In this document: positions 1-64,000 of the stretch, in pieces
Position numbering within the stretch: the first letter of the stretch is position 1
Layout: every line of letters starts with the position of its first letter
Assembly: GCA_913046795.1 (NCBI GenBank)
Contig: CAJWTC010000002.1
Coordinates: 1,994-65,993 of the forward strand
Origin: an uncultured Flammeovirgaceae bacterium
Lineage (GTDB): Bacteria > Bacteroidota > Bacteroidia > Cytophagales > MED-G16
Length of the DNA: 64,000 nucleotides
Reading direction: 5' to 3'
Made by a program: the position numbers and the translations under genes
The notes under the pieces: model-generated
Databases searched by the model: none
Told to the model about the DNA's origin: nothing
Seen by the model: the letters and a program-made list of their open reading frames with translations, nothing else

Positions 1-132
1 TACTTCTATATCATCAGATATATCACCCTGAATATCTATAGTTGGCCAAGTCTGGAAAACAGATTGTGATCTTAAATCATTAAAAGAAGAAAATAATATG
101 ATAAAAACAATATATCTGAAATAGATTTTCAT
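1..132 (-). CDS. 5' fragment of a secreted/exported protein; the CDS continues past the window start
   Basis: Reverse-strand ATG at 130-132. My translation MKIYFRYIVFIILFSSFNDLRSQSVFQTWPTIDIQGDISDDIEV stays open to position 1. The hydrophobic N-terminus looks like a signal peptide. Not in the ORF track because it is truncated. Confidence 0.4.
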   Translation of the reverse strand, partial: MKIYFRYIVFIILFSSFNDLRSQSVFQTWPTIDIQGDISDDIEV

Positions 133-212
133 ATTACAATTTTAAGAAACCTATTTTGAGTAAATATTACTGATATGTTAAGAAATTATTACATTAAATA
201 ATTTAAATTATC

Positions 213-977
213 TTAGATTAAGATCACCCCTGAAAACTCTTTAGATGGACTACCAATAAGGTATATATCCGAGAAGTGATTTAATTTACTTTTATTAAAG
301 CTAACTTTTAACTCACCTCCTTTTGATATTACTTTCTGAATAGATAGCTTTTTATACAAGTAAAATGCTATTGTTGATGCTACTGCTCCAGTCCCACAAC
401 TTAGAGTTTCTCTTTCTACACCTTTTTCAAAGGTTCTAACATAAATTGAATCATTATCTAGATTTGAAACCAGATTGACATTACAATCACCATTTAAGTA
501 AAAATCCATTTTTCTAACTCTATCAGCTTCAAATTTTAGATCAAAATAATTTGGATCATCAACAAATTTAATATGATGAGGGGCTCCTGAGTTTATAAAA
601 TATTCGTCTCCAAAACATTCAAAAGTTGATATATCATTTATTTTTAAAGAAATCTCATTATTTATTTTCCCTAAATATTCTTTTCCAAAAGATGAAAATG
701 ATAATACCTTGCAATTCATATTCATTTCACTAAAGTAATGAAGTGAACAAAGACTACCATTTCCACAAAATCCTTTTGATCCGTCCGGATTAAAAAAAGT
801 TAAATCAAAATCATACATTTTTGATTTTTGAACAAAAAGAATTCCATCAGATTTAATAACTAAAGGATCTTTAACTAACGATGAAATTACTTTATTAGGA
901 TAGATTTTCTGATTAATGCAATCTATTAAGATAAAATTGTTACCTGAAGACTGATATTTGAAAAAGTTGATTTTCAT
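213..977 (-). CDS. dapF: diaminopimelate epimerase
   Basis: 254 aa. N-terminal FFKYQSSGNNFILID motif. Two catalytic-Cys contexts, FCGNGSLC and LSCGTGAVAS, typical of DapF. Confidence 0.9.
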   Translation of the reverse strand: MKINFFKYQSSGNNFILIDCINQKIYPNKVISSLVKDPLVIKSDGILFVQKSKMYDFDLTFFNPDGSKGFCGNGSLCSLHYFSEMNMNCKVLSFSSFGKEYLGKINNEISLKINDISTFECFGDEYFINSGAPHHIKFVDDPNYFDLKFEADRVRKMDFYLNGDCNVNLVSNLDNDSIYVRTFEKGVERETLSCGTGAVASTIAFYLYKKLSIQKVISKGGELKVSFNKSKLNHFSDIYLIGSPSKEFSGVILI

Positions 978-1007
978 TCAAACCAATAGATTATAATTGG
1001 CTTAATA

Positions 1008-1361
1008 TTATATTTTTTCTTTAATCTTAGCTCTTTTGCCTTTTCTATCTCTAAGATAAAAAATCCTTGCCCTTCTAACTTTACCTTTTCTAATTAATTC
1101 AATTTTATCAATTGAAGGCGAAAAAATAGGTATAATTTTTTCTACAGCTATAGAGTCAGAAATCTTTCTGATAGTAAAGGTCTCACCATTAGATCCAACA
1201 TTTTTTCTTTGCAGAACAGTACCTTGAAACTGTTGAATTCTTTCTTTGCCTCCCTCTTGAATTTTTATGTGAACATTTATAGTGTCACCAGAACTAAAAT
1301 TAGGAAAAGCCTTCTTTAACTCTTTATTCGCATTACTTAAGTTGATATTTATAGCTGCCAT
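1008..1361 (-). CDS. rplS: 50S ribosomal protein L19
   Basis: 117 aa. [26 protein letters not shown]...FTIRK...GVE and a basic C-terminus match the L19 family pattern. Confidence 0.95.
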
Positions 1362-1494
1362 TACTTTTTTTTGGTGTGCAAATATAATTTATTTTTGATT
1401 CTTTAAAATTTATTTACATAATTTAATTCCATCTAAAACTATCCATGATCATAATTCTAAAGAAATTATTAACTAATTCTAATTTTGTAATTGT

Positions 1495-1502
1495 TAAATT
1501 TG
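1495..1502 (+). promoter_or_regulatory. candidate Bacteroidetes-type -7 promoter element (TAnnTTTG) upstream of secA
   Basis: TAAATTTG at 1495-1502, 14 nt upstream of the secA ATG, in a 155-nt divergent intergenic region. I did not find a well-spaced -33 TTTG. Confidence 0.25.
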
Positions 1503-1516
1503 TATAAATTTTAAAG

Positions 1517-4500
1517 ATGTTTGGTTTTCTCAAGAAAATATTAGGATCTAAATCAGATAAGGATTTGAAAGAAATCTATCCTTTAGTTGATAAAATCAAC
1601 TCTGAATATGACAAGCTTAACACAATAAGTGATGAAGATTTAAGATCAAAGACAGAAGAATTCAAATTAAAAATTAAAAATTCATTAATAGAGACAGAGG
1701 AAGAAATTAATAATCTAAAAATTAATTATGAAAATAATAAAGGCTCATTGGATGAGAAAGAAGAAATATTAAATTCTATTGATAAAATAACAGAAAATCA
1801 AAATAAAATTATTGAAGATATATTAAATGAAATTTTACCTGAAGCATTTGCCGTAGTAAAAGAGACTGCTAGAAGGTTTTCAGAGAATGGTTCACTTGAG
1901 GTAGAGGCAACAGATTTCGACAAAGAAATTGCACAGAAGAAAGAAAACATTAAAATAAAAGGCTCTAAGGCGATATGGCTAAATAAATGGGAGGCAGCTG
2001 GTGTTTCAATTGAGTGGAATATGGTTCATTACGACGTCCAGCTAATTGGGGGTGTAGTCCTTCACCAGGGTAAAATATCAGAAATGGCAACAGGTGAAGG
2101 TAAGACATTGGTTGCAACCTTACCAGCATATCTCAATGCTTTATCTGGGAGAGGAGTTCATATTGTCACAGTGAATGACTACTTAGCAAAAAGAGATGCT
2201 GAGTGGAATGCTCCCATTTTTCAATTCCATGGACTTGAAGTTGACTGTATAGATAAACACGATTCTAATTCTAGTGAGAGAATTAGGGCATACAATGCTG
2301 ACATCACATACGGGACAAATAACGAATTTGGTTTTGACTACTTGAGAGATAATATGGTTAGAGAAAAATCAGAACTAGTTCAGCGCAAACATAATTTTGC
2401 AATGGTCGATGAAGTTGATTCTGTCCTCATAGATGAAGCAAGAACCCCTCTAATTATCTCTGGTCCTATACCCAAAGGAGATGTCCACGAGTTTTTTGAT
2501 CTAAAGCCCAGAATTCAAAAGCTTTTTGACCTGCAAAAGAAGATAGTAACAAATTATTTATCAGAAGCTAAAAAGTTAATAACTGAGGGAAAGGAAGAGG
2601 AAGGAGGATTATCATTATTTAGAGCATACAGAGGCTTACCTAAATACAAGCCTTTAATAAAATACCTTAGTGAAATCGGAACAAAGGCAATAATGCAGAA
2701 AACAGAGAATATTTATTTACAAGACAACTCTAAGTTAATGCCTGAGGCAGATAAACCTCTTTACTTCACAATAGAAGAAAAAAGCAATAGTATCCAATTA
2801 ACTGAAAAGGGAACCGATACCATTACAAGTTCAGGTGATGACAAAAACTTCTTTATAGTTCCTGATATTGGGGTGGAGATAGATAAAATAGAAAAATCGG
2901 ATAAACCTATAGAAGAAATTGCTAAAGAAAAAGAGAAGTTAATCCAGGATTTTAGTGTAAAGACTAAAAGAATACATAGCATAAACCAACTTCTTAAAGC
3001 TTATTCTCTTTTTGAGAAAGACCAAGAGTATGTTGTTATGGATTCAAAAGTAAAAATAGTTGATGAACAGACTGGTAGGATTATGGAGGGAAGAAGGTAC
3101 TCAGATGGTCTCCACCAGGCAATTGAAGCAAAGGAAAATGTTAAGATTGAGGATGCATCTCAAACTTATGCAACCATAACTCTCCAGAACTATTTCAGAA
3201 TGTACAACAAATTATCTGGTATGACTGGGACAGCCGAAACAGAAGCCGGAGAATTCTGGGAGATATATAATTTAGACTGTGTGGTTATACCAACAAATAG
3301 AGATATAGCAAGGTCTGACATGGAAGATAAAATATACAAGACCCTTAAAGCTAAATTTAGTGCTGTTATTGATGAGATAATTGAACTTAAAAATAATGGT
3401 AGACCAATACTTGTGGGAACTACATCTGTCGAGATTTCAGAACTTCTTGGAAGGATGTTAAATATGAAAAAAATTCAGCATCAAGTTTTAAATGCAAAAC
3501 AACATGCAAAAGAAGCAGATATTGTTGCCGAGGCTGGTAAACCCGGCACCGTGACAATAGCAACAAATATGGCAGGAAGAGGTACAGATATTAAACTTAC
3601 AAGTGAATCTAAAGAGAGTGGTGGCTTAGCTATTATTGGTACCGAAAGACACGAGTCTAGAAGAGTAGATAGACAATTACGTGGTAGATCAGGCAGGCAA
3701 GGAGATGTGGGTTCTTCTCAATTTTTTGTTTCATTAGAAGATAATTTAATGAGATTGTTTGGATCTGATAGGATGATTAAAGTAATGGATAGAATGAATA
3801 TGGATGAGGACGAAGTCATTCAGCATAGCATGATAACAAAATCTATTGAGAGAGCTCAGAAGAAGGTTGAAGAAAATAATTTTGCAATTAGGAAAAGGCT
3901 TCTTGAGTACGACAATGTAATGAACTCACAAAGAGAAGTTATATACAAGAAGAGAAGGAATGCCATAATTGGAGAGAGATTAGAAGTTGATATTTTAAAT
4001 ACTATTTATGACACTTGTGACGATATAGTCTTAACCTCAAAACAAAATGATAACTATAAAGATTTTAGGCTCAATGTATTAACTATTCTAGGTCTTGACT
4101 ACAGCAAATTAAGCGAGGAAGATTTCAGGCAGAAGCAACCAGAGGAGATAACAAAATCATTATTCGAAGCTGTAAATGATAATTATAATAGAAAAAACAA
4201 TAGTATTTCAGAGGCTGCATACCCTATCCTTAAAAAGATAAAAAAAGAAAGAGGTGGTGTGGTAAAAGATATTTTAATTCCATTTACAGACGGTAACAGG
4301 CAGATAGGTGTCTCTGTAAACCTTGAAGATTCATTGGAAAGCAAAGGTAAAAACATTATTAAAGAAATGCAGAAGACAGTTTGCCTCGGAATGATTGATT
4401 TAAATTGGAAAGAACATCTTAGAGAAATGGATGATCTGAAACAATCTGTACAAAGTGCAGTATATGAACAGAAAGACCCCCTAGTGATTTATAAATTTGA

Positions 4501-4846
4501 AGGGTTTGAACTATTTAAAAAATTTATTGCTAAAGTAAATCAGGACACAGTATCATTCCTTACCAAATGTCTTATTCCAATTCAGAGTTCAAGTCAAGTT
4601 GAGGAGTCTAAACAGACAAAGGACAGAAACAGATACGACACAAATAAAGAAGAGTCTCGTTCACTTCTAACTGGTAACAAAACCCAACAAGTAGAAAAGA
4701 CCAAGCCAATTAAGTCTGAAAAAGTTTTTGGTAGGAATACTAAAGTTTCAGTAAGGTATGAAGATGGGACAGTAAAAAAAGATATAAAATTTAAAAAAGT
4801 TGAGAACGATATTAATTCTGAAAAATGTGTTGTTATAGAAGATTAG
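1517..4846 (+). CDS. secA: preprotein translocase ATPase SecA
   Basis: 1109 aa. Walker A MATGEGKTLVATLPAYLNAL, DEAD-like MVDEVDSVLIDEARTPLIISG, and TNMAGRGTDIKL...GGLAIIGTERHESRRVDRQLRGRSGRQGD. Confidence 0.97.
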   Translation: MFGFLKKILGSKSDKDLKEIYPLVDKINSEYDKLNTISDEDLRSKTEEFKLKIKNSLIETEEEINNLKINYENNKGSLDEKEEILNSIDKITENQNKIIEDILNEILPEAFAVVKETARRFSENGSLEVEATDFDKEIAQKKENIKIKGSKAIWLNKWEAAGVSIEWNMVHYDVQLIGGVVLHQGKISEMATGEGKTLVATLPAYLNALSGRGVHIVTVNDYLAKRDAEWNAPIFQFHGLEVDCIDKHDSNSSERIRAYNADITYGTNNEFGFDYLRDNMVREKSELVQRKHNFAMVDEVDSVLIDEARTPLIISGPIPKGDVHEFFDLKPRIQKLFDLQKKIVTNYLSEAKKLITEGKEEEGGLSLFRAYRGLPKYKPLIKYLSEIGTKAIMQKTENIYLQDNSKLMPEADKPLYFTIEEKSNSIQLTEKGTDTITSSGDDKNFFIVPDIGVEIDKIEKSDKPIEEIAKEKEKLIQDFSVKTKRIHSINQLLKAYSLFEKDQEYVVMDSKVKIVDEQTGRIMEGRRYSDGLHQAIEAKENVKIEDASQTYATITLQNYFRMYNKLSGMTGTAETEAGEFWEIYNLDCVVIPTNRDIARSDMEDKIYKTLKAKFSAVIDEIIELKNNGRPILVGTTSVEISELLGRMLNMKKIQHQVLNAKQHAKEADIVAEAGKPGTVTIATNMAGRGTDIKLTSESKESGGLAIIGTERHESRRVDRQLRGRSGRQGDVGSSQFFVSLEDNLMRLFGSDRMIKVMDRMNMDEDEVIQHSMITKSIERAQKKVEENNFAIRKRLLEYDNVMNSQREVIYKKRRNAIIGERLEVDILNTIYDTCDDIVLTSKQNDNYKDFRLNVLTILGLDYSKLSEEDFRQKQPEEITKSLFEAVNDNYNRKNNSISEAAYPILKKIKKERGGVVKDILIPFTDGNRQIGVSVNLEDSLESKGKNIIKEMQKTVCLGMIDLNWKEHLREMDDLKQSVQSAVYEQKDPLVIYKFEGFELFKKFIAKVNQDTVSFLTKCLIPIQSSSQVEESKQTKDRNRYDTNKEESRSLLTGNKTQQVEKTKPIKSEKVFGRNTKVSVRYEDGTVKKDIKFKKVENDINSEKCVVIED

Positions 4847-5328
4847 TTCTAATTTTTTTTTGCCTCTCATATTTTCTGTGTGGCTGCATAAGCCAGCAGG
4901 CTACTGTATCAAGTAATGATTCCAGGAGATATTTTGAAGACCTCTCCTATATTAGAGAATCCGAAACTAACTTTCAGAAAGAAGAAATATTAGATGAAGT
5001 CTACACTTTAGATACTAACTTAGGATTAAATAATAAGATAGATAGCATACTAAGTATAATTAAAAGTGAAGTAAAAGAAAATATCTATACTGATGGCTTC
5101 ACAATACAAATATATTTAGGTGATGATAGAGGTGAAGCTGAAAATACAGTAGAAAAGTTATTTGAATTAGATAGCCTTATAGAAAGTAAAACAGTTTTTA
5201 CTCAGCCAAATTACAGAGTTAAAACAGGAGGTTTTTTAGATAGATTTAATGCAAACTATGAGTTTAAGAAACTAAAAAAAGAATTTCCCAATGCTATTAT
5301 TATCCCTGAAAAAATTAAAATCAATTAA
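4825..5328 (+). CDS. SPOR-domain-like lipoprotein
   Basis: N-terminal LIFFCLSYFLCGC lipobox-like signal. C-terminal GFTIQIYLG...AENTVEKL...PNYRVKTGGF...A..EFKKLKKEFPNAII resembles a SPOR repeat. Overlaps the secA stop by 22 nt. Confidence 0.55.
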   Translation: MCCYRRLVLIFFCLSYFLCGCISQQATVSSNDSRRYFEDLSYIRESETNFQKEEILDEVYTLDTNLGLNNKIDSILSIIKSEVKENIYTDGFTIQIYLGDDRGEAENTVEKLFELDSLIESKTVFTQPNYRVKTGGFLDRFNANYEFKKLKKEFPNAIIIPEKIKIN

Positions 5329-6352
5329 ATAATTGATTCCTCATATTATCATTTATAGATAAGGCAATAATTAAAGAAACAATTAATCCTATTGCTGCAA
5401 ATAAAGTATCTTTTCCTATCATCTTAAGCGCTTTCTTATAATCTCCACCATTCTTTCTAAGATTTATAGCTATCTCTCTTCCACCAAGAAGTCCAATAAA
5501 AACCCATGTAGTACTAATTGGTATTGAACTTATAACCTTTAAATAATATAGTAGACATGCATAGATGAAGTCGACGACCGTGGCTGCCCTTACATCTATT
5601 ATATCTGATTTCTCTAATACAATCTGTTGTATTTTATCCCCTCTTAAATAAAATAATAAACCGAGTCCAAAAAAGATAAATGAAGTAACCACTAGAAATT
5701 GATCAAAAGTTAATGATCGAGGTAACACTACAGCGACATTTGCCATATCTTGCATTATCCAAGTTGACCAAAGTGCACCACTTGATATCCATTGTAATGG
5801 TAACCATATTCTTGAAGGCTTAGTATTTTTATACTTTTCAAATAAATTAGTTGTTATTGTCCATACGATAATAGCAGCAGTAAAGGCAATAACATATCCA
5901 AATAGACTTTTAGATAGTATACTAGTTATAGAGCTTGCTTGAGTTGCAAAAGCACTTAATAAAAGGATTGATGTAGAAACAGGCATTTTTAATCTTGTCA
6001 TCATTAACAAAGCTACTGGAGCAAAAACCTGAAGAAATTTAAAATTTTGAGGTGCCTCATTTAGACCTTTTGATGCCAGTCTTCCATAGCTAATATCACC
6101 TGAATAATTTATCCAACTATAAGACACAGTTATAATAAAAATTCCACCCATATAAATCCAGAGATAATACCACTTTTTATCAGAATTTGAGGCAATAAAT
6201 GTACCAATAGTTTGTATACTATCATTTGCAATTGCCGAATAGGAAGCCATGAAAAAAACACACCACATAGCTACAGCAGGATATGGGTAAACTAACCAAC
6301 ATAAAGCTGACAGAATGATAGGGGCTATTAATTCATTTTTTTTAAATTTCAT
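5321..6352 (-). CDS. polytopic membrane protein, distantly PiT (inorganic phosphate transporter)-like
   Basis: 343 aa, about 10 hydrophobic segments. Duplicated motifs SAIANDSIQTIG / MQDMANVAVV and MPVSTSILLLSAF / PISTTWVFIGLLGG recall the PiT GANDVAN and PVSTTH..G signatures. The family call is tentative. Confidence 0.45.
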   Translation of the reverse strand: MKFKKNELIAPIILSALCWLVYPYPAVAMWCVFFMASYSAIANDSIQTIGTFIASNSDKKWYYLWIYMGGIFIITVSYSWINYSGDISYGRLASKGLNEAPQNFKFLQVFAPVALLMMTRLKMPVSTSILLLSAFATQASSITSILSKSLFGYVIAFTAAIIVWTITTNLFEKYKNTKPSRIWLPLQWISSGALWSTWIMQDMANVAVVLPRSLTFDQFLVVTSFIFFGLGLLFYLRGDKIQQIVLEKSDIIDVRAATVVDFIYACLLYYLKVISSIPISTTWVFIGLLGGREIAINLRKNGGDYKKALKMIGKDTLFAAIGLIVSLIIALSINDNMRNQLFN

Positions 6353-6498
6353 ATTACAAAAATATTTTTTAATTAAAATATTTAGATAAATTAAATATTA
6401 TGTAAATGTTATTTTTATAGAATATTTGTTACGAAAATGTTAAGAAACTATAGCTAGATAATTTTAATAAAAAAAGAGACTAACTTTACCTAATATTT

Positions 6499-6828
6499 AT
6501 GATTAAAATGGACAAATTAGTAGAGGCTATTTCAAGTTTCATCAAGGATAAATTTGATGTAATGAAAGGAGATATTATTGAAAAAATTTCCTCAATTATT
6601 TCGAGATTAATTACATTCTTTATTTTATTTCTTATCCTAATGTTTTTAATTGGATTTTTAAGTATTGCTGCTGCTAACTTGATTAATGACTTTACACAAA
6701 ATAGCTATATTGGATATTTAGCTGTTGGTATTTTCTACTTGATAATATTTATCGGACTGTACAAATATTCTAAAACGGGCAAATTAAAAGATAGAATCGA
6801 GTCTGAGTTTTTGAAAGGATTAAAATAG
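6499..6828 (+). CDS. small two-TM membrane protein (Holin-X/DUF1469-like)
   Basis: 109 aa. Amphipathic N-terminus, then two long hydrophobic helices (LITFFILFLILMFLIGFLSIAAANL; IGYLAVGIFYLIIFIGLY). No phage genes nearby. Confidence 0.45.
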   Translation: MIKMDKLVEAISSFIKDKFDVMKGDIIEKISSIISRLITFFILFLILMFLIGFLSIAAANLINDFTQNSYIGYLAVGIFYLIIFIGLYKYSKTGKLKDRIESEFLKGLK

Positions 6829-7746
6829 TTAGATTTCTCCAAGCCTCTTCCTCATCTTACCCGCCTGAACACCAAACATCATCTTAAATCTCCTACAGAA
6901 ATAGGCAGTGTCCTTATACCCTACATCATTACTTATCACCTTAACTGCATTTTTTTCATCTCTTAAGAGATCTATTGCCTTCTCCATTCTCTTGTGCTCT
7001 ATATAGTCTTGAGGAGAAAACCCAATGCTATTTCTAAAAAATTGACCAACATAGTCTTCAGATATATTAAGGTGGTTTGATAAAACTTTATTAGATAATT
7101 CTTTATTTATATTTCTTTCAATAAACGAAAATAGATTCAGGATCTTCTCATCACTAAAATATTTATAATTCTCTTCAATCCCTGAAAAGAGTGGTTGGTT
7201 AGATAGGAAAGATCTTATTATTTCATAGACTAATTTAGTAGACATGAGATCAATCACATTGTTAAATCCAACAGATTTATTTTTTAACTCATTAGATATT
7301 GATCTCAATGTCATTAAAATATTTTTACTATTAAAGACATCGAGACCTACATACTTACCATGAAAAATATTAATTAGATCATAAGCCTTGACATCAATGC
7401 TGATAATTAAAAATTTCTCAGACCTTGAATTTGAGTTAGATTCTAAACCTTCGCATATATATTTAGGCTTTTTATCTATGAAATCTTCGTAAGCCAATGT
7501 CTTAGCACGCGTTGAACCAAATGAAATAGATTGAGTGTTATGAGATGATATAAATAAAGCAGAGTTCTTTTCTAGAGTTTTTTTATTTTTTCCATATCTC
7601 AGCTTACCGTCAATAGGAAATATGATTGTGTTATCAATATCATAAAAATTAGCTATGGTGAATGATTTTTTTAAAGTAATTATATTACACTTCTTTACAG
7701 AAATAGAAAGTTTACTGTTAATAACATCATGAAATAATTTATTCAT
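6829..7746 (-). CDS. AraC-family transcriptional regulator
   Basis: 305 aa. C-terminal double HTH: LSNKVLSNHLNISEDYVGQFFRNSIGFSPQDYIEHKRMEKAIDLL...ISNDVGYKDTAYFCRRFKMMFG. Confidence 0.8.
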   Translation of the reverse strand: MNKLFHDVINSKLSISVKKCNIITLKKSFTIANFYDIDNTIIFPIDGKLRYGKNKKTLEKNSALFISSHNTQSISFGSTRAKTLAYEDFIDKKPKYICEGLESNSNSRSEKFLIISIDVKAYDLINIFHGKYVGLDVFNSKNILMTLRSISNELKNKSVGFNNVIDLMSTKLVYEIIRSFLSNQPLFSGIEENYKYFSDEKILNLFSFIERNINKELSNKVLSNHLNISEDYVGQFFRNSIGFSPQDYIEHKRMEKAIDLLRDEKNAVKVISNDVGYKDTAYFCRRFKMMFGVQAGKMRKRLGEI

Positions 7747-7812
7747 AGAATATGTTTTACTTAAATCTATTACTTCTTATTTAAAGAAATAGTAAGCTTA
7801 AAGATTATTTAT

Positions 7813-8277
7813 CTAATTTAAGTTATCTATATAGTTTGAGGAAGAATAACCATCTAAAAATTTAATTATCTCGACTTGACCTCCGGAAGCTTTTACAAAA
7901 TCTGAACCTACAATATCATTTTCATTATAGTCACCACCTTTAACTAGATAATCTGGTTTTATTTTTTTTATAACTTTTAGAGGGGTTAACTCATTGAAAA
8001 TGATAACATAATCAACAAATCTAAGCGAGAGCAATACTCTAGACCTATCATCCTCACTTACTAGAGGTCTCTTATCCCCTTTTAATTTTTTTACTGATAG
8101 ATCAGAATTTAATCCAACTACCAAAATATCACCTAGAGACTTTGCTTTAGATAGAATATGAATATGGCCTGGGTGGAGGATATCAAAACAACCATTTGTG
8201 AAAACGATTTTCTTATCTTTTAATCTTATTTCTCTACAAGATTTCTCCAAGGAAGTAATAGCTAATTTTCCCTTCAT
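7813..8277 (-). CDS. rfaE2: cytidylyltransferase-fold D-glycero-beta-D-manno-heptose-1-phosphate adenylyltransferase-like (RfaE domain II type)
   Basis: 154 aa. IVFTNGCFDILHPGHIHIL nucleotidyltransferase HxGH motif, and ...DYLVKGGDY... typical of the stand-alone RfaE C-terminal domain. Confidence 0.75.
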   Translation of the reverse strand: MKGKLAITSLEKSCREIRLKDKKIVFTNGCFDILHPGHIHILSKAKSLGDILVVGLNSDLSVKKLKGDKRPLVSEDDRSRVLLSLRFVDYVIIFNELTPLKVIKKIKPDYLVKGGDYNENDIVGSDFVKASGGQVEIIKFLDGYSSSNYIDNLN

Positions 8278-9236
8278 TCTTTAGCTCTTATTTTAAAGAA
8301 TATATAGATAGAACTCAAAGTACCAACAACTAAAAGACAAACAATTTGTGATGTGTGAAGAACAGTCGCAAAAAACAAACCACTTTCATAATCTAGATTA
8401 TAACTTAACAGTATACTTGCTACAAGAAAGTGGTAAGCCCCAATGCCTGCATTTACTGGAACAACCATACCTATTGAACCTGCAACTAAAACAGCAAGTC
8501 CTGCATAAACACCTAGACCTGAAGTCTGATCAAAGGAGAAAAAAATCAGATACCCCATAAGAAAATATGTCCCCCATAGAAGTACTGTAGATAATAAAAA
8601 CCTTTTGTCATCATACAAAAACTTAACCGACATGAAACCCTCCTTGAACTCATTGAATTTATCTTTTAAAAATTTTGATTTAGTTATTATATACCTAGAA
8701 AAGATTATTACTAGCGCTATACTGCTTATTGTAATAAAGATAGATCTACTACCTAAAGACGTATAATCAATTATGTACGTCTTAATAAAAAGCATGAAAT
8801 TGGTAAATTCAATTGCCAGAAAAAGGAAGATAAGAATCAACAAAGATATTAAGTCTATTATCCTCTCCGAGACCACTGAACCTAATGATTTTGAAAAATT
8901 AATTTGATTGGTTTTAGATATTAAGTAACATCTAACAACATCATTAAATCTAGGAATTAGTAAGGCAAAAAAATATGATATTATTATAACATTTGTTGTA
9001 ACGAATGTTGAAAATTTATTATTACCACCTACTTCCATCATGAGATTCCATCTGTAAGCTCTAATTACATGTTCGAAAATAGATATAAACATTGAGAGGT
9101 AGATCCAATAAAAATTCAGCTCATTTAATCTCAAGTAGAAGTCTGAGAAATCAATAGATCTAAAAACAAGAAAGAAGAGGACTCCTCCTAGAGAGAGTGA
9201 TAGCAACGAGTTTATTATGACTGATTTCTTGTTCAA
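8274..9236 (-). CDS. UPF0104 / lysylphosphatidylglycerol-synthase-TM-region-like flippase-like membrane protein
   Basis: 320 aa, about 8 TM segments. The conserved-looking RAYRW motif follows TM2. 4-nt overlap with the downstream rfaE2-like gene. Confidence 0.55.
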   Translation of the reverse strand: MNKKSVIINSLLSLSLGGVLFFLVFRSIDFSDFYLRLNELNFYWIYLSMFISIFEHVIRAYRWNLMMEVGGNNKFSTFVTTNVIIISYFFALLIPRFNDVVRCYLISKTNQINFSKSLGSVVSERIIDLISLLILIFLFLAIEFTNFMLFIKTYIIDYTSLGSRSIFITISSIALVIIFSRYIITKSKFLKDKFNEFKEGFMSVKFLYDDKRFLLSTVLLWGTYFLMGYLIFFSFDQTSGLGVYAGLAVLVAGSIGMVVPVNAGIGAYHFLVASILLSYNLDYESGLFFATVLHTSQIVCLLVVGTLSSIYIFFKIRAKE

Positions 9237-9368
9237 TTTTTTTTCTTACAAATCTAATGTTTAAATGACGTGGATATCAACATTGACATTGAATAAATTT
9301 TAAGATTGAAAAATGACTTATTTTATGTAAATTTGTGCTTCAATCTAATAAAACAATCTAACACAGAG

Positions 9369-10184
9369 ATGGCAAAAAGCTTCAGAGTTCTTTACGTTGC
9401 ATCAGAAATAAAACCGTTCCTAAACGATACTTATGTCTCTGATATAGTTAGAAAACTACCCCAGGGCATGCAAGAAAAAGGAGTAGAAATTAGAATTTTA
9501 GTTCCAAAATTTGGACTTATAAACGAAAGGAAGAATAGACTGCATGAAGTTGTGAGATTATCTGGAATGAATATTCCTATTGGAGACGAAGACAGACCCC
9601 TAATTATTAAAGTTGCATCAATCCCAACTGCAAAGCTTCAAGTATATTTTATTGATAACGAAGACTATTTTAAGAGGAAAACTGTTTTCAGTAATAAGAA
9701 AGGAAAATTCCATAAAGACAATGATGAGAGGTGTCTATTCTTCTGCAAAGGAGTCTTGGAGACAGTAATAAAATTAGGTTGGGCTCCGGACATAATCCAT
9801 TGTAATGACTGGATGAGTTCTCTCATACCACTTCTTATTAGGACTTCCTACAGCGATAGACATATTTTTGAAAAAACAAAATGTATATACTCAATCTATG
9901 AAAATAGTTTTAAAGATAAACTTGATAAGAAGATGATTGATAAAATTATTGATGAGGATATTGACGAAAAAATGTTAAGCTCTCTTAAATCAAATGACTA
10001 CCAAGGTTTAATTAAGATTGCATCGGAGTATTCAGATGCTGTTATTAGACCAGAAAAAAATCTTAATAAGGCTGTTGAAGATTCTATATCTAACATTTCA
10101 CCAAAGAATAAGGTTCACAAATTACCTGAAGGTGAAAAATCAGTTGAATCACATTATAAATTATATAATGAAATTCTTAAGTAG
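9369..10184 (+). CDS. glycogen/starch synthase N-terminal-domain homolog (half-length, KTGGL motif absent)
   Basis: I prefer the start at 9369 (MAKSFRVLYVASEIKPF...). This aligns by eye to the GlgA N-terminus ([20 protein letters not shown]), but the sequence here reads NDTYV where KTGGL is expected. 271 aa. Confidence 0.6.
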   Translation: MAKSFRVLYVASEIKPFLNDTYVSDIVRKLPQGMQEKGVEIRILVPKFGLINERKNRLHEVVRLSGMNIPIGDEDRPLIIKVASIPTAKLQVYFIDNEDYFKRKTVFSNKKGKFHKDNDERCLFFCKGVLETVIKLGWAPDIIHCNDWMSSLIPLLIRTSYSDRHIFEKTKCIYSIYENSFKDKLDKKMIDKIIDEDIDEKMLSSLKSNDYQGLIKIASEYSDAVIRPEKNLNKAVEDSISNISPKNKVHKLPEGEKSVESHYKLYNEILK

Positions 10185-11535
10185 GTTATCCATATTATTA
10201 TCCTTTCTTATTTACAGCTGCGATGAAACTAGTGAGATAGGTATAGATGAACTTCTTAGTGATCAAAAAGAGAAAGTAAAAGTTCATTATGTTGAGATCC
10301 CTCTAGAAGTAAATAATATCTTCTACGACAGCGTAAGAACTGACGACGGAGAATTATATTTCGGTAAAATTGATGACCCTGTTTTTGGAAATACAGTATC
10401 TACAGCATACGCTCAAACAATTTATGAGGAAGGGTCTGAGATACCACCTATACCTGGAGAGTACTCAGAAAATTATTATGCTCCTAACGACTCTTCTGTC
10501 CTAGACTCTGTGGTAATATACCTACGCTTGTCAAAAATTTTTGGGGAAAACCAGACCGATGAACAAGAAATGTCTGTACTCCAAATAACAGATACGCTTT
10601 TCTCATCTGCTCTATATACCTCAAATAAATACACGCCTATTACATCTGAAGATAGAGGTGTAATTGGTCTCACGAGATTTAAAACATTAAATGTTGAGGA
10701 TGATGTTATATCCATCCAGGTGAAAGAAAACTATGGGAATTTTATTCTAAATCAGATAGTAAATAGAACTAAAAACTTTAAGCTTTTAGATAGGATGAGA
10801 GGTCTTGCTCTGGTTCCTGGAGAACAAAACAACCAACTCATATCATTTGATTTAAATCACATAGACTCAAAACTAGTCGTATACTTTAATAACCCCGTTG
10901 AATTTCCAGAAGTAAACAGCCCAAAGATGGACTCACTCCAGTTCGTATTTAGATTTAATTCTCCTCTAACTAAGAACTATAGCTATTATGATATTGATAG
11001 GTCAACCAGTGAGTTATCGATAGTAGAAAGCCTAGAAAAAAATGAGGAGTTCTCTATTAATAATAAGGTTTATTGGCAGTCTTCTAGTGGTATTTATCCA
11101 GTAATTAAACTTGAAAATTTTAAAAATTTTATTGATACTGCACAGAATATTGTATTAAATAAAGTGCAAATTGTCATGGGACCAATTGACCCTATCTTTA
11201 GCGAAGTAACACCAAGTAAATCTCTTTATTATATTGCAGATAATCAAAATAATATAAATCCTATCGGTATAATTTCAAATCCTAACGAGAATATGGTAAT
11301 GAGGGACAACTCATATTTTACTGATGATAATGAGCCCGGAGAATACGTTTTCGATAGTAATATCACTTTCTCATATAAGGGTGAGTCAACTGTTTTCTTC
11401 CAAGAACTTGCATCAGAAAACATCAAAGCAGAAAAGTTAGTTGTCTACCCTGAGAGTTCTAACTCTTTTGAAAAACTTATAGTCGATAAGAATAAATTTT
11501 ATCTTAAAGTTTTTTACACAAAATTCAATCAGTAA
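10168..11535 (+). CDS. DUF4270-like lipoprotein
   Basis: I prefer the internal start at 10168, giving MKFLSRLSILLSFLIYSCDE (lipobox). Its position just after the GlgA-like gene is what I recall for DUF4270 in Flavobacteriia. Overlaps the upstream gene by 17 nt. Confidence 0.55.
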   Translation: MKFLSRLSILLSFLIYSCDETSEIGIDELLSDQKEKVKVHYVEIPLEVNNIFYDSVRTDDGELYFGKIDDPVFGNTVSTAYAQTIYEEGSEIPPIPGEYSENYYAPNDSSVLDSVVIYLRLSKIFGENQTDEQEMSVLQITDTLFSSALYTSNKYTPITSEDRGVIGLTRFKTLNVEDDVISIQVKENYGNFILNQIVNRTKNFKLLDRMRGLALVPGEQNNQLISFDLNHIDSKLVVYFNNPVEFPEVNSPKMDSLQFVFRFNSPLTKNYSYYDIDRSTSELSIVESLEKNEEFSINNKVYWQSSSGIYPVIKLENFKNFIDTAQNIVLNKVQIVMGPIDPIFSEVTPSKSLYYIADNQNNINPIGIISNPNENMVMRDNSYFTDDNEPGEYVFDSNITFSYKGESTVFFQELASENIKAEKLVVYPESSNSFEKLIVDKNKFYLKVFYTKFNQ

Positions 11536-11539
11536 CAAA

Positions 11540-12208
11540 TTGTCTCGAAACCTTGAGGTATGTGCTTTCAGTATTAAAGATGTTATTAAAGCCTCATCAA
11601 TAAAACCTGCAAGAATTGAATTTTGTGAGAATAAAACTATTGGAGGAATTACCCCTGATCTAAAACTAATAGATTCAGCAGTTTCAAGTGGGGTCCCTAT
11701 ATTTCCAATTATCAGACCAAGAGGTGGAAATTTTATATACACTCAACAAGAAATAGATCAAATGATTACCTCTATTAAACTATGTAAAGAAAAAAAATGC
11801 CAGGGCGTTGTTTTTGGCGTCTTAGATAAAAAATTTTCAGTAGATGTAGAAACTTGTAAAAAGATCATGGATGAGTGCAAGGGACTTTCCGCAACATTCC
11901 ATATGGCATTTGATAAATGCAAAGACCCTCTCGAATCAATGAAAAAAATAATAGATCTAGGTTTTGATAGGATTCTAACAAGTGGTCAGGAAGAAAATGT
12001 TGAAGATGGGTTACAACTCATTGAAAAGCTTGTTAGAAAAAGTAGTCGAAGGATATCAATAATGCCGGGGTTAAAACTCAGGTCTTCTAACATAGATAAA
12101 TTTTTAAGAAATAAAGAGATAAATGACTTCCACTCATCATGTTATGTGAAAGGCGAATTTTCAATAGAGGAAGCTACCCTCTTAAGTGAAAAGATTAGTA
12201 ATTCCTAA
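11540..12208 (+). CDS. cutC: copper homeostasis protein CutC
   Basis: 222 aa. LEVCAFSIKDVIKA...ARIEFCEN...GGITP...IFPIIRPRGGNFIY...FHMAFD match the CutC TIM-barrel family pattern. Confidence 0.85.
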   Translation: MSRNLEVCAFSIKDVIKASSIKPARIEFCENKTIGGITPDLKLIDSAVSSGVPIFPIIRPRGGNFIYTQQEIDQMITSIKLCKEKKCQGVVFGVLDKKFSVDVETCKKIMDECKGLSATFHMAFDKCKDPLESMKKIIDLGFDRILTSGQEENVEDGLQLIEKLVRKSSRRISIMPGLKLRSSNIDKFLRNKEINDFHSSCYVKGEFSIEEATLLSEKISNS

Positions 12209-12869
12209 CCTTCAGAGCTTCCCTGACCTGGAAGTAGAAATAAAGTATTATTGAGAATACAACTAATTTTTGGGCAGTTACCTGAATTAATAAAGATCTG
12301 TTATCTTCAAAAGGATTTGGGCCAAATTCCATTACCAGGATAAATAAAAATAAGGCTGCAGAGAAAATAACTGAAATGATTTTAATCGAAGAACCAAAAA
12401 CTGAATTCTGAAATAAATTATATACTTGTATCAAACAGTGAATTAGTAGTAAACGAAAAGCAGCTTTCACAAAGAATATATGAAGGTTAAAGGTAGGACC
12501 TTCAGAGGGAAATACTGCAACCAATATAAATGAGAGGAGAGAGAGGCTTATTGTAATTATCAAAGCCATTTTAATAAAATATTTTTCAGAAATTCTAAAC
12601 TGAATTTTTAGGAACATGATGTAGAATAAACCATAGGATACAGCTAATACTATAAGTGACGAATTAAATAGATAAGCCGAAAAACTATTATCCTGTCCAT
12701 TTTTTGCTACCCATTCACCAAGATTACTAAAAAAATTATAAAAGAAAAGATACCCCTCGGTTGTTGCGTCAATTATAGTACCTCCAGGATAAAAGTATAT
12801 TGCAAAAAAATTAAATGATACAAAAAGAAATATACCAAAGTACCCCTGTTTTATAAATATTTTTTCCAT
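12195..12869 (-). CDS. integral membrane protein (DUF998-like)
   Basis: I prefer the start at 12869 (MEKIFIKQGYFGIFLF...), which avoids overlapping the divergent oxidoreductase gene. About 6 TM segments; YPGG and FSNLG motifs. Convergent 14-nt overlap with cutC. Confidence 0.5.
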   Translation of the reverse strand: MEKIFIKQGYFGIFLFVSFNFFAIYFYPGGTIIDATTEGYLFFYNFFSNLGEWVAKNGQDNSFSAYLFNSSLIVLAVSYGLFYIMFLKIQFRISEKYFIKMALIITISLSLLSFILVAVFPSEGPTFNLHIFFVKAAFRLLLIHCLIQVYNLFQNSVFGSSIKIISVIFSAALFLFILVMEFGPNPFEDNRSLLIQVTAQKLVVFSIILYFYFQVREALKVRNY

Positions 12870-12922
12870 AGATAAAAATAATAAATCTATATTTATAAAA
12901 ATATCAATGAATAAAAACAAAT

Positions 12923-14119
12923 ATGAAAATTGCAGTAATTGGTTCTGGAGTTTGGGGTGCAAGCTGCGCATATCACCTTAATAGGGTAGGTGTAGATGTA
13001 GAATTATATGACATGTGGGGACCAGGGAATTCTAGATCAGGTTCTGGAGGTGCTTCAAGGATAATAAGGTTGGCTTACGGTGATGACAAAATATATACGC
13101 AGTTAACAAATAACTCATTTAGGTTTTGGGAGGACTTATCTAAAGATAGTGAAAGGAAGCTGTACGATGAATGTGGAATGTTATGGCTAGTTAGTCAGGA
13201 TGATAGTAGCTACATAAAAAAATCAAAAAAACACATCGAAAGTGTAGGTCAATCTATAGAGCAATTATCTAAGAAAGATGCTCAAAAAAAATATCCTATT
13301 ATAAATTTTGACGATATCAACGAGATATATTATGAGAAGAAAGCAGGAGCACTTATGGCGAGCAGATGCTGTAAAAATATTGTAAGGAAATTTAAAGAAG
13401 AAGGGGGTAAAGTTCTTTTAGGCGAAGTAAAAATTGATGAAAAAAACTTAGAAAATAAAAATTCAATATCCTTTAATGGAAAAAATATAGAGGCTGACAA
13501 ATACGTTATAGCATGTGGGCCATGGAATAGAAAACTATTACCCAAAATGTTAGGTGAAGTTACTTTCATATCAAGACAAGAAGTATATTATTTTGGGGTT
13601 CCAAACGATAGTGTAACAAAATACAACTCAGACTCTATGCCTTGCTGGTTAGATTTAAATTCAGACAACCCATCGTATTATGGTATTCCTTTCCATTTAA
13701 ATAAAGGTTTTAAGATATCTTATGACGAGAGGTCTACACCATTTGATCCAGATACATCAGATAGAATTCCGATTCCAGAACTTGTTAAAAGAACAAAAAA
13801 ATACCTCTATAATCGATTTCCTCACTTAAAGAATCATCCTATTTCTGAGACAAGGGTGTGTCAGTACGAAAATAGTTTTGATGGTAATTTTATTATTAAT
13901 TACCATGAAGAGAATGACAATGTGATTGTTCTTTCAGGAAGTTCAGGTCATGGTTTTAAATTAGGACCTGGTTTAGGAGAATTAGTAAAAGATATTCTTA
14001 TAAATGATAAAGATATTCCTAAAGAATTTGATATAGGAAGACTTGATAATGATAACTCTTCATCCCAATACTATAATGCACAGATCAAATACAATAAAAA
14101 GAAAAGGTTATTTAACTAA
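12923..14119 (+). CDS. FAD-dependent oxidoreductase (DAO family, monomeric sarcosine-oxidase-like)
   Basis: 398 aa. N-terminal dinucleotide fold MKIAVIGSGVWGASCAYHL. C-terminal ...LSGSSGHGFKLGPGLGE... is typical of DAO/MSOX-type flavoenzymes. Confidence 0.8.
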   Translation: MKIAVIGSGVWGASCAYHLNRVGVDVELYDMWGPGNSRSGSGGASRIIRLAYGDDKIYTQLTNNSFRFWEDLSKDSERKLYDECGMLWLVSQDDSSYIKKSKKHIESVGQSIEQLSKKDAQKKYPIINFDDINEIYYEKKAGALMASRCCKNIVRKFKEEGGKVLLGEVKIDEKNLENKNSISFNGKNIEADKYVIACGPWNRKLLPKMLGEVTFISRQEVYYFGVPNDSVTKYNSDSMPCWLDLNSDNPSYYGIPFHLNKGFKISYDERSTPFDPDTSDRIPIPELVKRTKKYLYNRFPHLKNHPISETRVCQYENSFDGNFIINYHEENDNVIVLSGSSGHGFKLGPGLGELVKDILINDKDIPKEFDIGRLDNDNSSSQYYNAQIKYNKKKRLFN

Positions 14120-14960
14120 TAGTAGAATTTATCTCTTATTACTTTGGACTTTTTTAAGCTCATGTCAAGATAATTACCAAAATTGTTTGGATTTAGAATA
14201 CGGAACTGAATACATTAGAGTAACTGGTGTAAGCGAAGGAGATAATAACTACTTTAAATACTTCTGTAAAACATCAGACGTCTTTGGCATTAAAATTTAT
14301 GCCACAGAAAACGTAGAGAATGAGAAAGTATTTCACGCAGCCTCGATATTAGCTGAATACTTGGATAATGACGAAGATGGAACTGCTGATAATCAAAGAA
14401 TAGTAGATAAATTAATTGATAAGAAAGCTTGGTTATTAATGGCTATGAATGAAGAAGAATCAAGTGCTGCAGTAAGGTTCCCTATTAGAAATCATACATT
14501 TTTAGAATTATATGATGAAGAGGTGTCAATAATTAATGGGTCTCCCAGGTTTGATGCTAGTCTTGAAGAAATATTACATCTCATATCACAATATGGTTAT
14601 GCTGAAGTGTACCCTAATAAATTTGGAGAAAATAAAAACTCTAAAATAGCAAAAGCTATGGATGAGGCTAGAGGAGGATATTTTAAAAATGTTCCAAATT
14701 CATATCCATCTAGTGCCTGGTTTACTTATGAGGATAAAACCTGTAACTACTCCTGTCAAATTACTGAGTATACCTATTGGGCGTTGACTTCTATACTAGG
14801 GGCACAAGAGTTTCCTGGAAGACTAGAAGAAATACAACATGAATGGAAGTATAATACAAGAGAAAAAGTTAAAAATAATGACTCTCAAGTATATGGGTTA
14901 TTAACTGATCCAGAATTTAAATTTCCAACAAACCTACCAGACGGAAAATATAGAGAATAG
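14076..14960 (+). CDS. hypothetical lipoprotein
   Basis: Start at 14076 gives MHRSNTIKRKGYLTNSRIYLLLLWTFLSSC (lipobox). No family recognised. Overlaps the oxidoreductase 3' end by 44 nt. Confidence 0.5.
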   Translation: MHRSNTIKRKGYLTNSRIYLLLLWTFLSSCQDNYQNCLDLEYGTEYIRVTGVSEGDNNYFKYFCKTSDVFGIKIYATENVENEKVFHAASILAEYLDNDEDGTADNQRIVDKLIDKKAWLLMAMNEEESSAAVRFPIRNHTFLELYDEEVSIINGSPRFDASLEEILHLISQYGYAEVYPNKFGENKNSKIAKAMDEARGGYFKNVPNSYPSSAWFTYEDKTCNYSCQITEYTYWALTSILGAQEFPGRLEEIQHEWKYNTREKVKNNDSQVYGLLTDPEFKFPTNLPDGKYRE

Positions 14961-16130
14961 TTATTTCTCGAAATGATTAGATAATCTATAATGTAAATTT
15001 TCTCTTATATTCAACCAAAACAAATTGTAGTCAGCTGAATGGTAACTATCCATCTTAAATAATTTCATCCAAGGGATATCTATTTCTTTGAGCTGAAGGG
15101 ATCCCTTCTCTGATTTGACAGAAATCTTATTAGGTTTTTTTAATTTAAAATTTCCGACAGGCAATTTCATAACTTGATACTTAAACATTTGGATTATGTT
15201 GGGCATTAGAATTCCTTTATGAGAAAAAAGATCCGTTTCGTCTTTGCTCCTATCAAATGTGATAGGATTAGATGCTACAATATTTTGGTAATATTCATTG
15301 TCATATGGATTTATATTATCACCAAATGTATTCCAAGATAAAAAACATTTTATTTGATCTGGCTCATCACATGGTGGTAGACCTGAGAAATTGTCAGCAA
15401 CAGGAATCCCTACTAGGTATGCGATAAGAAGTTTCTCTTTAAGATCTTTGTTAGGTAATATAATATCTTTTATCAATTTAGAGGCATGCATACTTCCCTG
15501 GCTATGAGCAGCAATTATAAAATGTTTTCCCTTATTTTCTAGCTCTAAATATTTCATGAAAGCTCTCTTAACATCTGAATAAGCAACCTCATATGATTCC
15601 TTAGAGTATAATCTCAGCTTATTATTTTCATATGTAAAAAGCTCTAAATTTTTGTTAGAAAATATTTCATCTTGATAAATTTTAAAATCTTTACTTAGGA
15701 TTGGGTCAAGAGCTATATCAGTTAATATATTGCTAGAATTATGATAAACCAAACCATCGTAAAAAAGCTGTCTGTAAAGAGGAGCGTAAACATTTGTTAT
15801 ACCTGAAAAGATACTTGCTTGATTACCTAATGCAAGGTCTTTTACCCTCCTTAAGTGTTCTGGATCTTCTATATTAGCATTCCAAAAGTTTCCATTATAT
15901 CCAGAATTATAGACCGTGGGATAGATGTAAAAGACATCAACTTTTGATTTAAAATCTTTTAATGTGTCAACATATTTTACTGGTAATGGGATTTCATCTT
16001 TAGGTGATGCAATCCAGTTTTTCATGTACTTATAATCCGGAGCTTTAGGAAAACCAGTATTAGAAACTAGATATTTAGATGAGTTACAAGAAGACAGAAC
16101 AACTAATAGAATAAAATATAGAGATCTCAT
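14961..16130 (-). CDS. DUF3089-like alpha/beta hydrolase (secreted or lipoprotein)
   Basis: 389 aa. Signal MRSLYFILLVVLSSC. Nucleophile elbow in FIIAAHSQGSMH (xHSQG). Confidence 0.6.
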   Translation of the reverse strand: MRSLYFILLVVLSSCNSSKYLVSNTGFPKAPDYKYMKNWIASPKDEIPLPVKYVDTLKDFKSKVDVFYIYPTVYNSGYNGNFWNANIEDPEHLRRVKDLALGNQASIFSGITNVYAPLYRQLFYDGLVYHNSSNILTDIALDPILSKDFKIYQDEIFSNKNLELFTYENNKLRLYSKESYEVAYSDVKRAFMKYLELENKGKHFIIAAHSQGSMHASKLIKDIILPNKDLKEKLLIAYLVGIPVADNFSGLPPCDEPDQIKCFLSWNTFGDNINPYDNEYYQNIVASNPITFDRSKDETDLFSHKGILMPNIIQMFKYQVMKLPVGNFKLKKPNKISVKSEKGSLQLKEIDIPWMKLFKMDSYHSADYNLFWLNIRENLHYRLSNHFEK

Positions 16131-16185
16131 TATTTACAAGTAAAATAATACATATATATTTATTACGGTAAACTATAAACAAAAA

Positions 16186-17094
16186 ATGAAATTAGACATC
16201 AAAAATGAGACAAATCAACTTTTTTCTGTCATATTAGGTGTTGCTAATGATTTTGGATTTCAACCAACTCCAGAGAATTGTATTGACCCAAAGACAAAAC
16301 ATTTTGTGTTAAATAACTCTTTTCCATCAGAAAGAGATTGCATAAAAGAAGTTGAATCATTTAATGATGTCCTACTTAAATATGAGGTAGAGGTAATTAG
16401 ACCAAAAAATATAGAAGGATTAAATCAAATCTTCACTAGAGATGTCGGATTTGTTATAAAAAATAAGTTTTTTAAATCAAATACTATTAGTGAACGGAAA
16501 CAGGAGAAAGATGGAATAAATAACTGCCTAAAAAAAATTAATAAATCAGATATAGTAGAAGTGCCCGAAGACATAAGAGTTGAGGGCGGTGATGTTTTAG
16601 TGGACAATGATTTTATATTCATAGGTACTAGTAATGTGAAGGATACAAAACTTAAAGTATCTAGAACAAATGAAAAATCTGTAGACTTCATAAAAGAGGT
16701 TTTTCCAAATAAATCTGTACTAGGATTAGAGTTATATAAAAATGACAATAACCCTTTTGATAATATACTTCATTTGGATTGCACCATGCAACCCATTGGC
16801 AATGGAAAAATTATAATTTTTAAAAATGGTATTAGAAAGGATTCAGATAAAGAGTTAATAAAGGAAATATATGGAGCAGAAAATTGTATAGAAATATCAA
16901 GGGAGGAGATGTATGAAGGATACTCAAATATATTTTCAATCAACAGTAATACTATTGTTTCAGACAAAACTTTTGTTAGGTTAAATAATAAACTATCTGA
17001 TCTAGGTTTTAAAGTAGAAGAGGTTTATTATCGAGAAGTATCAAAGTTTGGTGGATTGTTTAGATGCTCCACCTTACCACTATATAGAAAATAA
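16186..17094 (+). CDS. amidinotransferase-fold guanidino-group-modifying enzyme (DDAH/arginine-deiminase-like)
   Basis: 302 aa. RVEGGDVL, HLDC, and C-terminal catalytic-Cys context FGGLFRCSTLPL. Confidence 0.75.
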   Translation: MKLDIKNETNQLFSVILGVANDFGFQPTPENCIDPKTKHFVLNNSFPSERDCIKEVESFNDVLLKYEVEVIRPKNIEGLNQIFTRDVGFVIKNKFFKSNTISERKQEKDGINNCLKKINKSDIVEVPEDIRVEGGDVLVDNDFIFIGTSNVKDTKLKVSRTNEKSVDFIKEVFPNKSVLGLELYKNDNNPFDNILHLDCTMQPIGNGKIIIFKNGIRKDSDKELIKEIYGAENCIEISREEMYEGYSNIFSINSNTIVSDKTFVRLNNKLSDLGFKVEEVYYREVSKFGGLFRCSTLPLYRK

Positions 17095-17143
17095 AAAATT
17101 AATTGTAAATATATCTTAAAATGTATTTATTAGCTATTTTAGT

Positions 17144-17163
17144 GGATACATATTAGGATACAT
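17144..17163. repeat. left copy of a 20-bp imperfect direct repeat, GGATACATATTAGGATACAT
   Basis: Ends immediately before the integrase-like ATG (17164). Matches 18288-18307 at 17 of 20 positions. Each copy contains two GGATACA(T) half-sites. Confidence 0.7.
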
Positions 17164-18300
17164 ATGCAAATTCAACTTTGGCGGAGAAAAAATAAAGAAG
17201 AAACTAAACATAACCTATACATAAGATATAGAGTTAATCAGAATAGAGCAAAGGTCGAGACTTTAAAACTCTGGGAGTGGGTTAATCCAACTGAAGAAGT
17301 TCAGATTAGGCACAATAAAAGTGTAAAGAAAGCTTATGAAGAAATTTTAAGAAGAACTAAAGATGACATAGAAAACAATAGGATAAACATCAATATTGAA
17401 AACAAAAAAAAATCAACATTTAAAGATGATTTTATAAAATATTCAAAAATTGATAACAAAGAAGCTATTTACAAATTCATTAAAAGCCAATACGATGATA
17501 TAGACAGCAGAAATACATCTGAAATTAATAGAGATTATTTATTAAGTATTAAGGAAAAAATAGAAACTAATATATCAGAAAAGAAAATAAAAAATGCAAC
17601 AGCATCTAAATATTGGAGTGATTTAAAAAAAGGATTAAGGGAGTTAAACGAACAAAAGCTATGCGACTACCCTAACCTTGGCTCAATAAAAAATTCTAAA
17701 GAAAAGAGACACCAGGTAGTATTATCAAAGAATGAATTAAATAAGATTAACAACATAAAATCAAAAAAATTAATTGAAATAAAAAATGCTTTTCTTTTCG
17801 CATCAATTTGTGGAATTAAAATTAGAGAACTTTCAAAAATGAGATGGTCAGATATTAAAAAAGAAAGGGGGGGGGACTACGCACTGAACTATAAAAAAAA
17901 ACAGATACTCGTGAGCAAAGAAATAAGAAAAATAATGGGAAAAAGAAAGTCAGAAAAAAAACACATTTTTAATTTACCAACTAATAAATCAACAACATCT
18001 AAAATATTTAATAAAATGATAAAGGAATCTGGTTTAAATAAAAAAATTAGGATGGGTGATGCAATTCATACTTTTGCTCATAATTTGTATAAAGAAACAA
18101 AAAATATCTACCTGATCTCTTCTTACCTAGAACACAAGTCAATAGAGATTACAAAATCAAAATATAATTATATGGAAGAGGACACATATTTAATAGAGAA
18201 TAATCTACTAAGAGATAATAGTTTAACAAGACATAAATTTAAGAGAGGAAAGTTATTTAAAAAGGGAAGACTACTGTCCTATAAACAGGATACAATATAG
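17164..18300 (+). CDS. tyrosine recombinase/integrase-like protein (Bacteroidetes type), catalytic residues apparently degenerate
   Basis: 378 aa. N-terminal Arm-type pattern (HNLYIRYRVNQNR...W). SAM-like FKDDFIKYSK. C-terminal CGIKIRELSKMRWSDI, GDAIHTFAHNLY and YLEHKSIEITKSKY align by eye to TGLRISEL..LRWSDI, HDLRHTFAT and LGHxSIxTTxxY. Confidence 0.7.
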   Translation: MQIQLWRRKNKEETKHNLYIRYRVNQNRAKVETLKLWEWVNPTEEVQIRHNKSVKKAYEEILRRTKDDIENNRININIENKKKSTFKDDFIKYSKIDNKEAIYKFIKSQYDDIDSRNTSEINRDYLLSIKEKIETNISEKKIKNATASKYWSDLKKGLRELNEQKLCDYPNLGSIKNSKEKRHQVVLSKNELNKINNIKSKKLIEIKNAFLFASICGIKIRELSKMRWSDIKKERGGDYALNYKKKQILVSKEIRKIMGKRKSEKKHIFNLPTNKSTTSKIFNKMIKESGLNKKIRMGDAIHTFAHNLYKETKNIYLISSYLEHKSIEITKSKYNYMEEDTYLIENNLLRDNSLTRHKFKRGKLFKKGRLLSYKQDTI

Positions 18301-18307
18301 GATACAT
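18288..18307. repeat. right copy of the 20-bp imperfect direct repeat, GGATACAATATAGGATACAT
   Basis: Spans the integrase-like stop codon (TAG, 18298-18300). 17 of 20 positions identical to 17144-17163. Confidence 0.7.
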
Positions 18308-18347
18308 TTATTATAAATGTAGTGTATGTTATTTAAACTCATATAAT

Positions 18348-19295
18348 ATGATACAGAAAATAAAAAAACAAATTACATCAAGTTTAATTATGGTAAGGCC
18401 CAGGCACTTTAACTTTAATCTAGAAACTGCCAAAAACAATCACTTTCAAAAAGAAGAAAAAATATTATCAGACGAAAAAATATTAAGGAAAGCTATAAAA
18501 GAATTCGACAACTTAGTTGACAAACTATTAAAAAATAAAATAAATGTCACCGTCATTGATGACAGAGAAGATGTAAAAACAACTGACAGTGTCTTTCCTA
18601 ATAACTGGATTAGTTTTCATCAAAATGGTTTAGTATTCATCTATCCTATGTTCTCAGAAAATAGAAGAAAGGAAAAAAGACTAGATATATTAGAAAAACT
18701 TAATGAGGATTATGAAATAAAAAAAGTTATTGACTTTTCTTCATACGAGGACAAATCTGTTTTTCTAGAAGGGACAGGAAGTATGATACTTGACAGACAA
18801 CACAAAATATGTTACGCATCAATCTCAGAAAGAACAAATAAAATAGCCCTTAAAGATTTCTGTGAAAAAGCTTCTTATGAGCCAATAATTTTTAAATCTT
18901 ATCAAAAAGTAGACGGTAATAAAAAACTTATTTACCACACAAATGTAATGATGTGTGTTGCAGAAGAATATGTTTTAATTTGTCTAGATTCAGTTCATAG
19001 TAAGGATGAGAAAAAAAATATCATAACTTCTATCCATAAAACAAAAAAAGAAATTATTGAAATTAGCGAAAAACAATGTAGCTCCTTCGCAGGAAATATG
19101 TTGCAGGTCTCTAATATAAATAATGATAAATTCTTAGTTATGAGTAACTCTGCACATGACTCATTACAGGAAAAACAAAAAATTAGATTACTAAAATACA
19201 ACAAGATAATTCATAGCAATTTAACATTAATTGAAAAATTAGGAGGTGGAAGCGCAAGGTGTATGATTGCTGAAAATTTTCTTCAAAAAAAATAA
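18348..19295 (+). CDS. amidinotransferase-fold hydrolase, citrulline-utilisation (CtlX)/arginine-deiminase-related type
   Basis: 315 aa. FPNNWISFH, EGTGSMILD, and C-terminal GGGSARCMIAE catalytic-Cys motif. Confidence 0.7.
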   Translation: MIQKIKKQITSSLIMVRPRHFNFNLETAKNNHFQKEEKILSDEKILRKAIKEFDNLVDKLLKNKINVTVIDDREDVKTTDSVFPNNWISFHQNGLVFIYPMFSENRRKEKRLDILEKLNEDYEIKKVIDFSSYEDKSVFLEGTGSMILDRQHKICYASISERTNKIALKDFCEKASYEPIIFKSYQKVDGNKKLIYHTNVMMCVAEEYVLICLDSVHSKDEKKNIITSIHKTKKEIIEISEKQCSSFAGNMLQVSNINNDKFLVMSNSAHDSLQEKQKIRLLKYNKIIHSNLTLIEKLGGGSARCMIAENFLQKK

Positions 19296-19326
19296 TATTG
19301 TAAATTGTAAGAAATAAAATAAAGAA

Positions 19327-19710
19327 ATGAAAAAAGCAATACTAACCAAAAAAGCACCATTACCAATTGGACCATATAATCAAGCAATAAACTATGATAA
19401 CATGTTATTTGTTTCTGGTCAAATACCTCTAGATCCAGTAAGCAATGAACTAGTTGAAAGCGGAATTAAAGATGAAACCAACCAGGTTATGAAAAACATT
19501 GAAGCAATTCTTAAAGAAGCTGGTATGGATTTTGATGATATTGTTAAAACATCAATTTTTTTAAAGGATATGGATAATTTCAAAATAGTTAACGAAACAT
19601 ATGGAAATTATTTTGAAGGTATCATCCCTCCTGCACGAGAGACAGTTCAGGTATCTAAACTCCCCCTTGATGTGAATGTAGAAATTTCATGCATTGCAAT
19701 TAGAAAATAG
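19327..19710 (+). CDS. ridA: RidA/YjgF-family reactive-intermediate deaminase
   Basis: 127 aa. PIGPYNQAI...LFVSGQIPLDP...ARETVQVSKLPLDVNVEI matches the YjgF/RidA pattern. Confidence 0.85.
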   Translation: MKKAILTKKAPLPIGPYNQAINYDNMLFVSGQIPLDPVSNELVESGIKDETNQVMKNIEAILKEAGMDFDDIVKTSIFLKDMDNFKIVNETYGNYFEGIIPPARETVQVSKLPLDVNVEISCIAIRK

Positions 19711-21231
19711 ATGTCTAATAATATTAGGTTAAGGTTTGCACCAAGTCCAACAGGGCCTCTACATATTGGAGGACTTAGGACGGCTCTTTATAATTTTTTA
19801 ATTTCAAAAAGTCTAGGTGGAAAATTTATAATTAGAATTGAAGACACGGACAGAAACAGGTTTGACCAACGAGCTGAAAAACATATTCTTGACTCCCTTG
19901 ATTGGTGTGGAATCATTCCTGATGAAGGGCCATTAAATGGAGGGGATTATGGACCATATAGACAGTCTGAAAGAAAGGAAAACTACCGACAAAGAATACA
20001 AGAATTAATTGAAAGTGGAGATGCATATTATGCGTTCGACAAAACTGATGAATTAGACGACCAAAGAAAGGAAAGTGAAAAAAAGGGAGAAACTTTCATA
20101 TATAACTGGGAGAATAGAAAAAATTTTAAAAATTCATTTACCCTAAGTGAAGAAGAAATAAAAAATTTAATTTCAAAAGGCGACTATGTTGTTAGGTACA
20201 AAACTTATAATGAAGGAGAACAAAATGAAATTGTAGTTTCGGATGAGATAAGAGGTGATATTAAGGTGAATTTAAAATTATTAGATGATAAAAAAATATT
20301 TAAAAAAGATGGTATGCCAACATACCATTTTGCAAATGTTGTTGATGATTATGAAATGAAAATTTCACATGTTGTTAGGGGTGAGGAGTGGCTACCATCT
20401 CTTGCTCTACATTTCCTTCTTTACAAATCATTTAATTGGAATCCTCCAAAATTTGCTCATTTACCTTTAATACTAAAACCAACTGGAAAAGGAAAACTAA
20501 GTAAAAGAGATGGTGAGAAATATGGTATTCCCGTATACCCAATAACCTGGGAGGATTCATCAAAAAAATTTGAAGGGTTTAGAGAGGTTGGGTTTGAAAA
20601 TAGTTCTTTAATAAATTTTATAAGCTTAATAGGATGGAACCCAGGAGATGAAAAAGAAATTTTTTCATTAGATGAATTAATCAAAGCATTCGATATAAAG
20701 AGAATAATAAAAGGTGGTGCAAAATATGATTATGACAAAGCAATATGGTTTAATCAGGAACACCTTAAAAAAATTACATCAGATGACATATATAAGGATT
20801 TAGAAAAGGAGATAGATAAAAATGAATTAGTCAATGAGAAAAAAATAACTACATTAATATCACTAGCGAAAGAAAGGGTGAATTTTAAGAAAGAGATATT
20901 TAACGAGTGTCTGAATATAATATCCTACGCAGAAGGTGATATATTAGGAAATATGAAAAAAATTAATTTTACAGACCATATATTAAAAACTATAAAAGGT
21001 TTTATAAAGAGTTTAAAAGAATCTAAAAATATAAATTCTGTAGAATTAAAAGAAAACTATTTTAATCAACTAAAAGAGAATAATATTAAAATTGGGGATG
21101 GAATGAAATCACTTAGAGTGATGATGACAGGTAAAATTTCAGGGCCTGATCTATTTACAATATTAGAAATAATTAAAAGAGATATTTTAATAATCAGATT
21201 AGAAAAAAGCATAAAAATAATAAATGATTAA
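19711..21231 (+). CDS. gltX: glutamate--tRNA ligase
   Basis: 506 aa. RFAPSPTGPLHIGGLRTALYN (HIGH region) and KLSKRDG (KMSKS). Confidence 0.95.
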   Translation: MSNNIRLRFAPSPTGPLHIGGLRTALYNFLISKSLGGKFIIRIEDTDRNRFDQRAEKHILDSLDWCGIIPDEGPLNGGDYGPYRQSERKENYRQRIQELIESGDAYYAFDKTDELDDQRKESEKKGETFIYNWENRKNFKNSFTLSEEEIKNLISKGDYVVRYKTYNEGEQNEIVVSDEIRGDIKVNLKLLDDKKIFKKDGMPTYHFANVVDDYEMKISHVVRGEEWLPSLALHFLLYKSFNWNPPKFAHLPLILKPTGKGKLSKRDGEKYGIPVYPITWEDSSKKFEGFREVGFENSSLINFISLIGWNPGDEKEIFSLDELIKAFDIKRIIKGGAKYDYDKAIWFNQEHLKKITSDDIYKDLEKEIDKNELVNEKKITTLISLAKERVNFKKEIFNECLNIISYAEGDILGNMKKINFTDHILKTIKGFIKSLKESKNINSVELKENYFNQLKENNIKIGDGMKSLRVMMTGKISGPDLFTILEIIKRDILIIRLEKSIKIIND

Positions 21232-22417
21232 AATAGGAATCACAAAAGAAAACGATAAAATAGGAGATGTAAGAACTCCACTTAGCCCTAAACAATCAAA
21301 AGAGATTAAAAATAAAACTGGTTTTAATGTTGAAGTTCAAGGAAGTAAAATAAGATGCTTTAGTGACGATGATTATATGAAAGAAGGAATTGATGTTGTA
21401 AATAATTTAAATAAATCTGATTTCATATTTGGGATTAAGGAAGCAGATGAAAAAAAACTGATAAAAGATAAGACATATTTTATGTTTTCTCACACAATAA
21501 AAAAACAACCACATAACAGAGGTCTTCTACAAAAAGTTCTACAAAAAAAAATTAGACTTATTGATTATGAATGTTTAAAAAAAGAAGGTAAAAGAATAGT
21601 TGCTTTTGGAAAATATGCGGGTATAGCTGGTGCATATAATACTTTAATGGCATATGGGGAAAAAATTAAATTATTTAATCTTAAACGTTTATCGCATTTT
21701 AAAAATAAAAAAGAACTTTACCTCTTCTCAAAAAAAAATCCTGTAATTAAAAAAATTAGAAGTTTAATTATAGGAAATGGGAGAGTAGCAAAAGGAGTAA
21801 TAGAACTTTTAAATAGTTTTGGATTTAATAATGTAACTATTGAAGAATACAAAAAAGACTTAGAAAAGGGACCAGTTTACTGCATATTAAAGACCAAAGA
21901 TTATATAGAAAATATTTCAGGAAATAAATTTTCAAAAGCAGACTACTATAAAAAACCTGAAAAGTATAAATCAAATTTTTTGCAACTAATAGACAAAACA
22001 GATATGTTAATAAATGCATCTTATTGGGACCCGAGATATCCAAGGCTGTTTGAAGAAAAAAATGTTGATAATAATTTCTCAATTAAGGTAATTGGTGATA
22101 TAACATGTGACATTAATGGATCAATACCTCTGACAAAATTTGCCTCAACTATAAAAAAACCATTTTTCGATTATTGTATTAAGTCTAGAAAAATTATCAA
22201 ACCATTTAGTAAGGGTAAGACAGTAACAATGATGACTATAGATAATTTACCTTCAGAGCTCCCAAGAGATTCTTCTAACTACTTTGGGAGAATTCTAATG
22301 AAATACTTAATCCCATTTTTAAAGGAAAGAGGAAATAAAATTATAAATAGAGCTACAATAGCAGAGAAGGGGTCTCTTACAAAAAGATATGAATATTTGA
22401 GAGATTATATAAGTTAA
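21224..22417 (+). CDS. alanine dehydrogenase/PNT-family enzyme, lysine-ketoglutarate reductase / saccharopine dehydrogenase-like
   Basis: 397 aa. FMFSHTIKKQPHNRGLLQKVLQKKIRLIDYECL...VAFGKYAGIAGA resembles LKR-type saccharopine dehydrogenases. 8-nt overlap with gltX. Confidence 0.6.
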   Translation: MIKIGITKENDKIGDVRTPLSPKQSKEIKNKTGFNVEVQGSKIRCFSDDDYMKEGIDVVNNLNKSDFIFGIKEADEKKLIKDKTYFMFSHTIKKQPHNRGLLQKVLQKKIRLIDYECLKKEGKRIVAFGKYAGIAGAYNTLMAYGEKIKLFNLKRLSHFKNKKELYLFSKKNPVIKKIRSLIIGNGRVAKGVIELLNSFGFNNVTIEEYKKDLEKGPVYCILKTKDYIENISGNKFSKADYYKKPEKYKSNFLQLIDKTDMLINASYWDPRYPRLFEEKNVDNNFSIKVIGDITCDINGSIPLTKFASTIKKPFFDYCIKSRKIIKPFSKGKTVTMMTIDNLPSELPRDSSNYFGRILMKYLIPFLKERGNKIINRATIAEKGSLTKRYEYLRDYIS

Positions 22418-23076
22418 ATTTTTACAGAATTTAACAATTTATAGAATTCGTCTCTTTTATTATATATGTTAAAGTCACCTCCGTACATTTCCGTTATTGT
22501 TGAACTGGAGTAATCCTTAATACCACGAGAGGAAACACATAAGTGTTTTGCCTCTATCACTACCATTACGCTGTCGGTGTCTAGTACATCCTTTAACTCA
22601 TTATAGATCTGTGTCGTCAATCTCTCTTGAACCTGAGGTCGTTGTGAGTAGTACTTTACAATTCTATTTAATTTGGAAAGTCCAATAACCTTACCGCTAG
22701 ATATATAAGAGACGTGAGCCTTACCTGTAATAGGTAAAAAATGATGCTCACATGTTGAATTAAGATTTATATTTTTTTCAATAAGCATCTTATTGTAATT
22801 GTACTTATTATCAAAAAGAGAAATTTTGGGCTTGTTTTCTGGATCTAGACCACTAAAAATTTCTTTGACAAACATCTTAGCTACTCTGTATGGCGTACCA
22901 TTAATACTATCATCGTTAAGATCTAAGCCAAGCTCATCAACTATTTTTCTAAAATGTTTTTGAATATTTTTAATTTTTTCGTCATCAGATTTATCAAACG
23001 CATCCTTTCTAAGTGGAGTATTAAGAGAAAAAAACTCATGATTGTCACCAATTAATTCTATTTTTTTTGTGTCCAT
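22414..23076 (-). CDS. folE: GTP cyclohydrolase I
   Basis: 220 aa. STCEHHFLPITGKAHVSY and QRPQVQERLT motifs. Confidence 0.93.
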   Translation of the reverse strand: MDTKKIELIGDNHEFFSLNTPLRKDAFDKSDDEKIKNIQKHFRKIVDELGLDLNDDSINGTPYRVAKMFVKEIFSGLDPENKPKISLFDNKYNYNKMLIEKNINLNSTCEHHFLPITGKAHVSYISSGKVIGLSKLNRIVKYYSQRPQVQERLTTQIYNELKDVLDTDSVMVVIEAKHLCVSSRGIKDYSSSTITEMYGGDFNIYNKRDEFYKLLNSVKI

Positions 23077-23137
23077 ATTAAATTATTTATACATCTTTTA
23101 TACTTAAAAATGAGAAAAATGTTACTTAGACTCATGT

Positions 23138-24817
23138 TTAACTTTTCCAAGTATCTCTCAATGTTACTGTTCTATTAAAAGTTAATTTATCATTTTTAGA
23201 ATCCAACTTAAAATAACCTTTCCTCTGAAATTGATAATAATTATCAAAGCTAACATTTTTAATACTAGATTCAGCACATACATTTTTAACTTTAATTAAT
23301 GAGTTTTCATTAATATGTGATTTAAAGTCAACTTCTTTATTTTCATCAGGTGATTGAATTTTGAATAACCTATCGTATAAGTTTACATTGATAATTTCAT
23401 GATTATTTTTATCCACCCAGTGAATAGTTCCCTTTACTTTTCTCAAACTCTCGTCAGTACCTGATCCACTCCTAGAATTTGGATCATAGGTGCAAAATAT
23501 TTTAGTGATTTTACCATTTTTATCTTTTTCAACTCTATCTCCCATTATTATATATCCATTTTTCAGCCGTACCTCTTTACCTATTGAAAGTCTAAAATAC
23601 TTCCTGTTAGATTCTTCCTTAAAGTCTTCTCTTTCTATATATAAATTTTTTGAAAATGAGACCTCTCTATTTCCGTAAGAGCTATCCTCTTGATTATTTT
23701 CTGCAGTTAACATTTCATTTTTACCTTCTGGGTAGTTTATTATTTCTAGTTCTACCGGATCTAATACAGCCATAAGCCTGTAAGCTTTCTTATTTAATAC
23801 CTCTCTTGTACAAAAATCAAGAAGTGCAAAATCTATAATGTTTTCTCTTTTTGACACTCCTACTTTATCACAAAAGTTTCTTATTGCATCTGGCGGAATC
23901 CCCCTTCTTCTCATCCCTGATATTGTAGGCATTCTTGGGTCGCTCCACCCATCTACCACATTAGACTCAACCAATTCTAATAACTTTCTTTTACTCATTA
24001 TTGTATAAGAAATATTTAATCTGGCGAATTCCCTTTGTTTAGGAAGTAGCTTTTTTTTCTTTGGAATATTTTCTATAAACCAGTCGTATAATTCTCTATG
24101 CACCTCAAACTCTAATGTACAAAATGAATGAGATATATTTTCTATGTAATCAGATTGTCCGTGAGCCCAGTCATATGTTGGATATATGACCCACTTATCT
24201 TTTGTCCTGTGGTGCTCATGGTTAATAATTCTATACATTATTGGATCTCTCATATGCATATTTGGAGATTCCATATCTATCTTGGCTCTTAGTACACATT
24301 CACCAGGTTTAAAATGATTGATCTTCATTTTATGGAATAAATCTAAATTTGTTTGGAGATCTCTCTCTCTATAGGGACTATTTGTTCCTGGTGAAGACGG
24401 AACACCTCTCTGTTCAGCTATCTTGACTTGATCTTGGTCATCTACATAAGCTTTACCTTCCCTTATAAGATGAACTGCCCAGTCATACAACTGATCAAAA
24501 TAGTTAGAGGCATAACACTCTTCATCCCAATTAAAACCCAACCATTTTATATCATTTTTGATAGAATCAATAAACTCTATATTTTCTTTCTCAGGATTAG
24601 TGTCATCAAACCTTAAATTAACAGGAGAAGAAAATTCTTTACCAAAACCAAAGTTTATACAGATAGACTTAGCATGTCCAATATGCAAATATCCATTTGG
24701 TTCAGGAGGAAACCTAAACTTAAGATTTTTCTCGTCGAAACCTTCTCTTAACTCACTTCTTATAATTTGATCTAGAAAATTTTCACTCTTCCCTACCGAT
24801 TCAATATGATTCATCAA
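23138..24817 (-). CDS. glnS: glutamine--tRNA ligase
   Basis: 559 aa. FRFPPEPNGYLHIGHAKS (HIGH), TIMSKRK (KMSKS-like), and the C-terminal GlnRS anticodon-binding beta-barrel region. Confidence 0.95.
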   Translation of the reverse strand: MMNHIESVGKSENFLDQIIRSELREGFDEKNLKFRFPPEPNGYLHIGHAKSICINFGFGKEFSSPVNLRFDDTNPEKENIEFIDSIKNDIKWLGFNWDEECYASNYFDQLYDWAVHLIREGKAYVDDQDQVKIAEQRGVPSSPGTNSPYRERDLQTNLDLFHKMKINHFKPGECVLRAKIDMESPNMHMRDPIMYRIINHEHHRTKDKWVIYPTYDWAHGQSDYIENISHSFCTLEFEVHRELYDWFIENIPKKKKLLPKQREFARLNISYTIMSKRKLLELVESNVVDGWSDPRMPTISGMRRRGIPPDAIRNFCDKVGVSKRENIIDFALLDFCTREVLNKKAYRLMAVLDPVELEIINYPEGKNEMLTAENNQEDSSYGNREVSFSKNLYIEREDFKEESNRKYFRLSIGKEVRLKNGYIIMGDRVEKDKNGKITKIFCTYDPNSRSGSGTDESLRKVKGTIHWVDKNNHEIINVNLYDRLFKIQSPDENKEVDFKSHINENSLIKVKNVCAESSIKNVSFDNYYQFQRKGYFKLDSKNDKLTFNRTVTLRDTWKS

Positions 24818-24823
24818 CTGAAA

Positions 24824-25303
24824 TTATAAAGTACTATCATCTTTTATAACCTTTTCTGAAAGGCTTTTTTTAAATTTTTTTAAATTTTCTGCTATTTGAG
24901 AATTAGAAATACTCAGAATTTGAGCTGCAAGAATACCTGCATTTTTTGCCCCGTCTAAGGCAACAGTTGCAACGGGAACCCCTGAAGGCATCTGCAAAAT
25001 AGATAAAATAGAATCCCAACCATCTATTGAATTTCTTGATTTAATTGGTACACCAATTACTGGAAGGTTAGTATTAGATGCAACCATACCAGGCAAATGA
25101 GCGGCTCCACCTGCTCCCGCAATAATGACACCAATTCCATTTCTGGAAGCCTTTTTTGAGTAATCCATCATCTTATCAGGTGTCCTATGAGCGGATACAA
25201 TATGAACCTCATACTCTACTTTTAATTCTTTCAAGATATTAACTGCCTTTTCCATTACGGGATAGTCCGATTTGCTCCCCATTATAACTCCTACCTTATT
25301 CAT
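24824..25303 (-). CDS. purE: 5-(carboxyamino)imidazole ribonucleotide mutase
   Basis: 159 aa. [14 protein letters not shown]...SAHRTP...[13 protein letters not shown]. Confidence 0.95.
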
Positions 25304-25305
25304 AT

Positions 25306-26457
25306 TTATTCAGATTTAACTTTAATACTATCTTTTAAATACTTTGCAGTATCGTATGCTTCCTCAAATTTATCACAAATTATTGTCACATGTCCCATTT
25401 TTCGGTTAGGTCTTGTATGTTCTTTTCCATATATATGTAGACTAGCATTTTTTGATTTGAAAACATTATCTAAGTTTTCATAACTAACCTTACCTTCATA
25501 ACCACTATCACCTACGATATTAAGCATGATGGCTGTCCCAGAGTGTTTTGTGTCTCCAAGTGGTAAATTAAAAATAGACCTTATATGTTGCTCGAATTGA
25601 GAGGTCAAACATGCCTCAATAGAATAGTGACCACTATTATGGGGTCTGGGAGCTAATTCATTAACTAGAACCTGGTCACCCTTTAAAAACATCTCAACCG
25701 CTAACACTCCAACGCAATCTAATTTCTCAGATAACTTAACTGCCAATTCTTGGACTTCTCTTTCTATCTCTTTATTAATGTCAGCTGGACTTATTACAAA
25801 CTCCACCTGGTTAGATTTCTTATTAAATTCCATCTCAACAGCATTAAAGCATTTAATATCTCCTCCTACATTTCTTGAGACTATAACACTGATTTCTTTA
25901 TCAAAAGGAATATTTTTCTCAATAATCATTTCAGTATCAGGAAGGTTTTTAATATCTGAAGAGGTATTTAAAAGTTTTACACCAAACCCATCATATCCAA
26001 ATTTTGTCTTTTTCCACACACAAGGAAATTCTATCTCATTCTTATCAATAGATTTTGAAAACTCTTTTAAGGAATTAAAAAATTTGAAAGGGGCTGTCGG
26101 GATATTATTTTCCTGGAAAAAAGTTTTTTGTAAATTTTTATCTTGGATAACTCTAAGGGTTTTTGATTTCGGGTAGACCTCTTTTCCTATCTTCTCTAGC
26201 TCCTCCAATGCTTCTACATTAATATGTTCAATTTCAAAAGTGATGACATCATTCTTCTTTCCAAAATCTAGAATTGTTTCAAAATCATTTATATCTCCTA
26301 AAATAAAGTTATCACACTGTTTTTTACATGGTGAGTCCTTATTTGGGTCAATTACAGATGTATATATATTCATTTTATTACATTCTGCTAAAAGCATCTT
26401 TCCCAGTTGTCCACCTCCTATTATACCGAGTTTTTTATTTTTTAGTTGTGAGCTCAT
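25306..26457 (-). CDS. purK: 5-(carboxyamino)imidazole ribonucleotide synthase (ATP-grasp)
   Basis: 383 aa. [24 protein letters not shown], and RKMGHVT near the C-terminus. Lies 2 nt upstream of purE. Confidence 0.92.
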
Positions 26458-26539
26458 TACCGCAAAAATACATCAAATTCTATGTAAATTAAGAATTAAC
26501 ATTCCACAGAATTTATGATGAAATAAAATGATTGAGAAG

Positions 26540-27268
26540 TTATTTTTTAAAATATTCTTTAAGATCATCTAAAGAAATATTCCCATCATAAAAAGCTCTT
26601 CCAAATATGACATTTTTGATACCAATATTCTTGAGTTTGTTTATATCACTCATATTTCTAATACCCCCACCTGTAATCATATTTACCTGAGGATATTTTT
26701 TAAGAATCTTCTTATAGAGACTGAAAGGTGGACCTTCTAGTGTTCCGTCTTTTGAAATATCAGTAACTTTTATGTTTTTAAGGCCTTTATTATAAAAATA
26801 TTTTATGTGATCAAGTGGATCAATTTTTGTCTGATATTTCCATCCATTAACTCGTAAATTGTTTTTCCATATATCAACTGCCATAACTATTTTCTTAAAA
26901 CCCCACGTTGTCAAACAGTTCAGAAATATATTTTTGTCATATACAGGCATGCTTCCCATTGTAACCATATTAGCTCCATTTATGAATGCATTACTTACGT
27001 TTTCACTTGTTCTTAGTCCACCTGAATAATTAATTTTAATATCTGAAAATTGTGAAATCATCTCAAGTAATATAAAATTGTTTTTTTCGTGCATCTTCGC
27101 AGACCCGAGATCAACAAAATAAACTTCTTTTATACCTATATCCTCAAAACTCCTAACTAGATCAATTGGGCTCTCATGGTAGAATTTTAAAGTTCTGAAA
27201 TCTCCAGATTTAACTTTGACTACTTTATTATCTTTTATATATATGGATGCAATTAAGTTCACTCTCAT
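26540..27268 (-). CDS. HisA-family (beta/alpha)8 isomerase homolog, orphan copy with an atypical N-terminal active-site position
   Basis: 242 aa. Aligns by eye along E. coli HisA: SGDF / QGDY, AVDI..VNGW / ALDV..VSGW, TDISKDGTLEGP / TDISRDGTLAGS, TGGGIR / SGGGIG. The sequence reads LIASIYIKD where IIPALDLID is expected. Confidence 0.65.
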   Translation of the reverse strand: MRVNLIASIYIKDNKVVKVKSGDFRTLKFYHESPIDLVRSFEDIGIKEVYFVDLGSAKMHEKNNFILLEMISQFSDIKINYSGGLRTSENVSNAFINGANMVTMGSMPVYDKNIFLNCLTTWGFKKIVMAVDIWKNNLRVNGWKYQTKIDPLDHIKYFYNKGLKNIKVTDISKDGTLEGPPFSLYKKILKKYPQVNMITGGGIRNMSDINKLKNIGIKNVIFGRAFYDGNISLDDLKEYFKK

Positions 27269-27300
27269 TATTAACTAAAAAAATATTCAGATGCAAGTAT

Positions 27301-27999
27301 TTAATCTAAAATTAACAACTTAAAGCCAAAGCCATGAATAGTCTTTAATTCTATTTTTTTATCTTCACTAAGATATTTTCTTAATTTAGCTATATAAACG
27401 TCCATACTCCTGGCATTATAATAAGAGTCATCACCCCAAATTTTCATAAGTGCTAGACTCCTATCGACCTCTGAGTTAATATTTTCACAAAAAAGTTTTA
27501 ATAACTCATTTTCTTTAGTTGTTAAATTATATTCGATACCAGAATTATCTATAAGAAGGTTTTGATTATGCAAAAAAGTATATGAACCGAGAATAAATTT
27601 TTCTTCCAAATCCTTTTTCTCAACCTTAATTGATCTCTTAAGCACAGCATCCATTCTCAAAAGAAGCTCTTCAATACTAAATGGTTTTGTTAAATAATCA
27701 TCAGCACCGATATTAAAAGCCTTTACTATATTATCCTTCTGAGATTTTGCGGTGAGAAAAATTATAGGAATGTCTTTATTCATTTTTCTTATATCCTTAG
27801 CTAAGGAAAAACCATCTTTTTTTGGCATCATTATATCTAAAATAACGATATCATAATTGTTATTTGTAAAAAATTCTAAACCTTTCTCTCCATCTTCAGC
27901 TAATTCTACAACAAACTTTTTTGAGGTGAGGTAATCTGTCAAAACCTTTCCTAAATTTTTATCATCCTCTACAACTAATACACTATTATTCATAATCAA
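27301..27999 (-). CDS. OmpR/PhoB-type response regulator
   Basis: 232 aa. Receiver domain VLVVEDD...DIVILDIMMPKKDG...LTAK...GADDYLTKPF. C-terminal winged helix ...LTTKENELLKLF...VYIAKLRKYL. Confidence 0.9.
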   Translation of the reverse strand: MIMNNSVLVVEDDKNLGKVLTDYLTSKKFVVELAEDGEKGLEFFTNNNYDIVILDIMMPKKDGFSLAKDIRKMNKDIPIIFLTAKSQKDNIVKAFNIGADDYLTKPFSIEELLLRMDAVLKRSIKVEKKDLEEKFILGSYTFLHNQNLLIDNSGIEYNLTTKENELLKLFCENINSEVDRSLALMKIWGDDSYYNARSMDVYIAKLRKYLSEDKKIELKTIHGFGFKLLILD

Positions 28000-29512
28000 A
28001 TTTTAATGTGAAAACAGAACCATTACCGTATTTACTTTTAACTACTATACTAGCTCCCAATTTATTAACAATATTTTTTACGTAAGAAAGACCTAATCCA
28101 AAACCTTTAACATTATGGATGTTCCCCTGAGGTTCCCTATAGAATTTATCAAAAACCTTATCTATATTGCCTTTTTTAATTCCAATGCCATTATCTCTGA
28201 TTGAAACCTTTAATGATGAAGAATTATTACTTGATTCAATAATTATAATAGGTTTGTCCTCTGAGTACTTGTAAGCATTCTCAATCAGATTATTAAAAAC
28301 ATTAGTTAGGTGGTCTTTATTACCTTTAATAACTGGGTTATCTGCATTAAGTTTTTTGATTATCTTGCCTTCTTTTTTTTCAACTTTAAAGTTGAATATA
28401 TTAACTGACTCATTAATTATATCATGAATATTAACTTGGTGTCTATCTAACTTATAACTTTCCTTCTCAGTCCGAGCAATGTTAAGAACTCTCTCAACTT
28501 GGCTTGCCAACCTTTTATTCTCCTCATCAATTATATTAACATAATCATCTTTATTATTTTTATTATCAATCATAGCTTCACATGCAAGAGATATTGTTGA
28601 GATAGGAGTCTTTAACTCATGAGTCATGTTATCAATAAAATCATTTTTGATATCGGAAAGTTTTTTAAGCTGAAATGCTTTTACAATAACATAATAGAAA
28701 GATAATGCTATTAGAATTATGAATAAAAAAGAGAAAATTAGACCGTATATATTATTATCTCTCAAATAATTCTCTTTGGATGGAAAATTCAAAAACAAAA
28801 CTAGATTTGAGTCAATCAGATCATTTTGAAATAGACTGATCGAAAACTTTGATTTAATAACATCTGCATCATCAGTATTAGATATTAAAATACTATTTTT
28901 TTCTTCATCAAGTATTAGGTAGTCATAATCGATTTTAATATTCTTCTGTTTCAAAGTCGTCTTAATAAGTTTATCTATAGACTTCTGATTTAATTTAGTC
29001 TTTATATTTCTGTCTCCTGTTAGTAACTTATTTAATATAATTTGTATCATTTCAGATCTATCAAGTACCTTATTTATTTGTTTTTGTATCGAAGTATCTA
29101 CAGTAATCTCATTAAAGTCTTCAACCAGAATTGAGGCATTTATATTATCCTCAGAATCAATACCATCTACGCTACCAGATTCCAGATCAAACTGTAGAGA
29201 ATTTTGTGTTGATTCAATACCATCTTTATCTATAGTTCTTTTATTAAAAACACTTTCTATAAGCTCTACCCCACCTGTCTCATTACTTCTACTAATTTTA
29301 AAAGTAGCTTGAAGGTTATCTCTTGTCAAATTAATTATCTCCCGCTCTTCTAATTTTTGATTAATTATAAATAAGACATCATTTATGTCTTTATCAAATC
29401 TCTCATCACTTAACTCATCGATCTGGGAAATCCAGCTAAATTGTACTAGTAGAATTGATACCAATGAAATTGCAGTTAACACAACTATCAGTAAAAATTT
29501 ATTTTTATCCAT
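27986..29512 (-). CDS. sensor histidine kinase
   Basis: 508 aa. N-terminal TM, about 230-aa extracytoplasmic region, second TM. H-box FIDNMTHELKTPIS, N-box NLIENAYKY, G-boxes DNGIGI and GFGLGLSYV. 14-nt overlap with the regulator gene. Confidence 0.88.
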   Translation of the reverse strand: MDKNKFLLIVVLTAISLVSILLVQFSWISQIDELSDERFDKDINDVLFIINQKLEEREIINLTRDNLQATFKISRSNETGGVELIESVFNKRTIDKDGIESTQNSLQFDLESGSVDGIDSEDNINASILVEDFNEITVDTSIQKQINKVLDRSEMIQIILNKLLTGDRNIKTKLNQKSIDKLIKTTLKQKNIKIDYDYLILDEEKNSILISNTDDADVIKSKFSISLFQNDLIDSNLVLFLNFPSKENYLRDNNIYGLIFSFLFIILIALSFYYVIVKAFQLKKLSDIKNDFIDNMTHELKTPISTISLACEAMIDNKNNKDDYVNIIDEENKRLASQVERVLNIARTEKESYKLDRHQVNIHDIINESVNIFNFKVEKKEGKIIKKLNADNPVIKGNKDHLTNVFNNLIENAYKYSEDKPIIIIESSNNSSSLKVSIRDNGIGIKKGNIDKVFDKFYREPQGNIHNVKGFGLGLSYVKNIVNKLGASIVVKSKYGNGSVFTLKFDYE

Positions 29513-29580
29513 TATACAAATCTACTGAAAGAAAATTTTTGATATTAAATCATGATAAATTTTAAGTAATTTTAACAAAT

Positions 29581-29655
29581 GGGTCATTAACTCAGTTGGT
29601 TCAGAGTGCTACCTTGACAGGGTAGAAGTCACTGGTTCGAATCCAGTATGACCCA
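29581..29655 (+). tRNA. tRNA-Val (anticodon GAC)
   Basis: 75 nt, folded by hand. Acceptor GGGTCAT/ATGACCC plus discriminator A. D stem ACTC/GAGT. Anticodon stem CTACC/GGTAG with loop TTGACAG. Variable AAGTC. T arm ACTGG-TTCGAAT-CCAGT. No encoded CCA. Confidence 0.9.
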
Positions 29656-29681
29656 CAAATAAGATAACTTAAACAGTAAGG

Positions 29682-30137
29682 CTACATCGAGCCATAAGGG
29701 AGAGATGAATGGTGTAAAATTATTTTTAGAGATTCACCTTCTCTCTTGTAAACAAAGGAATATTCAACTTTAATTTTTATACCTTTCAGATCTGTGAAAA
29801 AATAATTACCCATAGCTATACCTACATTATCAACTAGGTTTATACTATCATTTTTAAACTCGACATCAAGCCATGGTTTTAAAGCAAAACCAGAATCCTC
29901 TGGAAAATCTGTATTATTTCCAATAAAATAAGAAAGAGCCGAATCAAAATCATTTCTAAATTGAAACTCAGATGCCTTTGTAGGTTTAAATTGTACAGTT
30001 CCATTTTTAAAATCGTAGAGAGAATTAATAAAATCAGTTGCCAATTTTTTTGATGTAACAATATCTCCCTTAGACTTACCGAGCTCAACTATACCCTTTG
30101 CCCATTTTTTTTGATAAATATTTATTAAGTCTTTCAC
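29682..30137 (-). CDS. hypothetical protein, possibly NTF2/SnoaL-like fold
   Basis: 151 aa, no signal peptide. The pattern W..G......GNYFF.D..G....VEYSFVY......LKIILHHSSLPY is reminiscent of NTF2-like cone proteins. The family call is weak. Confidence 0.4.
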   Translation of the reverse strand: MKDLINIYQKKWAKGIVELGKSKGDIVTSKKLATDFINSLYDFKNGTVQFKPTKASEFQFRNDFDSALSYFIGNNTDFPEDSGFALKPWLDVEFKNDSINLVDNVGIAMGNYFFTDLKGIKIKVEYSFVYKREGESLKIILHHSSLPYGSM

Positions 30138-30218
30138 TAGAATGTAAGTTTTTAGTTAATAAATTTTATTTAAATTAAATTAATACATTTTTATAACAAC
30201 TAACAATATTAATTAATT

Positions 30219-31049
30219 ATGAATAAACCATTAACCAATATTATTTTATTACTTCTTCTAATATCTTGCAAACTACAGAGACAATTTTTGCCACTAAAAA
30301 TTAATGAAACTTCAGGTCTCGAATATTATGATGGCAATTTTATAACACACAATGACTCAGGAGGTGAACCTGTTCTATATGAGTTTAATAAAGATGGAAT
30401 AATTATTTCTGAATATGAAATCGAGGGTTGTGGAATAAATAATGACTGGGAAGATATAACATCAGATAATAAGAATTTTTATATTTCTAATTCTGGTAAT
30501 AATTTTGGCACTAGAGAAGATCTTGCTGTGTTAATTATTGATAAGGAAAGTGACTTTAAATGCAAAGGTCAAATTCAATATAAATACAAAAACCAAGTCA
30601 AATTCAAGAGTAGAAGCAAACACCCATACGATTCTGAAGGAATAATATCTGTCGGTGATGAATTAGTTATTTTTTCAAAAGACAGACAAAATTTAGTTAC
30701 AAAATTATACATCTTACCTAAAGTGGCTGGTTCTTACGAAATCGAACCATTCCATTCTTACGATGTAAACTCATTAATCACTGGAGCAGATTATGATGAA
30801 ACCCTAAAATTAGTATCACTCGTAGGGTATGATTTTGTTGAAGATGGTGGTGAGTCAGAAAGTCAATACCTTTACACAATAAGTAACTTTAACATAGAAA
30901 ATTTAGATCAATCGATAATTAAAAAATATAAAATTCCAGTTGGAAAAGCTCAGATAGAGGCAGTAAAGATAGTCGACGAGTCAACCTTCTGGATTACATC
31001 AGAAGATGAGGGTAACGGGTTACCAAGATTATTTAAATTTAAAATATAG
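30219..31049 (+). CDS. hypothetical lipoprotein, possibly beta-propeller (SdiA-regulated/phytase-like pattern)
   Basis: 276 aa. Lipobox LLLISC. INETSGLEY...THNDSGG...NDWEDIT...DSEGI...SEDEG repeats suggest blades. The family call is weak. Confidence 0.45.
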   Translation: MNKPLTNIILLLLLISCKLQRQFLPLKINETSGLEYYDGNFITHNDSGGEPVLYEFNKDGIIISEYEIEGCGINNDWEDITSDNKNFYISNSGNNFGTREDLAVLIIDKESDFKCKGQIQYKYKNQVKFKSRSKHPYDSEGIISVGDELVIFSKDRQNLVTKLYILPKVAGSYEIEPFHSYDVNSLITGADYDETLKLVSLVGYDFVEDGGESESQYLYTISNFNIENLDQSIIKKYKIPVGKAQIEAVKIVDESTFWITSEDEGNGLPRLFKFKI

Positions 31050-31054
31050 AGAAC

Positions 31055-31900
31055 ATGGAAGATTTATTAATGGTTAGGACTTTTGGAATAGTGGGCTGCA
31101 TGCTAATAATATCTACGATAACAGCAAGGCTAAACAAAACTTACGAAACATTTACAGAAAAGCTATTAACAATTTTGGGAGCCTTCGCTTCAATAATTAT
31201 GGTATGGGTTTTTGGAGATATATATCCTAATAATATTATTGCATGCGTATTTCTTTCAGGGTTTGTAGGTTGGTCTTTAGGCCCTACCATTGGGTACATA
31301 GGACAAAAGTTTAAATGGAATAAATTTTTAAAAGATAAAGGAGTGAAAACGAAACAGATAAGTAATAAATCTGGTTTCTGGGGAACAAATAATAATAAGC
31401 ATTTCGTCTATTATTTTGAAGGTGACGAGAAAAATTATTTTGGATTAAGATCGAAGAAGATGCGCGCACTTGAGGACGATTTCAATAAAAATGTTTTGTC
31501 TGTTGATAGTGACCCATACAACCAAGTGTGGCAGAATGTTGTATTCCAGGCAATGTTATCAACTTGTATTGCAGTTTTTACAACGATGTTGGTTGTTTAT
31601 ATATCTCCATACAATTTTAATTTTTTAGGGGTAATCCTTTTGGTTTCTCTAATTGCATTAATAATAATGAGAATCTTAAATGCTTATATATTTAAATCTG
31701 CTAAACAGATGCTTTACCAGAGTTATGCTGGCATTGTAATCTTTACACTATATCTAGTATATGATTTTGATAGACTAAAACAGGCTAATATAGCAGGTGA
31801 TAACTCTTGGGGTACGGCAATTGATATAGCCGTTAACATATACCTTGATATAATTAATCTATTTATTGAATTGCTTATTGCAATGAGTGAAAACCAATAA
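31055..31900 (+). CDS. BAX-inhibitor-1/YccA-like membrane protein with a central hydrophilic insertion
   Basis: 281 aa, 7 hydrophobic segments. C-terminal LVYDFDRL...AIDIAVNIYLDIINLFIELL matches the BI-1 hallmark (YDTQ...A..LYLDFINLFL.LL). An about 80-aa polar segment follows TM3. Confidence 0.5.
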   Translation: MEDLLMVRTFGIVGCMLIISTITARLNKTYETFTEKLLTILGAFASIIMVWVFGDIYPNNIIACVFLSGFVGWSLGPTIGYIGQKFKWNKFLKDKGVKTKQISNKSGFWGTNNNKHFVYYFEGDEKNYFGLRSKKMRALEDDFNKNVLSVDSDPYNQVWQNVVFQAMLSTCIAVFTTMLVVYISPYNFNFLGVILLVSLIALIIMRILNAYIFKSAKQMLYQSYAGIVIFTLYLVYDFDRLKQANIAGDNSWGTAIDIAVNIYLDIINLFIELLIAMSENQ

Positions 31901-31902
31901 AA

Positions 31903-31926
31903 AAGGGCATTTTAAAAAACGCCCTT
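31903..31926. terminator. candidate bidirectional intrinsic terminator hairpin between convergent genes
   Basis: AAGGGCATTT-TAAA-AAACGCCCTT. The GGGC/GCCC stem is extended by A:T pairs, with one A.C mismatch. A T-run follows on the minus strand (TTTTTATTGG). It lies between the stop at 31900 (+) and the stop at 31950 (-). Confidence 0.4.
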
Positions 31927-31949
31927 ATATAAATTTTGTAAAAAACTGA

Positions 31950-32618
31950 TTATTTTTTTACCATATCCTGGTACTGGTAGTAGTCACCAACTGGGTACAT
32001 TACATGTGCATAAGGTGAACCTGCGAACATCACATAAGGCTCGCCAGAATTAAAGTCCGTAGTCATGCCATCTAAAGACGCAGGATCCTTTGGCATCCTC
32101 ATCAGATGAGGTCCAGACTCTATCCAGTGTCCTTCAGCTGCATCCTCTTTATTGAGGACCATAGGCTTCGTATTATCCTCACCCATATCTCCATGAAGCA
32201 TCCAAGCGTAACCGTCTTTTGCCATTACCTCTCCAGGAACAGTCCCAGCAAAATATGCACCTATCCACTTAAAAAATTCAGCGTCTCCACATGCAGGCAT
32301 CGCCTCGTGTGGATCAACCCAACCGTTCTCAGGATCTGACATTCCTCTAGGATTTGCAGGCAAACAAGTCCAACCGTTCGTTCCCTCTCTCAATAATTTA
32401 CCTCCCATGTCAGGTGGACCGTCGTACACAGCAGCACCTTCTGCAATAAACTCGGGAGCAGCTGTAGAATATGCCCATACCTGCCACTCTACACTTGTGT
32501 GTGAACCTTCTGGCTCACCATCCATACTCATGCCCATTCCCATATCAGAATTATTTGATGGTGCAGAGCATGCTGCTACAACAAAAATAGTAGCAATCAT
32601 TAAATAAAATTTTTTCAT
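31950..32618 (-). CDS. hypothetical lipoprotein encoded by a compositionally atypical (about 50% G+C) gene
   Basis: 222 aa. Lipobox IFVVAAC, Met-rich DMGMGMSMDG, Gly/Ala/Pro/Trp/Tyr-rich mature part. One ORF spans the whole high-GC block. No family recognised. Confidence 0.75.
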   Translation of the reverse strand: MKKFYLMIATIFVVAACSAPSNNSDMGMGMSMDGEPEGSHTSVEWQVWAYSTAAPEFIAEGAAVYDGPPDMGGKLLREGTNGWTCLPANPRGMSDPENGWVDPHEAMPACGDAEFFKWIGAYFAGTVPGEVMAKDGYAWMLHGDMGEDNTKPMVLNKEDAAEGHWIESGPHLMRMPKDPASLDGMTTDFNSGEPYVMFAGSPYAHVMYPVGDYYQYQDMVKK

Positions 32619-32698
32619 CTTAAATCATTTATAAATTATAATATAAGATCAATTTAAGATAAATTTTAAAAAAGGAAAAAAATGTGGGCTTAAATAAT

Positions 32699-32920
32699 TT
32701 AACCTGAACATTCACCATCTACCCATGACGTTACCCCATCCCTCCCAGCATAACAAGAGTTTGAATAAGTCACGTTATCACACCCACAAACTGGCTTATA
32801 AATTTCTATACAAACTGCATCCTCATCACCACTAGTTTTACAAGGAGATACTGAATCATTAGATTTTTCCGAACAACCAAGTAGAATTAGTGTAAAAAAA
32901 AAGAATAGTATGCTTTTCAT
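32699..32920 (-). CDS. Kazal-like cysteine-rich lipoprotein (paralog 1)
   Basis: 73 aa. Lipobox LILLGC. CIEIYKPVCGCDNVTYSNSCYA....GEC fits the Kazal core C-x-x-x-Y-x-P-V-C-G-x-D-x-x-T-Y-x-N-x-C. Confidence 0.7.
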   Translation of the reverse strand: MKSILFFFFTLILLGCSEKSNDSVSPCKTSGDEDAVCIEIYKPVCGCDNVTYSNSCYAGRDGVTSWVDGECSG

Positions 32921-32922
32921 AA

Positions 32923-33372
32923 TTATATTATTTTAAAGTCAGAAATAGTATAACCAATCTCTTCATCTGCAATCATCTCATCCATATCAAAATATATATC
33001 AATAGGAAAACCATATGTTTGGTCAAACTTTAATGTAAATATAAAGGGATCATCTTTCAGTTTTTCATCAATAATATTAAATAGTTCATCAACGGTCTTC
33101 ACATTCCAATAATCATTATTTAACTGCTCAGGTGTTACTAAATTAGAATTAACTTTTGTTATTTTATTATCTATAACTTCTATGCTGTTGGGTTCTGTAT
33201 CTAGACAGTAACAGGATACAGTAAGAATATATGAATAAGAGTTAATATTTGAATTATTCCACTTTTTTATAGCGGTTGAAAACTCCATCTCTACTGGATC
33301 CAATGTTACAGAGTCTTCAGATGAGCAACCTATAGCAAATAATAAAATTAATATTTTAAGTAAGTTTTTCAT
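32923..33372 (-). CDS. DUF6174-like lipoprotein
   Basis: 149 aa. Lipobox LLFAIGC. YSYILTVSCYC...IEVIDNKI...TVDELFNII...FDQTYGFPIDIYFD...ADEEIGYTISDFK resembles the DUF6174 pattern as I recall it. 2-nt gap to the downstream Kazal-like gene. Confidence 0.5.
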   Translation of the reverse strand: MKNLLKILILLFAIGCSSEDSVTLDPVEMEFSTAIKKWNNSNINSYSYILTVSCYCLDTEPNSIEVIDNKITKVNSNLVTPEQLNNDYWNVKTVDELFNIIDEKLKDDPFIFTLKFDQTYGFPIDIYFDMDEMIADEEIGYTISDFKII

Positions 33373-33407
33373 TTACAGTAAATATCCAATTATAATAATT
33401 TCTAACA

Positions 33408-33614
33408 TTAACATTCACCGTCAGTCCAGGATTTGACTCCATCAATCTCGGCATAACAAGAATTAGAATAGGTATTGTTATCACATCCACATACTGGCTC
33501 ATAGACTGTTAAACAAGCCATTCCGTCTAAAACATCTGTTTTACATGGTAAAGAAGAGTCGTCATTACAACTAAAACTAAAAATTATTAAAAAGGTAAAA
33601 AGTATATTTCTCAT
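33408..33614 (-). CDS. Kazal-like cysteine-rich lipoprotein (paralog 2)
   Basis: 68 aa. Signal LIIFSFSC. CLTVYEPVCGCDNNTYSNSCYA....GEC. 29 of 45 aligned mature positions are identical to paralog 1 (hand alignment). Confidence 0.7.
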   Translation of the reverse strand: MRNILFTFLIIFSFSCNDDSSLPCKTDVLDGMACLTVYEPVCGCDNNTYSNSCYAEIDGVKSWTDGEC

Positions 33615-33643
33615 ACTATCTAAACGAATTAAATAATAAAAAA

Positions 33644-35161
33644 TTATTTTAAAAGACTTTTTCCTGTCATCTCATCAGGTAACCCAATACCCATAATATC
33701 TAATATAGTAGGAGCAATATCACCTAACTTTCCATCATTTAAATTTCTCTTATTATCTGACACATATACTATTGGTACTAAGTTAGTAGTGTGATATGTG
33801 TGAGGAGACCCATCTTTATTTATCATTACATCTGCGTTACCGTGGTCAGAAGTCACAAGAACTTCGTAATCATTTTTGATTGCAGTAGAAACTATTTTAG
33901 ATACCTCTCTATCAATAACCTCACACGCTCTTACAGTGGCATCGATACTACCTGTGTGGCCTACCATGTCGGGATTAGCAAAATTCAAACAAGCAAAATC
34001 AAATGATTTTTTATTTATTTCATCTATAAATTTTTTAGAGATTTTTTCAGCACTCATCTCTGGCTGTAAATCATATGTTGCAACTTTTGGCGACTCACAA
34101 AGAATTCTCGATTCATTTTTGAAAGGCTTCTCCCTGCCCCCTGAAAAGAAAAAAGTAACATGAGGATATTTCTCCGTCTCTGCAATTCTTAACTGAATTT
34201 TATTTTTGTTAGATAAGACTTCACCTAACGTATTTGACAAATTTTCTTTGTCGTAAAGTACAGAGATATTTTTAAACTCATCATTATAGTTTGTCATTGT
34301 CATATACCTCAAATTCATTTTTTTCATTCCGTGAGAAGTCAAATCATTTTGAGTTAAAACCTCAGAGAGTTCTCTCATCCTGTCAGACCTGTAATTAAAT
34401 GAAAAAAGTACATCGCCTTCTCCTAAGACACCAACCGGTTTGTTGTCTTTGTGGCATACTATTGGCTTGATAAACTCATCTGTAACATTATTATCATGTG
34501 ATGCTTCTATAGATTTTATTATGTCTTCACTGGCTACACCTATACCCTTGGTCATCGAGTCAAATGTTAACTTAACCCGCTCCCATCTCTTATCTCTATC
34601 CATTGCATAATACCTCCCACTCACTGTTGACAGGTTAATATTTGTTCCAGAGATATAATCTAATAATTTATTAAACTCTCCAATCGAATCCAGTGGCCCA
34701 GAATCTCTTCCGTCTGTAAATAGATGTAAATTAACCTTCAATTCATTAAACTCTCTCAGAAAATCTAGTACGTAATAGAGATGATCTGAATGCGAGTGAA
34801 CTCCTCCCCTAGATAGAAGGCCCATAACGTGGAAATCTTTATTATTTTTTATGGCGTATTCGACAGATGACAGAAACTCTTTTATCTCTCCAATACCTTT
34901 ATCTGCTAGAGACTTATTCAGCCTGATGAGATCCTGATCCACTACTCTGCCAGCACCTATATTCATATGGCCAACTTCTGAATTTCCCATCTGACCATCG
35001 GGTAGTCCCACGTCAACCCCAGAAGCGGAAAGAGAAGCTGATGGATAATGGTCAATTAAATGATCATAAAATGGTGTGTTTGATTTATGAATTGCAGAAA
35101 CATCTGGATCCTTACCAAGACCCCAGCCATCCATAATTAGAAGAATTACTTTTCTAGACAT
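33644..35161 (-). CDS. gpmI: 2,3-bisphosphoglycerate-independent phosphoglycerate mutase
   Basis: 505 aa. LLIMDGWGL, GNSEVGHMNIGAGR, SGRYYAMDRDKRWERV, TSDHGNAD. Confidence 0.95.
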   Translation of the reverse strand: MSRKVILLIMDGWGLGKDPDVSAIHKSNTPFYDHLIDHYPSASLSASGVDVGLPDGQMGNSEVGHMNIGAGRVVDQDLIRLNKSLADKGIGEIKEFLSSVEYAIKNNKDFHVMGLLSRGGVHSHSDHLYYVLDFLREFNELKVNLHLFTDGRDSGPLDSIGEFNKLLDYISGTNINLSTVSGRYYAMDRDKRWERVKLTFDSMTKGIGVASEDIIKSIEASHDNNVTDEFIKPIVCHKDNKPVGVLGEGDVLFSFNYRSDRMRELSEVLTQNDLTSHGMKKMNLRYMTMTNYNDEFKNISVLYDKENLSNTLGEVLSNKNKIQLRIAETEKYPHVTFFFSGGREKPFKNESRILCESPKVATYDLQPEMSAEKISKKFIDEINKKSFDFACLNFANPDMVGHTGSIDATVRACEVIDREVSKIVSTAIKNDYEVLVTSDHGNADVMINKDGSPHTYHTTNLVPIVYVSDNKRNLNDGKLGDIAPTILDIMGIGLPDEMTGKSLLK

Positions 35162-35220
35162 ATCATGTAAAATTAATTATTGTTTTTAAGTATTTATATT
35201 TACAGTTAAAAGATTTATAA

Positions 35221-35598
35221 ATGATAAAACATTCACTTATTTTATTTTTCTTACTTTACTCTAAAGAAGTCAATGATTTACAGAGCATAATAGAATCATT
35301 TGACGTCATGAACTCCGATGAAATTGTTAATTTTTTTGATAGTAAAACTCAGATAAATATAGAAGGTAACTTATATCAAGAAAATAATTATAAGAGCTCA
35401 TTGATACTTGATAGTTTCTTTAATGATAACGACATATCTTCATTTAATATCATCCATAAAGGAGATTCTGAAGATAAATTAATTTATCTGTTAGGTGAAT
35501 ATTTATCTAGTGATAAAATTTATAAAATTCTTATATTCGTGGACGAAAGTGGTGAAGAGTTAAAAATAAAAGAAATTAAAATAGACCAAAGAAAATGA
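35221..35598 (+). CDS. DUF4783-like small secreted protein
   Basis: 125 aa with a hydrophobic N-terminus. The pattern ...IIHKGDSEDKLIYLLGEYLSSDKIYKILIFVDESGEELKIKEIKI resembles DUF4783. Confidence 0.45.
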   Translation: MIKHSLILFFLLYSKEVNDLQSIIESFDVMNSDEIVNFFDSKTQINIEGNLYQENNYKSSLILDSFFNDNDISSFNIIHKGDSEDKLIYLLGEYLSSDKIYKILIFVDESGEELKIKEIKIDQRK

Positions 35599-36068
35599 TT
35601 GTAAGAACTAAAAAATTTAAAATGGATAAAAGTCTATACATAAAAAAAGGCTTTTTCAATTTGCTCAAGGAACAGTGGTGGGTATTTTTAATCTACATAT
35701 CTCTCTGTTCAATAAATTTTTTCATCCCCTCAATATGGTGGATAATAGGTGCTAGTATAGCACTCTTTCTTTATATATTATTCTGGCTAATTCAATTTTT
35801 TGGAGTAACTCAAGTAGAACAGAGTAGCTATATGTTTGATAGATTATCCTATGAGATCTCTAGTAGCCAGCTCATGATGAAAATAAATAATAAACAAGGG
35901 ATGCCAATTAAGTGGGAGACCATAAAGAGTGTAAAAGTTTTAAATGACTGTTTCCTGTTTAAACTTAATATAGTCCAATATATTGTTTTTCCTTTCAAAG
36001 TATTTAATAATGAAAATGAGATAAGGTTCATCAAAAGTATTCTTAGCAGGAAGGGTTATGTCAAGTAA
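35595..36068 (+). CDS. YcxB-like membrane protein
   Basis: 157 aa. Two adjacent TM helices, then a small C-terminal domain. 4-nt overlap upstream and 11-nt overlap downstream. Confidence 0.45.
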   Translation: MIVRTKKFKMDKSLYIKKGFFNLLKEQWWVFLIYISLCSINFFIPSIWWIIGASIALFLYILFWLIQFFGVTQVEQSSYMFDRLSYEISSSQLMMKINNKQGMPIKWETIKSVKVLNDCFLFKLNIVQYIVFPFKVFNNENEIRFIKSILSRKGYVK

Positions 36069-36516
36069 TGAGGATGGGAAATATAGGGAAGCGGTAGAGC
36101 TAAGCCTTAGATTCTGTGGCTACAGGGAAAGGTCAAAAAAAGAAATTAAAACCAAACTCCAGTCAAAAAATTACACTCTACAACTAATAGAAAAGGTCAT
36201 AAAAAGACTGGAAGAAATTGGCGCATTAGATAATTTGCGTTTTGCCAGAGCATTCTCAAGAGGAAAAAATAAAAGCAATAGATGGGGAAAGGTCAAAATA
36301 AGAAATCATCTGTTCGAAAAAGGATTGGACAACTTTGAGATAGAAGAGGGCATAAATAGTATCGACGAGAAAATATACTACGAAGTTCTTAGAAAGAATA
36401 TAGAGATATATACTAGGAAGAATAATAAGCTAGATAAAAATAAACTCATAGCACACCTACTATACAAAGGATTCTCATCCGATGAAATTTTCAAGTCTAT
36501 TGAACAGCTGACCTAG
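36058..36516 (+). CDS. recX: RecA regulator RecX
   Basis: 152 aa. AVELSLRFCGYRERSKKEIKTKL...LEEIGALDNLRFARAF...GKVKIRNHLFEKGL shows the three-repeat RecX pattern. Confidence 0.8.
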   Translation: MSSNEDGKYREAVELSLRFCGYRERSKKEIKTKLQSKNYTLQLIEKVIKRLEEIGALDNLRFARAFSRGKNKSNRWGKVKIRNHLFEKGLDNFEIEEGINSIDEKIYYEVLRKNIEIYTRKNNKLDKNKLIAHLLYKGFSSDEIFKSIEQLT

Positions 36517-37663
36517 AAATACAAAAAATATTTGTCATAGCTCTAACTAGAATTCCAAGAATAAGAAGGACTAAACTCTCATTTAAATTCTGAGGGATAA
36601 AATTCCACATAAGAAAGAGTGCTATCAGAGACGAAGCATACAAAATCAGATAGTTTATCAAGAACTTCTTAGATAAAATTTTAATAAATAGAAAGGATAT
36701 TAAAATATTTGAAGGCAGAGCCCAAACCAAGTTAAAATTACTACCCGAAAGGTGATCCGTGAATAGCCACAAGTAAGATAATAGCAGCCCAATTAAGCCT
36801 GTGGAAAGGAAAATAAAAAAATCGATTAGGTTATATGATATGTCATACTTAATCTGCCTAAAAGAGATAGTTAGAATAAATATGAAAAAAATGAAAAAAA
36901 TTATATTAGGGGTGAGAAAGTTTCCTCTAAATTCTTCTATAGTATTAGGGTTAAGTATAACAGTTTCTTTAATCAGTTCATTACTTTCACTCGTACTTGC
37001 ATTTTTCAGAGATTCAAAAAGGAAATCAGGAATAAACATTTTATCCTGGAAAGAAATAACTTCATCAATTTCAGGGCCTAAGCATATGTCAATTCCCAAA
37101 TCCCCCCAGAGATTATTCTTTAGATACATGTCCATTAAATTACGGAAAGATACATCACCAGGTACCTCTGAGAAATTTAGCTGATCTCCAATTACCTCAG
37201 ATAATATATCTCTAATTTTTGTGGCACAATTGTCATAGACATAGTTATACAAATAATTAGCATTCTCAGGTAGAATATTTTGTTCCAGATAATTATAAAG
37301 TAATATTTCTTGAGATTGGTCAAGGTTTAGTAGCTGTTCTTTTACAAACCTTTCTTGGTCTATATAGTAGTTTTTTGCTGCTGGATAACTGTACTTCCCC
37401 ACCTTATAAAGCAACCTCCCATTTAAAAAATTTAAATAAAAATTTGGCTGATCAAAATCAAATATACCATAATTATAGAAGTAATCTTCTCCAGTATTTT
37501 TGTTAAAATATCTAATACCACTGTGTCCAAAGGCACTATAGAGTTCATTCTCGTAGGGACCTATGGTTATAATAGAAAAACCACTTTGCTCATTATCATT
37601 TGAAAAGGATGAGAGAAAAGTAAAACAAAATAATATAGCTATATAGATTTTATGCACCTTCAA
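36497..37663 (-). CDS. DUF4105 (Lnb N-terminal domain)-containing membrane protein
   Basis: 388 aa. Signal peptide, AFGHSGIR, YDNCATKIRD motif, and C-terminal TM bundle. Convergent 20-nt overlap with recX; 14-nt overlap with rsmI. Confidence 0.6.
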   Translation of the reverse strand: MKVHKIYIAILFCFTFLSSFSNDNEQSGFSIITIGPYENELYSAFGHSGIRYFNKNTGEDYFYNYGIFDFDQPNFYLNFLNGRLLYKVGKYSYPAAKNYYIDQERFVKEQLLNLDQSQEILLYNYLEQNILPENANYLYNYVYDNCATKIRDILSEVIGDQLNFSEVPGDVSFRNLMDMYLKNNLWGDLGIDICLGPEIDEVISFQDKMFIPDFLFESLKNASTSESNELIKETVILNPNTIEEFRGNFLTPNIIFFIFFIFILTISFRQIKYDISYNLIDFFIFLSTGLIGLLLSYLWLFTDHLSGSNFNLVWALPSNILISFLFIKILSKKFLINYLILYASSLIALFLMWNFIPQNLNESLVLLILGILVRAMTNIFCISRSAVQ

Positions 37664-38327
37664 TAATTATAACAATTTCACCTTTAATATTTTTTTCATT
37701 TAATTTTTGGCTAACATCACTCAATTTACCTCTAATATTCTCTTGATGAATCTTAGTCAACTCTCTAGATATACTCACCTTCCTCTCCTCTCCAAATACA
37801 TCAATGAGTTCTGATATCAATTTTTTTATCCTATAAGGAGACTCATAGATTATTATAGATCTCTTCTCTTCTTTTAAAAATTTAATTCTAGTGGCTCTGC
37901 CTTTCTTCTTTGGAAGAAATCCCTCGAATACAAATTTATCTGAAGATATACCTGAGTTAACAAGAGCAGGCACAAAAGCAGTAGGACCAGGCAAACAATC
38001 TACTTCAATATTATTTTTAATTGCCTCTCTAACTATCAAATATCCTGGATCAGAAATTGATGGAGTACCCGCATCGCTTATAAGTGCAACCTGAACACCA
38101 GATAGTATTTTATTTATAAATCTATTAACAACCTTGTGCTCATTATGGATATGATAAGAGTGAAGTGGTTTATTGATATCATACTTGTCTAAAAGCTTCT
38201 TTGATGTTCTCGTGTCCTCACACAAAATTAGGTCTGATTCTTTTAGTGTCTCAACAGCCCTTAGTGTTATGTCATTAAGGTTACCGATCGGGGTAGGGAC
38301 CACAGAAAGATAAAATTCCGAACTCAT
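37650..38327 (-). CDS. rsmI: 16S rRNA (cytidine1402-2'-O)-methyltransferase
   Basis: 225 aa. LSVVPTPIGNLNDITLRAVETLKESDLILCEDTR...SDAGTPSISDPG. Confidence 0.92.
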   Translation of the reverse strand: MSSEFYLSVVPTPIGNLNDITLRAVETLKESDLILCEDTRTSKKLLDKYDINKPLHSYHIHNEHKVVNRFINKILSGVQVALISDAGTPSISDPGYLIVREAIKNNIEVDCLPGPTAFVPALVNSGISSDKFVFEGFLPKKKGRATRIKFLKEEKRSIIIYESPYRIKKLISELIDVFGEERKVSISRELTKIHQENIRGKLSDVSQKLNEKNIKGEIVIIIEGA

Positions 38328-38554
38328 TTTATTTTATCAATTTCTGATGCGAGATCATGGTCTTTTTCTGTAACTATATCACCCATATCATGGGTAGATA
38401 ACTTTATATTAACCCTATTATAAATATTATAAATCTCTGGGTGATGGTCTTTTTTTTCTGAAATAACTGCTACCTTATTGATAAAATCAATAGCACTATT
38501 AAAGTCATCAAATACAAAATCTTTTTCTAATTTATTTTCTTTTTCTTTCCACAT
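38324..38554 (-). CDS. 4a-hydroxytetrahydrobiopterin dehydratase (PCD/DCoH)
   Basis: 76 aa. F.F.DF..A..F...VA...E...HHPEI...YN.V...L.TH pattern. Confidence 0.8.
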   Translation of the reverse strand: MWKEKENKLEKDFVFDDFNSAIDFINKVAVISEKKDHHPEIYNIYNRVNIKLSTHDMGDIVTEKDHDLASEIDKIK

Positions 38555-38812
38555 TTAGAGAGATATTATATCATCTATTTTAGATGCCTTCTCGTAAATA
38601 TAAAGTATTTCATCAGCATTTTTCATGATTTTAGATATTGTAACTGATGTGTATTTTCTATTTTTTGATTCTCTTTGAGAATAATCTGAATCTGGCAAAA
38701 GGTCCAAAACCTTAGAAATAGATTCTGATTTAATTATAAATTTAAAAGAGTATTCTGCAGGAAAATCATACTCTTCCTCTAGGGTATTTTTAAAACTGAC
38801 AAGATCAGACAT
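38555..38812 (-). CDS. DUF493 (YbeD-like) protein
   Basis: 85 aa. DFPAEYSFKFIIKS... is typical of the DUF493 N-terminus. Confidence 0.55.
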   Translation of the reverse strand: MSDLVSFKNTLEEEYDFPAEYSFKFIIKSESISKVLDLLPDSDYSQRESKNRKYTSVTISKIMKNADEILYIYEKASKIDDIISL

Positions 38813-38815
38813 GGA

Positions 38816-40909
38816 CTAAAAAAATTTGTATCGATTATCCTCTATGTCAGAGAAGAATTTGATAGCGTCATCAATCTTTAATGGAATATTAAATCTACTT
38901 GTTTGTATTAATGTATTCCTGAAGTCATCATACGTAGATAATGTATCTGGAATCACCTTTGACTCTAACCCTAGAACTATAATACCACCATCAATTTTAA
39001 AAGGACGTGTCAGCTCTCCCTCTTCCATGGAAAATGCAGTGCCAATAGATTCTGGAGAATAACCTACATTTGATAAAGAGTTTTCTGATAAACTAAGTCC
39101 AGAAGATCTGTAAATCTCTCCAAGTCCTAAGTTATCTTTCAGGTCCTGTAAGGAGGTATAATCAGAAAGTTTTTCATTTAAATAAGTGAACTTTTTCTCA
39201 TCGATAATCCTTCTTTTTATTGAATTTTCAACTTCATCAAGATTCTTTGTGCCCTCATCAGTAATCACATTTACCTGTGCGACAATATATCCTTCATCTG
39301 TTTCAATGACATCTGAAATATCCTCCTCATACCTATCATCAGCGTACGCCCATATAATAACATTACGCGCATCTTGAACAGGTCCCAAATCTGATGAGTT
39401 TTTATCTAAATCGTTAACTGTTCCTCCGGTGATATTTTTCAATTTTATATATGCTGGAAAATCATTCTCATCTGATTTTATATCTAGCTTAAATAATTCA
39501 GCAGATCTATAAATATTATTTCTAGTATTATCACTAGGGAGAATATCCTTGGAGATAGTTGTAACATGATACGATGTTTTAGTTTTCGGATATGTTACAT
39601 AAATAATATGATATCCAAAATCTGACTCTATAATCCTTGGTATTAAGCCAGCCCTATTTCTTGAAAAAACAGCATCCTGAAATGGCTTAACCATAACACC
39701 ATCAGAAAACCAGCCTAGATCTCCACCATTAGATGCAGACCCATCTTGGCTATAGGTTCGTGCCGTTTCATCAAAATCACTGCCTGACCTAAGAAGGTTT
39801 AAAATTCTATTTGCCTCGGACCTAACAGATGTCTTGTTAGAATCATCAAACCTTAGAAGGATATGCTTTGCTCTAGCCTTTTCTTTTAGATCTTTTGTGA
39901 TTTTAGAAAGTTTTTTTACAGTTATTGCTCCATTAGAATAAGATGGTGGCGTAACAAAACCTACCGACATACCAACTAACTCATCCGGTAATTCGTCAGG
40001 ATTATACTTTGTGAAGGGGTTAAAACTGTCAGAATTAATTACAGCATATGTGGAGTCATCTATGATATTTCCTGAAAGTAAGTTTTCACGTATACTCCCT
40101 ATTTCATTTTCGAAAAAACTAGAATCTTCAGCAGAAGGAAGAACAGGAAAGAAAGCATAATCAATAGATCTAGTCTCATCTTGGTTATAATCTGACTTAT
40201 TTTTATTCAGGTAACTCCTCATCTCACTAGTAGATACATCAAAAATTGTATCACTAATCAAATAAAAAGGAACATAATAGTAAGCAAGATCAATTTGAGA
40301 CGATGAATTAAAGTATTCAGCTTCAGCATCTAATGAATTATAAAATGTTGATTGAGTAATTAAATTATCATATTTAGACCTTAATCTCATTGGTTTAAGG
40401 TTTGATTCAAAAGAATACCAAGCCTGCTGCTGATTAGCGGGTTGGGTAGATAGGTTTTGAAGATACCCAATTACATTATCACGATTAAAACTTCCTGTAG
40501 AAGGATCAGAAAATGCTTGGATTATCATTGGATGTATATTGGTGCCCTGTACCATATCTACAGACTCTTTATCTGTGACTGTCAACCCAATCTTTTTGAA
40601 TTCGTCTACATAGCTTATGTCATTAATTAACCTCTCCCATGCCTGATCTCTAATATCAGAAATTTCTTGTTGGTTAGGAGATCTCCCATTATTAAGGGAG
40701 AAATTATATGAAAGTTCTTCATAGACAGTATTAAACTTTAATAAATCAATTTCTTCTCCGTTAATATACCCGACAATATTTCTATTTTGGCCTATAAAGG
40801 AACTATTAGGACCTAAAATATCTCCCAGGACAAAGGCAGCAATAGAAAAGCCAACTACAAAAACTAGAAACTTTCCCATCTTATCTCTTAAAGTACTTAT
40901 TATAGCCAT
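38816..40909 (-). CDS. periplasmic chaperone / peptidyl-prolyl isomerase (PpiD/SurA-like, parvulin domain)
   Basis: 697 aa. N-terminal membrane anchor. Parvulin core ARAKHILLRF...GGDLGWFSDGVMVKPFQDAVF...SDFGYHIIYV. Confidence 0.8.
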   Translation of the reverse strand: MAIISTLRDKMGKFLVFVVGFSIAAFVLGDILGPNSSFIGQNRNIVGYINGEEIDLLKFNTVYEELSYNFSLNNGRSPNQQEISDIRDQAWERLINDISYVDEFKKIGLTVTDKESVDMVQGTNIHPMIIQAFSDPSTGSFNRDNVIGYLQNLSTQPANQQQAWYSFESNLKPMRLRSKYDNLITQSTFYNSLDAEAEYFNSSSQIDLAYYYVPFYLISDTIFDVSTSEMRSYLNKNKSDYNQDETRSIDYAFFPVLPSAEDSSFFENEIGSIRENLLSGNIIDDSTYAVINSDSFNPFTKYNPDELPDELVGMSVGFVTPPSYSNGAITVKKLSKITKDLKEKARAKHILLRFDDSNKTSVRSEANRILNLLRSGSDFDETARTYSQDGSASNGGDLGWFSDGVMVKPFQDAVFSRNRAGLIPRIIESDFGYHIIYVTYPKTKTSYHVTTISKDILPSDNTRNNIYRSAELFKLDIKSDENDFPAYIKLKNITGGTVNDLDKNSSDLGPVQDARNVIIWAYADDRYEEDISDVIETDEGYIVAQVNVITDEGTKNLDEVENSIKRRIIDEKKFTYLNEKLSDYTSLQDLKDNLGLGEIYRSSGLSLSENSLSNVGYSPESIGTAFSMEEGELTRPFKIDGGIIVLGLESKVIPDTLSTYDDFRNTLIQTSRFNIPLKIDDAIKFFSDIEDNRYKFF

Positions 40910-40946
40910 AATATTATATTAGGAATGCAAAATTAAATTTTAATTA

Positions 40947-42224
40947 TCAATTATTTAAATTCTTTCTAAAAAATACGTTATCAATTCTATTGTTATTTAT
41001 TGATAAAATTTTAATTGTAAAATTATCGTAGTCAATTTTTTCATTTTTTTTAGGTATTTCTTTAGTAAAATTTAAGATAAATCCACCAAGAGTATCATAA
41101 TCCCCCTCAGGAATTTTAAGGTCATATTTATCATTAAGGTAGTCAATCTCCAACCTAGCACTAAAATTGAAAGAGAGTTTATCTACCTTATCTTCAAGTA
41201 AGTTAAGTTCATCAAACTCATCAATAATTTCTCCAAAGATTTCCTCAATAATATCTTCTAAAGTTATAATTCCTGAAGTACCACCGTATTCATCAATTAC
41301 AACAGCTATATTAATCTGATCTGAAATAAATTTAAGAAGAAGGTCACTTGCAAGATTTGTCTCATTTACGTAATGAATTGGCTTCAATATATCACTAATT
41401 TTACTAGGATTAGTAAATAAGGATAAACCATGACAGTAACCAATAACATTATCAATAGATGATTTATAAACAATAACCTTAGTATAACCAGTTTTATTAA
41501 TAGTTTCTTTTAAATCATTAATAGAATCCTTTTCATCAACAGCAATAATTTCAGTTCTTGGGATCATAAAATCTCTAACCTTAACTGCCTTAAGGTTAAG
41601 TGCATTATTAAAGAACTCCGAAACATTTTTTGTCTGAATTTCTTTATCGGAAACAATAACTTTTTTAATGTATTCATTAAGATCTGTTATTTTAAAAGCA
41701 GGCCTATCATCTGAATACTTTTGCTTTAAAATATCTTCAATTATAAATTTTAAAATAAATATGACGATCTTAACAATCGGCCAGAAAACAAAGTAAATAA
41801 AAATCAATAAAATTGAAAAGGAAGATATCAGTCTATCGGGGTTAATCATAAATATACTTTTTGGAATATATTCTGCGGTAACTAAGACTATAAGGGTTGA
41901 TATGAATGTCTGAATTATCAAAACAGAAAAATCATTTTTAATAATATCAGGCAGAAAGGAAATTAAAAAAGGCTCCAAAAAATCTGCCATTGCTATACCA
42001 TAGATAACAAGAGATAGATTTATCCCAATCTGCAGGGCAGCTATAATTTCCGAACTATTGGTATTGATTATATTAAATACCCTTCCAAAAAAACTTTTTG
42101 GTGTTGATTTTATTTCAAAGTTTAATTTATCACGTGAGATGTAAGCAATCTCAAGCCCCGAGAATAATCCAGAAAATAAAATACAAATTATAATAAGTAA
42201 AATTTGAGATTCAAATTCTAGCAT
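40947..42224 (-). CDS. DUF21-CBS pair-CorC_HlyC membrane protein (GldE-like hemolysin family)
   Basis: 425 aa. N-terminal 4-TM DUF21, VRDFMIPRTEI...(CBS pair), and C-terminal GGFILNFTKEIPKKNEKI transporter-associated domain. Confidence 0.8.
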   Translation of the reverse strand: MLEFESQILLIIICILFSGLFSGLEIAYISRDKLNFEIKSTPKSFFGRVFNIINTNSSEIIAALQIGINLSLVIYGIAMADFLEPFLISFLPDIIKNDFSVLIIQTFISTLIVLVTAEYIPKSIFMINPDRLISSFSILLIFIYFVFWPIVKIVIFILKFIIEDILKQKYSDDRPAFKITDLNEYIKKVIVSDKEIQTKNVSEFFNNALNLKAVKVRDFMIPRTEIIAVDEKDSINDLKETINKTGYTKVIVYKSSIDNVIGYCHGLSLFTNPSKISDILKPIHYVNETNLASDLLLKFISDQINIAVVIDEYGGTSGIITLEDIIEEIFGEIIDEFDELNLLEDKVDKLSFNFSARLEIDYLNDKYDLKIPEGDYDTLGGFILNFTKEIPKKNEKIDYDNFTIKILSINNNRIDNVFFRKNLNN

Positions 42225-42302
42225 TTAACTCAAAAAATTTATTTTAAAAAAAGTATACAAACCTAAAATATTAAAAAGCAAAGCAAGAGAAAATTTAATT
42301 AG

Positions 42303-42842
42303 TTAATCTTCATCAATCTCAATTATACCAGATGGCTTCAGAATCTCATACTCTGTAAAGTCTTGATTTGAAACCATACCTTCACCTGAGTGAATTTCAT
42401 TTTCAGACTTAATAGTAACAAATTTATTAGTAGAAAACTTTTCCTCGTTTGGGTACCAAAATAGCTCCTCTGTTCTTAACTCATTCTCTGTATCTATATT
42501 ATATAATATCACATTACCCTCGGCACGATAAAAATTCTCTTCTGAATTTCTTATAACATAGTTTGCAGAAAACTTAGCCTTTATAGATTTATCCTCCTTA
42601 GAAAAAATATCCATTTTCAAACCACTAGGGTAAAGTTCTTTTCCATCATTAAAAACTTGATATAGGTCTGCTTTTAGTGAGAAACGTGTCCTTGCTGAAT
42701 CTGAAAATGATGTATTAAGGTTAATAACTTCTAAGTCTGGGCCAGAATATTCGATATTCTTCTGACTCAATTCTGTGTTAGATAAGTTACAAGAAGCTGA
42801 TAATATACTTATTAGTAGTATTAGATATCTATGGTTAGTCAT
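42303..42842 (-). CDS. LptC-like lipoprotein
   Basis: 179 aa. Lipobox LSASC. All-beta pattern with GNVILYN...L.TEELFW and a size typical of Bacteroidetes LptC. The call is tentative. Confidence 0.5.
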   Translation of the reverse strand: MTNHRYLILLISILSASCNLSNTELSQKNIEYSGPDLEVINLNTSFSDSARTRFSLKADLYQVFNDGKELYPSGLKMDIFSKEDKSIKAKFSANYVIRNSEENFYRAEGNVILYNIDTENELRTEELFWYPNEEKFSTNKFVTIKSENEIHSGEGMVSNQDFTEYEILKPSGIIEIDED

Positions 42843-44208
42843 CCGTTTTTTCTTCCAGAATCTCTCTTAAATCTTTTACTATTTGTCTAATTTCATTCTG
42901 ATCTTTCATAAGCTCAACAATGTAATATTTAAGCTCAGATATTCCAGAGGCATTATTTACAGACTGATTAGAACCGCCAGAAGGTGATGAGGAAATTACA
43001 TTATTAGTTGTGCCTGGGTTGGTGGATTCATTATTATTAGATGTTAGATTAGCTATCTCTTTTCTCATTTCTTTTATGTCATCTTGTATCGGATTGTTAT
43101 CAATCTTTTCTACAATTTGCTGATAGGTCTCTACTATTTCTTCTAAGTAATCATCATCAATAGAATAGGATGATTGGTAGTTATTTCCTTTTTCAATGGC
43201 TTTTGAGAGGTCCTTTAGCTCTTTTGAAATATTATTATTTCCTTTATTATTAGAGACTTCTTTTCTATCAATATTTAGAATTTCTTCTGCTAATTTTTTT
43301 ATTTCATCTATCTCCAAAGAAGTGAACTCTTTTAATTCCTCTAAATCTCTTTTAGTCTCGTTTTTAAAATTATTTAACTCTGATCTTGAATCAGCAAGGG
43401 CCGTGTTAGCCAAAAGTTGAAGAGAAAAGTTTCTAAGGTCATTCATATCGCTTTTTAATTCTCCAATATAAAAGACAATGCTATCAGCACTTAATTCATC
43501 TAAAGGTGAAACTTTTTCTGTATTTTTTTTCTGTAGATTAACATTAGCTAATGTAACTTGTCTAAGTAATTCTGTAGCTATGTCTAAATTTTTTCTTAAT
43601 TGAATAACTTCATCTGATTCACTCTGATCAATATCTGAACTTGCACTTAAGTTTTTTTCATCAATTAAAGTAGATATTTTATCAAGAAATTCTTCATTAT
43701 CTAAAACAGAACCATCATCCGAAATTTGAGAAGCAATTTGATCAGATAGAGAAGAAAGATCTGACTGTAGCTCTGAAAACTGATTTGATACTCTGGATAT
43801 GTCCCTACCCAGAGACATAAGGTTCTCATCATAAATATTAGTATTATCCTGGAGATCAGCCACAAAATCAACATTTGAAGCTAAAATTCCTCTGTCATCA
43901 GATGAAAAAGCCTTAGACACAGAACTTAAGGCACCAACCATTATAGCAAAAATCACACTTACCAAGGATAGCTGTAAAGAGAAGTGTGCATAATTTTTAC
44001 TTTTCTTTTTAAATATATAAACCCAGTAAGAAAAGGCAAGAATCCCTAAAACGGCAAGACCTAAAACTATATCAAAAATATAATTAGAATAAAGAGGAAT
44101 CAAGAAATCCTGAATGACAAAGGCTATACCAGCGTTAAGAGCTAAATTTTTAGCAAATAACCTCAGAACAGGAACACTTGAAATAAAGTCATCAACATTA
44201 AACTTCAT
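42835..44208 (-). CDS. membrane-anchored coiled-coil protein, unknown function
   Basis: 457 aa. Three N-terminal hydrophobic segments, then about 350 aa of acidic Ser/Asn/Glu/Leu-rich heptad-like sequence. 8-nt overlap with the LptC-like gene. Confidence 0.6.
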   Translation of the reverse strand: MKFNVDDFISSVPVLRLFAKNLALNAGIAFVIQDFLIPLYSNYIFDIVLGLAVLGILAFSYWVYIFKKKSKNYAHFSLQLSLVSVIFAIMVGALSSVSKAFSSDDRGILASNVDFVADLQDNTNIYDENLMSLGRDISRVSNQFSELQSDLSSLSDQIASQISDDGSVLDNEEFLDKISTLIDEKNLSASSDIDQSESDEVIQLRKNLDIATELLRQVTLANVNLQKKNTEKVSPLDELSADSIVFYIGELKSDMNDLRNFSLQLLANTALADSRSELNNFKNETKRDLEELKEFTSLEIDEIKKLAEEILNIDRKEVSNNKGNNNISKELKDLSKAIEKGNNYQSSYSIDDDYLEEIVETYQQIVEKIDNNPIQDDIKEMRKEIANLTSNNNESTNPGTTNNVISSSPSGGSNQSVNNASGISELKYYIVELMKDQNEIRQIVKDLREILEEKTDD

Positions 44209-45575
44209 TCTCTTTTACTTAATGTTACGTTCTCATTTATCCAACATCCTGTGTTCAAAGATTCCCCAACCTCAAGGTTTTCATTAAAAATTTCTTCCAT
44301 TGAAGGGAACTGAGCCTTAGCTTGAGCAGCTTTATTATTTAAACCAGCTCTTCTAAACATGTTATAAGCAGCGATAAACACAAGTCTATCATTAACTCTG
44401 CTCTTACCTCCTTTACACTCCTCGTATGAGGCCATATAAAGGTTTCCAATAAGTTTATAGGCTTCAGAATTATTTTCAGATGATATAGACATTCTTGCAT
44501 TATCTCTAGACTTGATCTTATTACCAACTAGAGCATATAGCTGTGCTTTATTTAGATAAATCTCTGATTTCTGTTTAGCGTCATCAGTTGACGAAAGAGC
44601 TCCATCATAATATTCAAGAGAACTCTCATAATTCTTAGAAGACAATTCCCTTCCAGCAATGAATTTAGCTATAGCAAAATCTTTCTCATTAGTAAACATT
44701 ATTTTAGCGGCAGATAATGCAATATCAGAAGAAGTACATTTCCCAGTTATGCTAAGTTGAAATATCTTTTTTGCGAGATTTAAAATTTCATCTGAATATA
44801 AAGTTCCCTCGACAGGATTTAAGTTCTCATAATCAGTCTCAATTATTTCATCAGATGGAGACTCAACCAGCTGATTTAACTTTGGACCTAAAGTATTTTC
44901 AACAAAATTACAATCCACAGTTATTGTAGCAGTTAAAAGTTTATCAAGATTGTCCTGATATCTTTTTAACCTCTCAACATTTTTAGGGTCATCGGACTTT
45001 TTAAAAGAAACAATATTTGATAACCTATCATAAATATCAAGAACTTGATCATCGGATATAGTCTTTGAAGTTAACTTATGTTTTCTAACAATATCCATAA
45101 AACCAACGATATTACTATTTCCAAGCTTATTGCCATTTAATTCCAAGGCCTCATTAAACATATTATATAGGTTTTCATATTGTGTCTTGTCAGACCTATA
45201 AAATGTATAGGCAAATGTTGACTTCCTATTTTTTACATAAGCCTCCCTGCCAAAATTTTCAATTCTTTTATCAAAAATTGATATAGCTTCTTGTATCAAT
45301 TCACTTTTTGCGTCTGGATTTTCTTCTTTATCAATTAAACACCTTAATATTTTAACAGCATTTTGATAAATTGAAACATGCAAACCAGGAACATTTTCAA
45401 TTAACCATCTATTTGGTTCAATTGCTAAATCACAATTACCCTGTTTTAAATAGTCAGTATAAAGGACATTTTTTTCTTCAGCACTAGCCTTATCTTCAGG
45501 CCAATTCCATCCCGGTTGAGATTTAACATAGGTATTAGATGAAAATATTATAAATAAAATTAGTAAGTTTCTCAT
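44205..45575 (-). CDS. secreted all-helical (TPR-like) protein, unknown function
   Basis: 456 aa with a signal peptide MRNLLILFIIFSSNTYVKSQ. Repeated A..Y/N..A helical-pair patterns. 4-nt ATGA overlap with the downstream gene. Confidence 0.55.
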   Translation of the reverse strand: MRNLLILFIIFSSNTYVKSQPGWNWPEDKASAEEKNVLYTDYLKQGNCDLAIEPNRWLIENVPGLHVSIYQNAVKILRCLIDKEENPDAKSELIQEAISIFDKRIENFGREAYVKNRKSTFAYTFYRSDKTQYENLYNMFNEALELNGNKLGNSNIVGFMDIVRKHKLTSKTISDDQVLDIYDRLSNIVSFKKSDDPKNVERLKRYQDNLDKLLTATITVDCNFVENTLGPKLNQLVESPSDEIIETDYENLNPVEGTLYSDEILNLAKKIFQLSITGKCTSSDIALSAAKIMFTNEKDFAIAKFIAGRELSSKNYESSLEYYDGALSSTDDAKQKSEIYLNKAQLYALVGNKIKSRDNARMSISSENNSEAYKLIGNLYMASYEECKGGKSRVNDRLVFIAAYNMFRRAGLNNKAAQAKAQFPSMEEIFNENLEVGESLNTGCWINENVTLSKRE

Positions 45576-45583
45576 ATTTAAAT

Positions 45584-46864
45584 TTAATCAAATTTTCTCT
45601 TAATAAACCAAATGTTATTAATTGAACTCCCTATGATGAACTTTAAATAGTTTTCTTTTGCAAGAGTTTTACTTAAGTTACCTCTTGTTCCTAACTCAAA
45701 ACCAAGGTTAATTCTAGATATTGAACCAATAGGTAATGATAACCCAAATGTTGCTGCTATATTATTTGTTTCCTCTCCATTGATTAAATAAGGAAACCTT
45801 TTAAACAAAAGTCCCCCTCTATAAGTTACTCTATTAAAGTATGTATTAACATCTTCTGCATCTGGAATTATTTCAATACCGGTTGATACTTGAAAGTAAT
45901 TCTTATAATTGTTTTCTTGACCTTCAAAACCTGAATTTTCTTTCCACGGTTGAAACCTAAAGTCAACACCAAAGGAAAGCTTGTCTAAAATCTCATAAGA
46001 AACTCCAAAACCAAAATTTTTAGGAATAATATAGTCTCTAATGACATCATTTAAAATTGTATCTACTACCAATACATTCAGAGAATTAGGTATTTTTCTT
46101 TCTAATTGAGAAAAGGTTGAAGATTCAAGAGATGTCTTTAAATCATAAATTAAACCAATTTTTAAAAATTTATCTTCATTTATTTCTTTTCTATAAAATA
46201 AACCTGTCATTAATGAATAATCGTTGTAGATCGATTCTTCATAATAGTTAGAAAAGAACTGAGACTCATTTGAAATGGTTGAAGAAATATTACTTGATAC
46301 CTTACCAAAAATATATGTAGCCTTAACGCCAAGGGATAACTCTTTAGTTATCTTGAAACCATTGGACAAATATATTTCGGTAAGCCCGCCAGATCCATCG
46401 TAATCATATGTGACAAGTGATGATGTTGGCGATCCGTCTACATTATAAATAACATCTTCGGAAAATAATTTATAATTCATATTACTGAAAGGATTAAATC
46501 CAAATGATGCAGTCCACTTGCCAGACTTTAAGACAGGAAAACCAAATCCAATATAATTTATATTCCCATTTCCAATAATATCTTTTGACTCATTATTAAC
46601 AATTTGTCTTACATCTGAAGCTATTCCCATCTCGAATGTAGTAAACCTGTTATTTACTAAAGCAGCAGGGTTTTGATTATTTAGATGCCAAAATGATCCA
46701 TTACTAATACCTAACCCTCCCATTGATAAATTATTTGCAAAAGAGTTATCAGAAATCTCTCCAACAGGTACCAATGAACTGAATGGAGTTGTTACCTGGG
46801 AAAATGATACTTTAGATCCAAAAAAAAAGTAAATTAGAAAAAAACAAAATAATTTGATACGCAT
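45584..46864 (-). CDS. outer-membrane beta-barrel protein (porin-like), unknown family
   Basis: I prefer the start at 46864 (MRIKLFCFFLIYFFFGSKVSFSQ signal). Alternating-hydrophobic beta-strand patterns run throughout (IAATFGLSLPIG, RINLGFELGTRG). Confidence 0.55.
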   Translation of the reverse strand: MRIKLFCFFLIYFFFGSKVSFSQVTTPFSSLVPVGEISDNSFANNLSMGGLGISNGSFWHLNNQNPAALVNNRFTTFEMGIASDVRQIVNNESKDIIGNGNINYIGFGFPVLKSGKWTASFGFNPFSNMNYKLFSEDVIYNVDGSPTSSLVTYDYDGSGGLTEIYLSNGFKITKELSLGVKATYIFGKVSSNISSTISNESQFFSNYYEESIYNDYSLMTGLFYRKEINEDKFLKIGLIYDLKTSLESSTFSQLERKIPNSLNVLVVDTILNDVIRDYIIPKNFGFGVSYEILDKLSFGVDFRFQPWKENSGFEGQENNYKNYFQVSTGIEIIPDAEDVNTYFNRVTYRGGLLFKRFPYLINGEETNNIAATFGLSLPIGSISRINLGFELGTRGNLSKTLAKENYLKFIIGSSINNIWFIKRKFD

Positions 46865-46938
46865 GTGGCTTATCATTAGATTATAACAGGAGCAAAGATG
46901 CATTCTTTAATTCATAAATAAAAAATTAAAATAAAGAC

Positions 46939-48009
46939 ATGAAAATTAAAAAATTCAATATAATTGGTGTTATGTCTGGTACATCTTGTGATGGTTTAGA
47001 CATTGCATATTGTTCTTATTGGGAAAATAATGGCTCATGGAATTATAAATTAAAAAATAAATCTTTCGCTGCTTACAATTCTATTATGAGAGATAAACTT
47101 TTAAAATCTTCCAAACTTTCATCTTATAATTTAAAAAAATTAGATAACGAGCTAGGTGAATTAATCTCTGAAAGTATACTAAATTTTATAAAACAAAATT
47201 CTATTAAGCCATCTCTTATCTGTTCACATGGCCATACTGTATTGCACAATCCAAAAGAAAAGATCACTCTACAAATAGGAAACCCTTTAATAATCTCTGC
47301 TAAAACAAAAATGAAAGTAATAAGTAATTTTAGAGAATTAGATGTTTTAAGTGGTGGACAGGGTGCACCACTTGTTCCATATGGAGACAAAAAACTTTTC
47401 AGTGAGTATGACTACTGCATCAATATTGGAGGAATAGTAAATATATCTAACCTTAAATCAAAAAAACTGATAGCATACGATGTCTGCCCAGCTAATATTA
47501 TTTTAAATAAATACTCAAGAGCCATGGGGTTAGAGTATGATGAAGACGGGATCATTGCATCAAAGGGAAATAAATCTAATTCATTATTTACTAGACTAAA
47601 TGAGATCAGTTATTACAGTCAATATGGGCCAAAAAGTTTAGATATTAATTTAATAGAAAATAAATTTATTCCAATTTTGAAAGGCTATTCAAATGAAGAT
47701 ATTCTATGCACAACAACACATCATATAGCCTACCAAATAAACAAGAGTATAATATCAAAAAAGAGTCACGTATTATTAACTGGAGGAGGGGTTTTTAATA
47801 AATTTCTTCTAAAAAAAATCAGATCATATAATAAACAAGATCATAACTTTTTCGTTCCAAATAGTGACATTATTTCTTTTAAAGAAGCAATAATTTTTGG
47901 ATATTTGGGCTTACTGAGATATTTGAAGTACAAAAATATAGCTAAATCAGTTACTGGCTCAAGATACTCTTCTTCCTCAGGAATTATAGTAGAAAGTAAA
48001 TTATTTTAA
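46939..48009 (+). CDS. anmK: anhydro-N-acetylmuramic acid kinase
   Basis: 356 aa. IGVMSGTSCDGLDIA, SHGHTV.H, GGQGAPLVP, LTGGG.FN. Confidence 0.9.
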   Translation: MKIKKFNIIGVMSGTSCDGLDIAYCSYWENNGSWNYKLKNKSFAAYNSIMRDKLLKSSKLSSYNLKKLDNELGELISESILNFIKQNSIKPSLICSHGHTVLHNPKEKITLQIGNPLIISAKTKMKVISNFRELDVLSGGQGAPLVPYGDKKLFSEYDYCINIGGIVNISNLKSKKLIAYDVCPANIILNKYSRAMGLEYDEDGIIASKGNKSNSLFTRLNEISYYSQYGPKSLDINLIENKFIPILKGYSNEDILCTTTHHIAYQINKSIISKKSHVLLTGGGVFNKFLLKKIRSYNKQDHNFFVPNSDIISFKEAIIFGYLGLLRYLKYKNIAKSVTGSRYSSSSGIIVESKLF

Positions 48010-48010
48010 T

Positions 48011-49438
48011 ATGTATGAGTTAATGATCGCGGTTTTTGTAATTGGTTATGCATGTATAACTATTGAACATACACTTAAGGTTGATAAAGCAGCCATTGCA
48101 CTGATTACTGGAATTCTTTGCTGGACAATTTATGTATTTGGAAAGGAAGATATAGTAAAACTCGAAGGTATTAAGGATTATGCTGAAACAGAGTTTTCGA
48201 ATATTTATCCAGACGAAATTATTGAGACATCAGAAACTATTGGGAAGTCTACAAAAGATATTATACAACATTATGTCACTGAAGTCCAGCTTTTCGAGAT
48301 ACTCTCCGAGATATCAAGTATTCTCTTCTTCTTAATGGGTGCTATGACAATTGTTGAAATTATTGATATTCATGGCGGCTTCAGAGTTGTAACCGACCGA
48401 ATTAAAACAACAAGTAAGCTCAAACTATTTTGGATACTTGGTTTCGTAGCATTTTTCTTTTCGGCACTATTAGATAATCTTACCGCTTCAATCATAATGG
48501 TTTCTCTGACTAGAAAATTTATTGCAGATCAAAAAGATAGATGGTTTTTTCTTGGTATGATAATTATTTCAGCAAATGCAGGAGGTGCCTGGTCACCAAT
48601 AGGCGATGTAACTACAACAATGCTTTGGATTGGAGATCAGATAACTACTTACGAGGTAATAACTAAATTAATTATGCCAAGCCTTGTCTGTCTAATTGTT
48701 CCACTTATAATTATGTCACCAAAGGTAAAAGGTACATTTAATAGACCTGATACAGACAAAATGGAAGTGTCACATCACACTACGGATAAGACAAGAAATA
48801 TTGTTTTTTATAGTGGTGTAGCTGGTCTACTCTTTGTCCCAGTTTTTAAGTCAGTAACACATTATCCCCCTTTTATGGGAATGATGTTAAGCTTAGGGTT
48901 TCTATGGCTTCTGACTGATATTTTACATAGAAAAGATAATAAAGAAGACAAAAGATATTTTTCAGCTTACCACGCACTAGAGAAAATGGATGTGCCAACT
49001 TTACTTTTTTTCCTAGGGATTTTATTAGCGGTTGGTAGTCTTCAAGCAGCTGGTCAGCTTGGTCAAATGGCAACTTTTCTTGATAATGAGATAGGCACTG
49101 GAACTGAAAATGGAGTCTATACTATTGGACTAATAATTGGTTTATTATCAGCAATTGTTGATAATGTTCCTTTAGTTGCTGCCGCAATTGGAATGTATCC
49201 TCTAGAAATTGGGGGGGGAGGTTTCTTTGCACAAGATGGACTTTTTTGGCAATTCTTAGCGTATTGTGCTGGTACAGGTGGAAGTGCATTAATTATTGGG
49301 TCTGCAGCAGGTGTGGCTATAATGGGTCTTGAGAACATACCATTCTTTTGGTATTTGAAAAGGATTTCTTTCTACGCCGTTGTAGGTTATTTCTGTGGTG
49401 CTATCACTTATATTATTCAAACAAACTTATTAAGCTAA
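48011..49438 (+). CDS. nhaD: Na+/H+ antiporter, NhaD/ArsB superfamily
   Basis: 475 aa. SALLDNLTASIIMV, SANAGGAWSPIGDVTTTMLWI, SAIVDNVPLVAA. Confidence 0.8.
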   Translation: MYELMIAVFVIGYACITIEHTLKVDKAAIALITGILCWTIYVFGKEDIVKLEGIKDYAETEFSNIYPDEIIETSETIGKSTKDIIQHYVTEVQLFEILSEISSILFFLMGAMTIVEIIDIHGGFRVVTDRIKTTSKLKLFWILGFVAFFFSALLDNLTASIIMVSLTRKFIADQKDRWFFLGMIIISANAGGAWSPIGDVTTTMLWIGDQITTYEVITKLIMPSLVCLIVPLIIMSPKVKGTFNRPDTDKMEVSHHTTDKTRNIVFYSGVAGLLFVPVFKSVTHYPPFMGMMLSLGFLWLLTDILHRKDNKEDKRYFSAYHALEKMDVPTLLFFLGILLAVGSLQAAGQLGQMATFLDNEIGTGTENGVYTIGLIIGLLSAIVDNVPLVAAAIGMYPLEIGGGGFFAQDGLFWQFLAYCAGTGGSALIIGSAAGVAIMGLENIPFFWYLKRISFYAVVGYFCGAITYIIQTNLLS

Positions 49439-49447
49439 AGTTAACTT

Positions 49448-49921
49448 TCAATAATTTAAGTTAAGCATTTTCAGTAAAGTATAAGCTGATTCCATACCCT
49501 TGTCACCTTTGTTACCTCCTGAACGTGCAATTGCTTGTTTAATGTTATTAGTTGTAAGCACTCCAAATGATATTGGCTTTTTATTTTTTAAGGAAACGGA
49601 AAGTATTCCGTTAGATATAGCTCCTGCAATATATTTGTCATGATCTGTTTCTCCTTTAATAATACAACCTAGAGCTACAATACCATCTACATTATGATTC
49701 TGGAACATATGGTTGGATCCGTATACTAACTCCATACTTCCTGGAACCTTTCTTATTATCAAATTATTTTTTTTTATGCCTAATTCTAAAAAATAATTTA
49801 GACAAGAAGACATTAGCATATCAGTAATATTAGAATTCCATTCAGACTGAACTACCCCAATTTTTAGGGATTCAATGTTAAGGTTTTCAAAACTATTATC
49901 AATGATAAGACTACTCCCCAT
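49448..49921 (-). CDS. ribH: 6,7-dimethyl-8-ribityllumazine synthase
   Basis: 157 aa. VPGSMELV, ALGCIIKGETDH, ISFGVLT. Confidence 0.92.
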   Translation of the reverse strand: MGSSLIIDNSFENLNIESLKIGVVQSEWNSNITDMLMSSCLNYFLELGIKKNNLIIRKVPGSMELVYGSNHMFQNHNVDGIVALGCIIKGETDHDKYIAGAISNGILSVSLKNKKPISFGVLTTNNIKQAIARSGGNKGDKGMESAYTLLKMLNLNY

Positions 49922-50625
49922 TATATAAGTCCTTCCAATCTAGATTTGTTTTTCAATGAAATTTGAAATTCAGGTGAATCCTTAAACTCATCAATAATCT
50001 GGTCATAAGAGTTAATAGCAGAGTTGAGATCATCTATTTTTTCATAGACTAGTGCCAATTTTAAGATATACTTTGGAGTAAAATATTCATTAGGATTATT
50101 AGATGAGGCAAGTTTAAAATATTTTATAGCGTTATTATAATCCTGCAACTCAACATATGCATCCCCAATCAAAGAATAAGCTCTCGCTTGTAGTAATAAG
50201 TCTGAAGAAGAGTATGGCAATAGGTATGAAATAGCATTGTTATAATTCCCGAGTTTAAGGTAGGATACTCCAGCATAATAATGTGATAAATTAGCAGCGT
50301 CAGATAAGCTATATTCATCAATAATTTCAAGAAAACCATAATTATTTCCATCTCCATTTAATGCCTTAACAAGACTATCTTGTTCAAAATAATATACTGC
50401 CTGAAACATTTCTTCTTGAGCCTCAATATTCTGATTGTCTTTAATAAAATTATAAGTAGAAAATAATATGAATAATAAAATCAGAGACCCTGATAAAATA
50501 TAAATTAAATTTTTATTTTTATTTAAAAACTCCTCAGTCTTAGAAATACTTTCTCCAATAATTTCTGGATTTTCTATTGGAATAATTTCTTTATTATCTT
50601 TTTTTGGTTTTCTAATTTTTACCAT
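49921..50625 (-). CDS. membrane-anchored TPR protein (YfgM-like)
   Basis: 234 aa. One TM (LIYILSGSLILLFILFSTY) followed by TPR-like repeats (AHYYAGVSYLKLGNYNNAI; GDAYVELQDYNNAIKYF). 1-nt overlap with ribH. Confidence 0.65.
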   Translation of the reverse strand: MVKIRKPKKDNKEIIPIENPEIIGESISKTEEFLNKNKNLIYILSGSLILLFILFSTYNFIKDNQNIEAQEEMFQAVYYFEQDSLVKALNGDGNNYGFLEIIDEYSLSDAANLSHYYAGVSYLKLGNYNNAISYLLPYSSSDLLLQARAYSLIGDAYVELQDYNNAIKYFKLASSNNPNEYFTPKYILKLALVYEKIDDLNSAINSYDQIIDEFKDSPEFQISLKNKSRLEGLI

Positions 50626-50631
50626 AGCTAT

Positions 50632-51663
50632 TTATTCTTTGAGGAAAGGGTAATTAGTTTGAACATATACATCTGAGAAAACATCTTCTTTCTTAGGGTA
50701 AGGAGACTTTTCAGAAAATTCTACAGACTTCTTAACTTGATCTTTAATCCCAAGATCAATGTCATTTATCTGTTCTTTTGTAAGTATTTTCTTTTTCAAA
50801 ATCATATTTTTTACCTGCTCTATAGGGTCTTTATCTTTATAATGTTCTAATTCTTCTTTTGTTCTATATTTTGCAGGATCAGACATAGAATGACCTTTAA
50901 ATCTATATGTCCTAAATTCTAATAAAGATGGTCCTTCACCGCTTCTAGCTCTTTTAGCAGCTTTTGAAATAGCTCTATGAACTTTTACCACATTCATAGC
51001 ATCAACAGGTTCCGAAGGTATGTCATAGGACAAACCAGATTTATATAACTCTGTTACATTTGATGTTCTACTCACAGAGGTACCCATCGCATAACCATTG
51101 TTCTCAATAATAAATATAACTGGAAGCTTTAAAAACATCGCTATATTAACAGCCTCATGAAAAGCTCCAATCCTTAATGCTCCATCTCCAAGATATGTTA
51201 GACATAAATTATCAGTTTTTTTATATTTATCTGCAAAAGCTATTCCAGCTCCAATAGGTATTTGATTTCCTACTATACCATGACCACCAAAAAAATGTTT
51301 TTCTTTATCAAACATATGCATTGAACCTCCTTTACCTCTTGAAACTCCAGTAACTTTGCCAAAAAGTTCAGCCATTATCTTATCTGGGTTCGTTCCCAAA
51401 GCTAATGGGTGGGCATGGTCACGATAAGATGTAATATATTTATCTCCTTCTTTTAGAGCTGAGACACAACCTGATACACATGCCTCCTGACCAATATAGA
51501 GATGACAGAATCCCCTGATTTTCTGTTGTCCATAGAGCCTACCAGCCATCTCCTCAAACCTTCTCATTAGCAACATTGATTTTAACCAGTACAAATAAGT
51601 AGAAGACTCAAACTCTTCTCTTCTTACTACCTTATCTGATTTTTTTTCTTTAACTACAGCCAT
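50632..51663 (-). CDS. pdhA: pyruvate dehydrogenase E1 component alpha subunit
   Basis: 343 aa. YRDH, TPP motif YLGDGALRIGAFHEAVNIA...LPVIFIIENNGYAMGT, and YRFKGHSMSDP. Confidence 0.9.
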   Translation of the reverse strand: MAVVKEKKSDKVVRREEFESSTYLYWLKSMLLMRRFEEMAGRLYGQQKIRGFCHLYIGQEACVSGCVSALKEGDKYITSYRDHAHPLALGTNPDKIMAELFGKVTGVSRGKGGSMHMFDKEKHFFGGHGIVGNQIPIGAGIAFADKYKKTDNLCLTYLGDGALRIGAFHEAVNIAMFLKLPVIFIIENNGYAMGTSVSRTSNVTELYKSGLSYDIPSEPVDAMNVVKVHRAISKAAKRARSGEGPSLLEFRTYRFKGHSMSDPAKYRTKEELEHYKDKDPIEQVKNMILKKKILTKEQINDIDLGIKDQVKKSVEFSEKSPYPKKEDVFSDVYVQTNYPFLKE

Positions 51664-51728
51664 AACTTATTTTTCAAAAAAAAATTGAATTAGCTTTAAG
51701 CTTATTTTTTAATTCAGCACAAATATAA

Positions 51729-52805
51729 ATGCATATTGATAAAATACTGATTAATAATTTTAAAAATTATAAAGCTTTCAAAGTAGACTTCTCAAGTGGG
51801 ATAAACTATATTTTTGGAGAAAATGGTGCTGGAAAAACAAATCTACTAGATGCAATATATTATTTATCCTTAGGGAAAAGTGCTATCAACACTAACGAAG
51901 ACGAAAATATTAGAAAAAAAGAATTTTTTTTCAGAATAGAAGGAAATTATTCAAATAAAAACTCATATAAATGTTACTATGAAAATAAATCTGGAAAAAA
52001 ATTATTTGAAAATGACAACTTATATAAATCCCTTAGAAAACATATTGGAAAGATTCCTGTCGTATTTGTTAAGCCGCTTGATATAAACCTATTAAGAGGT
52101 TACAGTCTATCAAGAAGAAAGTTTTTTGATACTTTGATTTCACAGACTGATGAAGATTATTTAAATAAATTAGTTGACTATAATAGATTAATAAAACAGA
52201 GAAATAGCTACTTAAAGAACACTTATTACTTTAAAGATATTGATAAAGATATAATTAGGACATATAACGCAAAACTTATAGAGCTTAATTTGTTTTTAAG
52301 TAGAGTAAGAAAAGAAACCTCAGAAAATTTCAATAAGGAATTTAATGAAGTATCTGAAAATTTAACAAAAGAAAATTTTAATATAGAATATTCCACAGAA
52401 ATTGAAGAGGGGTTAAAACATGAAGATTTTAATAAAAAATTAGAACATGATTTTTACACTAAAAAAACTTCTTTAGGAATACATAATGATGATTATATAT
52501 TTTATTTAGATGATAGGCTAATTAAAAGATACGGCTCTCAAGGTCAACAAAAAATTTTTATAATATCTCTAAAAATATGTGAGTACCAAATCTTGATGAG
52601 AAAAACAGAGAAAAATCCTATAATATTATTGGATGATGTCTATCATAAGCTTGATAATAAAAGAATTAAACTTTTAAATAAGTACATTGAAAAAGACATT
52701 TTTAAACAAATATTCATAACTGACTCAGTTTATGAGAGATTAAAAAAAATTAAAAAACTAAAAAATATAAATATTATTGAATTATCAAATGAGGAAAAAG
52801 TCTAG
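51729..52805 (+). CDS. recF: DNA replication/repair protein RecF
   Basis: 358 aa. NFKNY...GINYIFGENGAGKTNLLDAIYYLSLGKS (Walker A), SQGQQK signature, and ILLLDDV Walker B. Confidence 0.9.
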   Translation: MHIDKILINNFKNYKAFKVDFSSGINYIFGENGAGKTNLLDAIYYLSLGKSAINTNEDENIRKKEFFFRIEGNYSNKNSYKCYYENKSGKKLFENDNLYKSLRKHIGKIPVVFVKPLDINLLRGYSLSRRKFFDTLISQTDEDYLNKLVDYNRLIKQRNSYLKNTYYFKDIDKDIIRTYNAKLIELNLFLSRVRKETSENFNKEFNEVSENLTKENFNIEYSTEIEEGLKHEDFNKKLEHDFYTKKTSLGIHNDDYIFYLDDRLIKRYGSQGQQKIFIISLKICEYQILMRKTEKNPIILLDDVYHKLDNKRIKLLNKYIEKDIFKQIFITDSVYERLKKIKKLKNINIIELSNEEKV

Positions 52806-53088
52806 AAAATCAAAACCCCTTTCCATAAGGGATTTAACATCTGAAATATATAAATCAGAAAAAATAAGTAAAAAAATAGATAGTATAGAGATATTAAATT
52901 CTTGGAACAAGATCACTAATAAATTAATTCAGGATAGGACAGAAAAAGTTTATATATCTGAAGAAAGAAAAGTTTTTATAAAAGTTAACTCCTCTCCTCT
53001 ACGTAATGAATTAGAAAATAATAAAAAGAAATTATTGAAGGAACTTCAAAAGAGACACAGTAACATTAAAGAGGTTATTTTTACTTAA
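52789..53088 (+). CDS. DUF721 protein
   Basis: About 99 aa from MRKKSRKSKPLSI. W..I....I...T....I....L.I.V.SS.L..EL pattern, in the classic position just downstream of recF. The start is ambiguous (52777 or 52789). Confidence 0.6.
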   Translation: MRKKSRKSKPLSIRDLTSEIYKSEKISKKIDSIEILNSWNKITNKLIQDRTEKVYISEERKVFIKVNSSPLRNELENNKKKLLKELQKRHSNIKEVIFT

Positions 53089-53654
53089 TTCTGAATTAGA
53101 AAATCTTTCTTAAAAATCAATAGAAGTGATACACCGATAAAAATATAAGAATCTGCCAGATTAAAAACAGGCCACAAGGAAAGGTATGAGCCACCTAAAA
53201 TAGGGATCCAAGAAGAAACATATCCCTCCCATATATCAATATAAATCATATCAATTACTTGTCCATAAAATAAGTTAAATGGTGATGATTCAGGTGCATT
53301 ATTGAATATAATCCCATAAAAAACACTATCAATTACATTTCCGATAGCACCAGAAAATATAAGAGAGATACAAACAAGAATAAGTTTATCAAATTCTTTG
53401 TTTATAATTCTAAAAAGATATAATCCAATAAAAAATGATGCTACTAATCTAAATAGTGATAAAATCAATTTAGTATATTTAAAATCAAAATTAATTCCAA
53501 AAGCCATGCCTGGGTTTTGAATATGGTATAGCTTCACAAAATCAGAGATTATTGGTATTTCAGAATACAGAGGCATGTTGTAATGAACCAATACTTTAGT
53601 TAGTTGATCTAAAAAAATTAGTGACAATATTAAAAATATAATATTTTTTCTCAT
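53085..53654 (-). CDS. lspA: lipoprotein signal peptidase (signal peptidase II)
   Basis: 189 aa. DQLTK, NPGMAFG, GAIGNVIDS, FNLADS. Confidence 0.88.
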   Translation of the reverse strand: MRKNIIFLILSLIFLDQLTKVLVHYNMPLYSEIPIISDFVKLYHIQNPGMAFGINFDFKYTKLILSLFRLVASFFIGLYLFRIINKEFDKLILVCISLIFSGAIGNVIDSVFYGIIFNNAPESSPFNLFYGQVIDMIYIDIWEGYVSSWIPILGGSYLSLWPVFNLADSYIFIGVSLLLIFKKDFLIQN

Positions 53655-53657
53655 TTT

Positions 53658-56600
53658 TTATTCCTTAGTTATGTTAAAGTATATAGATTCTTTCTCCATC
53701 TTTTTATCTAATTCAAAATCAATTTTATTTGATGAAATAATTTCACCTTTAATAACATATTCTAAGGCTTGTGTCTCATTACAAATAAAATCTTTATGCT
53801 TAACTAACGAATCAAAAACAAAAGATGATGATTTTTTAATTTCAATTTTGATTTTATCAGTTATCTCTAAAGAAATATTTTTCCTTTCATTTTGAACTTT
53901 ATTTATAAACTCCCTAGATACTCCTTCTCTAAGAAGTTCCTCATCAAGATCTGTTTCAAGGGCTATGGTAAATAACTCATTAGTAGCAACTGCTTTACCT
54001 TTAATTTCACCAAAGGATATTTCAACTTGTTCTAATAATATTTCAATTTTTTCACCGTTTTCAAGATCAAAATTAAAAGAGCCTTTAGTCTCGATATCCG
54101 TTATGTCATCACATGTCATTTCAAATATTTTCTTGGATATTAAATTCATATTTGAGCCATGAATTGACCCTAATATTTTAAAGTTAGGTTTCACTTTTTT
54201 AACAAAAATATCATTAGAGTTATCCCTTACAACCTTTAAATTTTTAACATTAACTTCAGATAAAATAATGTCTGATACAGATATTATTTCTTCTTCTTTT
54301 TCTTTTGTATCGACAGGTATAATTACAGTTGCTAACGGCTGCCTGACTCTCAATCTTTCCCTCTTTCGGACAGAGTGAATTAGAGAAGATATTTTTTGAG
54401 CATAGAGCATTTTTCTCTCTAGTTCATTTGAGATTAAGCTGGATTTAAATTTTGGAAAATCACTTAGATGAACCGAATCAAATTTATCTGAACTTATTTC
54501 CAAATCATTAAAAAGCTTTTCAGAGTAAAATGGAATAAATGGGGAGGAAATTATTGAAATTGTTTTTAAACATTCTTGAAGAGTCTGATATGCCATTATT
54601 TTATCTTCAGTTAGGTCTCCTACCCAAAATCTTTTTCTATTTAATCTTACATACCAGTTACTTAAATCTTCATTTATAAAATCATTAATTAATCTTGCTG
54701 CCTTAGTTGGATTATAAGAATTCATAGATGATTCTACTTCTTTTATTAATGAATTAAGCTTACTAATTATCCATCTATCATCAAAATTTCTTTTAACATA
54801 AGGAACTAAGGTTTCAGAGCCATTGTACTCATCAATATTAGCATAGAGTGCAAAAAAGTTGTAAGTATTTGATAAGGTCCCAAAAAATTTTCTAGAAAAT
54901 TCAGCAATTCCATCTTCATTAAATTTTAAATTATCCCAAGGGTTTGAGTTTGCAATCATATACCACCTGGTGGCATCTGGTCCATATCTTTTAATTATTT
55001 CAAATGGGTCAACTGCATTACCCAGTCTCTTTGACATTTTATTTCCATCTTTATCTAATACCAATCCATTTGATATTACATTTTTAAAACTTGACTTACC
55101 AAATAACATTATTGAGAGAGCATGTAAAGTAAAAAACCATCCCCTTGTCTGATCCACACCCTCTGCAATAAAGTCAGCAGGGAACATGTCTTTAAAAAAT
55201 TGTTCATTTTCAAATGGGTAATGATACTGTGCAAATGGGACTGATCCTGAGTCATACCAAACATCAATAATATCTTTTTCTCTATACATAGGCTCATTAT
55301 TTTCAGATACCAAAATAATATCATCAACATACGGTCTGTGTAAATCAAAATTCTTAGATAATTTATTTTTCATAAATCCGGCTTGGCATGATTTATCTAC
55401 TTCTTCTCTTAACTCCTCAATGCTTCCTATACATATTTCATCTTTACCATTTTCTGTCCTCCATATTGGAAGGGGGGTCCCCCAATACCTTGATCTACTT
55501 AAATTCCAGTCAACCAAGTTTTCTAACCAATTACCGAATCTTCCAGAACCAGTAGATTCTGGTTGCCAATTTATATTTTTATTAAGTTTTATAAATTCAG
55601 ATTTTAATTTAGTTGTATTTATAAACCAGGATTCAAGAGGATAGTATAGAATTGGTTTATCTGTCCTCCAGCAGTGAGGGTAACTATGAATATATTTCTT
55701 TACATCAAAAGCCTTATTTTCTTGTTTTAATTTAATTGAAATCTTTTCGTCAGTAGAGAGCTGACCATTAAGTACATCTGAAAAATTCTTAACTTCCATA
55801 CCAGCGAAGTCTGTTATTTCATTAACAAACTTTCCGTTTTTATCTACAATGGGTACGTCATCGTTGTTATCATCTTTAACAAAAACTCCAGGCATATTAT
55901 TTTTTCTAGAGGCCATAAAGTCATCAGAGCCAAAAGTTAATGAGATATGAACAATTCCAGTTCCCTCATCTGTAGAAACAAAATCTGCGTGAATTATAGT
56001 AAAAGCAGGTTTTTCAATTTTTACATAAGGTAATAATTGATGATAATCTAAACCACACAGTTCAGATCCTTTAATTTGTTTTATTATCTTATACTCTAAA
56101 TGATTCTCCCTAAATTTAATTTGATCATTAACGCAATTATCTTCTGAAAAGAACTTGGTAATACATTCTTTAGCCAATACGACCCTAACCTTTTTTTTTG
56201 AATATTTATTAAAGGTTTCAATCAGAACATAATCAATCTTTTTTCCAACAGCCAAACCGTTATTTGCAGGAAGAGTCCATGGTGTTGTAGTCCATGCTAA
56301 TATATAAGTATCTTCATCTCCAAATAATTTAAAAGACTTCTCATTTGATTCTATCATAAACTGAGCAGTTAATGATGTGTCTTTAATTTCTTTATACGCA
56401 CCAGGCATATTTAATTCATGAGAACTTAGACCTGTTCCTGCAGCTGGCGAATATGGCTGAATCGTATAGCCTTTATAAAGAAATCCTTTTTTATAAAGTT
56501 CCTTAAGAGACCACCATACAGATTCAATATATTTATTTTCAAAGGTTATGTATGCACCCTCAACATCTAACCAAAAACCTATCCCTTCTGTTAGCTCTTC

Positions 56601-57002
56601 CCACTTCTCCTTATACTTCATTACTGCCTTCTTACACTCTCTATTATATTCTTCTACTGATATCTTGACTCCTATATCATCTTTAGTAATACCCAATGAT
56701 TTCTCTACCTGTAGTTCAACTGGCAGTCCATGAGTATCCCAACCTCCTTTTCTAAAAACTTTATATCCTTGAATTGTTTTATACCTACAAAATACATCTT
56801 TAACTGTTCTTGCCATGACATGATGAATACCGGGTAGACCATTAGCAGATGGTGGACCCTCATAGAATGAAAAAACCTTAGATTTTTTTCTATTGTCAAT
56901 TGATTTTTGAAAAATTTGATTTTTTTTCCATAGAGAGATTATATCCTTACTTACATTATAAAGGTTTAAATCTACACTTTCATTGAACTTCTTTTTACCC
57001 AT
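53658..57002 (-). CDS. ileS: isoleucine--tRNA ligase
   Basis: 1114 aa. PSANGLPGIHHVMAR (HIGH), WTTTPWTLP editing-domain motif, KMSKRLGN (KMSKS). Confidence 0.97.
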   Translation of the reverse strand: MGKKKFNESVDLNLYNVSKDIISLWKKNQIFQKSIDNRKKSKVFSFYEGPPSANGLPGIHHVMARTVKDVFCRYKTIQGYKVFRKGGWDTHGLPVELQVEKSLGITKDDIGVKISVEEYNRECKKAVMKYKEKWEELTEGIGFWLDVEGAYITFENKYIESVWWSLKELYKKGFLYKGYTIQPYSPAAGTGLSSHELNMPGAYKEIKDTSLTAQFMIESNEKSFKLFGDEDTYILAWTTTPWTLPANNGLAVGKKIDYVLIETFNKYSKKKVRVVLAKECITKFFSEDNCVNDQIKFRENHLEYKIIKQIKGSELCGLDYHQLLPYVKIEKPAFTIIHADFVSTDEGTGIVHISLTFGSDDFMASRKNNMPGVFVKDDNNDDVPIVDKNGKFVNEITDFAGMEVKNFSDVLNGQLSTDEKISIKLKQENKAFDVKKYIHSYPHCWRTDKPILYYPLESWFINTTKLKSEFIKLNKNINWQPESTGSGRFGNWLENLVDWNLSRSRYWGTPLPIWRTENGKDEICIGSIEELREEVDKSCQAGFMKNKLSKNFDLHRPYVDDIILVSENNEPMYREKDIIDVWYDSGSVPFAQYHYPFENEQFFKDMFPADFIAEGVDQTRGWFFTLHALSIMLFGKSSFKNVISNGLVLDKDGNKMSKRLGNAVDPFEIIKRYGPDATRWYMIANSNPWDNLKFNEDGIAEFSRKFFGTLSNTYNFFALYANIDEYNGSETLVPYVKRNFDDRWIISKLNSLIKEVESSMNSYNPTKAARLINDFINEDLSNWYVRLNRKRFWVGDLTEDKIMAYQTLQECLKTISIISSPFIPFYSEKLFNDLEISSDKFDSVHLSDFPKFKSSLISNELERKMLYAQKISSLIHSVRKRERLRVRQPLATVIIPVDTKEKEEEIISVSDIILSEVNVKNLKVVRDNSNDIFVKKVKPNFKILGSIHGSNMNLISKKIFEMTCDDITDIETKGSFNFDLENGEKIEILLEQVEISFGEIKGKAVATNELFTIALETDLDEELLREGVSREFINKVQNERKNISLEITDKIKIEIKKSSSFVFDSLVKHKDFICNETQALEYVIKGEIISSNKIDFELDKKMEKESIYFNITKE

Positions 57003-57005
57003 AAC

Positions 57006-59306
57006 CTACTTCTTATAAAAATGCAAAATTATACTCGGTAACAGAGTCAAGTTAGTAATCATAGCTACAAATAAAATAATTGAAGTTAATACCCCAAGAA
57101 CAATGGTTCCCCCAAAATTAGAAAAAGCAAAAATTATAAATCCAAAAAATAAAATAAATGATGTGAAAACCATACTTTTTCCAGTCTGGGAAATTGTGTT
57201 AAAGATTGAATCATTTAAGCTATTATTTATTAATTCATTTTTGAACTTCGCTAAAAAGTGAATAGAATAGTCAACTGAAATTCCAAATACAATACTAAAT
57301 ACAAGAGCTGAACTTGGTTTAAGAGGAATAGACAAAAAACCCATAATACCACCAGCAATTAATAATGGAATAATATTCGGGATTAATGATATAATAACCA
57401 TCTTAACATTTCTAAATAATGCAGACATAATCAGGCTAATAATAAAAAATGCTAATAACATAGACTGTAATAAGTTTTCAATTAAAAAGTTGATGCCTTT
57501 TATAAATGTTAGAGTTGTACCAGTTAGCACAACTTCAGAATTTGATTTAGAAAAAATCTCATCAATTTTAGGTTTAATTATATTACTAACAATGGAATCT
57601 AATTTATATGAACCTAAATCAGATATGTTAAGAGAAATTCTAATTTTTTGACCGGTTGAATCTACAAACGACTTAGATATATTATCATCATCTGAAATGT
57701 TATTTTGATAACCATCCGCTATATATCTTAAAATAAAATTCTTATCTCTATTATTAGGCATTGAATAATAGGAAGGATTATTATTATAATATGCTTGTCT
57801 TGAGGCCTTCACAAAACTTACTATAGATATAGGTGATGAAACATAGCTTTTATCAGAAAGAAAGTTTTCTAATCTATCAACTTTTTTAAGAGTATTTAAG
57901 TTTTGAACACCCCTTTTCATTTTTGTATCTACAACTATCTCTAATGGCATAACTCCAGAAAAATTCTTTTCGAAGAATTTTAAATCTTTCATAAGAGAAC
58001 TTTCTGCTGGGACATCGTCAACAATATAAGAAATAGACTTTACCTTGGTAATACCGTAAATAGATATAATAAAAATAGATGTGAAGATTAAAAAAACTAT
58101 TTTTTTATGGTTAAATGAAATATAAATAAAAGATGAAATAAGCTTATTAATAAAGTTATAATTAAGATAATCTGTCTGGCTTTTATTAGGTGGAGGAAGA
58201 AATATATAGGCAGTTGGAAGTAAAAATATACTAACAAAAAAAGTAGCAACAACATTAATGCCAGCAATTATACCAAACTCTGTTAAGATTTTTATATCAG
58301 TAGTTGACAAAACTAAAAACCCTACTGCAGTTGTTAGGTTAGTTATGAGAGTAATCAATCCAATTGTCTTGATAACATTTTTAAAAGCATCACTTTTATC
58401 TTTAAAATTTTCAAAAGAGTAATGATAATAATTAAGCATATACACACAATTCGGAATTCCAATAACAACAATTAATGGAGGAAGAAGGCCCGAAAGTAAA
58501 GTTATCTTGTAACCAAATAAAGCTAAAGACCCAAATATCCATACGACAACTATCCCAATTATAAATACCGGTATTAAAACCGCATCTAGTGATCTAAAGA
58601 ATATAAATAAGATTAGAGCAGTGACTGCCAGAGATGCAATAAGCAAAAGAGACAACTCATCCTTAACGTTATTTGCGATTGTATATCTTGAATACGGTAG
58701 TCCGGCATAATGTAATTTTATGTTAGTATTCTCTTGAAATTCATTACCCCTATTAACAAGGTTTTCCATCAATGCATCTCTCTTGTCAGAATTAAGAATT
58801 TTTTTATCAATAGTGATTAGAAGAGTGATTGCACCCTCATCATTAAATATTTTGCCTTTATAAAATTTTTGTTTTAGAGTAAATTCAATAAGACTATCCA
58901 ATTCATTCTGAGAGTCTAAAGAATTATTAAATATTGGCACAAATTGAAAATTCTTGTCCTTAGTATTCTTTTTTAAAATCTGCAAAGTAGATAATCCTAG
59001 AGCCCCCTTTACCCCATTAATATCTTTGACTTCTTTAATTAATTTTTGATAAACTTTAAAATTTTCTAATTTAAAAATTGAAGAGTCTTTTAATCCAACA
59101 GCAAAGACATTGCCATCTTCACCAAATGTATTCTTAAACCCATTGTAATATTCCATGTCAGGATCTGAGTCAGGAACAGTTTGAGAAAAATCATAATTTA
59201 GTTGAACAAACTGACTCATATAGGCCATGAATACAGTGATAATTAATATTATAGAAACGAAAAGTTTTCTTTTCTCTAGAATAAATATCGATACCTTATC
59301 GATCAT
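57006..59306 (-). CDS. MMPL/RND-superfamily exporter
   Basis: 766 aa. Two repeats, each a large extracytoplasmic loop plus a 5-6 TM bundle (sterol-sensing-like). Overall architecture is typical of MMPL/HpnN-like transporters. Confidence 0.75.
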   Translation of the reverse strand: MIDKVSIFILEKRKLFVSIILIITVFMAYMSQFVQLNYDFSQTVPDSDPDMEYYNGFKNTFGEDGNVFAVGLKDSSIFKLENFKVYQKLIKEVKDINGVKGALGLSTLQILKKNTKDKNFQFVPIFNNSLDSQNELDSLIEFTLKQKFYKGKIFNDEGAITLLITIDKKILNSDKRDALMENLVNRGNEFQENTNIKLHYAGLPYSRYTIANNVKDELSLLLIASLAVTALILFIFFRSLDAVLIPVFIIGIVVVWIFGSLALFGYKITLLSGLLPPLIVVIGIPNCVYMLNYYHYSFENFKDKSDAFKNVIKTIGLITLITNLTTAVGFLVLSTTDIKILTEFGIIAGINVVATFFVSIFLLPTAYIFLPPPNKSQTDYLNYNFINKLISSFIYISFNHKKIVFLIFTSIFIISIYGITKVKSISYIVDDVPAESSLMKDLKFFEKNFSGVMPLEIVVDTKMKRGVQNLNTLKKVDRLENFLSDKSYVSSPISIVSFVKASRQAYYNNNPSYYSMPNNRDKNFILRYIADGYQNNISDDDNISKSFVDSTGQKIRISLNISDLGSYKLDSIVSNIIKPKIDEIFSKSNSEVVLTGTTLTFIKGINFLIENLLQSMLLAFFIISLIMSALFRNVKMVIISLIPNIIPLLIAGGIMGFLSIPLKPSSALVFSIVFGISVDYSIHFLAKFKNELINNSLNDSIFNTISQTGKSMVFTSFILFFGFIIFAFSNFGGTIVLGVLTSIILFVAMITNLTLLPSIILHFYKK

Positions 59307-60841
59307 GAAAAATTCTTTAATAAATTAATAATTGAAGTTCTATCATCAATGAAAGAAATTATATTATCAATACTAATCCTCTCTTGACTCATATCATCTC
59401 TGTTTCTGACTGTAACTGAGTTATCTTTTAAAGAATCATAGTCCACAGTGACACATAGTGGAGTACCAATAGCGTCTTGTCTCCTGTATCTTTTTCCAAT
59501 TGAATCTTTAATGTCTAACTGACAATTAAACTTAAACCTTATAATATCAAATATATCTTTAGCCTTTTCTGGTAATCCATCTTTAGCATTTAATGGTAAA
59601 ACCGCACATTTTACAGGAGCAATTTCAAAAGGTATTTTTAAAAATGTTCTATTTGACCCATCCGCAAGAGCTTCCTCTTTGTAGCTAGTTGCCAAAACTG
59701 ATAAAAATAAACGATCAAGACCAATTGAAGTCTCAACAACATAAGGAACATAACTTTCTCCTGACTTCTGATCAAAATATAATATTTTCTTTTTTGACTT
59801 TTCTTGGTGTTTTATTAGGTCAAAATCTGTTCTAGAATGAATCCCTTCTAATTCTTTAAAGCCCATTGGAAATTTAAATTCTATATCACATGCAGCATTA
59901 GCATAGTGCGCTAGATTCTTGTGATCATGAAAACGATATAGATCATTTCCTAGTCCTAATGACTTATGCCATTTTAACCTTTGCTCTTTCCACTTATCAT
60001 ACCATTCCAATTCCGTTCCTGGTTGAACAAAAAACTGCATCTCCATCTGTTCAAACTCTCTCATTCTAAAAATAAATTGCCTTGCAATAATTTCATTTCT
60101 AAATGCCTTTCCAATCTGAGCTATTCCAAATGGAATTTTTGATCGAGTTGAATTAATTACATTTAAAAAATTAACAAATATTCCTTGAGCCGTCTCAGGT
60201 CTAAGGTAGAGTTTTTTTGTGTTTTCAGTATTTGATCCGACTTCAGTTGAAAACATAAGGTTAAATTGTTTAACATCTGTCCAATTAGAAGTTCCAGAAA
60301 CAGGATCATTAATTTCCAATTCGTTTATTAATTCCGCAAGTCCTTTCAGGTCATTTGATGACAACATCTCACCTAGCCTATTAGATATTTCTTGATGTTT
60401 TTTTGAATATTTAAGTACTCTTGGATTTGTTGATTTAAATTCATTCTCATCAAAGCTGTCACCAAATCTTTTTTTTCCTTTTGAAATCTCTTTATTAATC
60501 TTTGATTCTATCTTAAGAAGATATTCTTCAACCAAAACATCTGCCCTATATCTTTTTTTGGAATCTTTATTGTCTATAAGCGGATCATTAAAAGCATCTA
60601 CATGACCCGAGGCTTCCCAGGTTTTAGGATCCATAAAAATTGCAGAATCTAACCCCACAATGTTTTGTTCTAAATGGACCATTGCCTTCCACCAATACGA
60701 CTTTAAATTATTCTTAAGTTCACTTCCTAAAGGCCCATAATCATAAACAGCACTCAGTCCATCATATATCTCACTAGATTGAAAGACAAATCCAAAGGCT
60801 TTGCAATGAGAAATTATTTTTTTTAGAGAATCGTTTTCCAT
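59303..60841 (-). CDS. glyQS: glycine--tRNA ligase (class II, homodimeric type)
   Basis: 512 aa. YLRPETAQGIFVNF, GKAFRNEI.AR.FIFRMREFEQMEMQFF, ETSIGLDR. Confidence 0.95.
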   Translation of the reverse strand: MENDSLKKIISHCKAFGFVFQSSEIYDGLSAVYDYGPLGSELKNNLKSYWWKAMVHLEQNIVGLDSAIFMDPKTWEASGHVDAFNDPLIDNKDSKKRYRADVLVEEYLLKIESKINKEISKGKKRFGDSFDENEFKSTNPRVLKYSKKHQEISNRLGEMLSSNDLKGLAELINELEINDPVSGTSNWTDVKQFNLMFSTEVGSNTENTKKLYLRPETAQGIFVNFLNVINSTRSKIPFGIAQIGKAFRNEIIARQFIFRMREFEQMEMQFFVQPGTELEWYDKWKEQRLKWHKSLGLGNDLYRFHDHKNLAHYANAACDIEFKFPMGFKELEGIHSRTDFDLIKHQEKSKKKILYFDQKSGESYVPYVVETSIGLDRLFLSVLATSYKEEALADGSNRTFLKIPFEIAPVKCAVLPLNAKDGLPEKAKDIFDIIRFKFNCQLDIKDSIGKRYRRQDAIGTPLCVTVDYDSLKDNSVTVRNRDDMSQERISIDNIISFIDDRTSIINLLKNFS

Positions 60842-60958
60842 TGTTTAACAAATATACTTTTACAATCTATCATAAACTAACAAGGATTAAATTTCATTAT
60901 TAAGAAAATTCAATTAAAATTAAATATTGTTATTAAGAATTTAAATTAATTTAATTAT

Positions 60959-61504
60959 ATGAAAAAGGCCGTTGCAGTTTTTTGTGGGTCTAGTAAACCA
61001 GAAAATAATAGTTTAATTGAAAAAGAGGTTAATAAATTAGCTGAATTATTAAATGAAAAAAAAATAAAATTGGTTTATGGTGGAGCAAAAATTGGTCTAA
61101 TGGGATCTCTAGCAAAAAACGTAATTAAAAACAATGGAGATGTCATCGGAGTTATTCCTAAAGTCCTTAAAAAAAAGGAGATAATATTTGAGGGTGTTAG
61201 TGAAATGCATGTAGTTAGTTCTATGCATCAAAGAAAAAAAATGATGTATGATTTAGCTGACTTTTTTATAGTTCTACCTGGTGGCATAGGGACTCTTGAA
61301 GAACTCGCAGAAATAGTTACCTGGAAAGGCTTAAAAATAACAGATAAAAAAATATTTCTTTTAAATATCAATGGCTTCTATGATAACCTTTTAAAACAAT
61401 TTGATGTCATGAAAAAGAATAATTTTCTTCATAAAGATATATTCTCTGAAGTAATAATATCTCAAAACATATCCGAACTTAAAACCAAATTAGATTTTAA
61501 CTAA
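60959..61504 (+). CDS. LOG-family nucleotide 5'-monophosphate nucleosidase (TIGR00730)
   Basis: 181 aa. VAVFCGSS, YGGAKIGLMG, PGGIGTLEELAE. Confidence 0.88.
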   Translation: MKKAVAVFCGSSKPENNSLIEKEVNKLAELLNEKKIKLVYGGAKIGLMGSLAKNVIKNNGDVIGVIPKVLKKKEIIFEGVSEMHVVSSMHQRKKMMYDLADFFIVLPGGIGTLEELAEIVTWKGLKITDKKIFLLNINGFYDNLLKQFDVMKKNNFLHKDIFSEVIISQNISELKTKLDFN

Positions 61505-62687
61505 AATAGGATATAAGAACTCCTGCAGCAACTGCTGATCCAATAACACCAGAAATATTACTAGCCATAGCATAATTCATAAGGTGATTTGATGGATCAT
61601 TTTTAAGTGCAATCTCATTAGCTACTCTGCTAGCCATAGGTACAGCACTAAGACCCGTTGCCCCAATTAATGGATTTATTTTTTTCTTACTAAATAAATT
61701 ATAAATTTTTACTGCAATTATACCGCCTGCTATAGAAATTATAAATGCAAAAAGACCACCAAAAATTATTGCAATTGTCTCAATATTTAGAAATGCCTTT
61801 GGAGTCATGGTGGCTCCAATTGTTAAACCTAAGAAGAGTGTACTAGAATTTAATATGTTATCGGAAATTGATTTTGAAAGTCTTATAGTTGACGAACCTA
61901 TTTCTTTTAATAAGTTTCCAAACATAAGAAACCCAATCAGTGTAGTTGAAGATGGAACAATAAGAGAAACAATCAAAGTAACTAGAATAGGAAAAATGAT
62001 TTTAATTGTACCTAAATTTTTAATCTCGTTATTATCAGAAAATTCATCATCTTGCTTCTTCATATTAATTAATAACTCTTTTTTTGAAACTAAAACTTTT
62101 ACAACAGATGGAATAATAACCGGTACCAAAGCCATATATGAATACGCCGCAATAGCAATTGGTCCTAAAAGGTGTGGAGCCAATATTATTGATGTGTAGA
62201 TTGCAGTTGGCCCATCTGCACCTCCAATTATAGCTAAAGCTGCAGCCTCATTATTTGAGAAGCCAAATAAACTTGCTAATATTAGTACAGAAAAAATACC
62301 TATTTGAGCAGCAGCTCCAAAAAAAACTAATCGTAAATTTTTTAACATCGGACCAAAATCAGTTAGAGCACCTATTCCCATAAAGATTAAAGGAGGTAAA
62401 AACCCTGTCTTTATAAGTGAGTAATAAAGGAGATTAATGATTCCATGCTCATTTGCAATTTGAATCAGGCTATAAGATGGATCAACTTGAACAACACCTA
62501 GGTTGGAGTTTGGTATGTTAGCTATTATAACACCAAAACCTATAGGCACTAATAAAAGTGGTTCGTATTTTTTTGAAATTCCAAGGAATAAAAGCAAACA
62601 TCCTATTACCAACATAATAATATATCCGGGGTTAGCAAAAAGGTTATTAAAACCAGTCATTTCTAAGATATTTTGAAAAAAATCCAT
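61497..62687 (-). CDS. oadB: Na+-translocating decarboxylase beta subunit (oxaloacetate decarboxylase type)
   Basis: 396 aa polytopic protein. YEPLLLVPIGFG, GGADGPT, GATGLSAVPMASRV. Confidence 0.88.
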   Translation of the reverse strand: MDFFQNILEMTGFNNLFANPGYIIMLVIGCLLLFLGISKKYEPLLLVPIGFGVIIANIPNSNLGVVQVDPSYSLIQIANEHGIINLLYYSLIKTGFLPPLIFMGIGALTDFGPMLKNLRLVFFGAAAQIGIFSVLILASLFGFSNNEAAALAIIGGADGPTAIYTSIILAPHLLGPIAIAAYSYMALVPVIIPSVVKVLVSKKELLINMKKQDDEFSDNNEIKNLGTIKIIFPILVTLIVSLIVPSSTTLIGFLMFGNLLKEIGSSTIRLSKSISDNILNSSTLFLGLTIGATMTPKAFLNIETIAIIFGGLFAFIISIAGGIIAVKIYNLFSKKKINPLIGATGLSAVPMASRVANEIALKNDPSNHLMNYAMASNISGVIGSAVAAGVLISYFS

Positions 62688-62690
62688 AAT

Positions 62691-64000
62691 TTATTTTTTT
62701 ATTATAAATAAAACATCGTCATCATACACATCTTCTCCATCTCTAAAACATATTTTAAGAATCTTACCAGAAAACTCAGATTTAATAGCATTCATAACTT
62801 TCATCGACTCAATATAACATAAAACATCACCTTTATTAACTACATCATTCACTTTTACAGGTCTCTCATTTGAACCTTTGGTTAGAACGAATTTTCCCTC
62901 TATAGGAGAATACACTGGGTTTCCATCTATTCTCTTTATATCCTCAGAAAAAGATTCATCTGATAAAGAATACTCGACTTTATATTTTTCAGTTCCAACT
63001 TCAATTATTTCATATTGATTTTTAGATGGTTCCTCTGTTTTATTCGAGTCATTTTTTCTTTTATTTAAATCTCCCGTAAAACTTTTCTTTGCTTTTCCTG
63101 ACTTGTAATCAATATATTGAGTCTTATGTAGTGAATATTCTAAAAGTTCCTCATCATCTAAACCTGTGTCCCAACCTCTTTCTTTCATTTCTTTTCTATT
63201 ATTATCTAGTGACTCCTCAACAAGATTCTGTGGGTTATCACTGTAAAAATCTTTCTTTAAATCAGAAGCTAGTTCTATAATTTCTTTACCCAGAGAACCC
63301 GGTAATTTACCTGACTTACCAAGTAACATATCCCAGGTATTATCATCAATTAGGCTCCATCTTGGCTTACCTTTAATCTTGTTTAAAACATTTACTAAAG
63401 CAACATTTTTTACATATTGGCTATAAGGAGTTACAAGAGGGGGATATCCCATCAAAGGCCAAATTTCATTTACTTCATCTGAAAGCATTGAGAAAAGTAA
63501 ATCAATTTTTATTTCTTCAGAATTATTCTTTTTAAGCCACTTATTTATACTTATATGGCTTTTCTCAAGATCACTCATAAGACTTCCCATCATACCCCCA
63601 GGCAATCCAGAACTAATAAGAAGAGAGTTCATTAATCTATTTTTTTGATTTATGTAATAACCTAAAGATTCATCTATAAATTCCTGAGTGAGTTGTTTAA
63701 CCTCCATGTATGCTTTTTTGTCATAATCCTTTACTTTAAAACCATCATCCCTTAAAAGTTCGTGGATAGTTAATAGATCAGCATGAGTAGTGCCCCAAGA
63801 TAGTGGCTCCATTGAAACATCTATAATATCAGCACCTGCCCTGGCTACCTCCAAAGATGAAGCTACTGAGAAGCCTGGTCCGGAATGGCCATGATATTGT
63901 ACGATTGTACTTGAACTAAAATTCTTTATACCCTTAACAATTTTACCTAAAGAAGATGGTCGACCAATGCCCGCCATATCTTTTATAGCAATTTCCTGTG
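62691..64000 (-). CDS. oadA: oxaloacetate decarboxylase alpha subunit / pyruvate carboxylase subunit B type (carboxyltransferase plus biotinyl domain); 5' end lies outside the window
   Basis: The frame stays open upstream of the track's Met: 63978-64000 translates ..QEIAIKD before MAGIGRP, matching the conserved IKDMAG motif. C-terminal biotinyl domain with IESMKVMN. Only the C-terminal ~436 aa are visible. Confidence 0.85.
   Translation of the reverse strand, partial: QEIAIKDMAGIGRPSSLGKIVKGIKNFSSSTIVQYHGHSGPGFSVASSLEVARAGADIIDVSMEPLSWGTTHADLLTIHELLRDDGFKVKDYDKKAYMEVKQLTQEFIDESLGYYINQKNRLMNSLLISSGLPGGMMGSLMSDLEKSHISINKWLKKNNSEEIKIDLLFSMLSDEVNEIWPLMGYPPLVTPYSQYVKNVALVNVLNKIKGKPRWSLIDDNTWDMLLGKSGKLPGSLGKEIIELASDLKKDFYSDNPQNLVEESLDNNRKEMKERGWDTGLDDEELLEYSLHKTQYIDYKSGKAKKSFTGDLNKRKNDSNKTEEPSKNQYEIIEVGTEKYKVEYSLSDESFSEDIKRIDGNPVYSPIEGKFVLTKGSNERPVKVNDVVNKGDVLCYIESMKVMNAIKSEFSGKILKICFRDGEDVYDDDVLFIIKK

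What the first reader, a model, noticed from the sequence alone, without database searches (positions are those of the whole stretch)
17144..18307. Integrase-like ORF precisely bracketed by 20-bp imperfect direct repeats
GGATACATATTAGGATACAT (17144-17163) ends one base before the ATG. GGATACAATATAGGATACAT (18288-18307) spans the stop codon. The two copies match at 17 of 20 positions, and each consists of two GGATACA(T) half-sites about 13 bp apart. The ORF is the only gene between them, and it sits between two functionally related amidinotransferase-fold genes. This looks like attL/attR remnants or a duplicated target of a one-gene integrative element. Alternatively, the repeats could be a duplicated operator for the flanking genes.
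Basis: seen in the sequence. Interest (0 to 1): 0.55.

Follow-up and report, generated by a model that had tools for sequence, protein, structure and literature searches.

The report
Domesticated integrase flanked by conserved binding sites
The repeats are real, but this is not a mobile element: it is an integrase-derived gene that has lost its catalytic residues, has been fixed for a long time in one group of marine bacteria, and has kept two perfectly conserved repeat sites at its ends, most likely as its own DNA-binding sites.

Summary
GGATACA-N5-GGATACA occurs at 17144-17162, next to the ATG, and at 18288-18306, across the stop. These are the only two copies in 64 kb (0.12 expected).

In all 21 species-level loci of an uncultured marine Cytophagales clade, the same ORF sits between the same two amidinotransferase-fold genes and carries both repeats. 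No empty site and no circle junction was found. dS equals that of the neighbouring ctlX, and dN/dS is 0.11-0.28.

The 14 half-site bases are invariant (site 2) or nearly so (site 1). Meanwhile the spacers, the flanks and even the stop-codon position change.

The protein is full-length homologous to Bacteroidota arm-binding integrases, but no member keeps the full catalytic set. The second Arg is I or V in 45 of 46 members, the first Arg is K in 30, and the HxxR His is lost in 45. The N-terminal arm-binding domain is the best conserved part.

Best explanation (inferred, not shown): a domesticated, non-catalytic integrase binds relic arm-type att sites at both ends of its gene, and so regulates itself and the downstream ctlX genes. 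I rate this a new variant of a known kind, of moderate interest.

The parts
16186..17094 (+). Upstream neighbour: an amidinotransferase-fold gene resembling arginine deiminase, arginine dihydrolase or DDAH (302 aa).
   Evidence: Pfam ADI 3.3e-7. Weak NCBIfam hits to Arg_dihydro and DDAH. Occupies the same position in all clade loci.
17103..17169 (+). Predicted RNA hairpin. An upstream GTATTT-containing segment pairs, with G.U pairs, to both half-sites of site 1 and to the start codon. Its status is unexplained.
   Evidence: The fold of 17095-17200 gives -21.2 kcal/mol, z = -3.9. Similar hairpins occur in about 11 of 18 species and are absent from the rest.
17135..17142 (+). TATTTTAG, an imperfect match to the Bacteroidota -7 promoter box (TAnnTTTG), 1 nt upstream of site 1.
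   Evidence: A TAtTTTT[GA]-type box lies 1-13 nt upstream of site 1 in most loci. The promoter role is inferred from the published Bacteroidota consensus, recalled from my own knowledge.
17144..17162 (+). Site 1: GGATACA-TATTA-GGATACA, ending 1 nt before the ATG. It is a candidate binding site (relic arm-type or attL site, acting as an operator).
   Evidence: It matches at 13-14 of 14 specified positions in 21 of 21 loci and always ends 1-4 nt before the start codon.
17164..18300 (+). Integrase-derived ORF (378 aa). The domains are an N-terminal arm-binding-like domain (1-75), a helical core-binding domain (about 86-165), a catalytic-fold domain (about 189-345) with degenerate active-site residues (K219, G298, I301, H324, Y334), and a conserved disordered tail (346-378).
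   Evidence: Purifying selection is shown.
18288..18306 (+). Site 2: GGATACA-ATATA-GGATACA, spanning the TAG stop. It is the second candidate binding site (relic arm-type or attR site).
   Evidence: It matches at 14 of 14 specified positions in 21 of 21 loci, although the stop codon sits at six different offsets.
18348..19295 (+). Downstream neighbour ctlX (citrulline utilization hydrolase, 315 aa). It is probably co-transcribed with the integrase-derived gene.
   Evidence: NCBIfam CtlX 407 bits, above the cut-off. No -7-like box lies in the 21-74 nt between site 2 and ctlX in most loci.
19327..21231 (+). Context: ridA and gltX follow on the same strand with gaps of 31 and 0 nt, continuing the same gene string.
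   Evidence: The synteny is shown.

Best explanation
An ancestral integrative element that encoded a Bacteroidota-type, arm-binding tyrosine integrase inserted between an arginine-deiminase-like gene and ctlX in the ancestor of a clade of uncultured, low-GC marine Cytophagales. NCBI labels these genomes Marinoscillum or Flammeovirgaceae. The element was reduced to the integrase gene and its two ends and then became fixed. The protein lost recombination chemistry but remained under purifying selection as a DNA-binding protein. The two AGGATACA-N4-AGGATACA arrays at the ends of its gene are its conserved cognate sites, with the architecture of arm-type sites: tandem direct repeats one helical turn apart. 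Binding at site 1, which overlaps the transcription start or 5' leader, would autoregulate the gene. Binding at site 2, and probably bridging of the two sites as integrases do in a synapse, would control transcription into ctlX-ridA. What is shown: fixation, vertical descent, purifying selection on the gene, base-level selection on both sites independent of coding, degeneration of the catalytic residues, and full-length homology to arm-binding integrases. What is inferred: that this protein binds these sites, and that the result is transcriptional control rather than recombination.
For: 1. Fixed synteny. ADI-like | int | ctlX | ridA | gltX is found in 21 species-level loci and many metagenome contigs, at integrase identity of 99 to 37%.
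2. Site conservation. All 14 specified bases are invariant in 21 of 21 loci for site 2, and 13-14 of 14 match for site 1. Flanking positions show only 42-80% majority frequency, and the spacers differ between the two copies and between close strains.
3. Independence from coding. Site 2 is conserved even though the stop codon lies at offsets -5, -3, -2, +7, +10 or +28. Inside the ORF, the stretch under site 2 is the only well-sampled, alignable one with excess synonymous conservation; the other high-scoring windows are gap-rich and thinly sampled.
4. Vertical descent under selection. dN/dS is 0.11-0.28 against 0.13-0.22 for ctlX, with matching dS, and all 25 ORFs are intact.
5. Catalytic residues in 46 members. 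The first Arg is K in 30, R in 15 and S in 1. The HxxR His is kept in 1. The second Arg is I in 32, V in 13 and R in 1. The third His is H in 32, D in 12 and Y in 2. No member has the full set, different lineages lost different residues, and 8 of 8 nearest outgroup integrases are canonical.
6. Homology and fold. hhalign gives 100% probability, E = 4e-42, over the full length to integrases with Arm-DNA-bind_5, Phage_int_SAM_5 and Phage_integrase domains. The AF2 and Foldseek results match XerA, XerH, Tn1549 Int and full-length lambda Int.
7. The N-terminal arm-binding-like domain is the best conserved part: 0.63 pairwise identity against 0.43-0.45 elsewhere.
8. The nearest catalytically intact relative (P0069) sits in a small phage- or satellite-like element, which fits a mobile ancestry.
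9. Precedent. TnsF is a catalytically inactive tyrosine-recombinase derivative used as a sequence-specific DNA binder (PMC10293859).
Against: There is no direct evidence that the protein binds these sites. The catalytic Tyr is invariant (46 of 46), and K or R is kept at the first Arg position in 45 of 46 members, so residual or partner-assisted chemistry is not formally excluded. The protein has no evident ligand-sensing domain, so it is unclear what signal a regulator would respond to. The 12-bp direct-repeat architecture also fits other DNA-binding proteins, such as OmpR/PhoB-type regulators. An upstream segment can pair with site 1 as RNA in many species, which hints at a role at the RNA level. 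Whole genomes of the clade could not be scanned for further sites.
Confidence: 0.55

Rival explanations
1. The sites are operators for a different host DNA-binding protein, for example an OmpR/PhoB-type response regulator that recognises 7-bp direct repeats. That protein would control the arginine/citrulline genes, and the integrase-derived gene would have an unrelated function.
For: Direct heptamer repeats with an AT-rich spacer resemble pho-box-type operators (my own knowledge). The sites sit at promoter-proximal and intergenic positions in a metabolic gene string.
Against: The sites occur only where the integrase-derived gene occurs, exactly at its two ends, in 21 of 21 loci. They are absent from outgroup ctlX loci. 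No further copy exists in the 64-kb window or in 313 kb of clade loci. The period is 12 bp, not the 10-11 bp typical of OmpR/PhoB boxes.
Confidence: 0.12
2. The element is still an active site-specific recombination switch. The protein, alone or with a partner recombinase, excises the 1.14-kb segment between the direct repeats and fuses the ADI-like gene and ctlX into one operon, as in the nifD, sigK and comK excision switches.
For: The gene is flanked by direct repeats in the same orientation. The nucleophile Tyr is invariant, and K or R is kept at the first Arg position in 45 of 46 members. Excisable switches derived from mobile elements are well known (PMC8987985).
Against: The second catalytic Arg and the HxxR His are missing in 45 of 46 members, and the only member that keeps them lacks the first Arg. 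The spacers of the two copies differ, so only 7-8 bp units are identical. Excision would delete the recombinase gene itself, yet the gene is fixed in all genomes. No empty-site or circle junction was found, although the test had low power: only 6 occupied contigs matched the control pattern. The element does not interrupt any ORF.
Confidence: 0.08
3. The conserved repeats act at the RNA level. The GGAUACA pairs in the 5' leader and at the 3' end of the mRNA would form, or be bound in, structures that control translation or stability of the integrase-derived gene and ctlX.
For: Both sites lie on the sense strand. Site 1 abuts the start codon. The upstream GUAUUUU segments pair with GGAUAC using G.U pairs, which work only in RNA. 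Fold z-scores are -3.9, -4.1, -3.2 and -3.0 in four species, and the mean is about -1.3 across 18.
Against: The hairpin is absent in 6-7 species, including close relatives of species that have it (L001 against the window and L012). The upstream motif also fits the -7 promoter box, and in that case it would not be transcribed. Site 2 shows no significant fold (z = -1.1). No Rfam family matches.
Confidence: 0.08
4. This is a recently integrated, currently mobile one-gene integrative element with attL and attR.
For: An integrase-family ORF is exactly bracketed by direct repeats.
Against: Synteny is fixed over deep divergence. dS equals that of the neighbouring gene. There is no compositional break. 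No empty sites were found, and the catalytic residues are degenerate.
Confidence: 0.02

Closest known systems
Bacteroidota-type arm-binding tyrosine integrases (Pfam Arm-DNA-bind_5 + Phage_int_SAM_5 + Phage_integrase; examples from my own knowledge are IntDOT of CTnDOT and IntN1 of NBU1)
   Same: Homology runs over the full length (hhalign probability 100%, E = 4e-42). The three-domain layout and the fold are the same. The tandem direct repeats next to the gene have the architecture of arm-type sites.
   Different: The catalytic residues are degenerate in every member. The gene is chromosomally fixed and vertically inherited. It carries an extra conserved C-terminal tail of about 40 aa. The Pfam arm and SAM models are no longer matched directly.
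TnsF of Tn6022-like Tn7 transposons, a catalytically inactive tyrosine-recombinase derivative used as a DNA target selector (PMC10293859)
   Same: It is a tyrosine-recombinase fold that lost catalysis and was kept as a sequence-specific DNA-binding module. Active relatives still exist.
   Different: TnsF works inside a transposon, has N-terminal zinc fingers and tandem CB domains, and targets comM. The protein here belongs to the host, is single-copy, sits in a metabolic gene string, and has its presumed sites at its own gene ends. Homology to TnsF was not tested.
Excisable regulatory elements (Anabaena nifD element with XisA, Bacillus skin element, Listeria comK prophage; reviewed in PMC8987985)
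   Same: A recombinase gene lies between direct repeats inside a functional gene cluster, and the element is immobilised and vertically inherited.
   Different: Those elements keep an active recombinase and interrupt a coding sequence that excision restores. Here the active site is degenerate and no ORF is interrupted.
Xer/dif (a domesticated tyrosine recombinase with a conserved chromosomal site)
   Same: It is a host-retained tyrosine recombinase together with a strictly conserved cognate DNA site.
   Different: Xer is catalytically active. Its site is an inverted-repeat core site at the terminus, not tandem direct repeats at the ends of the gene.
Lambda Int and Tn916 Int arm-type sites (my own knowledge)
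   Same: They are short tandem direct repeats, about one helical turn apart, bound by the N-terminal three-stranded-sheet domain. Integrases bridge arm sites and other sites.
   Different: No core-type inverted repeat or crossover region is conserved here, so binding would not lead to strand exchange.
Streptococcus mitis-group prophages (Javan362 and Javan330 type)
   Same: They carry tandem AGGATACA-N4-AGGATACA arrays 16-17 nt beyond the 3' end of their integrase gene (measured in L118 and L103). In two contigs a second array lies elsewhere on the same ~40-kb contig, in one of them 188 nt from the contig start. This is a working example of the same site architecture, and even the same octamer, in mobile elements.
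   Different: The integrase belongs to a different lineage (Arm-DNA-bind_4 + SAM_3, catalytically canonical, hhalign probability only 1.3% against this family). The shared octamer is probably coincidental, because I searched for that exact motif.

Membership tests
Tyrosine recombinase superfamily | Phage_integrase catalytic-domain fold | tested here: met
   Pfam PF00589 at 7e-12, found in 19 of 19 members. Foldseek matches XerA, XerH, Tn1549 Int, lambda Int and Cre at probability 1.00.
Tyrosine recombinase superfamily | Catalytic residues R-K-H-x-x-R-H/W-Y | tested here: not met
   The first Arg is K in 30, R in 15 and S in 1. The HxxR His is kept in 1 of 46. The second Arg is I or V in 45 of 46. 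The third His is H in 32, D in 12 and Y in 2. The beta-hairpin Lys column is a gap. Only the Tyr is kept (46 of 46). The 8 outgroup integrases are all canonical.
Bacteroidota arm-binding integrases (Arm-DNA-bind_5 / SAM_5 type) | N-terminal arm-binding domain and SAM-like core-binding domain homologous to the family | tested here: met
   hhalign of A1 against A5 covers residues 1-338 at probability 100%. The members of A5 that were scanned (P0068, P0070, P0072) hit all three Pfam models. AF2 shows a three-strand sheet plus helix, though at low confidence. The Pfam arm and SAM models do not hit the family directly.
Integrative mobile element with attL/attR | Presence/absence polymorphism (empty sites) among related genomes | tested here: not met
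   All 21 species-level loci are occupied. The empty-junction pattern gave 0 hits. All 6 control hits were occupied chromosomal junctions (low power).
Integrative mobile element with attL/attR | Horizontal-transfer signature (divergence discordant with neighbours, compositional break) | tested here: not met
   The dS of the integrase-derived gene equals that of ctlX in 12 pairs. GC is 0.23-0.29 across the gene, against 0.26-0.30 in the two flanking genes.
Integrative mobile element with attL/attR | Identical crossover segment shared by the two repeats, flanked by inverted core-type sites | tested here: not met
   Only the 7-8-bp half-sites are identical. The spacers differ between the two copies in most genomes. 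No conserved inverted repeat was found.
Excisable regulatory elements (nifD, skin or comK type) | The element interrupts a coding sequence that excision restores | tested here: not met
   Both flanking ORFs are complete and align over their full length with homologs.
Inactivated tyrosine-recombinase-derived DNA binders (TnsF-like) | Tyrosine-recombinase fold, loss of catalytic residues, purifying selection | tested here: met
Inactivated tyrosine-recombinase-derived DNA binders (TnsF-like) | Demonstrated sequence-specific DNA binding without cleavage | not testable with these tools
   This needs EMSA, footprinting or ChIP.
OmpR/PhoB-type direct-repeat operator (rival) | The same box upstream of several regulon members | tested here: inconclusive
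   There are no further copies in the 64-kb window or in 313 kb of clade loci, but whole genomes could not be scanned.

The most novel reading that the evidence does not exclude
A tyrosine integrase has been converted into a host transcription or architecture factor. The catalytically dead protein synapses the relic att sites at the two ends of its own gene, forming a 1.1-kb loop that gates transcription through an arginine/citrulline catabolic operon. That would be a recombinase-derived class of bacterial regulator that keeps the geometry of an excisive synapse without strand exchange.
Probability: 0.35. Interest if true: 0.7.

Novelty: new variant of a known kind. Interest (0 to 1): 0.55.

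Why it matters
Known prokaryotic exaptations of tyrosine recombinases keep catalysis, as in Xer/dif, invertases and excision switches. The one documented inactive derivative that I found, TnsF, serves a transposon. This case would be a host-fixed, catalytically degenerate integrase that has kept both of its cognate sites invariant across deep divergence, inside a metabolic gene string of abundant, uncultured, streamlined ocean bacteria.

If the binding and looping model holds, three things follow. First, mobile-element integrases can be recycled into regulators together with their att sites. Second, it gives a clean natural system, one protein and two 19-bp sites, for studying integrase arm-site recognition without recombination. 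Third, it is a warning for annotation: an 'integrase' flanked by direct repeats is not necessarily a mobile element.

Tried and rejected
1. Empty-site and circle-junction search in JGI metagenome contigs. The pattern specific for an excised chromosome gave 0 hits. The control pattern gave only 6 contigs, all occupied. This agrees with fixation, but the test has low power.
2. An 'empty' arrangement in outgroups. One Bacteroidales MAG (L031) has the ADI-like gene 56 bp from ctlX, with no GGATACA site in between. It is too distant to count as a true pre-insertion site.
3. Search for a displaced regulator upstream of ctlX in outgroup genomes. The neighbours are heterogeneous (ornithine aminotransferase, ADI, unrelated genes), so nothing could be concluded.
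4. Search for a core-type site or other embedded element inside the ORF using synonymous-site conservation. Among well-sampled windows only the stretch under site 2 stands out; the other top windows are gap-rich.
5. Close relatives in phages. tblastn against GenBank phages found only distant catalytic-domain hits. The IMG/VR scan with the family alignment found one relative at 23% identity.
6. Motif scan of IMG/VR. Most of the 106 hits are unrelated: coding tandem repeats and chance matches. One Streptococcus prophage family carries the same octamer array next to its integrase, but that integrase belongs to a different lineage. I treat it as an analogy and not as ancestry.
7. Rfam gave nothing in the region.
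8. The consensus sigma-70 promoter and terminator scanner was not used, because Bacteroidota promoters differ from that consensus.
9. Literature searches found no description of this locus or family.
Full report
**Observation**

GGATACATATTAGGATACAT lies at 17144-17163, directly abutting the ATG at 17164. GGATACAATATAGGATACAT lies at 18288-18307, and the TAG stop (18298-18300) falls inside it. They match at 17 of 20 positions. Each consists of two GGATACA heptamers exactly 12 bp apart. With up to two mismatches allowed, the pattern has only these two matches in the 64-kb window, against 0.12 expected, and 0 of 100 shuffles reached two. The single heptamer is not enriched.

The ORF between them (17164-18300, 378 aa) hits Pfam Phage_integrase. 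The neighbours both have the amidinotransferase fold. Upstream is an ADI/DDAH-like gene. Downstream is CtlX, which scores above the curated NCBIfam cut-off.

**Distribution**

A word-indexed search of 5.8 billion proteins found 52 relatives. The full-length ones are 364-399 aa, the others are fragments; all come from metagenome or environmental-genome sources and none from a named isolate, and identity runs from 99% down to 26%, or to 37% for the weakest clear member. Context look-ups for members at 75, 50, 44 and 42% identity all showed the same order: DUF3089(-) | ADI-like | integrase | ctlX | ridA | gltX | alaDH-like | folE(-).

I then scanned one genome per species (GTDB) using the downstream gene ctlX as the probe, so that occupied and empty loci would both be returned. 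This gave 64 loci. Nineteen of them, plus one cut at a contig end, are MAGs or single-cell genomes labelled Marinoscillum, Flammeovirgaceae, Cytophagales or just Bacteroidota. Every one has the integrase-like ORF between the same two genes. None of the 44 more distant loci has it.

**Conservation of the repeats**

The alignments were anchored on the sites and covered 21 loci. In site 2 all 14 specified bases are identical in 21 of 21 loci. In site 1 the match is 13-14 of 14. The only variable positions are the last base of one or other heptamer: the first half-site in six loci and the second in one (L015). An A precedes each heptamer in 80-100% of loci, so the repeat unit is AGGATACA. Neighbouring positions show only 42-80% majority frequency. 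The surrounding intergenic DNA cannot be aligned.

The 5-nt spacers differ between the two copies in the same genome. They also differ between strains whose proteins are 94% identical: the window has TATTA and ATATA, and L077 has TTTAA and CCATA.

Site 1 always ends 1-4 nt before the start codon, which is ATG or TTG. Site 2 keeps its sequence although the stop codon lies at six different offsets relative to it: -5, -3, -2, +7, +10 and +28. A scan of synonymous-codon identity along the ORF puts the stretch under site 2 among the highest-scoring windows. The other top windows are gap-rich and thinly sampled, with the best of them on 174 pairs, so I do not read them as embedded elements. Selection therefore acts on the nucleotide sequence of both sites and not on the encoded peptide. 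No further copy with one mismatch or fewer exists in the window or in 313 kb of clade loci. The one exception is a third degenerate unit directly upstream of site 2 in L017.

**The gene is a host gene under selection**

All 25 ORFs examined are intact (374-392 aa). Across 12 pairs with measurable divergence, dN/dS is 0.11-0.28 for the integrase-like gene and 0.13-0.22 for ctlX, and dS is similar in the two genes. GC across the gene (0.23-0.29) dips slightly below that of the two flanking genes (0.26-0.30), with no sharp break. This pattern indicates vertical co-divergence and not recent transfer.

**The protein**

A profile of the family finds only XerA in the PDB sequences. The AlphaFold model has a mean pLDDT of 77.6. 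It shows an N-terminal three-stranded sheet plus helix (low confidence), a helical core-binding domain, the catalytic fold and a disordered tail. It matches XerA, XerH, Tn1549 Int, full-length lambda Int and Cre.

An exhaustive profile search of 1.84 billion representatives shows that the family is a small, isolated branch. It comprises three 50%-identity clusters plus fragments, and scores then fall from 514 to 133 bits. The branch sits within a very large set of integrases of about 360 aa (12,548 hits).

Three of the nearest full-length hits (P0068, P0070, P0072) carry Arm-DNA-bind_5, Phage_int_SAM_5 and Phage_integrase; the two closest, P0066 and P0069, hit only Phage_integrase. Profile-profile alignment with a set of these hits covers residues 1-338 at 100% probability, E = 4e-42. 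The nearest catalytically intact relative, P0069, lies in a small phage- or satellite-like element with an HTH_17 gene, an AAA_25/primase-like gene and a capsid gene.

**Active site**

I mapped the catalytic positions in two ways: from the HMMER alignment to XerA, and from an alignment with eight canonical outgroup integrases. The 46 full-length members show the following.

- First Arg: K in 30, R in 15, S in 1.
- His of HxxR: kept in 1.
- Second Arg: I in 32, V in 13, R in 1.
- Third His: H in 32, D in 12, Y in 2.
- Beta-hairpin Lys column: a gap.
- Tyr: kept in 46 of 46. It lies one residue later than in most outgroups but at the same position as in the two nearest relatives.

In the window protein these positions are K219, G298, I301, H324 and Y334. 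No member has the full set. The deepest branch (P0049, L028 and L029) keeps HxxR but has Ser at the first Arg position, while all the others lost HxxR. Different lineages lost different residues. That is the expected pattern if catalysis had become dispensable after fixation.

The essential role of the second Arg in tyrosine recombinases is established knowledge (Cre R292, lambda Int R311, XerD R247), which I recall rather than tested here. By contrast, the N-terminal arm-binding-like domain is the best conserved part of the protein. Its pairwise identity is 0.63 against 0.43-0.45 elsewhere, and it holds 26 of the 60 invariant columns. A C-terminal extension of about 40 aa carries an invariant LFKKGxLLSY-type motif and is absent from outgroups.

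**Interpretation**

The simplest history is as follows. An integrative element with an arm-binding integrase entered the spacer of an ADI-like/ctlX pair. That gene pair is adjacent without any integrase in a distant Bacteroidales MAG, L031. The element was reduced to the integrase gene and its ends and was then fixed.

What selection now maintains is a non-catalytic protein plus two arrays of tandem direct octamers one helical turn apart. That is the architecture of arm-type sites bound by integrase N-terminal domains. I therefore propose that the protein binds both arrays.

Site 1 lies 1-13 nt downstream of a TAtTTTT[GA] box that resembles the Bacteroidota -7 promoter element. The consensus is from my own knowledge. 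Binding there would autoregulate the gene. The 21-74 nt between site 2 and ctlX usually contain no such box, so ctlX is probably transcribed through site 2. Binding or bridging at the two sites could therefore gate expression of ctlX and ridA. These steps are inferred. Nothing here shows binding.

**Rivals**

1. Another host factor binds the sites (0.12). This is disfavoured by the strict co-occurrence of the sites with the ends of this gene and by the lack of other copies, but whole genomes were not scanned.
2. Residual or partner-assisted excision acts as a switch (0.08). This is disfavoured by the missing Arg and His residues, the non-identical spacers, the self-deleting geometry and the absence of junctions (low power).
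3. The repeats function at the RNA level (0.08). In the window, an upstream segment pairs with both half-sites and the start codon (-21.2 kcal/mol, z = -3.9). Comparable hairpins, which use G.U pairs and lineage-specific flank bases, occur in about 11 of 18 species but are absent from others. The same GTATTTT motif could simply be the promoter box. I leave this unexplained.
4. A currently mobile element (0.02). This is refuted as described above.

**Comparison with what is known**

Reviews of the recruitment of mobile elements by prokaryotes list Xer/dif and excisable switches for tyrosine recombinases, and all of those are catalytically active (PMC8987985). TnsF is a precedent for an inactivated tyrosine-recombinase derivative used as a sequence-specific DNA binder, but it works within a transposon (PMC10293859). 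I found no description of this family or locus.

A scan of IMG/VR for the octamer array turned up Streptococcus mitis-group prophages (Javan362 type). They carry AGGATACA-acaa-AGGATACA plus an inverted copy 16-17 nt beyond their integrase gene. In two contigs a second tandem array lies elsewhere on the same ~40-kb contig, in one of them 188 nt from the contig start. That integrase belongs to another lineage (Arm-DNA-bind_4; hhalign probability 1.3%). I take this as an illustration of how such arrays serve real integrases and not as evidence of ancestry.

**Verdict**

The mobile-element reading is wrong for the present state, though probably right as history. The most likely present function is site-specific DNA binding by a domesticated, catalytically degenerate integrase at relic att sites flanking its own gene. 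I rate it a new variant of a known kind, with interest 0.55.

Noticed in passing
window 17103-17169 (and the equivalent regions of L012, L013, L017, L021, L024, L029): A GTATTT(T)-containing segment upstream of site 1 can pair as RNA, through G.U pairs, with the GGAUAC half-sites and in the window with the start codon. The z-scores reach -3 to -4 in four species, but the hairpin is absent in 6-7 others. The motif also fits the Bacteroidota -7 promoter box. In the window only 6 of 54 genes have GTATTT within 80 nt upstream.
   Followed up: partly
L118 736-755 and 771-1853; L103 72-91 and 108-1190; L084+L129 and L099+L120 (the same contigs): Streptococcus mitis-group prophages (best match Javan362, 91.6% identity) carry AGGATACA-acaa-AGGATACA plus an inverted TGTATCCT 9 nt away, 16-17 nt beyond the integrase stop. 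In two contigs (L084+L129, L099+L120) a second tandem array (AGGATACA-acga/ataa-AGGATACA) lies elsewhere on the same ~40-kb contig; in L099 it is 188 nt from the contig start. The octamer and the 12-bp period are the same as in the window, but the integrase lineage is different (Arm-DNA-bind_4).
   Followed up: partly
L017 5915-5945: In one species, site 2 is preceded in register by a third, degenerate unit (AGATACA-taata-GGATACA-taata-GGATACA), giving three tandem 12-bp units.
   Followed up: no
L076 424-457; L075 about 3680-3910 and 8778-8797: The nearest catalytically intact relatives also have short repeats near their integrase genes. L076 has three tandem 11-bp AAAGAGTAACA units about 260 bp upstream of P0066. 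L075 has three CGTCACA copies upstream of P0069 and a GTACACA-N5-GTACACA pair with a 12-bp period. These may be arm-type sites.
   Followed up: no
L031 5003-6924: A distant Bacteroidales MAG has the ADI-like gene only 56 bp upstream of ctlX, with no integrase and no GGATACA site. The two-gene pairing therefore exists without the insert.
   Followed up: partly
L007/L008 and L009/L010, 1648-5027, compared with window 14961-16185: Some clade members carry two extra genes that the window, L001 and L004 lack: a DUF5001 gene between DUF3089 and the ADI-like gene, and a 322-aa ORF just beyond DUF3089. The neighbourhood is therefore not frozen, yet the integrase module and its sites are.
   Followed up: no
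P0025 and P0003 (gene calls from public sources): Some automatic gene calls extend the N-terminus through site 1, for example 'MSKIIKDTIKDTL-LKIQLW', where KDTIKDTL is site 1 translated. These extensions look like annotation artefacts, because in the window an in-frame TAG lies just upstream.
   Followed up: partly
window 12923-14119 and 14043-14960: The sarcosine-oxidase-like (DAO) ORF and the next ORF (305 aa, no Pfam hit, conserved in the clade at 281-294 aa) overlap by 77 nt as listed. The true start of the second ORF is probably further downstream.
   Followed up: no

Follow-up and report, generated by a model that had tools for sequence, protein, structure and literature searches.

The closest described systems are extracytoplasmic copper proteins. 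PCuAC carries an H(M)x10Mx21HxM motif and binds one Cu(I) via Met3-His ligands (PMC7558416), and the Cu(I) sites of CusF and CopC are formed from His, Met and, in CusF, Trp (PMC7558416). CopG-like proteins are periplasmic copper proteins tied to copA and cus genes (PMC7558416; PMC12341060), and DUF411 is the annotation of a Cu-induced copG gene (PMC12341060).

The gene considered here was singled out by its base composition in the window, by which we mean the whole 64,000-nucleotide stretch of DNA that was analyzed. In AT-rich genomes, the amino acid make-up of a protein, that is its content of “GARP” versus “FYMINK” residues, can drive deviations in GC content.

Base composition and borders of the GC-rich gene

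The ORF list of the window contains an ORF of 222 amino acids with an ATG start at 31950-32618 (-), which we refer to as the target. By its ORF call, its G+C content and its homologs, this GC-rich stretch is a CDS for a predicted exported lipoprotein of a large unnamed family. G+C makes up 302 of the 669 nucleotides (45.1%), compared with 30.2% for the window. Local G+C within the target peaks at 57% over 60 nt. Its best 600-nt stretch (47.8%, at 31967) surpasses all others in the window, the runner-up elsewhere reaching 39.8%. Among the 57 ORFs of at least 100 amino acids (mean 30.2%, SD 3.5), the target ranks first, with a z-score of about 4.3. The excess is spread unevenly over the codon positions, with GC1 at 0.547, GC2 at 0.448 and GC3 at 0.359; the GC3 of the window has a mean of 0.236 (SD 0.042), and two further ORFs lie near the GC3 of the target (0.366 and 0.342). 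An earlier sequence-only reading had described a GC island of ~50% G+C at this position. The island is real and ranks first in the window, but the figure was too high. Three of the hand counts behind it were exact (29/60, 34/60 and 19/60), while the spacer at 32641-32700 contains 10/60 and not 12/60.

Both borders of the stretch noted in that reading were located. A hairpin at 31903-31926 (-), with a 10-bp stem including 4 G-C pairs, a 4-nt loop and a T-tail, separates the convergent genes 31055-31900(+) and 31950-32618(-) and scores as an intrinsic terminator; the bounding hairpin exists, but as an ordinary terminator between convergent genes. On the other side, the 80-nt AT-rich gap proved to be as described, an upstream intergenic spacer at 32619-32698 (-) with 15% G+C by base count, which presumably holds the promoter and 5' UTR of the target. 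A promoter scan of this spacer returned a single weak sigma-70-like match, not above shuffle expectation. The window neighbors of the target include Bax1-I, Kazal-type, DUF6174, gpmI, RecX and similar genes, with no metal gene in its own neighborhood within the window.

Amino acid composition and codon usage

We calculated the G+C content expected for the target protein under the codon usage of the window, which is 0.437 for an observed value of 0.454. This composition-expected G+C ranks first of 57 (z = 5.3; other ORFs mean 0.299, SD 0.026), and amino acid composition accounts for ~89% of the G+C excess. The protein is rich in Gly (11.3%), Ala (10.4%), Pro (8.1%), Met (8.6%) and Trp (3.2%) and poor in Ile, Leu, Lys and Asn, the AT-codon residues that dominate the host genome. 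The codon residual of the target is +0.017 (z 1.1, rank 9/57), with a GC3 residual of z 1.5, and its four-fold codons mostly end in A or T (GGT+GGA in 21/25 Gly codons, GCT+GCA in 21/23 Ala codons, CCT+CCA in 17/18 Pro codons). The GC peak is thus very probably a by-product of protein composition and not a signature of foreign DNA: purifying selection would fix codon positions 1 and 2, and position 3 would drift to the AT bias of the host. Since GC3 is raised (0.359 versus a mean of 0.236) and GAG is overused, a small codon-level component of ~11% is real.

Orthologs, synteny and descent

G+C exceeds that of the flanks by +0.07 to +0.16 in 24/24 orthologs from other genomes, in which GC1 ranges from 0.47 to 0.55, GC2 from 0.40 to 0.46 and GC3 from 0.17 to 0.34. 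Across family members, GC1 and GC2 are constant and GC3 follows the host (0.16-0.74); for hosts at 52-61% G+C, the offset is only +0.02 to +0.06, with GC3 up to 0.74. A total of 14 species-level genomes, which are independent MAG and SAG assemblies, share the gene order gpmI, Kazal-like, target, Bax1-I, o30219, o29682. At four-fold sites, identity to the closest relatives is 67% for the target, 66% for gpmI and 66-69% for the neighbors; to deeper relatives, it is 37-49% for the target and 25-45% for most neighbors. At the protein level, the target is 85-93% identical among relatives versus 64-66% for the adjacent gpmI. In all probability, the common ancestor of this marine Cytophagales (Marinoscillum / “Flammeovirgaceae”) clade carried the gene, and descent has been vertical from then on; it is inside this clade only that vertical descent is demonstrated. 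A separate observation concerns L015, where a discordantly divergent family copy occupies the syntenic site.

The sequence-only reading had favored a recent horizontal acquisition, by which a higher-GC donor would have contributed a small genomic island. The target does form the GC maximum of the window, its GC3 is modestly raised and its borders are sharp and AT-rich, but its codon usage is native, synteny is conserved and its silent sites have diverged as far as those of its neighbors. Nor were there mobility genes (integrase, transposase) near the target, flanking direct repeats around it or a tRNA att scar, the tRNA-Val 2.3 kb away having no partial copy elsewhere. This reading fails because orthologs with the same elevated GC were found in all 24 related low-GC genomes, an observation that had been named beforehand as refuting transfer, and we regard a recent transfer as very improbable. 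An assembly chimera, in which the fragment of a higher-GC organism was mis-joined into the contig, is favored solely by the abrupt shift in composition where the gene begins and ends. The same gene with the same neighbors recurs in the 14 independent assemblies, single-cell genomes among them, and the borders match an ordinary terminator and an ordinary intergenic spacer, which makes a chimera hardly conceivable. Expression-driven codon selection would raise G+C through G/C-ending codons in a highly expressed gene, and several features point in that direction: C-ending codons for Phe, Tyr, His, Asn and Asp (0.37 in the target versus 0.23 elsewhere; z 2.1, rank 3/57), GAG in 11/15 cases (background 0.34, p = 0.002, uncorrected), with an overuse common to most of the close clade, and very large homolog clusters (786 and 1,640 member sequences). 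However, such selection explains ~11% of the excess at most, the Phe, Asn and Lys codons of the target have no bias, and the TAC and CAG preference is not conserved among orthologs. The last codons do comprise TAC x4, CAG x2 and GAC x1 as had been pointed out, plus one GAT, but this 3'-end run fails as evidence, being a local fluctuation without counterpart in the orthologs. We consider expression an improbable cause of the peak.

An ancient inter-phylum transfer followed by full amelioration, either into one marine Bacteroidota ancestor or into several marine lineages independently, would leave only positions 1 and 2 GC-rich; it is compatible with the composition explanation and differs from it on the origin of the gene. 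This older transfer keeps a share of the probability because the marine subtype (RGMSDPENGW...HEAMP loop) has 64% identity to a cluster including Acidobacteriota MAG proteins. The same subtype is 44-59% identical to eukaryote-like tandem or membrane-anchored forms, the family is patchily distributed across phyla, and the divergent L015 copy together with the genomic context, which differs among Cytophagales-type, L014/L016, L025, L028 and Flavobacteriaceae-type genomes, would fit such a history. Against it, a rough NJ tree of the family broadly tracks taxonomy within Bacteroidota, and the similarity across phyla could reflect very strong constraint, the target evolving more slowly than gpmI. 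We judge an ancient transfer unlikely, though well within consideration. The composition-driven GC peak is likely the best explanation overall, with the function proposed below as a more tentative part of it.

Protein family searches and structure prediction

Homology searches with the target returned 791 close homologs and at least 4,685 profile homologs, none with a name, and the family falls into 680 clusters at 50% identity. It ranges over abundant marine Bacteroidota, soil Chloroflexi and Actinobacteria, and eukaryote-looking membrane-anchored tandem-repeat forms. Pfam gave no match at E ≤ 1 for the target or any of the 47 members of alignment A1, and Pfam plus NCBIfam searches on the target, the A1 members and the long or tandem relatives found nothing within the domain itself; PF26259, precomputed for P0279, was absent on rescanning. 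Against PDB sequences, phmmer and profile searches found no relative, the sole match being a putative lipase at E 0.67, attributable to chance, and the literal peptide motifs of the family had no match in a literature search.

AlphaFold models were computed for the target (pLDDT 88.1, core above 94) and for a soil member (pLDDT 84.3), which has the topology of the target's model. The conserved domain (residues ~40-212; 31983-32501, -) has a predicted alpha/beta fold, and FoldSeek searches against PDB and BFVD gave no fold match for either model. This is a large family of exported proteins without a described family or a solved-fold match in Pfam, NCBIfam, PDB and FoldSeek, in line with the remark of the sequence-only reading that no family could be recognized.

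Export signals and conserved residues

As read from the sequence, the signal peptide and lipobox are encoded at 32568-32618 (-). The N-terminus MKKFYLMIATIFVVAAC, followed by S, has the charged N-region, h-region and lipobox [LVI][ASTVI][GAS]C of a lipoprotein; the target product is a Sec-exported lipoprotein for which lipidation, at Cys17, is predicted. The lipoprotein call with a VAAC lipobox made earlier was borne out in translation (FVVAAC, then S), and the motifs quoted with it are present. Sec-type export signals occur in 87% of the 359 N-complete family members, of which 60% have an h-region with a lipobox and 27% an h-region only; 4 have an RR motif.

Behind the signal peptide lies a Met-rich linker, DMGMGMSMDG (residues 25-34; 32517-32546, -), which comparison of relatives identified as lineage-specific, being missing or reduced in P0031, P0025 and P0022. 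The earlier suggestion of metal binding had leaned on Met/His richness, this linker included. The linker is limited to close relatives and is no family trait; the suggestion itself gains some support from invariant His and Met residues in the domain and from copper or heavy-metal gene neighbors in two lineages. His/Met-rich tails were also considered as a family-wide copper hallmark and rejected, as they occur in only 2/409 family proteins, one of which (P0139) is a hydrophobic anchor signal.

Residue conservation was counted over 156 non-redundant domains (<60% identity). The pair Cys85 and Cys110, with Asp112 just after it (32289-32366, -), is conserved at 97%, 98% and 94%, respectively, and P0290 has lost both Cys together; a Cys85-Cys110 disulfide is probable from this pattern. 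A candidate metal site is formed by Met140, His171-x-Met173, Met197 and His205-x-Met207 (31998-32201, -), with H171 at 94%, H205 at 93% and M140, M173, M197 and M207 at 90-93%. At these positions, replacement by Leu, Ile or Val is almost absent, and the swaps observed exchange Met and His (M207H x4, M140H x2, M173H x1, H205M x2), whereas variation is free at ordinary hydrophobic positions (132, 175 and 185). Each candidate ligand is placed on a predicted beta-strand in the AlphaFold model.

Gene neighborhoods and proposed function

Loci of family members were found using the A2 subset profile, the A1 profile being too diverse. At L022, a TonB-dependent receptor, two exported HMA proteins and the family gene follow one another in the same orientation, separated by 14, 10 and 32 nt, and among the 2,262 ORFs called at the 72 loci exceeding 3 kb, HMA matches are confined to this locus. 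At L014 and L016, the cluster, again on one strand, runs from the family gene to a Plug-only protein and then to a DUF411/CopG-like protein with a CGCC motif; a SOUL heme-binding protein gene lies nearby at L014. Metal-gene neighbors thus appear in 2 independent marine lineages over ~60 contexts, with a chance expectation of ~0.6 from rough background rates, so this evidence is suggestive only. When 353 neighbor ORFs from 60 independent contexts were clustered all-vs-all, each family was limited to 3 contexts at most, and in a Pfam census of 150 neighbors the count per family did not go beyond 3. The short ORFs found upstream in L018, L020 and L023 have no metal-binding features.

Once exported by Sec and lipidated, the protein would fold its domain at the cell surface or in the periplasm, where the Cys85-Cys110 disulfide would stabilize it. 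His171, His205 and Met140/173/197/207, if they cluster in three dimensions, could provide a site for a soft metal, with Cu(I) as the likeliest ion, and the protein may act in copper binding, buffering or hand-over, analogous to PCuAC, CusF or CopC though unrelated to them in sequence and predicted fold. On the export signals, the conservation pattern and the two gene clusters, we tentatively propose extracytoplasmic binding of a soft metal, probably Cu(I), and a part in copper handling, a proposal that falls somewhat short of probable. More speculative still, and doubtful at present, is the wider idea that the proteins constitute a fold family that has gone unrecognized and binds Cu(I) outside the cytoplasm, with a His2/Met4 site on a disulfide-stabilized alpha/beta domain serving copper capture or hand-over at the envelope.

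The conserved His, Met, Asp, Trp, Arg and Asn residues might instead line a pocket for heme b or another organic ligand, bind carbohydrates or anions, or make up an active site for hydrolysis or redox chemistry. R77, N81, W83, D112 and W165 are likewise 83-94% conserved and would also suit a sugar, anion or catalytic site, the family includes fusions to a beta-lactamase-type hydrolase, PAP2, an SGL propeller and DUF4440/SnoaL, and the SOUL gene stands beside the absence of a general copper-operon linkage. Heme proteins (cytochrome P460, cytochrome c'-beta, KtzT) are among the sub-threshold fold matches, but these do not rise above noise (E ≥ 0.49, TM ≤ 0.22). Four invariant Met with Met/His interchange are unusual for sugar-binding or hydrolytic sites, and both informative gene clusters involve soft-metal proteins; another function in place of Cu(I) binding appears rather unlikely to us, with a sizeable chance all the same.

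Significance and comparison with known systems

The locus provides a worked example of a false genomic island, in which a GC peak of +15 points with sharp borders is ~89% amino acid composition, and in which composition correction, or GC3 together with orthologs, makes the island signal vanish. A by-product is a large exported family, without a name, Pfam model or structural relative found, that has an invariant Cys pair and a His2/Met4 signature; it is abundant in ocean metagenomes and more conserved than the product of the neighboring glycolytic enzyme gene. If copper binding holds true, the family would be a new scaffold with which some of the sea's most abundant heterotrophs handle copper in the periplasm.

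Like PCuAC (PccA/PcuC/AccA, PF04314), the target is small, Sec-exported and extracytoplasmic, with His-x-Met and single Met residues on predicted beta-strands. It differs in the family pattern M...HxM-x23-M-x7-HxM, which has another spacing and does not match PF04314, in its conserved Cys pair, in its predicted alpha/beta fold, which has no FoldSeek match to PDB chains, and in a family with no observed link to cytochrome-oxidase assembly genes. With CusF and CopC it shares export and, in the family, invariant His, Met and Trp, but in contrast to CusF (PF11604) and CopC (PF04234), the family has a larger domain of ~170 amino acids with helices, lies outside cus/cop operons and has no match to them in Pfam, NCBIfam, PDB or FoldSeek searches. 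For HMA (PF00403), neither the profile nor a solved structure matches the target. As in CopG (DUF411) and exported HMA proteins, the family members are exported, and their genes adjoin those of these proteins in L014/L016 and L022; unlike them, with their Cys sites (CxCC, CxxC), the family lacks motifs of this type; its two Cys, ~25 residues apart, look structural. In composition, the target follows the GARP/FYMINK effect: where constraint preserves a high content of Gly, Ala and Pro and a low content of Ile, Lys and Asn, GC1 and GC2 stay high, as observed in hosts of 26-63% G+C. It departs from the usual deviation of this kind in being extreme (z = 5.3 in the window), with an offset big enough to mimic an island.

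Composition of the GC-rich gene

The GC-rich gene at 31950-32618 (minus strand) encodes a protein of 222 aa and has a G+C content of 45.1% (302/669), against 30.2% for the window. Among 57 ORFs called heuristically (ATG start, at least 100 aa, greedy non-overlapping selection; mean 30.2%, SD 3.5) it ranks first, with a z-score of about 4.3, and its best 600-nt segment reaches 47.8%, compared with 39.8% for the next best elsewhere in the 64 kb. The compositional island noticed from sequence alone is thus real and the enrichment marked, although the mean of about 50% given for it was somewhat too high; the accompanying hand counts and terminal-codon counts were correct except for one spacer count (10/60, not 12/60). 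The other features named with them were confirmed as well: the lipobox, the motifs, the hairpin downstream and, upstream, a spacer of 15% G+C.

Most of the excess lies at the first two codon positions (GC1: 0.547; GC2: 0.448; GC3: 0.359). The protein of each ORF was re-encoded with synonymous codons at the mean frequencies of the window's other ORFs, which gave an expected G+C of 0.437 for the GC-rich gene (observed: 0.454) and a mean of 0.299 (SD 0.026) for the other ORFs. The expected value of the gene is therefore itself extreme (z 5.3, rank 1/57), and the outlier is the protein composition. Amino-acid composition accounts for about 89% of the G+C excess, leaving a codon-choice residual of +0.017 (z 1.1, rank 9/57) and a GC3 residual with a z-score of 1.5. 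Relative to the window mean, the protein is rich in Gly (11.3 versus 5.5%), Ala (10.4 versus 3.8%), Pro (8.1 versus 2.7%), Met (8.6 versus 2.1%) and Trp (3.2 versus 0.8%), while Ile, Leu, Lys and Asn are each present at no more than half of it.

Four-fold degenerate codons are host-like (Gly GGT+GGA, 21/25; Ala GCT+GCA, 21/23; Pro CCT+CCA, 17/18), and the sole deviator among nine two-fold amino acids is Glu, with GAG at 11/15 against 0.34 (p = 0.002, uncorrected). The majority of close-clade orthologs (loci L001-L013) likewise favor GAG over GAA, and more distant lineages do not; this preference could relate to expression level or local mRNA context. The terminal run of TAC and CAG codons pointed out from sequence alone is not a feature that the orthologs share (in L003, TAC 1/11 and CAG 0/2).

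Orthologs and residence at the locus

An ortholog scan with one genome per species returned 24 loci encoding relatives. The closest (83-93% identity) belong to uncultured marine Cytophagales MAGs and SAGs labeled Marinoscillum or Flammeovirgaceae, and farther ones (54-71%) carry the labels Marinoscillum, Flavobacteriaceae, Flavobacteriales or just Bacteroidetes/Bacteroidota. In all 24, the gene lies 7-16 points above its own flanks in G+C, with GC1 at 0.47-0.55, GC2 at 0.40-0.46 and a variable GC3 of 0.17-0.34. Two more low-GC marine loci show the same offset (+0.13 and +0.08), and in hosts of 52-61% G+C the GC3 of family members rises to 0.60-0.74 and the offset falls to between +0.02 and +0.06. 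Fixed GC1 and GC2 with varying GC3 are the signature of a constrained protein resisting mutational bias. The sequence-only reading had proposed recent horizontal acquisition and had named an equal offset in orthologs as what would refute it; because the offset is present in every ortholog, that reading is refuted.

The gene order gpmI, Kazal-like lipoprotein, GC-rich gene, Bax1-I-like gene, o30219, o29682 is kept in 14 species-level genomes, which are independent assemblies with single-cell genomes among them, and this rules out an assembly chimera. Identity to the two closest relatives at four-fold sites under conserved residues is 67% for the GC-rich gene, 66% for gpmI and 67-69% for the neighboring o36497; to deeper relatives it drops to 37-49% for the GC-rich gene, against about 25-45% for most neighbors and up to 71% for Bax1-I. 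Its divergence therefore matches that of the surrounding genes. Across L003-L013, its protein identity is 85-93% versus 64-66% for gpmI (33644-35161) at comparable silent-site divergence, which indicates unusually strong purifying selection. No mobility genes were found among the neighboring genes in the window and no flanking repeats around the gene, and the window contains no second, partial copy of the nearest tRNA gene (Val, 29581-29656). The hairpin, taken earlier for a border of the block, is a terminator-like structure between two convergent genes. Tested by codon usage, synteny, silent sites and repeats or tRNA scars, the gene does not qualify as a recent island on any count; native codon usage, 14-genome synteny and co-diverging silent sites rule against recent transfer.

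The Bax1-I/YccA-like membrane protein gene (31055-31900, plus strand), which has a long N-terminal extension, is absent from three syntenic relatives (L005-L007), so the variable element of the locus is this neighbor and not the GC-rich gene. Just upstream of the latter, two paralogous small Cys-rich lipoproteins, each bearing a Kazal-type inhibitor domain, flank a DUF6174 lipoprotein (32699-32920, 32923-33372 and 33408-33614, all on the minus strand; 114-nt direct repeat, 75% identical). Relatives apparently have one Kazal copy, and DUF6174 occurs only in some (L005-L008 and L010-L012).

An older event, in which the marine subtype spread between phyla in the distant past, is less likely than not. 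It draws on the 64% identity of this subtype to a cluster with Acidobacteriota MAG proteins, on the eukaryote-like forms in the family, on genomic contexts that vary among lineages and on the discordant copy that occupies this syntenic position in L015, but would leave the present G+C of the gene unexplained. The L015 copy (5198-5851) reaches no more than 69% identity, against 85-93% for the others, and is placed elsewhere in a rough neighbor-joining tree, while its locus is fully syntenic with the clade of the window and its neighbors are as similar as in other relatives; it may reflect allelic replacement or recombination at a conserved site. The GC peak is real and its cause ordinary: a vertically inherited, conserved gene whose amino-acid composition raises its G+C.

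An unnamed exported family

What remains of interest is the protein itself, which belongs to a large, unnamed exported family with no structural match and a plausible putative copper site. It has a classic signal peptide and a lipobox, and neither the protein alone nor a 47-sequence profile matched Pfam-A, NCBIfam or PDB sequences. The protein has 791 close homologs; an exhaustive search collected 680 clusters at 50% identity, and a profile search at least 4,685 family clusters at 90% identity. Wherever the sources give a name it is "hypothetical protein", and among the taxa they give are Bacteroidota, Acidobacteriota, Chloroflexi (Caldilineaceae, Anaerolineae) and Actinobacteria (Sporichthya). 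Among N-complete members, about 87% have Sec-type export signals, including the 60% that show a lipobox, and hardly any have a twin-arginine motif. Variants include tandem two-domain proteins, four-repeat, C-terminally membrane-anchored, eukaryotic-looking proteins, and fusions to DUF4440/SnoaL, SGL, PAP2 and beta-lactamase-type domains. AlphaFold models of the GC-rich gene product (pLDDT 88.1, pTM 0.79) and of a soil member without the marine loop (pLDDT 84.3) share the same alpha/beta topology, and no structural match was found for the confident family model.

In relatives of the marine subtype the domain is repeated in tandem up to four times (P0121), and C-terminal transmembrane or anchor-like tails are seen in P0121, P0136, P0141, P0372 and P0139, which look eukaryotic (possibly phytoplankton). 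These forms suggest inter-domain sharing of the domain.

Conserved residues and gene neighborhoods

Conservation was scored across 156 domains with <60% mutual identity: C85 (97%), C110 (98%), H171 (94%), H205 (93%), M140 (93%), M173 (92%), M197 (93%) and M207 (90%), together with D112 (94%), N81 (92%), W83 (90%) and W165 (90%). The four Met positions almost never change to Leu, Ile or Val, whereas hydrophobic positions 132, 175 and 185 vary freely, and the rare changes at candidate ligand positions include Met/His swaps (M207H, 4 times; M140H, twice; M173H, once; H205M, twice). Such a pattern would be expected of thioether and imidazole ligands rather than core packing. In the AlphaFold model, the His-x-Met pairs lie on predicted beta-strands. 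The Met-rich linker DMGMGMSMDG, which had been taken as a hint of metal binding, is confined to close relatives, and no more than 2 of 409 family members have a His/Met-rich tail, so that this line of argument fails.

In P0290, a marine tandem lipoprotein, each of the repeats has Ala in place of C85 and Val in place of C110. Their joint loss suggests a disulfide, and would fit a dispensable pair lost as a unit.

Gene neighborhoods say little for the most part: no neighbor family recurs in more than 3 of 60 independent contexts. The exceptions are two independent marine Bacteroidota lineages with metal-protein neighbors. L022 carries, in this order on one strand, a TonB-dependent receptor, two exported HMA proteins and the family gene (gaps: 14, 10 and 32 nt); these two ORFs are the only HMA matches in 2,262 ORFs called in 72 loci >3 kb, found with an ad hoc HMA profile and both confirmed by Pfam. 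L014 and L016 carry, in this order, the family gene, a 164-aa Plug-only protein and a DUF411/CopG-like protein with a CGCC motif. With only two lineages and rough estimates of the background rates, these neighbors are a suggestive pointer to a metal role and no proof of one. The 164-aa protein (L014, 10762-11256, and its L016 equivalent) is a lipoprotein consisting of a TonB-dependent-receptor Plug domain alone, which is unusual. Copper proteins of the CopG type reside in the periplasm and hold a Cu cluster through CxCC (PMC7558416), and in Vibrio parahaemolyticus the copG gene, which carries a DUF411 annotation, is induced by Cu in a CueR-dependent manner (PMC12341060).

Tandem two-domain members of the Chloroflexi type have a large STAND regulator (BTAD/AAA_16/AAA_22, or NB-ARC with TPR) within two genes in 6/6 loci (L029, L030, L031, L115, L116, L117), a linkage that bears on regulation and not on chemistry; in L029 and L117 a Peptidase_S15/PepX_C gene also lies downstream. 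In two Flavobacteriales-type loci, the family gene directly follows, in the same orientation, a gene for a conserved hydrophobic membrane protein of 74-77 aa (L018, 9609-9842; L020, 9487-9711).

Proposed function and comparison with known systems

The functional proposal starts from an exported, lipid-anchored protein whose domain is under strong constraint and in which a Cys pair and a His2/Met4 set are invariant. The Cys pair would form a disulfide after Sec export, and the His and Met residues would converge and bind a soft metal ion from outside the cytoplasm, most likely Cu(I), which the protein might buffer or hand on at the envelope in the manner of PCuAC and CusF. We put forward this extracytoplasmic role tentatively, as a possibility at somewhat less than even confidence. 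A different ligand or a catalytic site is the main rival, which we consider somewhat less likely than the copper reading; Arg, Asn, Asp and Trp residues that are just as conserved, and the fusions to enzymes, speak for it. The haem-protein fold matches are at noise level. For the copper-binding proposal, the nearest parallels are PCuAC, with the motif H(M)x10Mx21HxM and a Met3-His site, and CusF, with a site of one His, two Met and a Trp (PMC7558416). The motif spacing differs from that of PCuAC, and profile and fold tests against PCuAC, CusF and CopC failed, so that the protein would at best work like these systems and is a member of none.

Follow-up and report, generated by a model that had tools for sequence, protein, structure and literature searches.

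Downstream of the gpmI gene on a marine Marinoscillaceae chromosome, two paralogous small lipoproteins of the Kazal family, here termed K1 and K2, are encoded on either side of a DUF6174 lipoprotein. Our main reading, to which we assign a probability of roughly 45%, is that K1 and K2 are lipid-anchored standard-mechanism Kazal inhibitors with a re-routed disulfide, predicted to target subtilisin-like (S8) proteases and to have the DUF6174 protein as a coupled partner. Both Kazal proteins would then act as substrate-like, tight-binding inhibitors of serine proteases, tethered by lipid at the cell envelope. K2, with Glu at P1, would be directed against the S8 proteases, K1, with a diverged loop and Thr at P1, may cover a second specificity, and DUF6174 would be genetically coupled to the Kazal lipoprotein.

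The window, i.e. the whole 64-kb stretch of DNA that was analyzed, holds the following features of this gene run and of its proteins.

33644-35161, minus strand: gpmI, 2,3-bisphosphoglycerate-independent phosphoglycerate mutase, the upstream housekeeping gene (Pfam Metalloenzyme and iPGM_N)
33408-33614, minus strand: K1, lipoprotein of 68 aa with a single CGC-type Kazal domain (Pfam Kazal_1, 23.5 bits)
33489-33515, minus strand: putative reactive-site loop of K1, C-L-T-V-Y-E-P-V-C, from C2 to C3 (aligned via PDB matches)
32923-33372, minus strand: DUF6174 lipoprotein of 149 aa (Pfam PF19671, E = 1e-27)
33205-33213, minus strand: C-Y-C motif of DUF6174, Cys54 and Cys56 (invariant in alignments A2 and A3)
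32953-32976, minus strand: M-I-A-D-E-E-I-G loop of DUF6174, between the last two strands (invariant columns)
32699-32920, minus strand: K2, lipoprotein of 73 aa with a single CGC-type Kazal domain (Pfam Kazal_1, 28.3 bits)
32786-32812, minus strand: putative reactive-site loop of K2, C-I-E-I-Y-K-P-V-C (read from the sequence)
31950-32618, minus strand: L4, GC-rich lipoprotein of 222 aa (ORF list; no known family)
31903-31926, minus strand: terminator-like hairpin with a 10 bp stem and T-run, 3' of L4 (consensus scan only)

The first-pass annotation had described three minus-strand lipobox ORFs downstream of gpmI, and both the ORFs and their spacing were confirmed (gpmI to K1 29 nt, K1 to DUF6174 35 nt, DUF6174 to K2 2 nt); K2 and L4 are 78 nt apart. 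The hairpin, the sole strong terminator-like one of the gene run in the consensus scan, is the probable 3' limit of the transcription unit. In all Marinoscillaceae relatives, gpmI is the same synteny anchor. The gene set is best explained as an operon-like run of outer-membrane lipoprotein genes on the chromosome of a marine member of the Marinoscillaceae (Cytophagales, Bacteroidota). A role in anti-phage defence was also considered and dropped, with zero PADLOC matches.

Kazal inhibitors are textbook animal proteins. Membership of K1 and K2 in this family, as proposed earlier, was borne out by the Pfam search, in which both exceeded the Kazal_1 (PF00050) gathering score of 21 (K1 23.5, K2 28.3 bits). 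The match covered only profile positions 7-29 of 49, and the Kazal_2 scores (21.9 and 16.8) were below the cutoff of 22.8. Comparison with the PDB by phmmer retrieved solved Kazal inhibitors, i.e. ovomucoid (1yu6, E = 3.9e-9), LDTI (2kmo, aligned with K2 residues 36-71 from C2 to C6, E = 2.5e-6), CrSPI-1 (3qtl, E = 1.7e-5), as well as rhodniin, PSTI, and agrin. The NCBIfam search gave sub-threshold noise only (LvhB7, TraN, OATP). Many Kazal-like domains, such as those of agrin, follistatin, and OATP, are not inhibitors, and proteins of this type appear among the weaker matches to K1 and K2.

K1 and K2 are paralogs, as the first-pass annotation had concluded from the outer two ORFs, with 32 of 52 residues identical (62%, E = 2e-22). 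Their differences cluster within the loop and the segment preceding C2, and the stretch PVCGCDNxTYSNSCYA is unchanged between them. The core motif quoted earlier for both proteins was correct overall, except that the spacer following C-Y-A comprises 12 residues in each, not 13-14. The cysteines are located at positions 24, 34, 42, 44, 53, and 68 in K1 and at positions 27, 37, 45, 47, 56, and 71 in K2.

This arrangement does not follow the classical six-cysteine pattern, in which C5 lies 2-3 residues after C4 and the disulfides are 1-5, 2-4, and 3-6. In both proteins, a CGC stands in place of CG[ST] and the cysteine expected after N-x-C is missing, in agreement with the earlier annotation: the canonical fifth cysteine (C4+3) is lacking, an extra cysteine is found at C3+2, and there is no cysteine between C4 and C6. 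Because C5 is absent and C3+2 is occupied, the domain is non-classical, with predicted disulfides 1-(3+2), 2-4, and 3-6, corresponding in K2 to predicted bonds C27-C47, C37-C56, and C45-C71. Among 1,042 Kazal-like repeats drawn from the top matches, 627 had CGC without C5, 208 had C5 without CGC, and only six had both (Fisher p = 2e-93); C1 was present in 616 of the 627. The mutual exclusivity of the cysteine at C3+2 and the canonical C5 supports the rewired disulfide that had been suspected from this locus. The CGC is not a local oddity, as it defines a large bacterial sub-type (signature C-x(9-12)-C-P/I-x-x-Y-x-P-V-C-G-C-D/N-G/N-x-T-Y-x-N-x-C-x-A-...-W-x-x-G-x-C), found overall in thousands of proteins.

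A first disulfide placed differently from the classical type is the defining feature of non-classical Kazal domains, and those of group II have a cystine-stabilized helix with C-x3-C after C4 (PMC3082530). K1 and K2 would share such a non-classical first disulfide with the group II domains (LDTI, rhodniin, bdellin) and the group I domains (CrSPI-1, Anemonia elastase inhibitor). K2 also resembles them in its short C4-to-C6 spacing, and its alignment with LDTI runs end to end over C2 to C6. In groups I and II, however, the fifth cysteine lies in or after the helix (C-terminally shifted or as C-x3-C), whereas the predicted partner in K1 and K2 is in the strand directly after C3. None of the 108 family domains has a cysteine in the helix region, and LDTI Cys29 aligns opposite Arg60 of K2. 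Judged from these alignments, the CGC Kazal represents a predicted third arrangement of the first disulfide, beside the classical one and that of groups I/II. No description of a disulfide arrangement involving C3+2 was found in the literature searched.

K1 and K2 match classical Kazal domains (OMTKY3, PSTI/SPINK1; PF00050, MEROPS I1) significantly in sequence and resemble them in the C2-x7-C3 loop, where P2' is Tyr and P4' is Pro, in the C3-G-x-D-x-x-T-Y-x-N-x-C4 core, whose Asn stabilizes the loop, and in the C-terminal C6. They differ from them in the missing C5, the extra cysteine at C3+2, and the predicted relocation of the C1 partner, and also in being bacterial, lipid-anchored, and conserved in the loop. 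The loop scaffold is complete in K2 (C37-I-E-I-Y-K-P-V-C45 followed by T51-Y-S-N54-S-C56), with C2 occupying P3, Tyr occupying P2', Pro occupying P4', C3 following C2 after seven residues, and Asn within T-Y-x-N-x-C4; equivalent positions are kept in K1. Y41, P43, V44, T51, Y52, and N54 are invariant both in 27 aligned Kazal sequences and in the 108 domains, and A58 is invariant in the 27. As the canonical inhibitor scaffold (C2-x-P1-x-Y-x-P-V-C3 and the Asn of T-Y-x-N-x-C4) has been retained, the two proteins are most likely standard-mechanism inhibitors, and protease inhibition by them is plausible.

The family loop reads I/T-E-I/V-Y-x-P-V. Of 108 unique domains, 97 (90%) have Glu as the predicted P1, among them K2 (Glu39), whereas the predicted P1 of K1 is Thr36, a rare residue at this position (5/108). 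Subtilisin inhibition is reported for Kazal domains with P1 Glu, namely those of shrimp SPIPm2 and domain 2 of CrSPI-1; CrSPI-1 has a Ki of 1.43 nM (PMC3082530). Since K2 and 90% of the family share this residue, subtilisin-like (S8) proteases are the predicted targets. The loop is conserved across the family, not hypervariable as in classical Kazal inhibitor families, and could thus have a structural or a non-protease binding role. No recurrent protease gene was found beside Kazal-only loci or DUF6174 loci, and a motif scan of the window for S8 and S1 proteases gave no match.

The sub-type signature is also found in bacterial multi-repeat CGC-Kazal proteins, such as P0191 (18 repeats), a 'PKD domain-containing protein' from Chitinophagales, and a Halioglobus hypothetical protein. 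These are long and secreted, their P1 varies, and their P2 is Pro in most cases, whereas K1 and K2 are single-domain lipoproteins from a family with a conserved I-E-I-Y loop. Microbe-encoded extracellular Kazal-like proteins with an acidic P1, as in K2, are also represented by EPI1 and EPI10 of Phytophthora infestans, which target a subtilisin-like protease, as they are cited in PMC9904509 and PMC3082530. These oomycete proteins differ from K1 and K2 in being secreted, not lipid-anchored, in having another atypical cysteine pattern, and in being directed against host proteases. Ecotin and its kin are envelope-located inhibitors that shield the cell from exogenous serine proteases (PMC9904509), which is the role proposed for K1 and K2, but ecotin is a soluble periplasmic dimer of broad specificity and is unrelated in fold and mechanism. 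In the literature searched, no bacterial Kazal protein had been studied experimentally.

Lipoboxes were recognized by sequence in all four small proteins: K1 (FSFS-C16), DUF6174 (AIG-C16), K2 (LLG-C16), and L4 (VAA-C17). The lipobox Cys16 is invariant in the Kazal and DUF6174 alignments. In the consensus lipoprotein export signal (LES), the lipidated cysteine is followed by a polar or positive residue and then, within positions +2 to +6, by two or more D/E (PMC5080379). Residues following the cysteine in K1 (N-D-D-S-S) and DUF6174 (S-S-E-D-S) and in orthologs (D-D-E-D-S(S)) fit LES motifs, those of K2 (S-E-K-S-N) fit poorly, and those of L4 (S-A-P-S-N) do not fit. At least two acidic residues occupy the LES positions in 78 of 107 family members. 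As this acidic stretch resembles the surface-export signal of Bacteroidota, the Kazal lipoproteins may be exposed at the cell surface. The LES motif was validated in Capnocytophaga, Bacteroides, and Flavobacterium; the host here belongs to the Cytophagales, where the consensus may differ.

The middle gene had been called DUF6174-like, and the profile search upheld this identity: the protein is a full-length member of PF19671 (97.3 bits versus a gathering score of 23.8; profile positions 2-121 of 122; E = 1e-27). All 17 aligned homologs match the same family, and no secondary Pfam family was detected. The AF2 model is of the alpha+beta type (pLDDT 84.9, pTM 0.76). A PDB fold search with this model yielded no match, the best being LolA/RseB-like with E = 0.047 and TM of at most 0.40, and a PDB sequence search was likewise without match. 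Cys54 and Cys56 are the only cysteines of the mature protein, and the C-x-C recurs in every domain of distant homologs from Chloroflexota, Thiotrichales, and Rubrivirga. In the M-I-A-D-E-E-I-G loop, columns M133, A135, D136, E137, E138, I139, and G140 are invariant; this loop forms a lower-pLDDT block within an otherwise confident model. As modeled, DUF6174 is best explained as a new alpha+beta fold with an invariant C-x-C plus a D-E-E site. No papers on DUF6174 were found in the literature searched.

These residues open a different reading of the pair, namely an envelope redox or metal module in which DUF6174 would be an extracytoplasmic thiol-redox or metal-binding lipoprotein acting via C-[FY]-C and M..DEE, and the Kazal protein its disulfide-knot partner or substrate rather than an inhibitor. 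A CFCF motif serves Cox11 in binding Cu(I), and some CXC motifs are redox-active. In DUF6174, this sole mature cysteine pair is invariant from Bacteroidota to Chloroflexota and occurs once in each of three tandem domains. Genomic context points the same way, as both settings of DUF6174 without a Kazal gene are envelope redox systems: in 19 Flavobacteriaceae species, the gene directly follows those for cytochrome-c biogenesis (fused CcsBA), and in Aquirufa it follows ApbE-DUF2271 and PepSY_TM_like_2. Each of these contexts is essentially confined to one lineage, however, and could be inherited synteny. The conserved Kazal loop and the lack of a nearby protease gene are also in favor of such a module, but the Kazal domain keeps every loop-rigidifying residue including the Asn, which would be needless in a mere disulfide substrate, and its P1 Glu has a documented protease correlate (PMC3082530). 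Furthermore, searches of PDB folds, PDB sequences, and Pfam revealed no similarity of DUF6174 to any oxidoreductase or metallochaperone. We regard this module as possible but doubtful. The more specific proposal that DUF6174 is an unrecognised extracytoplasmic fold with a C-[FY]-C/M..DEE metal or redox site, and that the CGC-Kazal is its dedicated partner, appears improbable.

For the main reading, in which DUF6174 and the Kazal inhibitor are coupled, the distribution of the two families across genomes is informative. A DUF6174 gene followed by a Kazal gene, 3' of gpmI, was found in eight Marinoscillaceae species, a DUF6174-Kazal fusion in five Marinimicrobia species, and a reverse-order fusion of two Kazal domains with DUF6174 (K-K'-D) in two Flavobacteriaceae. 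In three of the five Marinimicrobia species, an Abhydrolase_2 lipoprotein is encoded downstream of the fusion. K2 is the conserved partner gene 3' of DUF6174, with orthologs in that position at loci L005-L010 and L014-L023. K1, on the upstream side of DUF6174, is an additional copy confined to this lineage and absent in eight related species, and the layout with Kazal genes on both sides recurs only in L099, a contig from the same population; two flanking Kazal genes are thus a feature of this lineage. The recurrent co-localization expected in the first-pass annotation held in part, given the adjacency in eight species and the two kinds of fusion, but the Kazal partner is missing at 65 of 80 DUF6174 loci and DUF6174 at 51 of 62 informative Kazal loci.

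The latter counts would fit a situation in which K1, K2, DUF6174, and L4 are independent small lipoproteins, chance neighbors in one family, and the fusions mirror the promiscuity of Kazal modules. The closest relative (L096) has lost DUF6174 and kept a Kazal gene, and the order gpmI-Kazal-L4 without DUF6174 is seen there and at seven metagenome loci. In bacterial multidomain proteins, Kazal-like repeats are joined to many other domains, a promiscuity that weakens the argument from fusions, and the adjacency in eight species amounts to a single inherited arrangement. On the other hand, there are three architectures (adjacent genes, DUF6174-Kazal, and K-K'-D), spread over two phyla and two separate clades of DUF6174. 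In a neighbor-joining (NJ) tree, adjacent-gene and fused DUF6174s formed sister clades, with L028/L029 placed elsewhere. The link is retained down to 41-45% DUF6174 identity, and the two genes, separated by 2 nt here, lie 2-7 nt apart or overlap in relatives, which suggests co-translation. We consider complete independence unlikely. Because the families are adjacent or fused in other bacteria, DUF6174 and the Kazal protein probably work together, and we infer a physical interaction between them. AF2 modeled the Kazal region of fusion P0065 (residues 151-199) with a pLDDT of about 39, too low to confirm the Kazal fold (a short three-stranded sheet plus a helix, with the loop in canonical conformation) or to show how the domains pack; misplacement of short N-terminal Kazal pieces by MAFFT possibly contributed to this value.

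Coupling could also take the form of assistance in folding, with DUF6174 as a dedicated C-x-C isomerase or chaperone for the non-canonical Kazal disulfide and the Kazal protein as the effector inhibitor. The C-x-C is invariant, the partner has an unusual C-G-C and three predicted disulfides in 45 residues, and the DUF6174 gene precedes the Kazal gene or, in some genomes, is fused to it. We nevertheless judge this very unlikely: DUF6174 is lacking for hundreds of CGC-Kazal repeats and for the majority of small Kazal lipoproteins, so that a dedicated helper is not needed, DUF6174 is widespread without any Kazal protein, and a 1:1 covalent fusion would be unusual for a catalyst.

L4, by contrast, turned out to be an unrelated neighbor and not the fourth module member suggested before. 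A GH16 gene takes its place in L009, neither L023 nor any fusion locus carries it, and a homolog (69% identical) follows carotenoid genes in L178; a four-lipoprotein module including L4 was rejected on these grounds. The protein is highly conserved, with more than 790 homologs, and Pfam, NCBIfam, and PDB searches with it returned no match. Its GC content (45-48% versus a background of 27-33%) is probably not due to horizontal transfer, as GC1 and GC2 are raised by the abundance of Gly, Ala, and Pro in the protein, and GC3 is just 0.36, compared to 0.20-0.29 in neighboring genes.

According to these results, marine Bacteroidota possess a large Kazal family of lipid-anchored proteins with one domain each, whose conserved P1 Glu loop leads to a testable prediction, namely that subtilisin-type proteases are inhibited at the cell surface. 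They also point to a third wiring of the first Kazal disulfide, with strong covariation and common in bacteria. For DUF6174 (PF19671), the genetic linkage and fusions to Kazal domains are new information on the family and provide a first functional lead. If the metal or redox reading of DUF6174 were true, the pair would be a new two-component envelope system, with the Kazal scaffold recruited beyond protease inhibition, and would have relatives in those DUF6174 genes that neighbor flavinylation/iron-reductase genes and genes for cytochrome-c biogenesis. If K1 and K2 are not inhibitors, the DUF6174-Kazal pair would point toward an unknown envelope biochemistry; if they are, they could help abundant marine heterotrophs to survive in surroundings rich in proteases, whether their own secreted ones or those of competitors and grazers.

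Four consecutive lipoprotein genes were found downstream of the housekeeping gene gpmI, and their reading frames and spacing confirmed the lipoprotein cassette described in the first-pass annotation. The features are as follows:

33644-35161, minus strand: gpmI (Pfam Metalloenzyme and iPGM_N), upstream of the four-ORF run
33408-33614, minus strand: K1, small Kazal lipoprotein of 68 aa, signal peptide ending in a lipobox Cys
32923-33372, minus strand: DUF6174 lipoprotein of 149 aa, signal peptide ending in a lipobox Cys
32699-32920, minus strand: K2, small Kazal lipoprotein of 73 aa, signal peptide ending in a lipobox Cys
31950-32618, minus strand: L4, lipoprotein of 222 aa, signal peptide ending in a lipobox Cys

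The intervening gaps measure, in this order, 29, 35, 2, and 78 nt, and the sole strong terminator-like hairpin (31926-31903) follows L4. Nearest genomes are marine Marinoscillum/Marinoscillaceae ('Flammeovirgaceae') MAGs of the order Cytophagales, and the remainder of the window is ordinary chromosome (SecA, aminoacyl-tRNA synthetases, purine genes). Two plus-strand genes convergent with the cassette, encoding a 276-aa lipoprotein without Pfam family (30219-31049) and a Bax1-I family membrane protein (31055-31900), are syntenic in Marinoscillaceae relatives. No S8 or S1 protease motifs occur within the window, no protease was found as a recurrent neighbour of Kazal or DUF6174 loci, and PADLOC returned zero matches to anti-phage defence.

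K1 and K2 are paralogs (32 of 52 residues identical, E = 2e-22) that differ mainly in the segment before the second Kazal cysteine (C2) and in the loop; PVCGCDNxTYSNSCYA is identical. Their proposed Kazal membership was borne out: both exceed the Pfam Kazal_1 gathering score of 21 (K1, 23.5 bits; K2, 28.3 bits), with alignments spanning profile positions 7-29 of 49 only, and K2 matches solved inhibitors, namely ovomucoid (E = 3.9e-9), the leech tryptase inhibitor LDTI (E = 2.5e-6, end to end from C2 to C6), rhodniin, PSTI, and the horseshoe-crab inhibitor CrSPI-1. Kazal_2 scores were just below threshold. The canonical inhibitory-loop residues are complete (C2 at P3, Tyr at P2′, Pro-Val before C3, and the Asn of T-Y-x-N-x-C4) and invariant in 27 close homologs and 108 unique family domains. 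The core motif was described correctly overall, except that the spacer after C-Y-A comprises 12 rather than 13-14 residues. Modelling left the Kazal fold unconfirmed, with a pLDDT of ~39 over the domain in the sole model containing it.

At E ≤ 1e-3, a family profile matched 10,842 representative proteins out of 1.84 billion; the best 150 of these were mostly long multi-repeat proteins, and those named were bacterial (a Halioglobus hypothetical protein and a Chitinophagales 'PKD domain-containing protein'). Cysteine patterns were classified for 1,042 of 1,135 HMM-defined repeats from best-matching proteins. The Cys two residues after C3 (C3+2) was present without a canonical C5 in 627 repeats and the canonical C5 without C3+2 in 208, while six repeats had both and 201 neither (odds ratio 0.009, Fisher p = 2e-93); of the 627 CGC repeats, 616 have a C1 upstream. 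On the simplest view of these sequence patterns, C3+2 would take over from C5 as the partner of C1, on which basis the disulfides C27-C47, C37-C56, and C45-C71 are predicted for K2. 'Non-classical' Kazals are defined by a displaced first disulfide (PMC3082530). K1 and K2 belong to neither non-classical group; they have no Cys between C4 and C6, so that a third Kazal disulfide arrangement is predicted. The rewired disulfide of the first-pass annotation is thus supported by the mutual exclusivity of C3+2 and C5, but the CGC variant is common: the third arrangement is widespread among bacteria and not special to the window locus. No published description of it was found in the literature searched, coverage of which was incomplete.

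Metagenome scanning with the Kazal motif as anchor yielded 550 confirmed relatives, of which 80 were retained. Nearly all of these are proteins of 65-90 aa in which a signal peptide and lipobox Cys precede an acidic stretch and a single CGC-Kazal domain. Across the 108 unique domains, the putative reactive loop showed low entropy, with Ile at P2 in 84, Glu at P1 in 97 (Thr in five, Ala in four), Ile or Val at P1′ in 95, and Tyr at P2′ in 105; as the search patterns started at P2′, this consensus was not forced by the search. K2 carries the consensus I-E-I-Y, and K1, with L-T-V-Y, is among the rare Thr forms. Such conservation speaks for a single constant type of partner and against an arms race. 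Glu at P1 also marks Kazal domains that inhibit subtilisin, namely CrSPI-1 domain 2 and shrimp SPIPm2 (Ki of CrSPI-1, 1.43 nM; PMC3082530), and inhibition of subtilisin-like (S8) proteases is therefore the best functional prediction. Some contigs bear a pair of distinct small Kazal lipoprotein genes, one on each strand and at most 2 kb apart (L136, 726-974 (-) and 2959-3180 (+); L167, 1-240 (+) and 2074-2349 (-)); multi-copy Kazals with different loops (e.g. C-T-E-E-Y and C-P-A-V-Y) therefore occur outside the window lineage too.

The Bacteroidetes surface-export signal combines a polar or positive residue with two or more acidic ones after it, at +2 to +6, e.g. K-(D/E)2, SDDDD, or SDDFE (PMC5080379). 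K1 (N-D-D-S-S), DUF6174 (S-S-E-D-S), and most orthologs (D-D-E-D-S-S) fit this signal, K2 is a poor fit, and L4 is none; of 107 family members, 78 have two or more acidic residues in that range after the lipobox Cys. Surface exposure is therefore plausible.

The identification of the middle protein as DUF6174 held, with a full-length match at E = 1e-27. An AlphaFold2 model built with 17 homologs was confident (pLDDT 84.9, pTM 0.76) and shows a helix, three strands, two helices, and three strands. Foldseek against solved structures gave LolA/LolB/RseB-like matches (best E 0.047, TM ≤ 0.40), which we do not regard as homology; a DUF6174 profile matched no PDB sequence, no secondary Pfam family was found in DUF6174 proteins, and no paper in the literature searched mentions DUF6174 by name. 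Invariant residues include C54-Y-C56, the sole two Cys of the mature protein, and the loop M133-I-A-D-E-E-I-G140, both coinciding with the model's two lower-confidence stretches. The C-[FY]-C motif persists as far as Chloroflexota, where one ORF encodes three DUF6174 domains in tandem, each with its own C-F-C (L090, 3948-5369; L093, 4413-5813). In a Thiotrichales homolog (L091), a 554-codon reading frame, taken from stop to stop, contains calcium-binding-like GGxGxD repeats followed by a single DUF6174 domain.

In a DUF6174-anchored survey of 80 species-representative genomes, scanned with custom HMMs, DUF6174 was immediately followed by a Kazal gene in eight Marinoscillaceae species, always after gpmI; this order also occurs in metagenome contigs. 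Five Marinimicrobia/Neomarinimicrobiota species encode a 199-aa lipoprotein in which DUF6174 is fused to a C-terminal CGC-Kazal domain (P0065/P0066), and two Flavobacteriaceae species a ~450-aa lipoprotein in which DUF6174 comes after two degenerate Kazal-like modules, of which the first retains the loop C-I-E-I-Y-A-P-V-C. The latter fusions (L028, 3846-5327; L029, 3864-5327) have the reverse domain order; in their first module a long insert follows C3 and CGC is missing, and the second shows C-M-C before the loop and C-E-A-I-C after C4. Next to the Marinimicrobia fusion gene (L001-L004, L026, L030, L031), a YbjQ_1 gene lies upstream in four of five species, and a 307-aa Abhydrolase_2 (esterase) lipoprotein 35-40 nt downstream in three of five; a link to a serine hydrolase is possible.

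The association is partial. No Kazal protein was present inside the available flank of 65 of the 80 DUF6174 loci. Among 80 Kazal-anchored metagenome loci, DUF6174 adjoined the Kazal gene in 11, with one (L099) repeating the K1-DUF6174-K2 layout exactly; 51 had room for DUF6174 but lacked it, and 18 lay at contig ends and were uninformative. A Kazal gene on both sides of DUF6174 was seen only in the window lineage, so the flanking pair, rather than being a general layout, is a lineage-specific duplication. In the closest relative found (L096, ~87% nucleotide identity), the locus consists of gpmI, a single Kazal gene, and L4, and DUF6174 is absent; its Kazal gene (4001-4216) aligns with the whole of K1 and the 3′ half of K2 (against window 32699-33614), as would be expected had DUF6174 been deleted through recombination between the K1 and K2 repeats. 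Seven more metagenome loci share the gpmI-Kazal-L4 layout, and the Kazal gene can therefore persist here after the adjacent DUF6174 is lost.

In a DUF6174 neighbour-joining tree (no bootstrap), the adjacent-gene clade is sister to the Marinimicrobia fusion clade, and the Flavobacteriaceae fusion falls elsewhere. We read this as at least two independent linkage events, of which one has persisted at identities as low as 41-45%, in two phyla, with a fusion or fission in its history. The linkage and fusions make a good 'Rosetta-stone' case for a functional link, which loses some weight because Kazal-like modules are promiscuous and each family occurs mostly without the other. That the proteins have no functional coupling at all appears unlikely.

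Kazal-less DUF6174 genes occupy two other settings. The first, in 19 Flavobacteriaceae species, places DUF6174 ~25 nt behind a 1043-aa ResB/CcsA fusion gene (CcsBA) for cytochrome-c biogenesis (about 5001-5440 in L024, L034-L043, L048, L051, L052, L056, L057, L062, L064, L065, L071, and L079; also L011-L013); a conserved two-TM peptide of 71 aa often comes next, with a TerB-like gene encoded on the other strand, and L013 contains a tandem pair of DUF6174 genes. The second, in Aquirufa and related Cytophagaceae, has DUF6174 behind an ApbE-DUF2271 fusion and a PepSY_TM_like_2 protein (L053, L059, L063, L066, L068-L070, L072, L074, L078, L081, L085), a cluster of the extracytoplasmic flavinylation/iron-reductase type; a Cys-rich 121-aa lipoprotein without Pfam family is encoded on the other strand. 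CXC motifs can be redox-active, and Cox11 has a CFCF copper site. With both contexts being extracytoplasmic redox systems and the C-x-C invariant, DUF6174 might be an envelope lipoprotein that acts in redox chemistry or binds metal, with the Kazal module as its partner and not an inhibitor. The context argument is weak because each context is essentially one lineage. We consider this reading rather unlikely. A role of DUF6174 as a folding helper is highly improbable.

L4 is GC-rich (45-48%, versus ~27-33% for the window). It co-occurs with most Marinoscillaceae loci; membership in the module was rejected, as a GH16 gene takes its place in L009, it is missing from L023 and every fusion locus, and a 69%-identical homolog lies among carotenoid genes. 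L4 is thus an unrelated neighbour. Its GC3 is 0.36, the high GC reflecting mostly amino-acid composition. Marine metagenomes contain >790 homologs, and Pfam, NCBIfam, and the PDB gave no match. Its N-terminus is rich in Met (MGMGMSMDG), and long stretches are invariant (LREGTNGWTCLP.NPRG, DGYAWMLHGDMGEDN, GHWIESGPHLMRMPKDP). L4 represents an abundant, strongly conserved family without annotation.

Taken as a whole, the proposal of a surface protection or interference module is partly supported: it stands as to Kazal, DUF6174, disulfide, and co-localisation, and has to be qualified by the common variant, the partial association, the lineage-specific duplication, and the unrelated L4. Our leading, still tentative reading (probability roughly 0.45) is that the Kazals, anchored by lipid and probably exposed at the surface, inhibit subtilisin-like proteases by the standard mechanism, with DUF6174 as their coupled partner. 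No surprising mechanism has so far emerged from the pair, but it offers a cheap and sharp experimental test, and the Kazal linkage is the first lead on the DUF6174 family.
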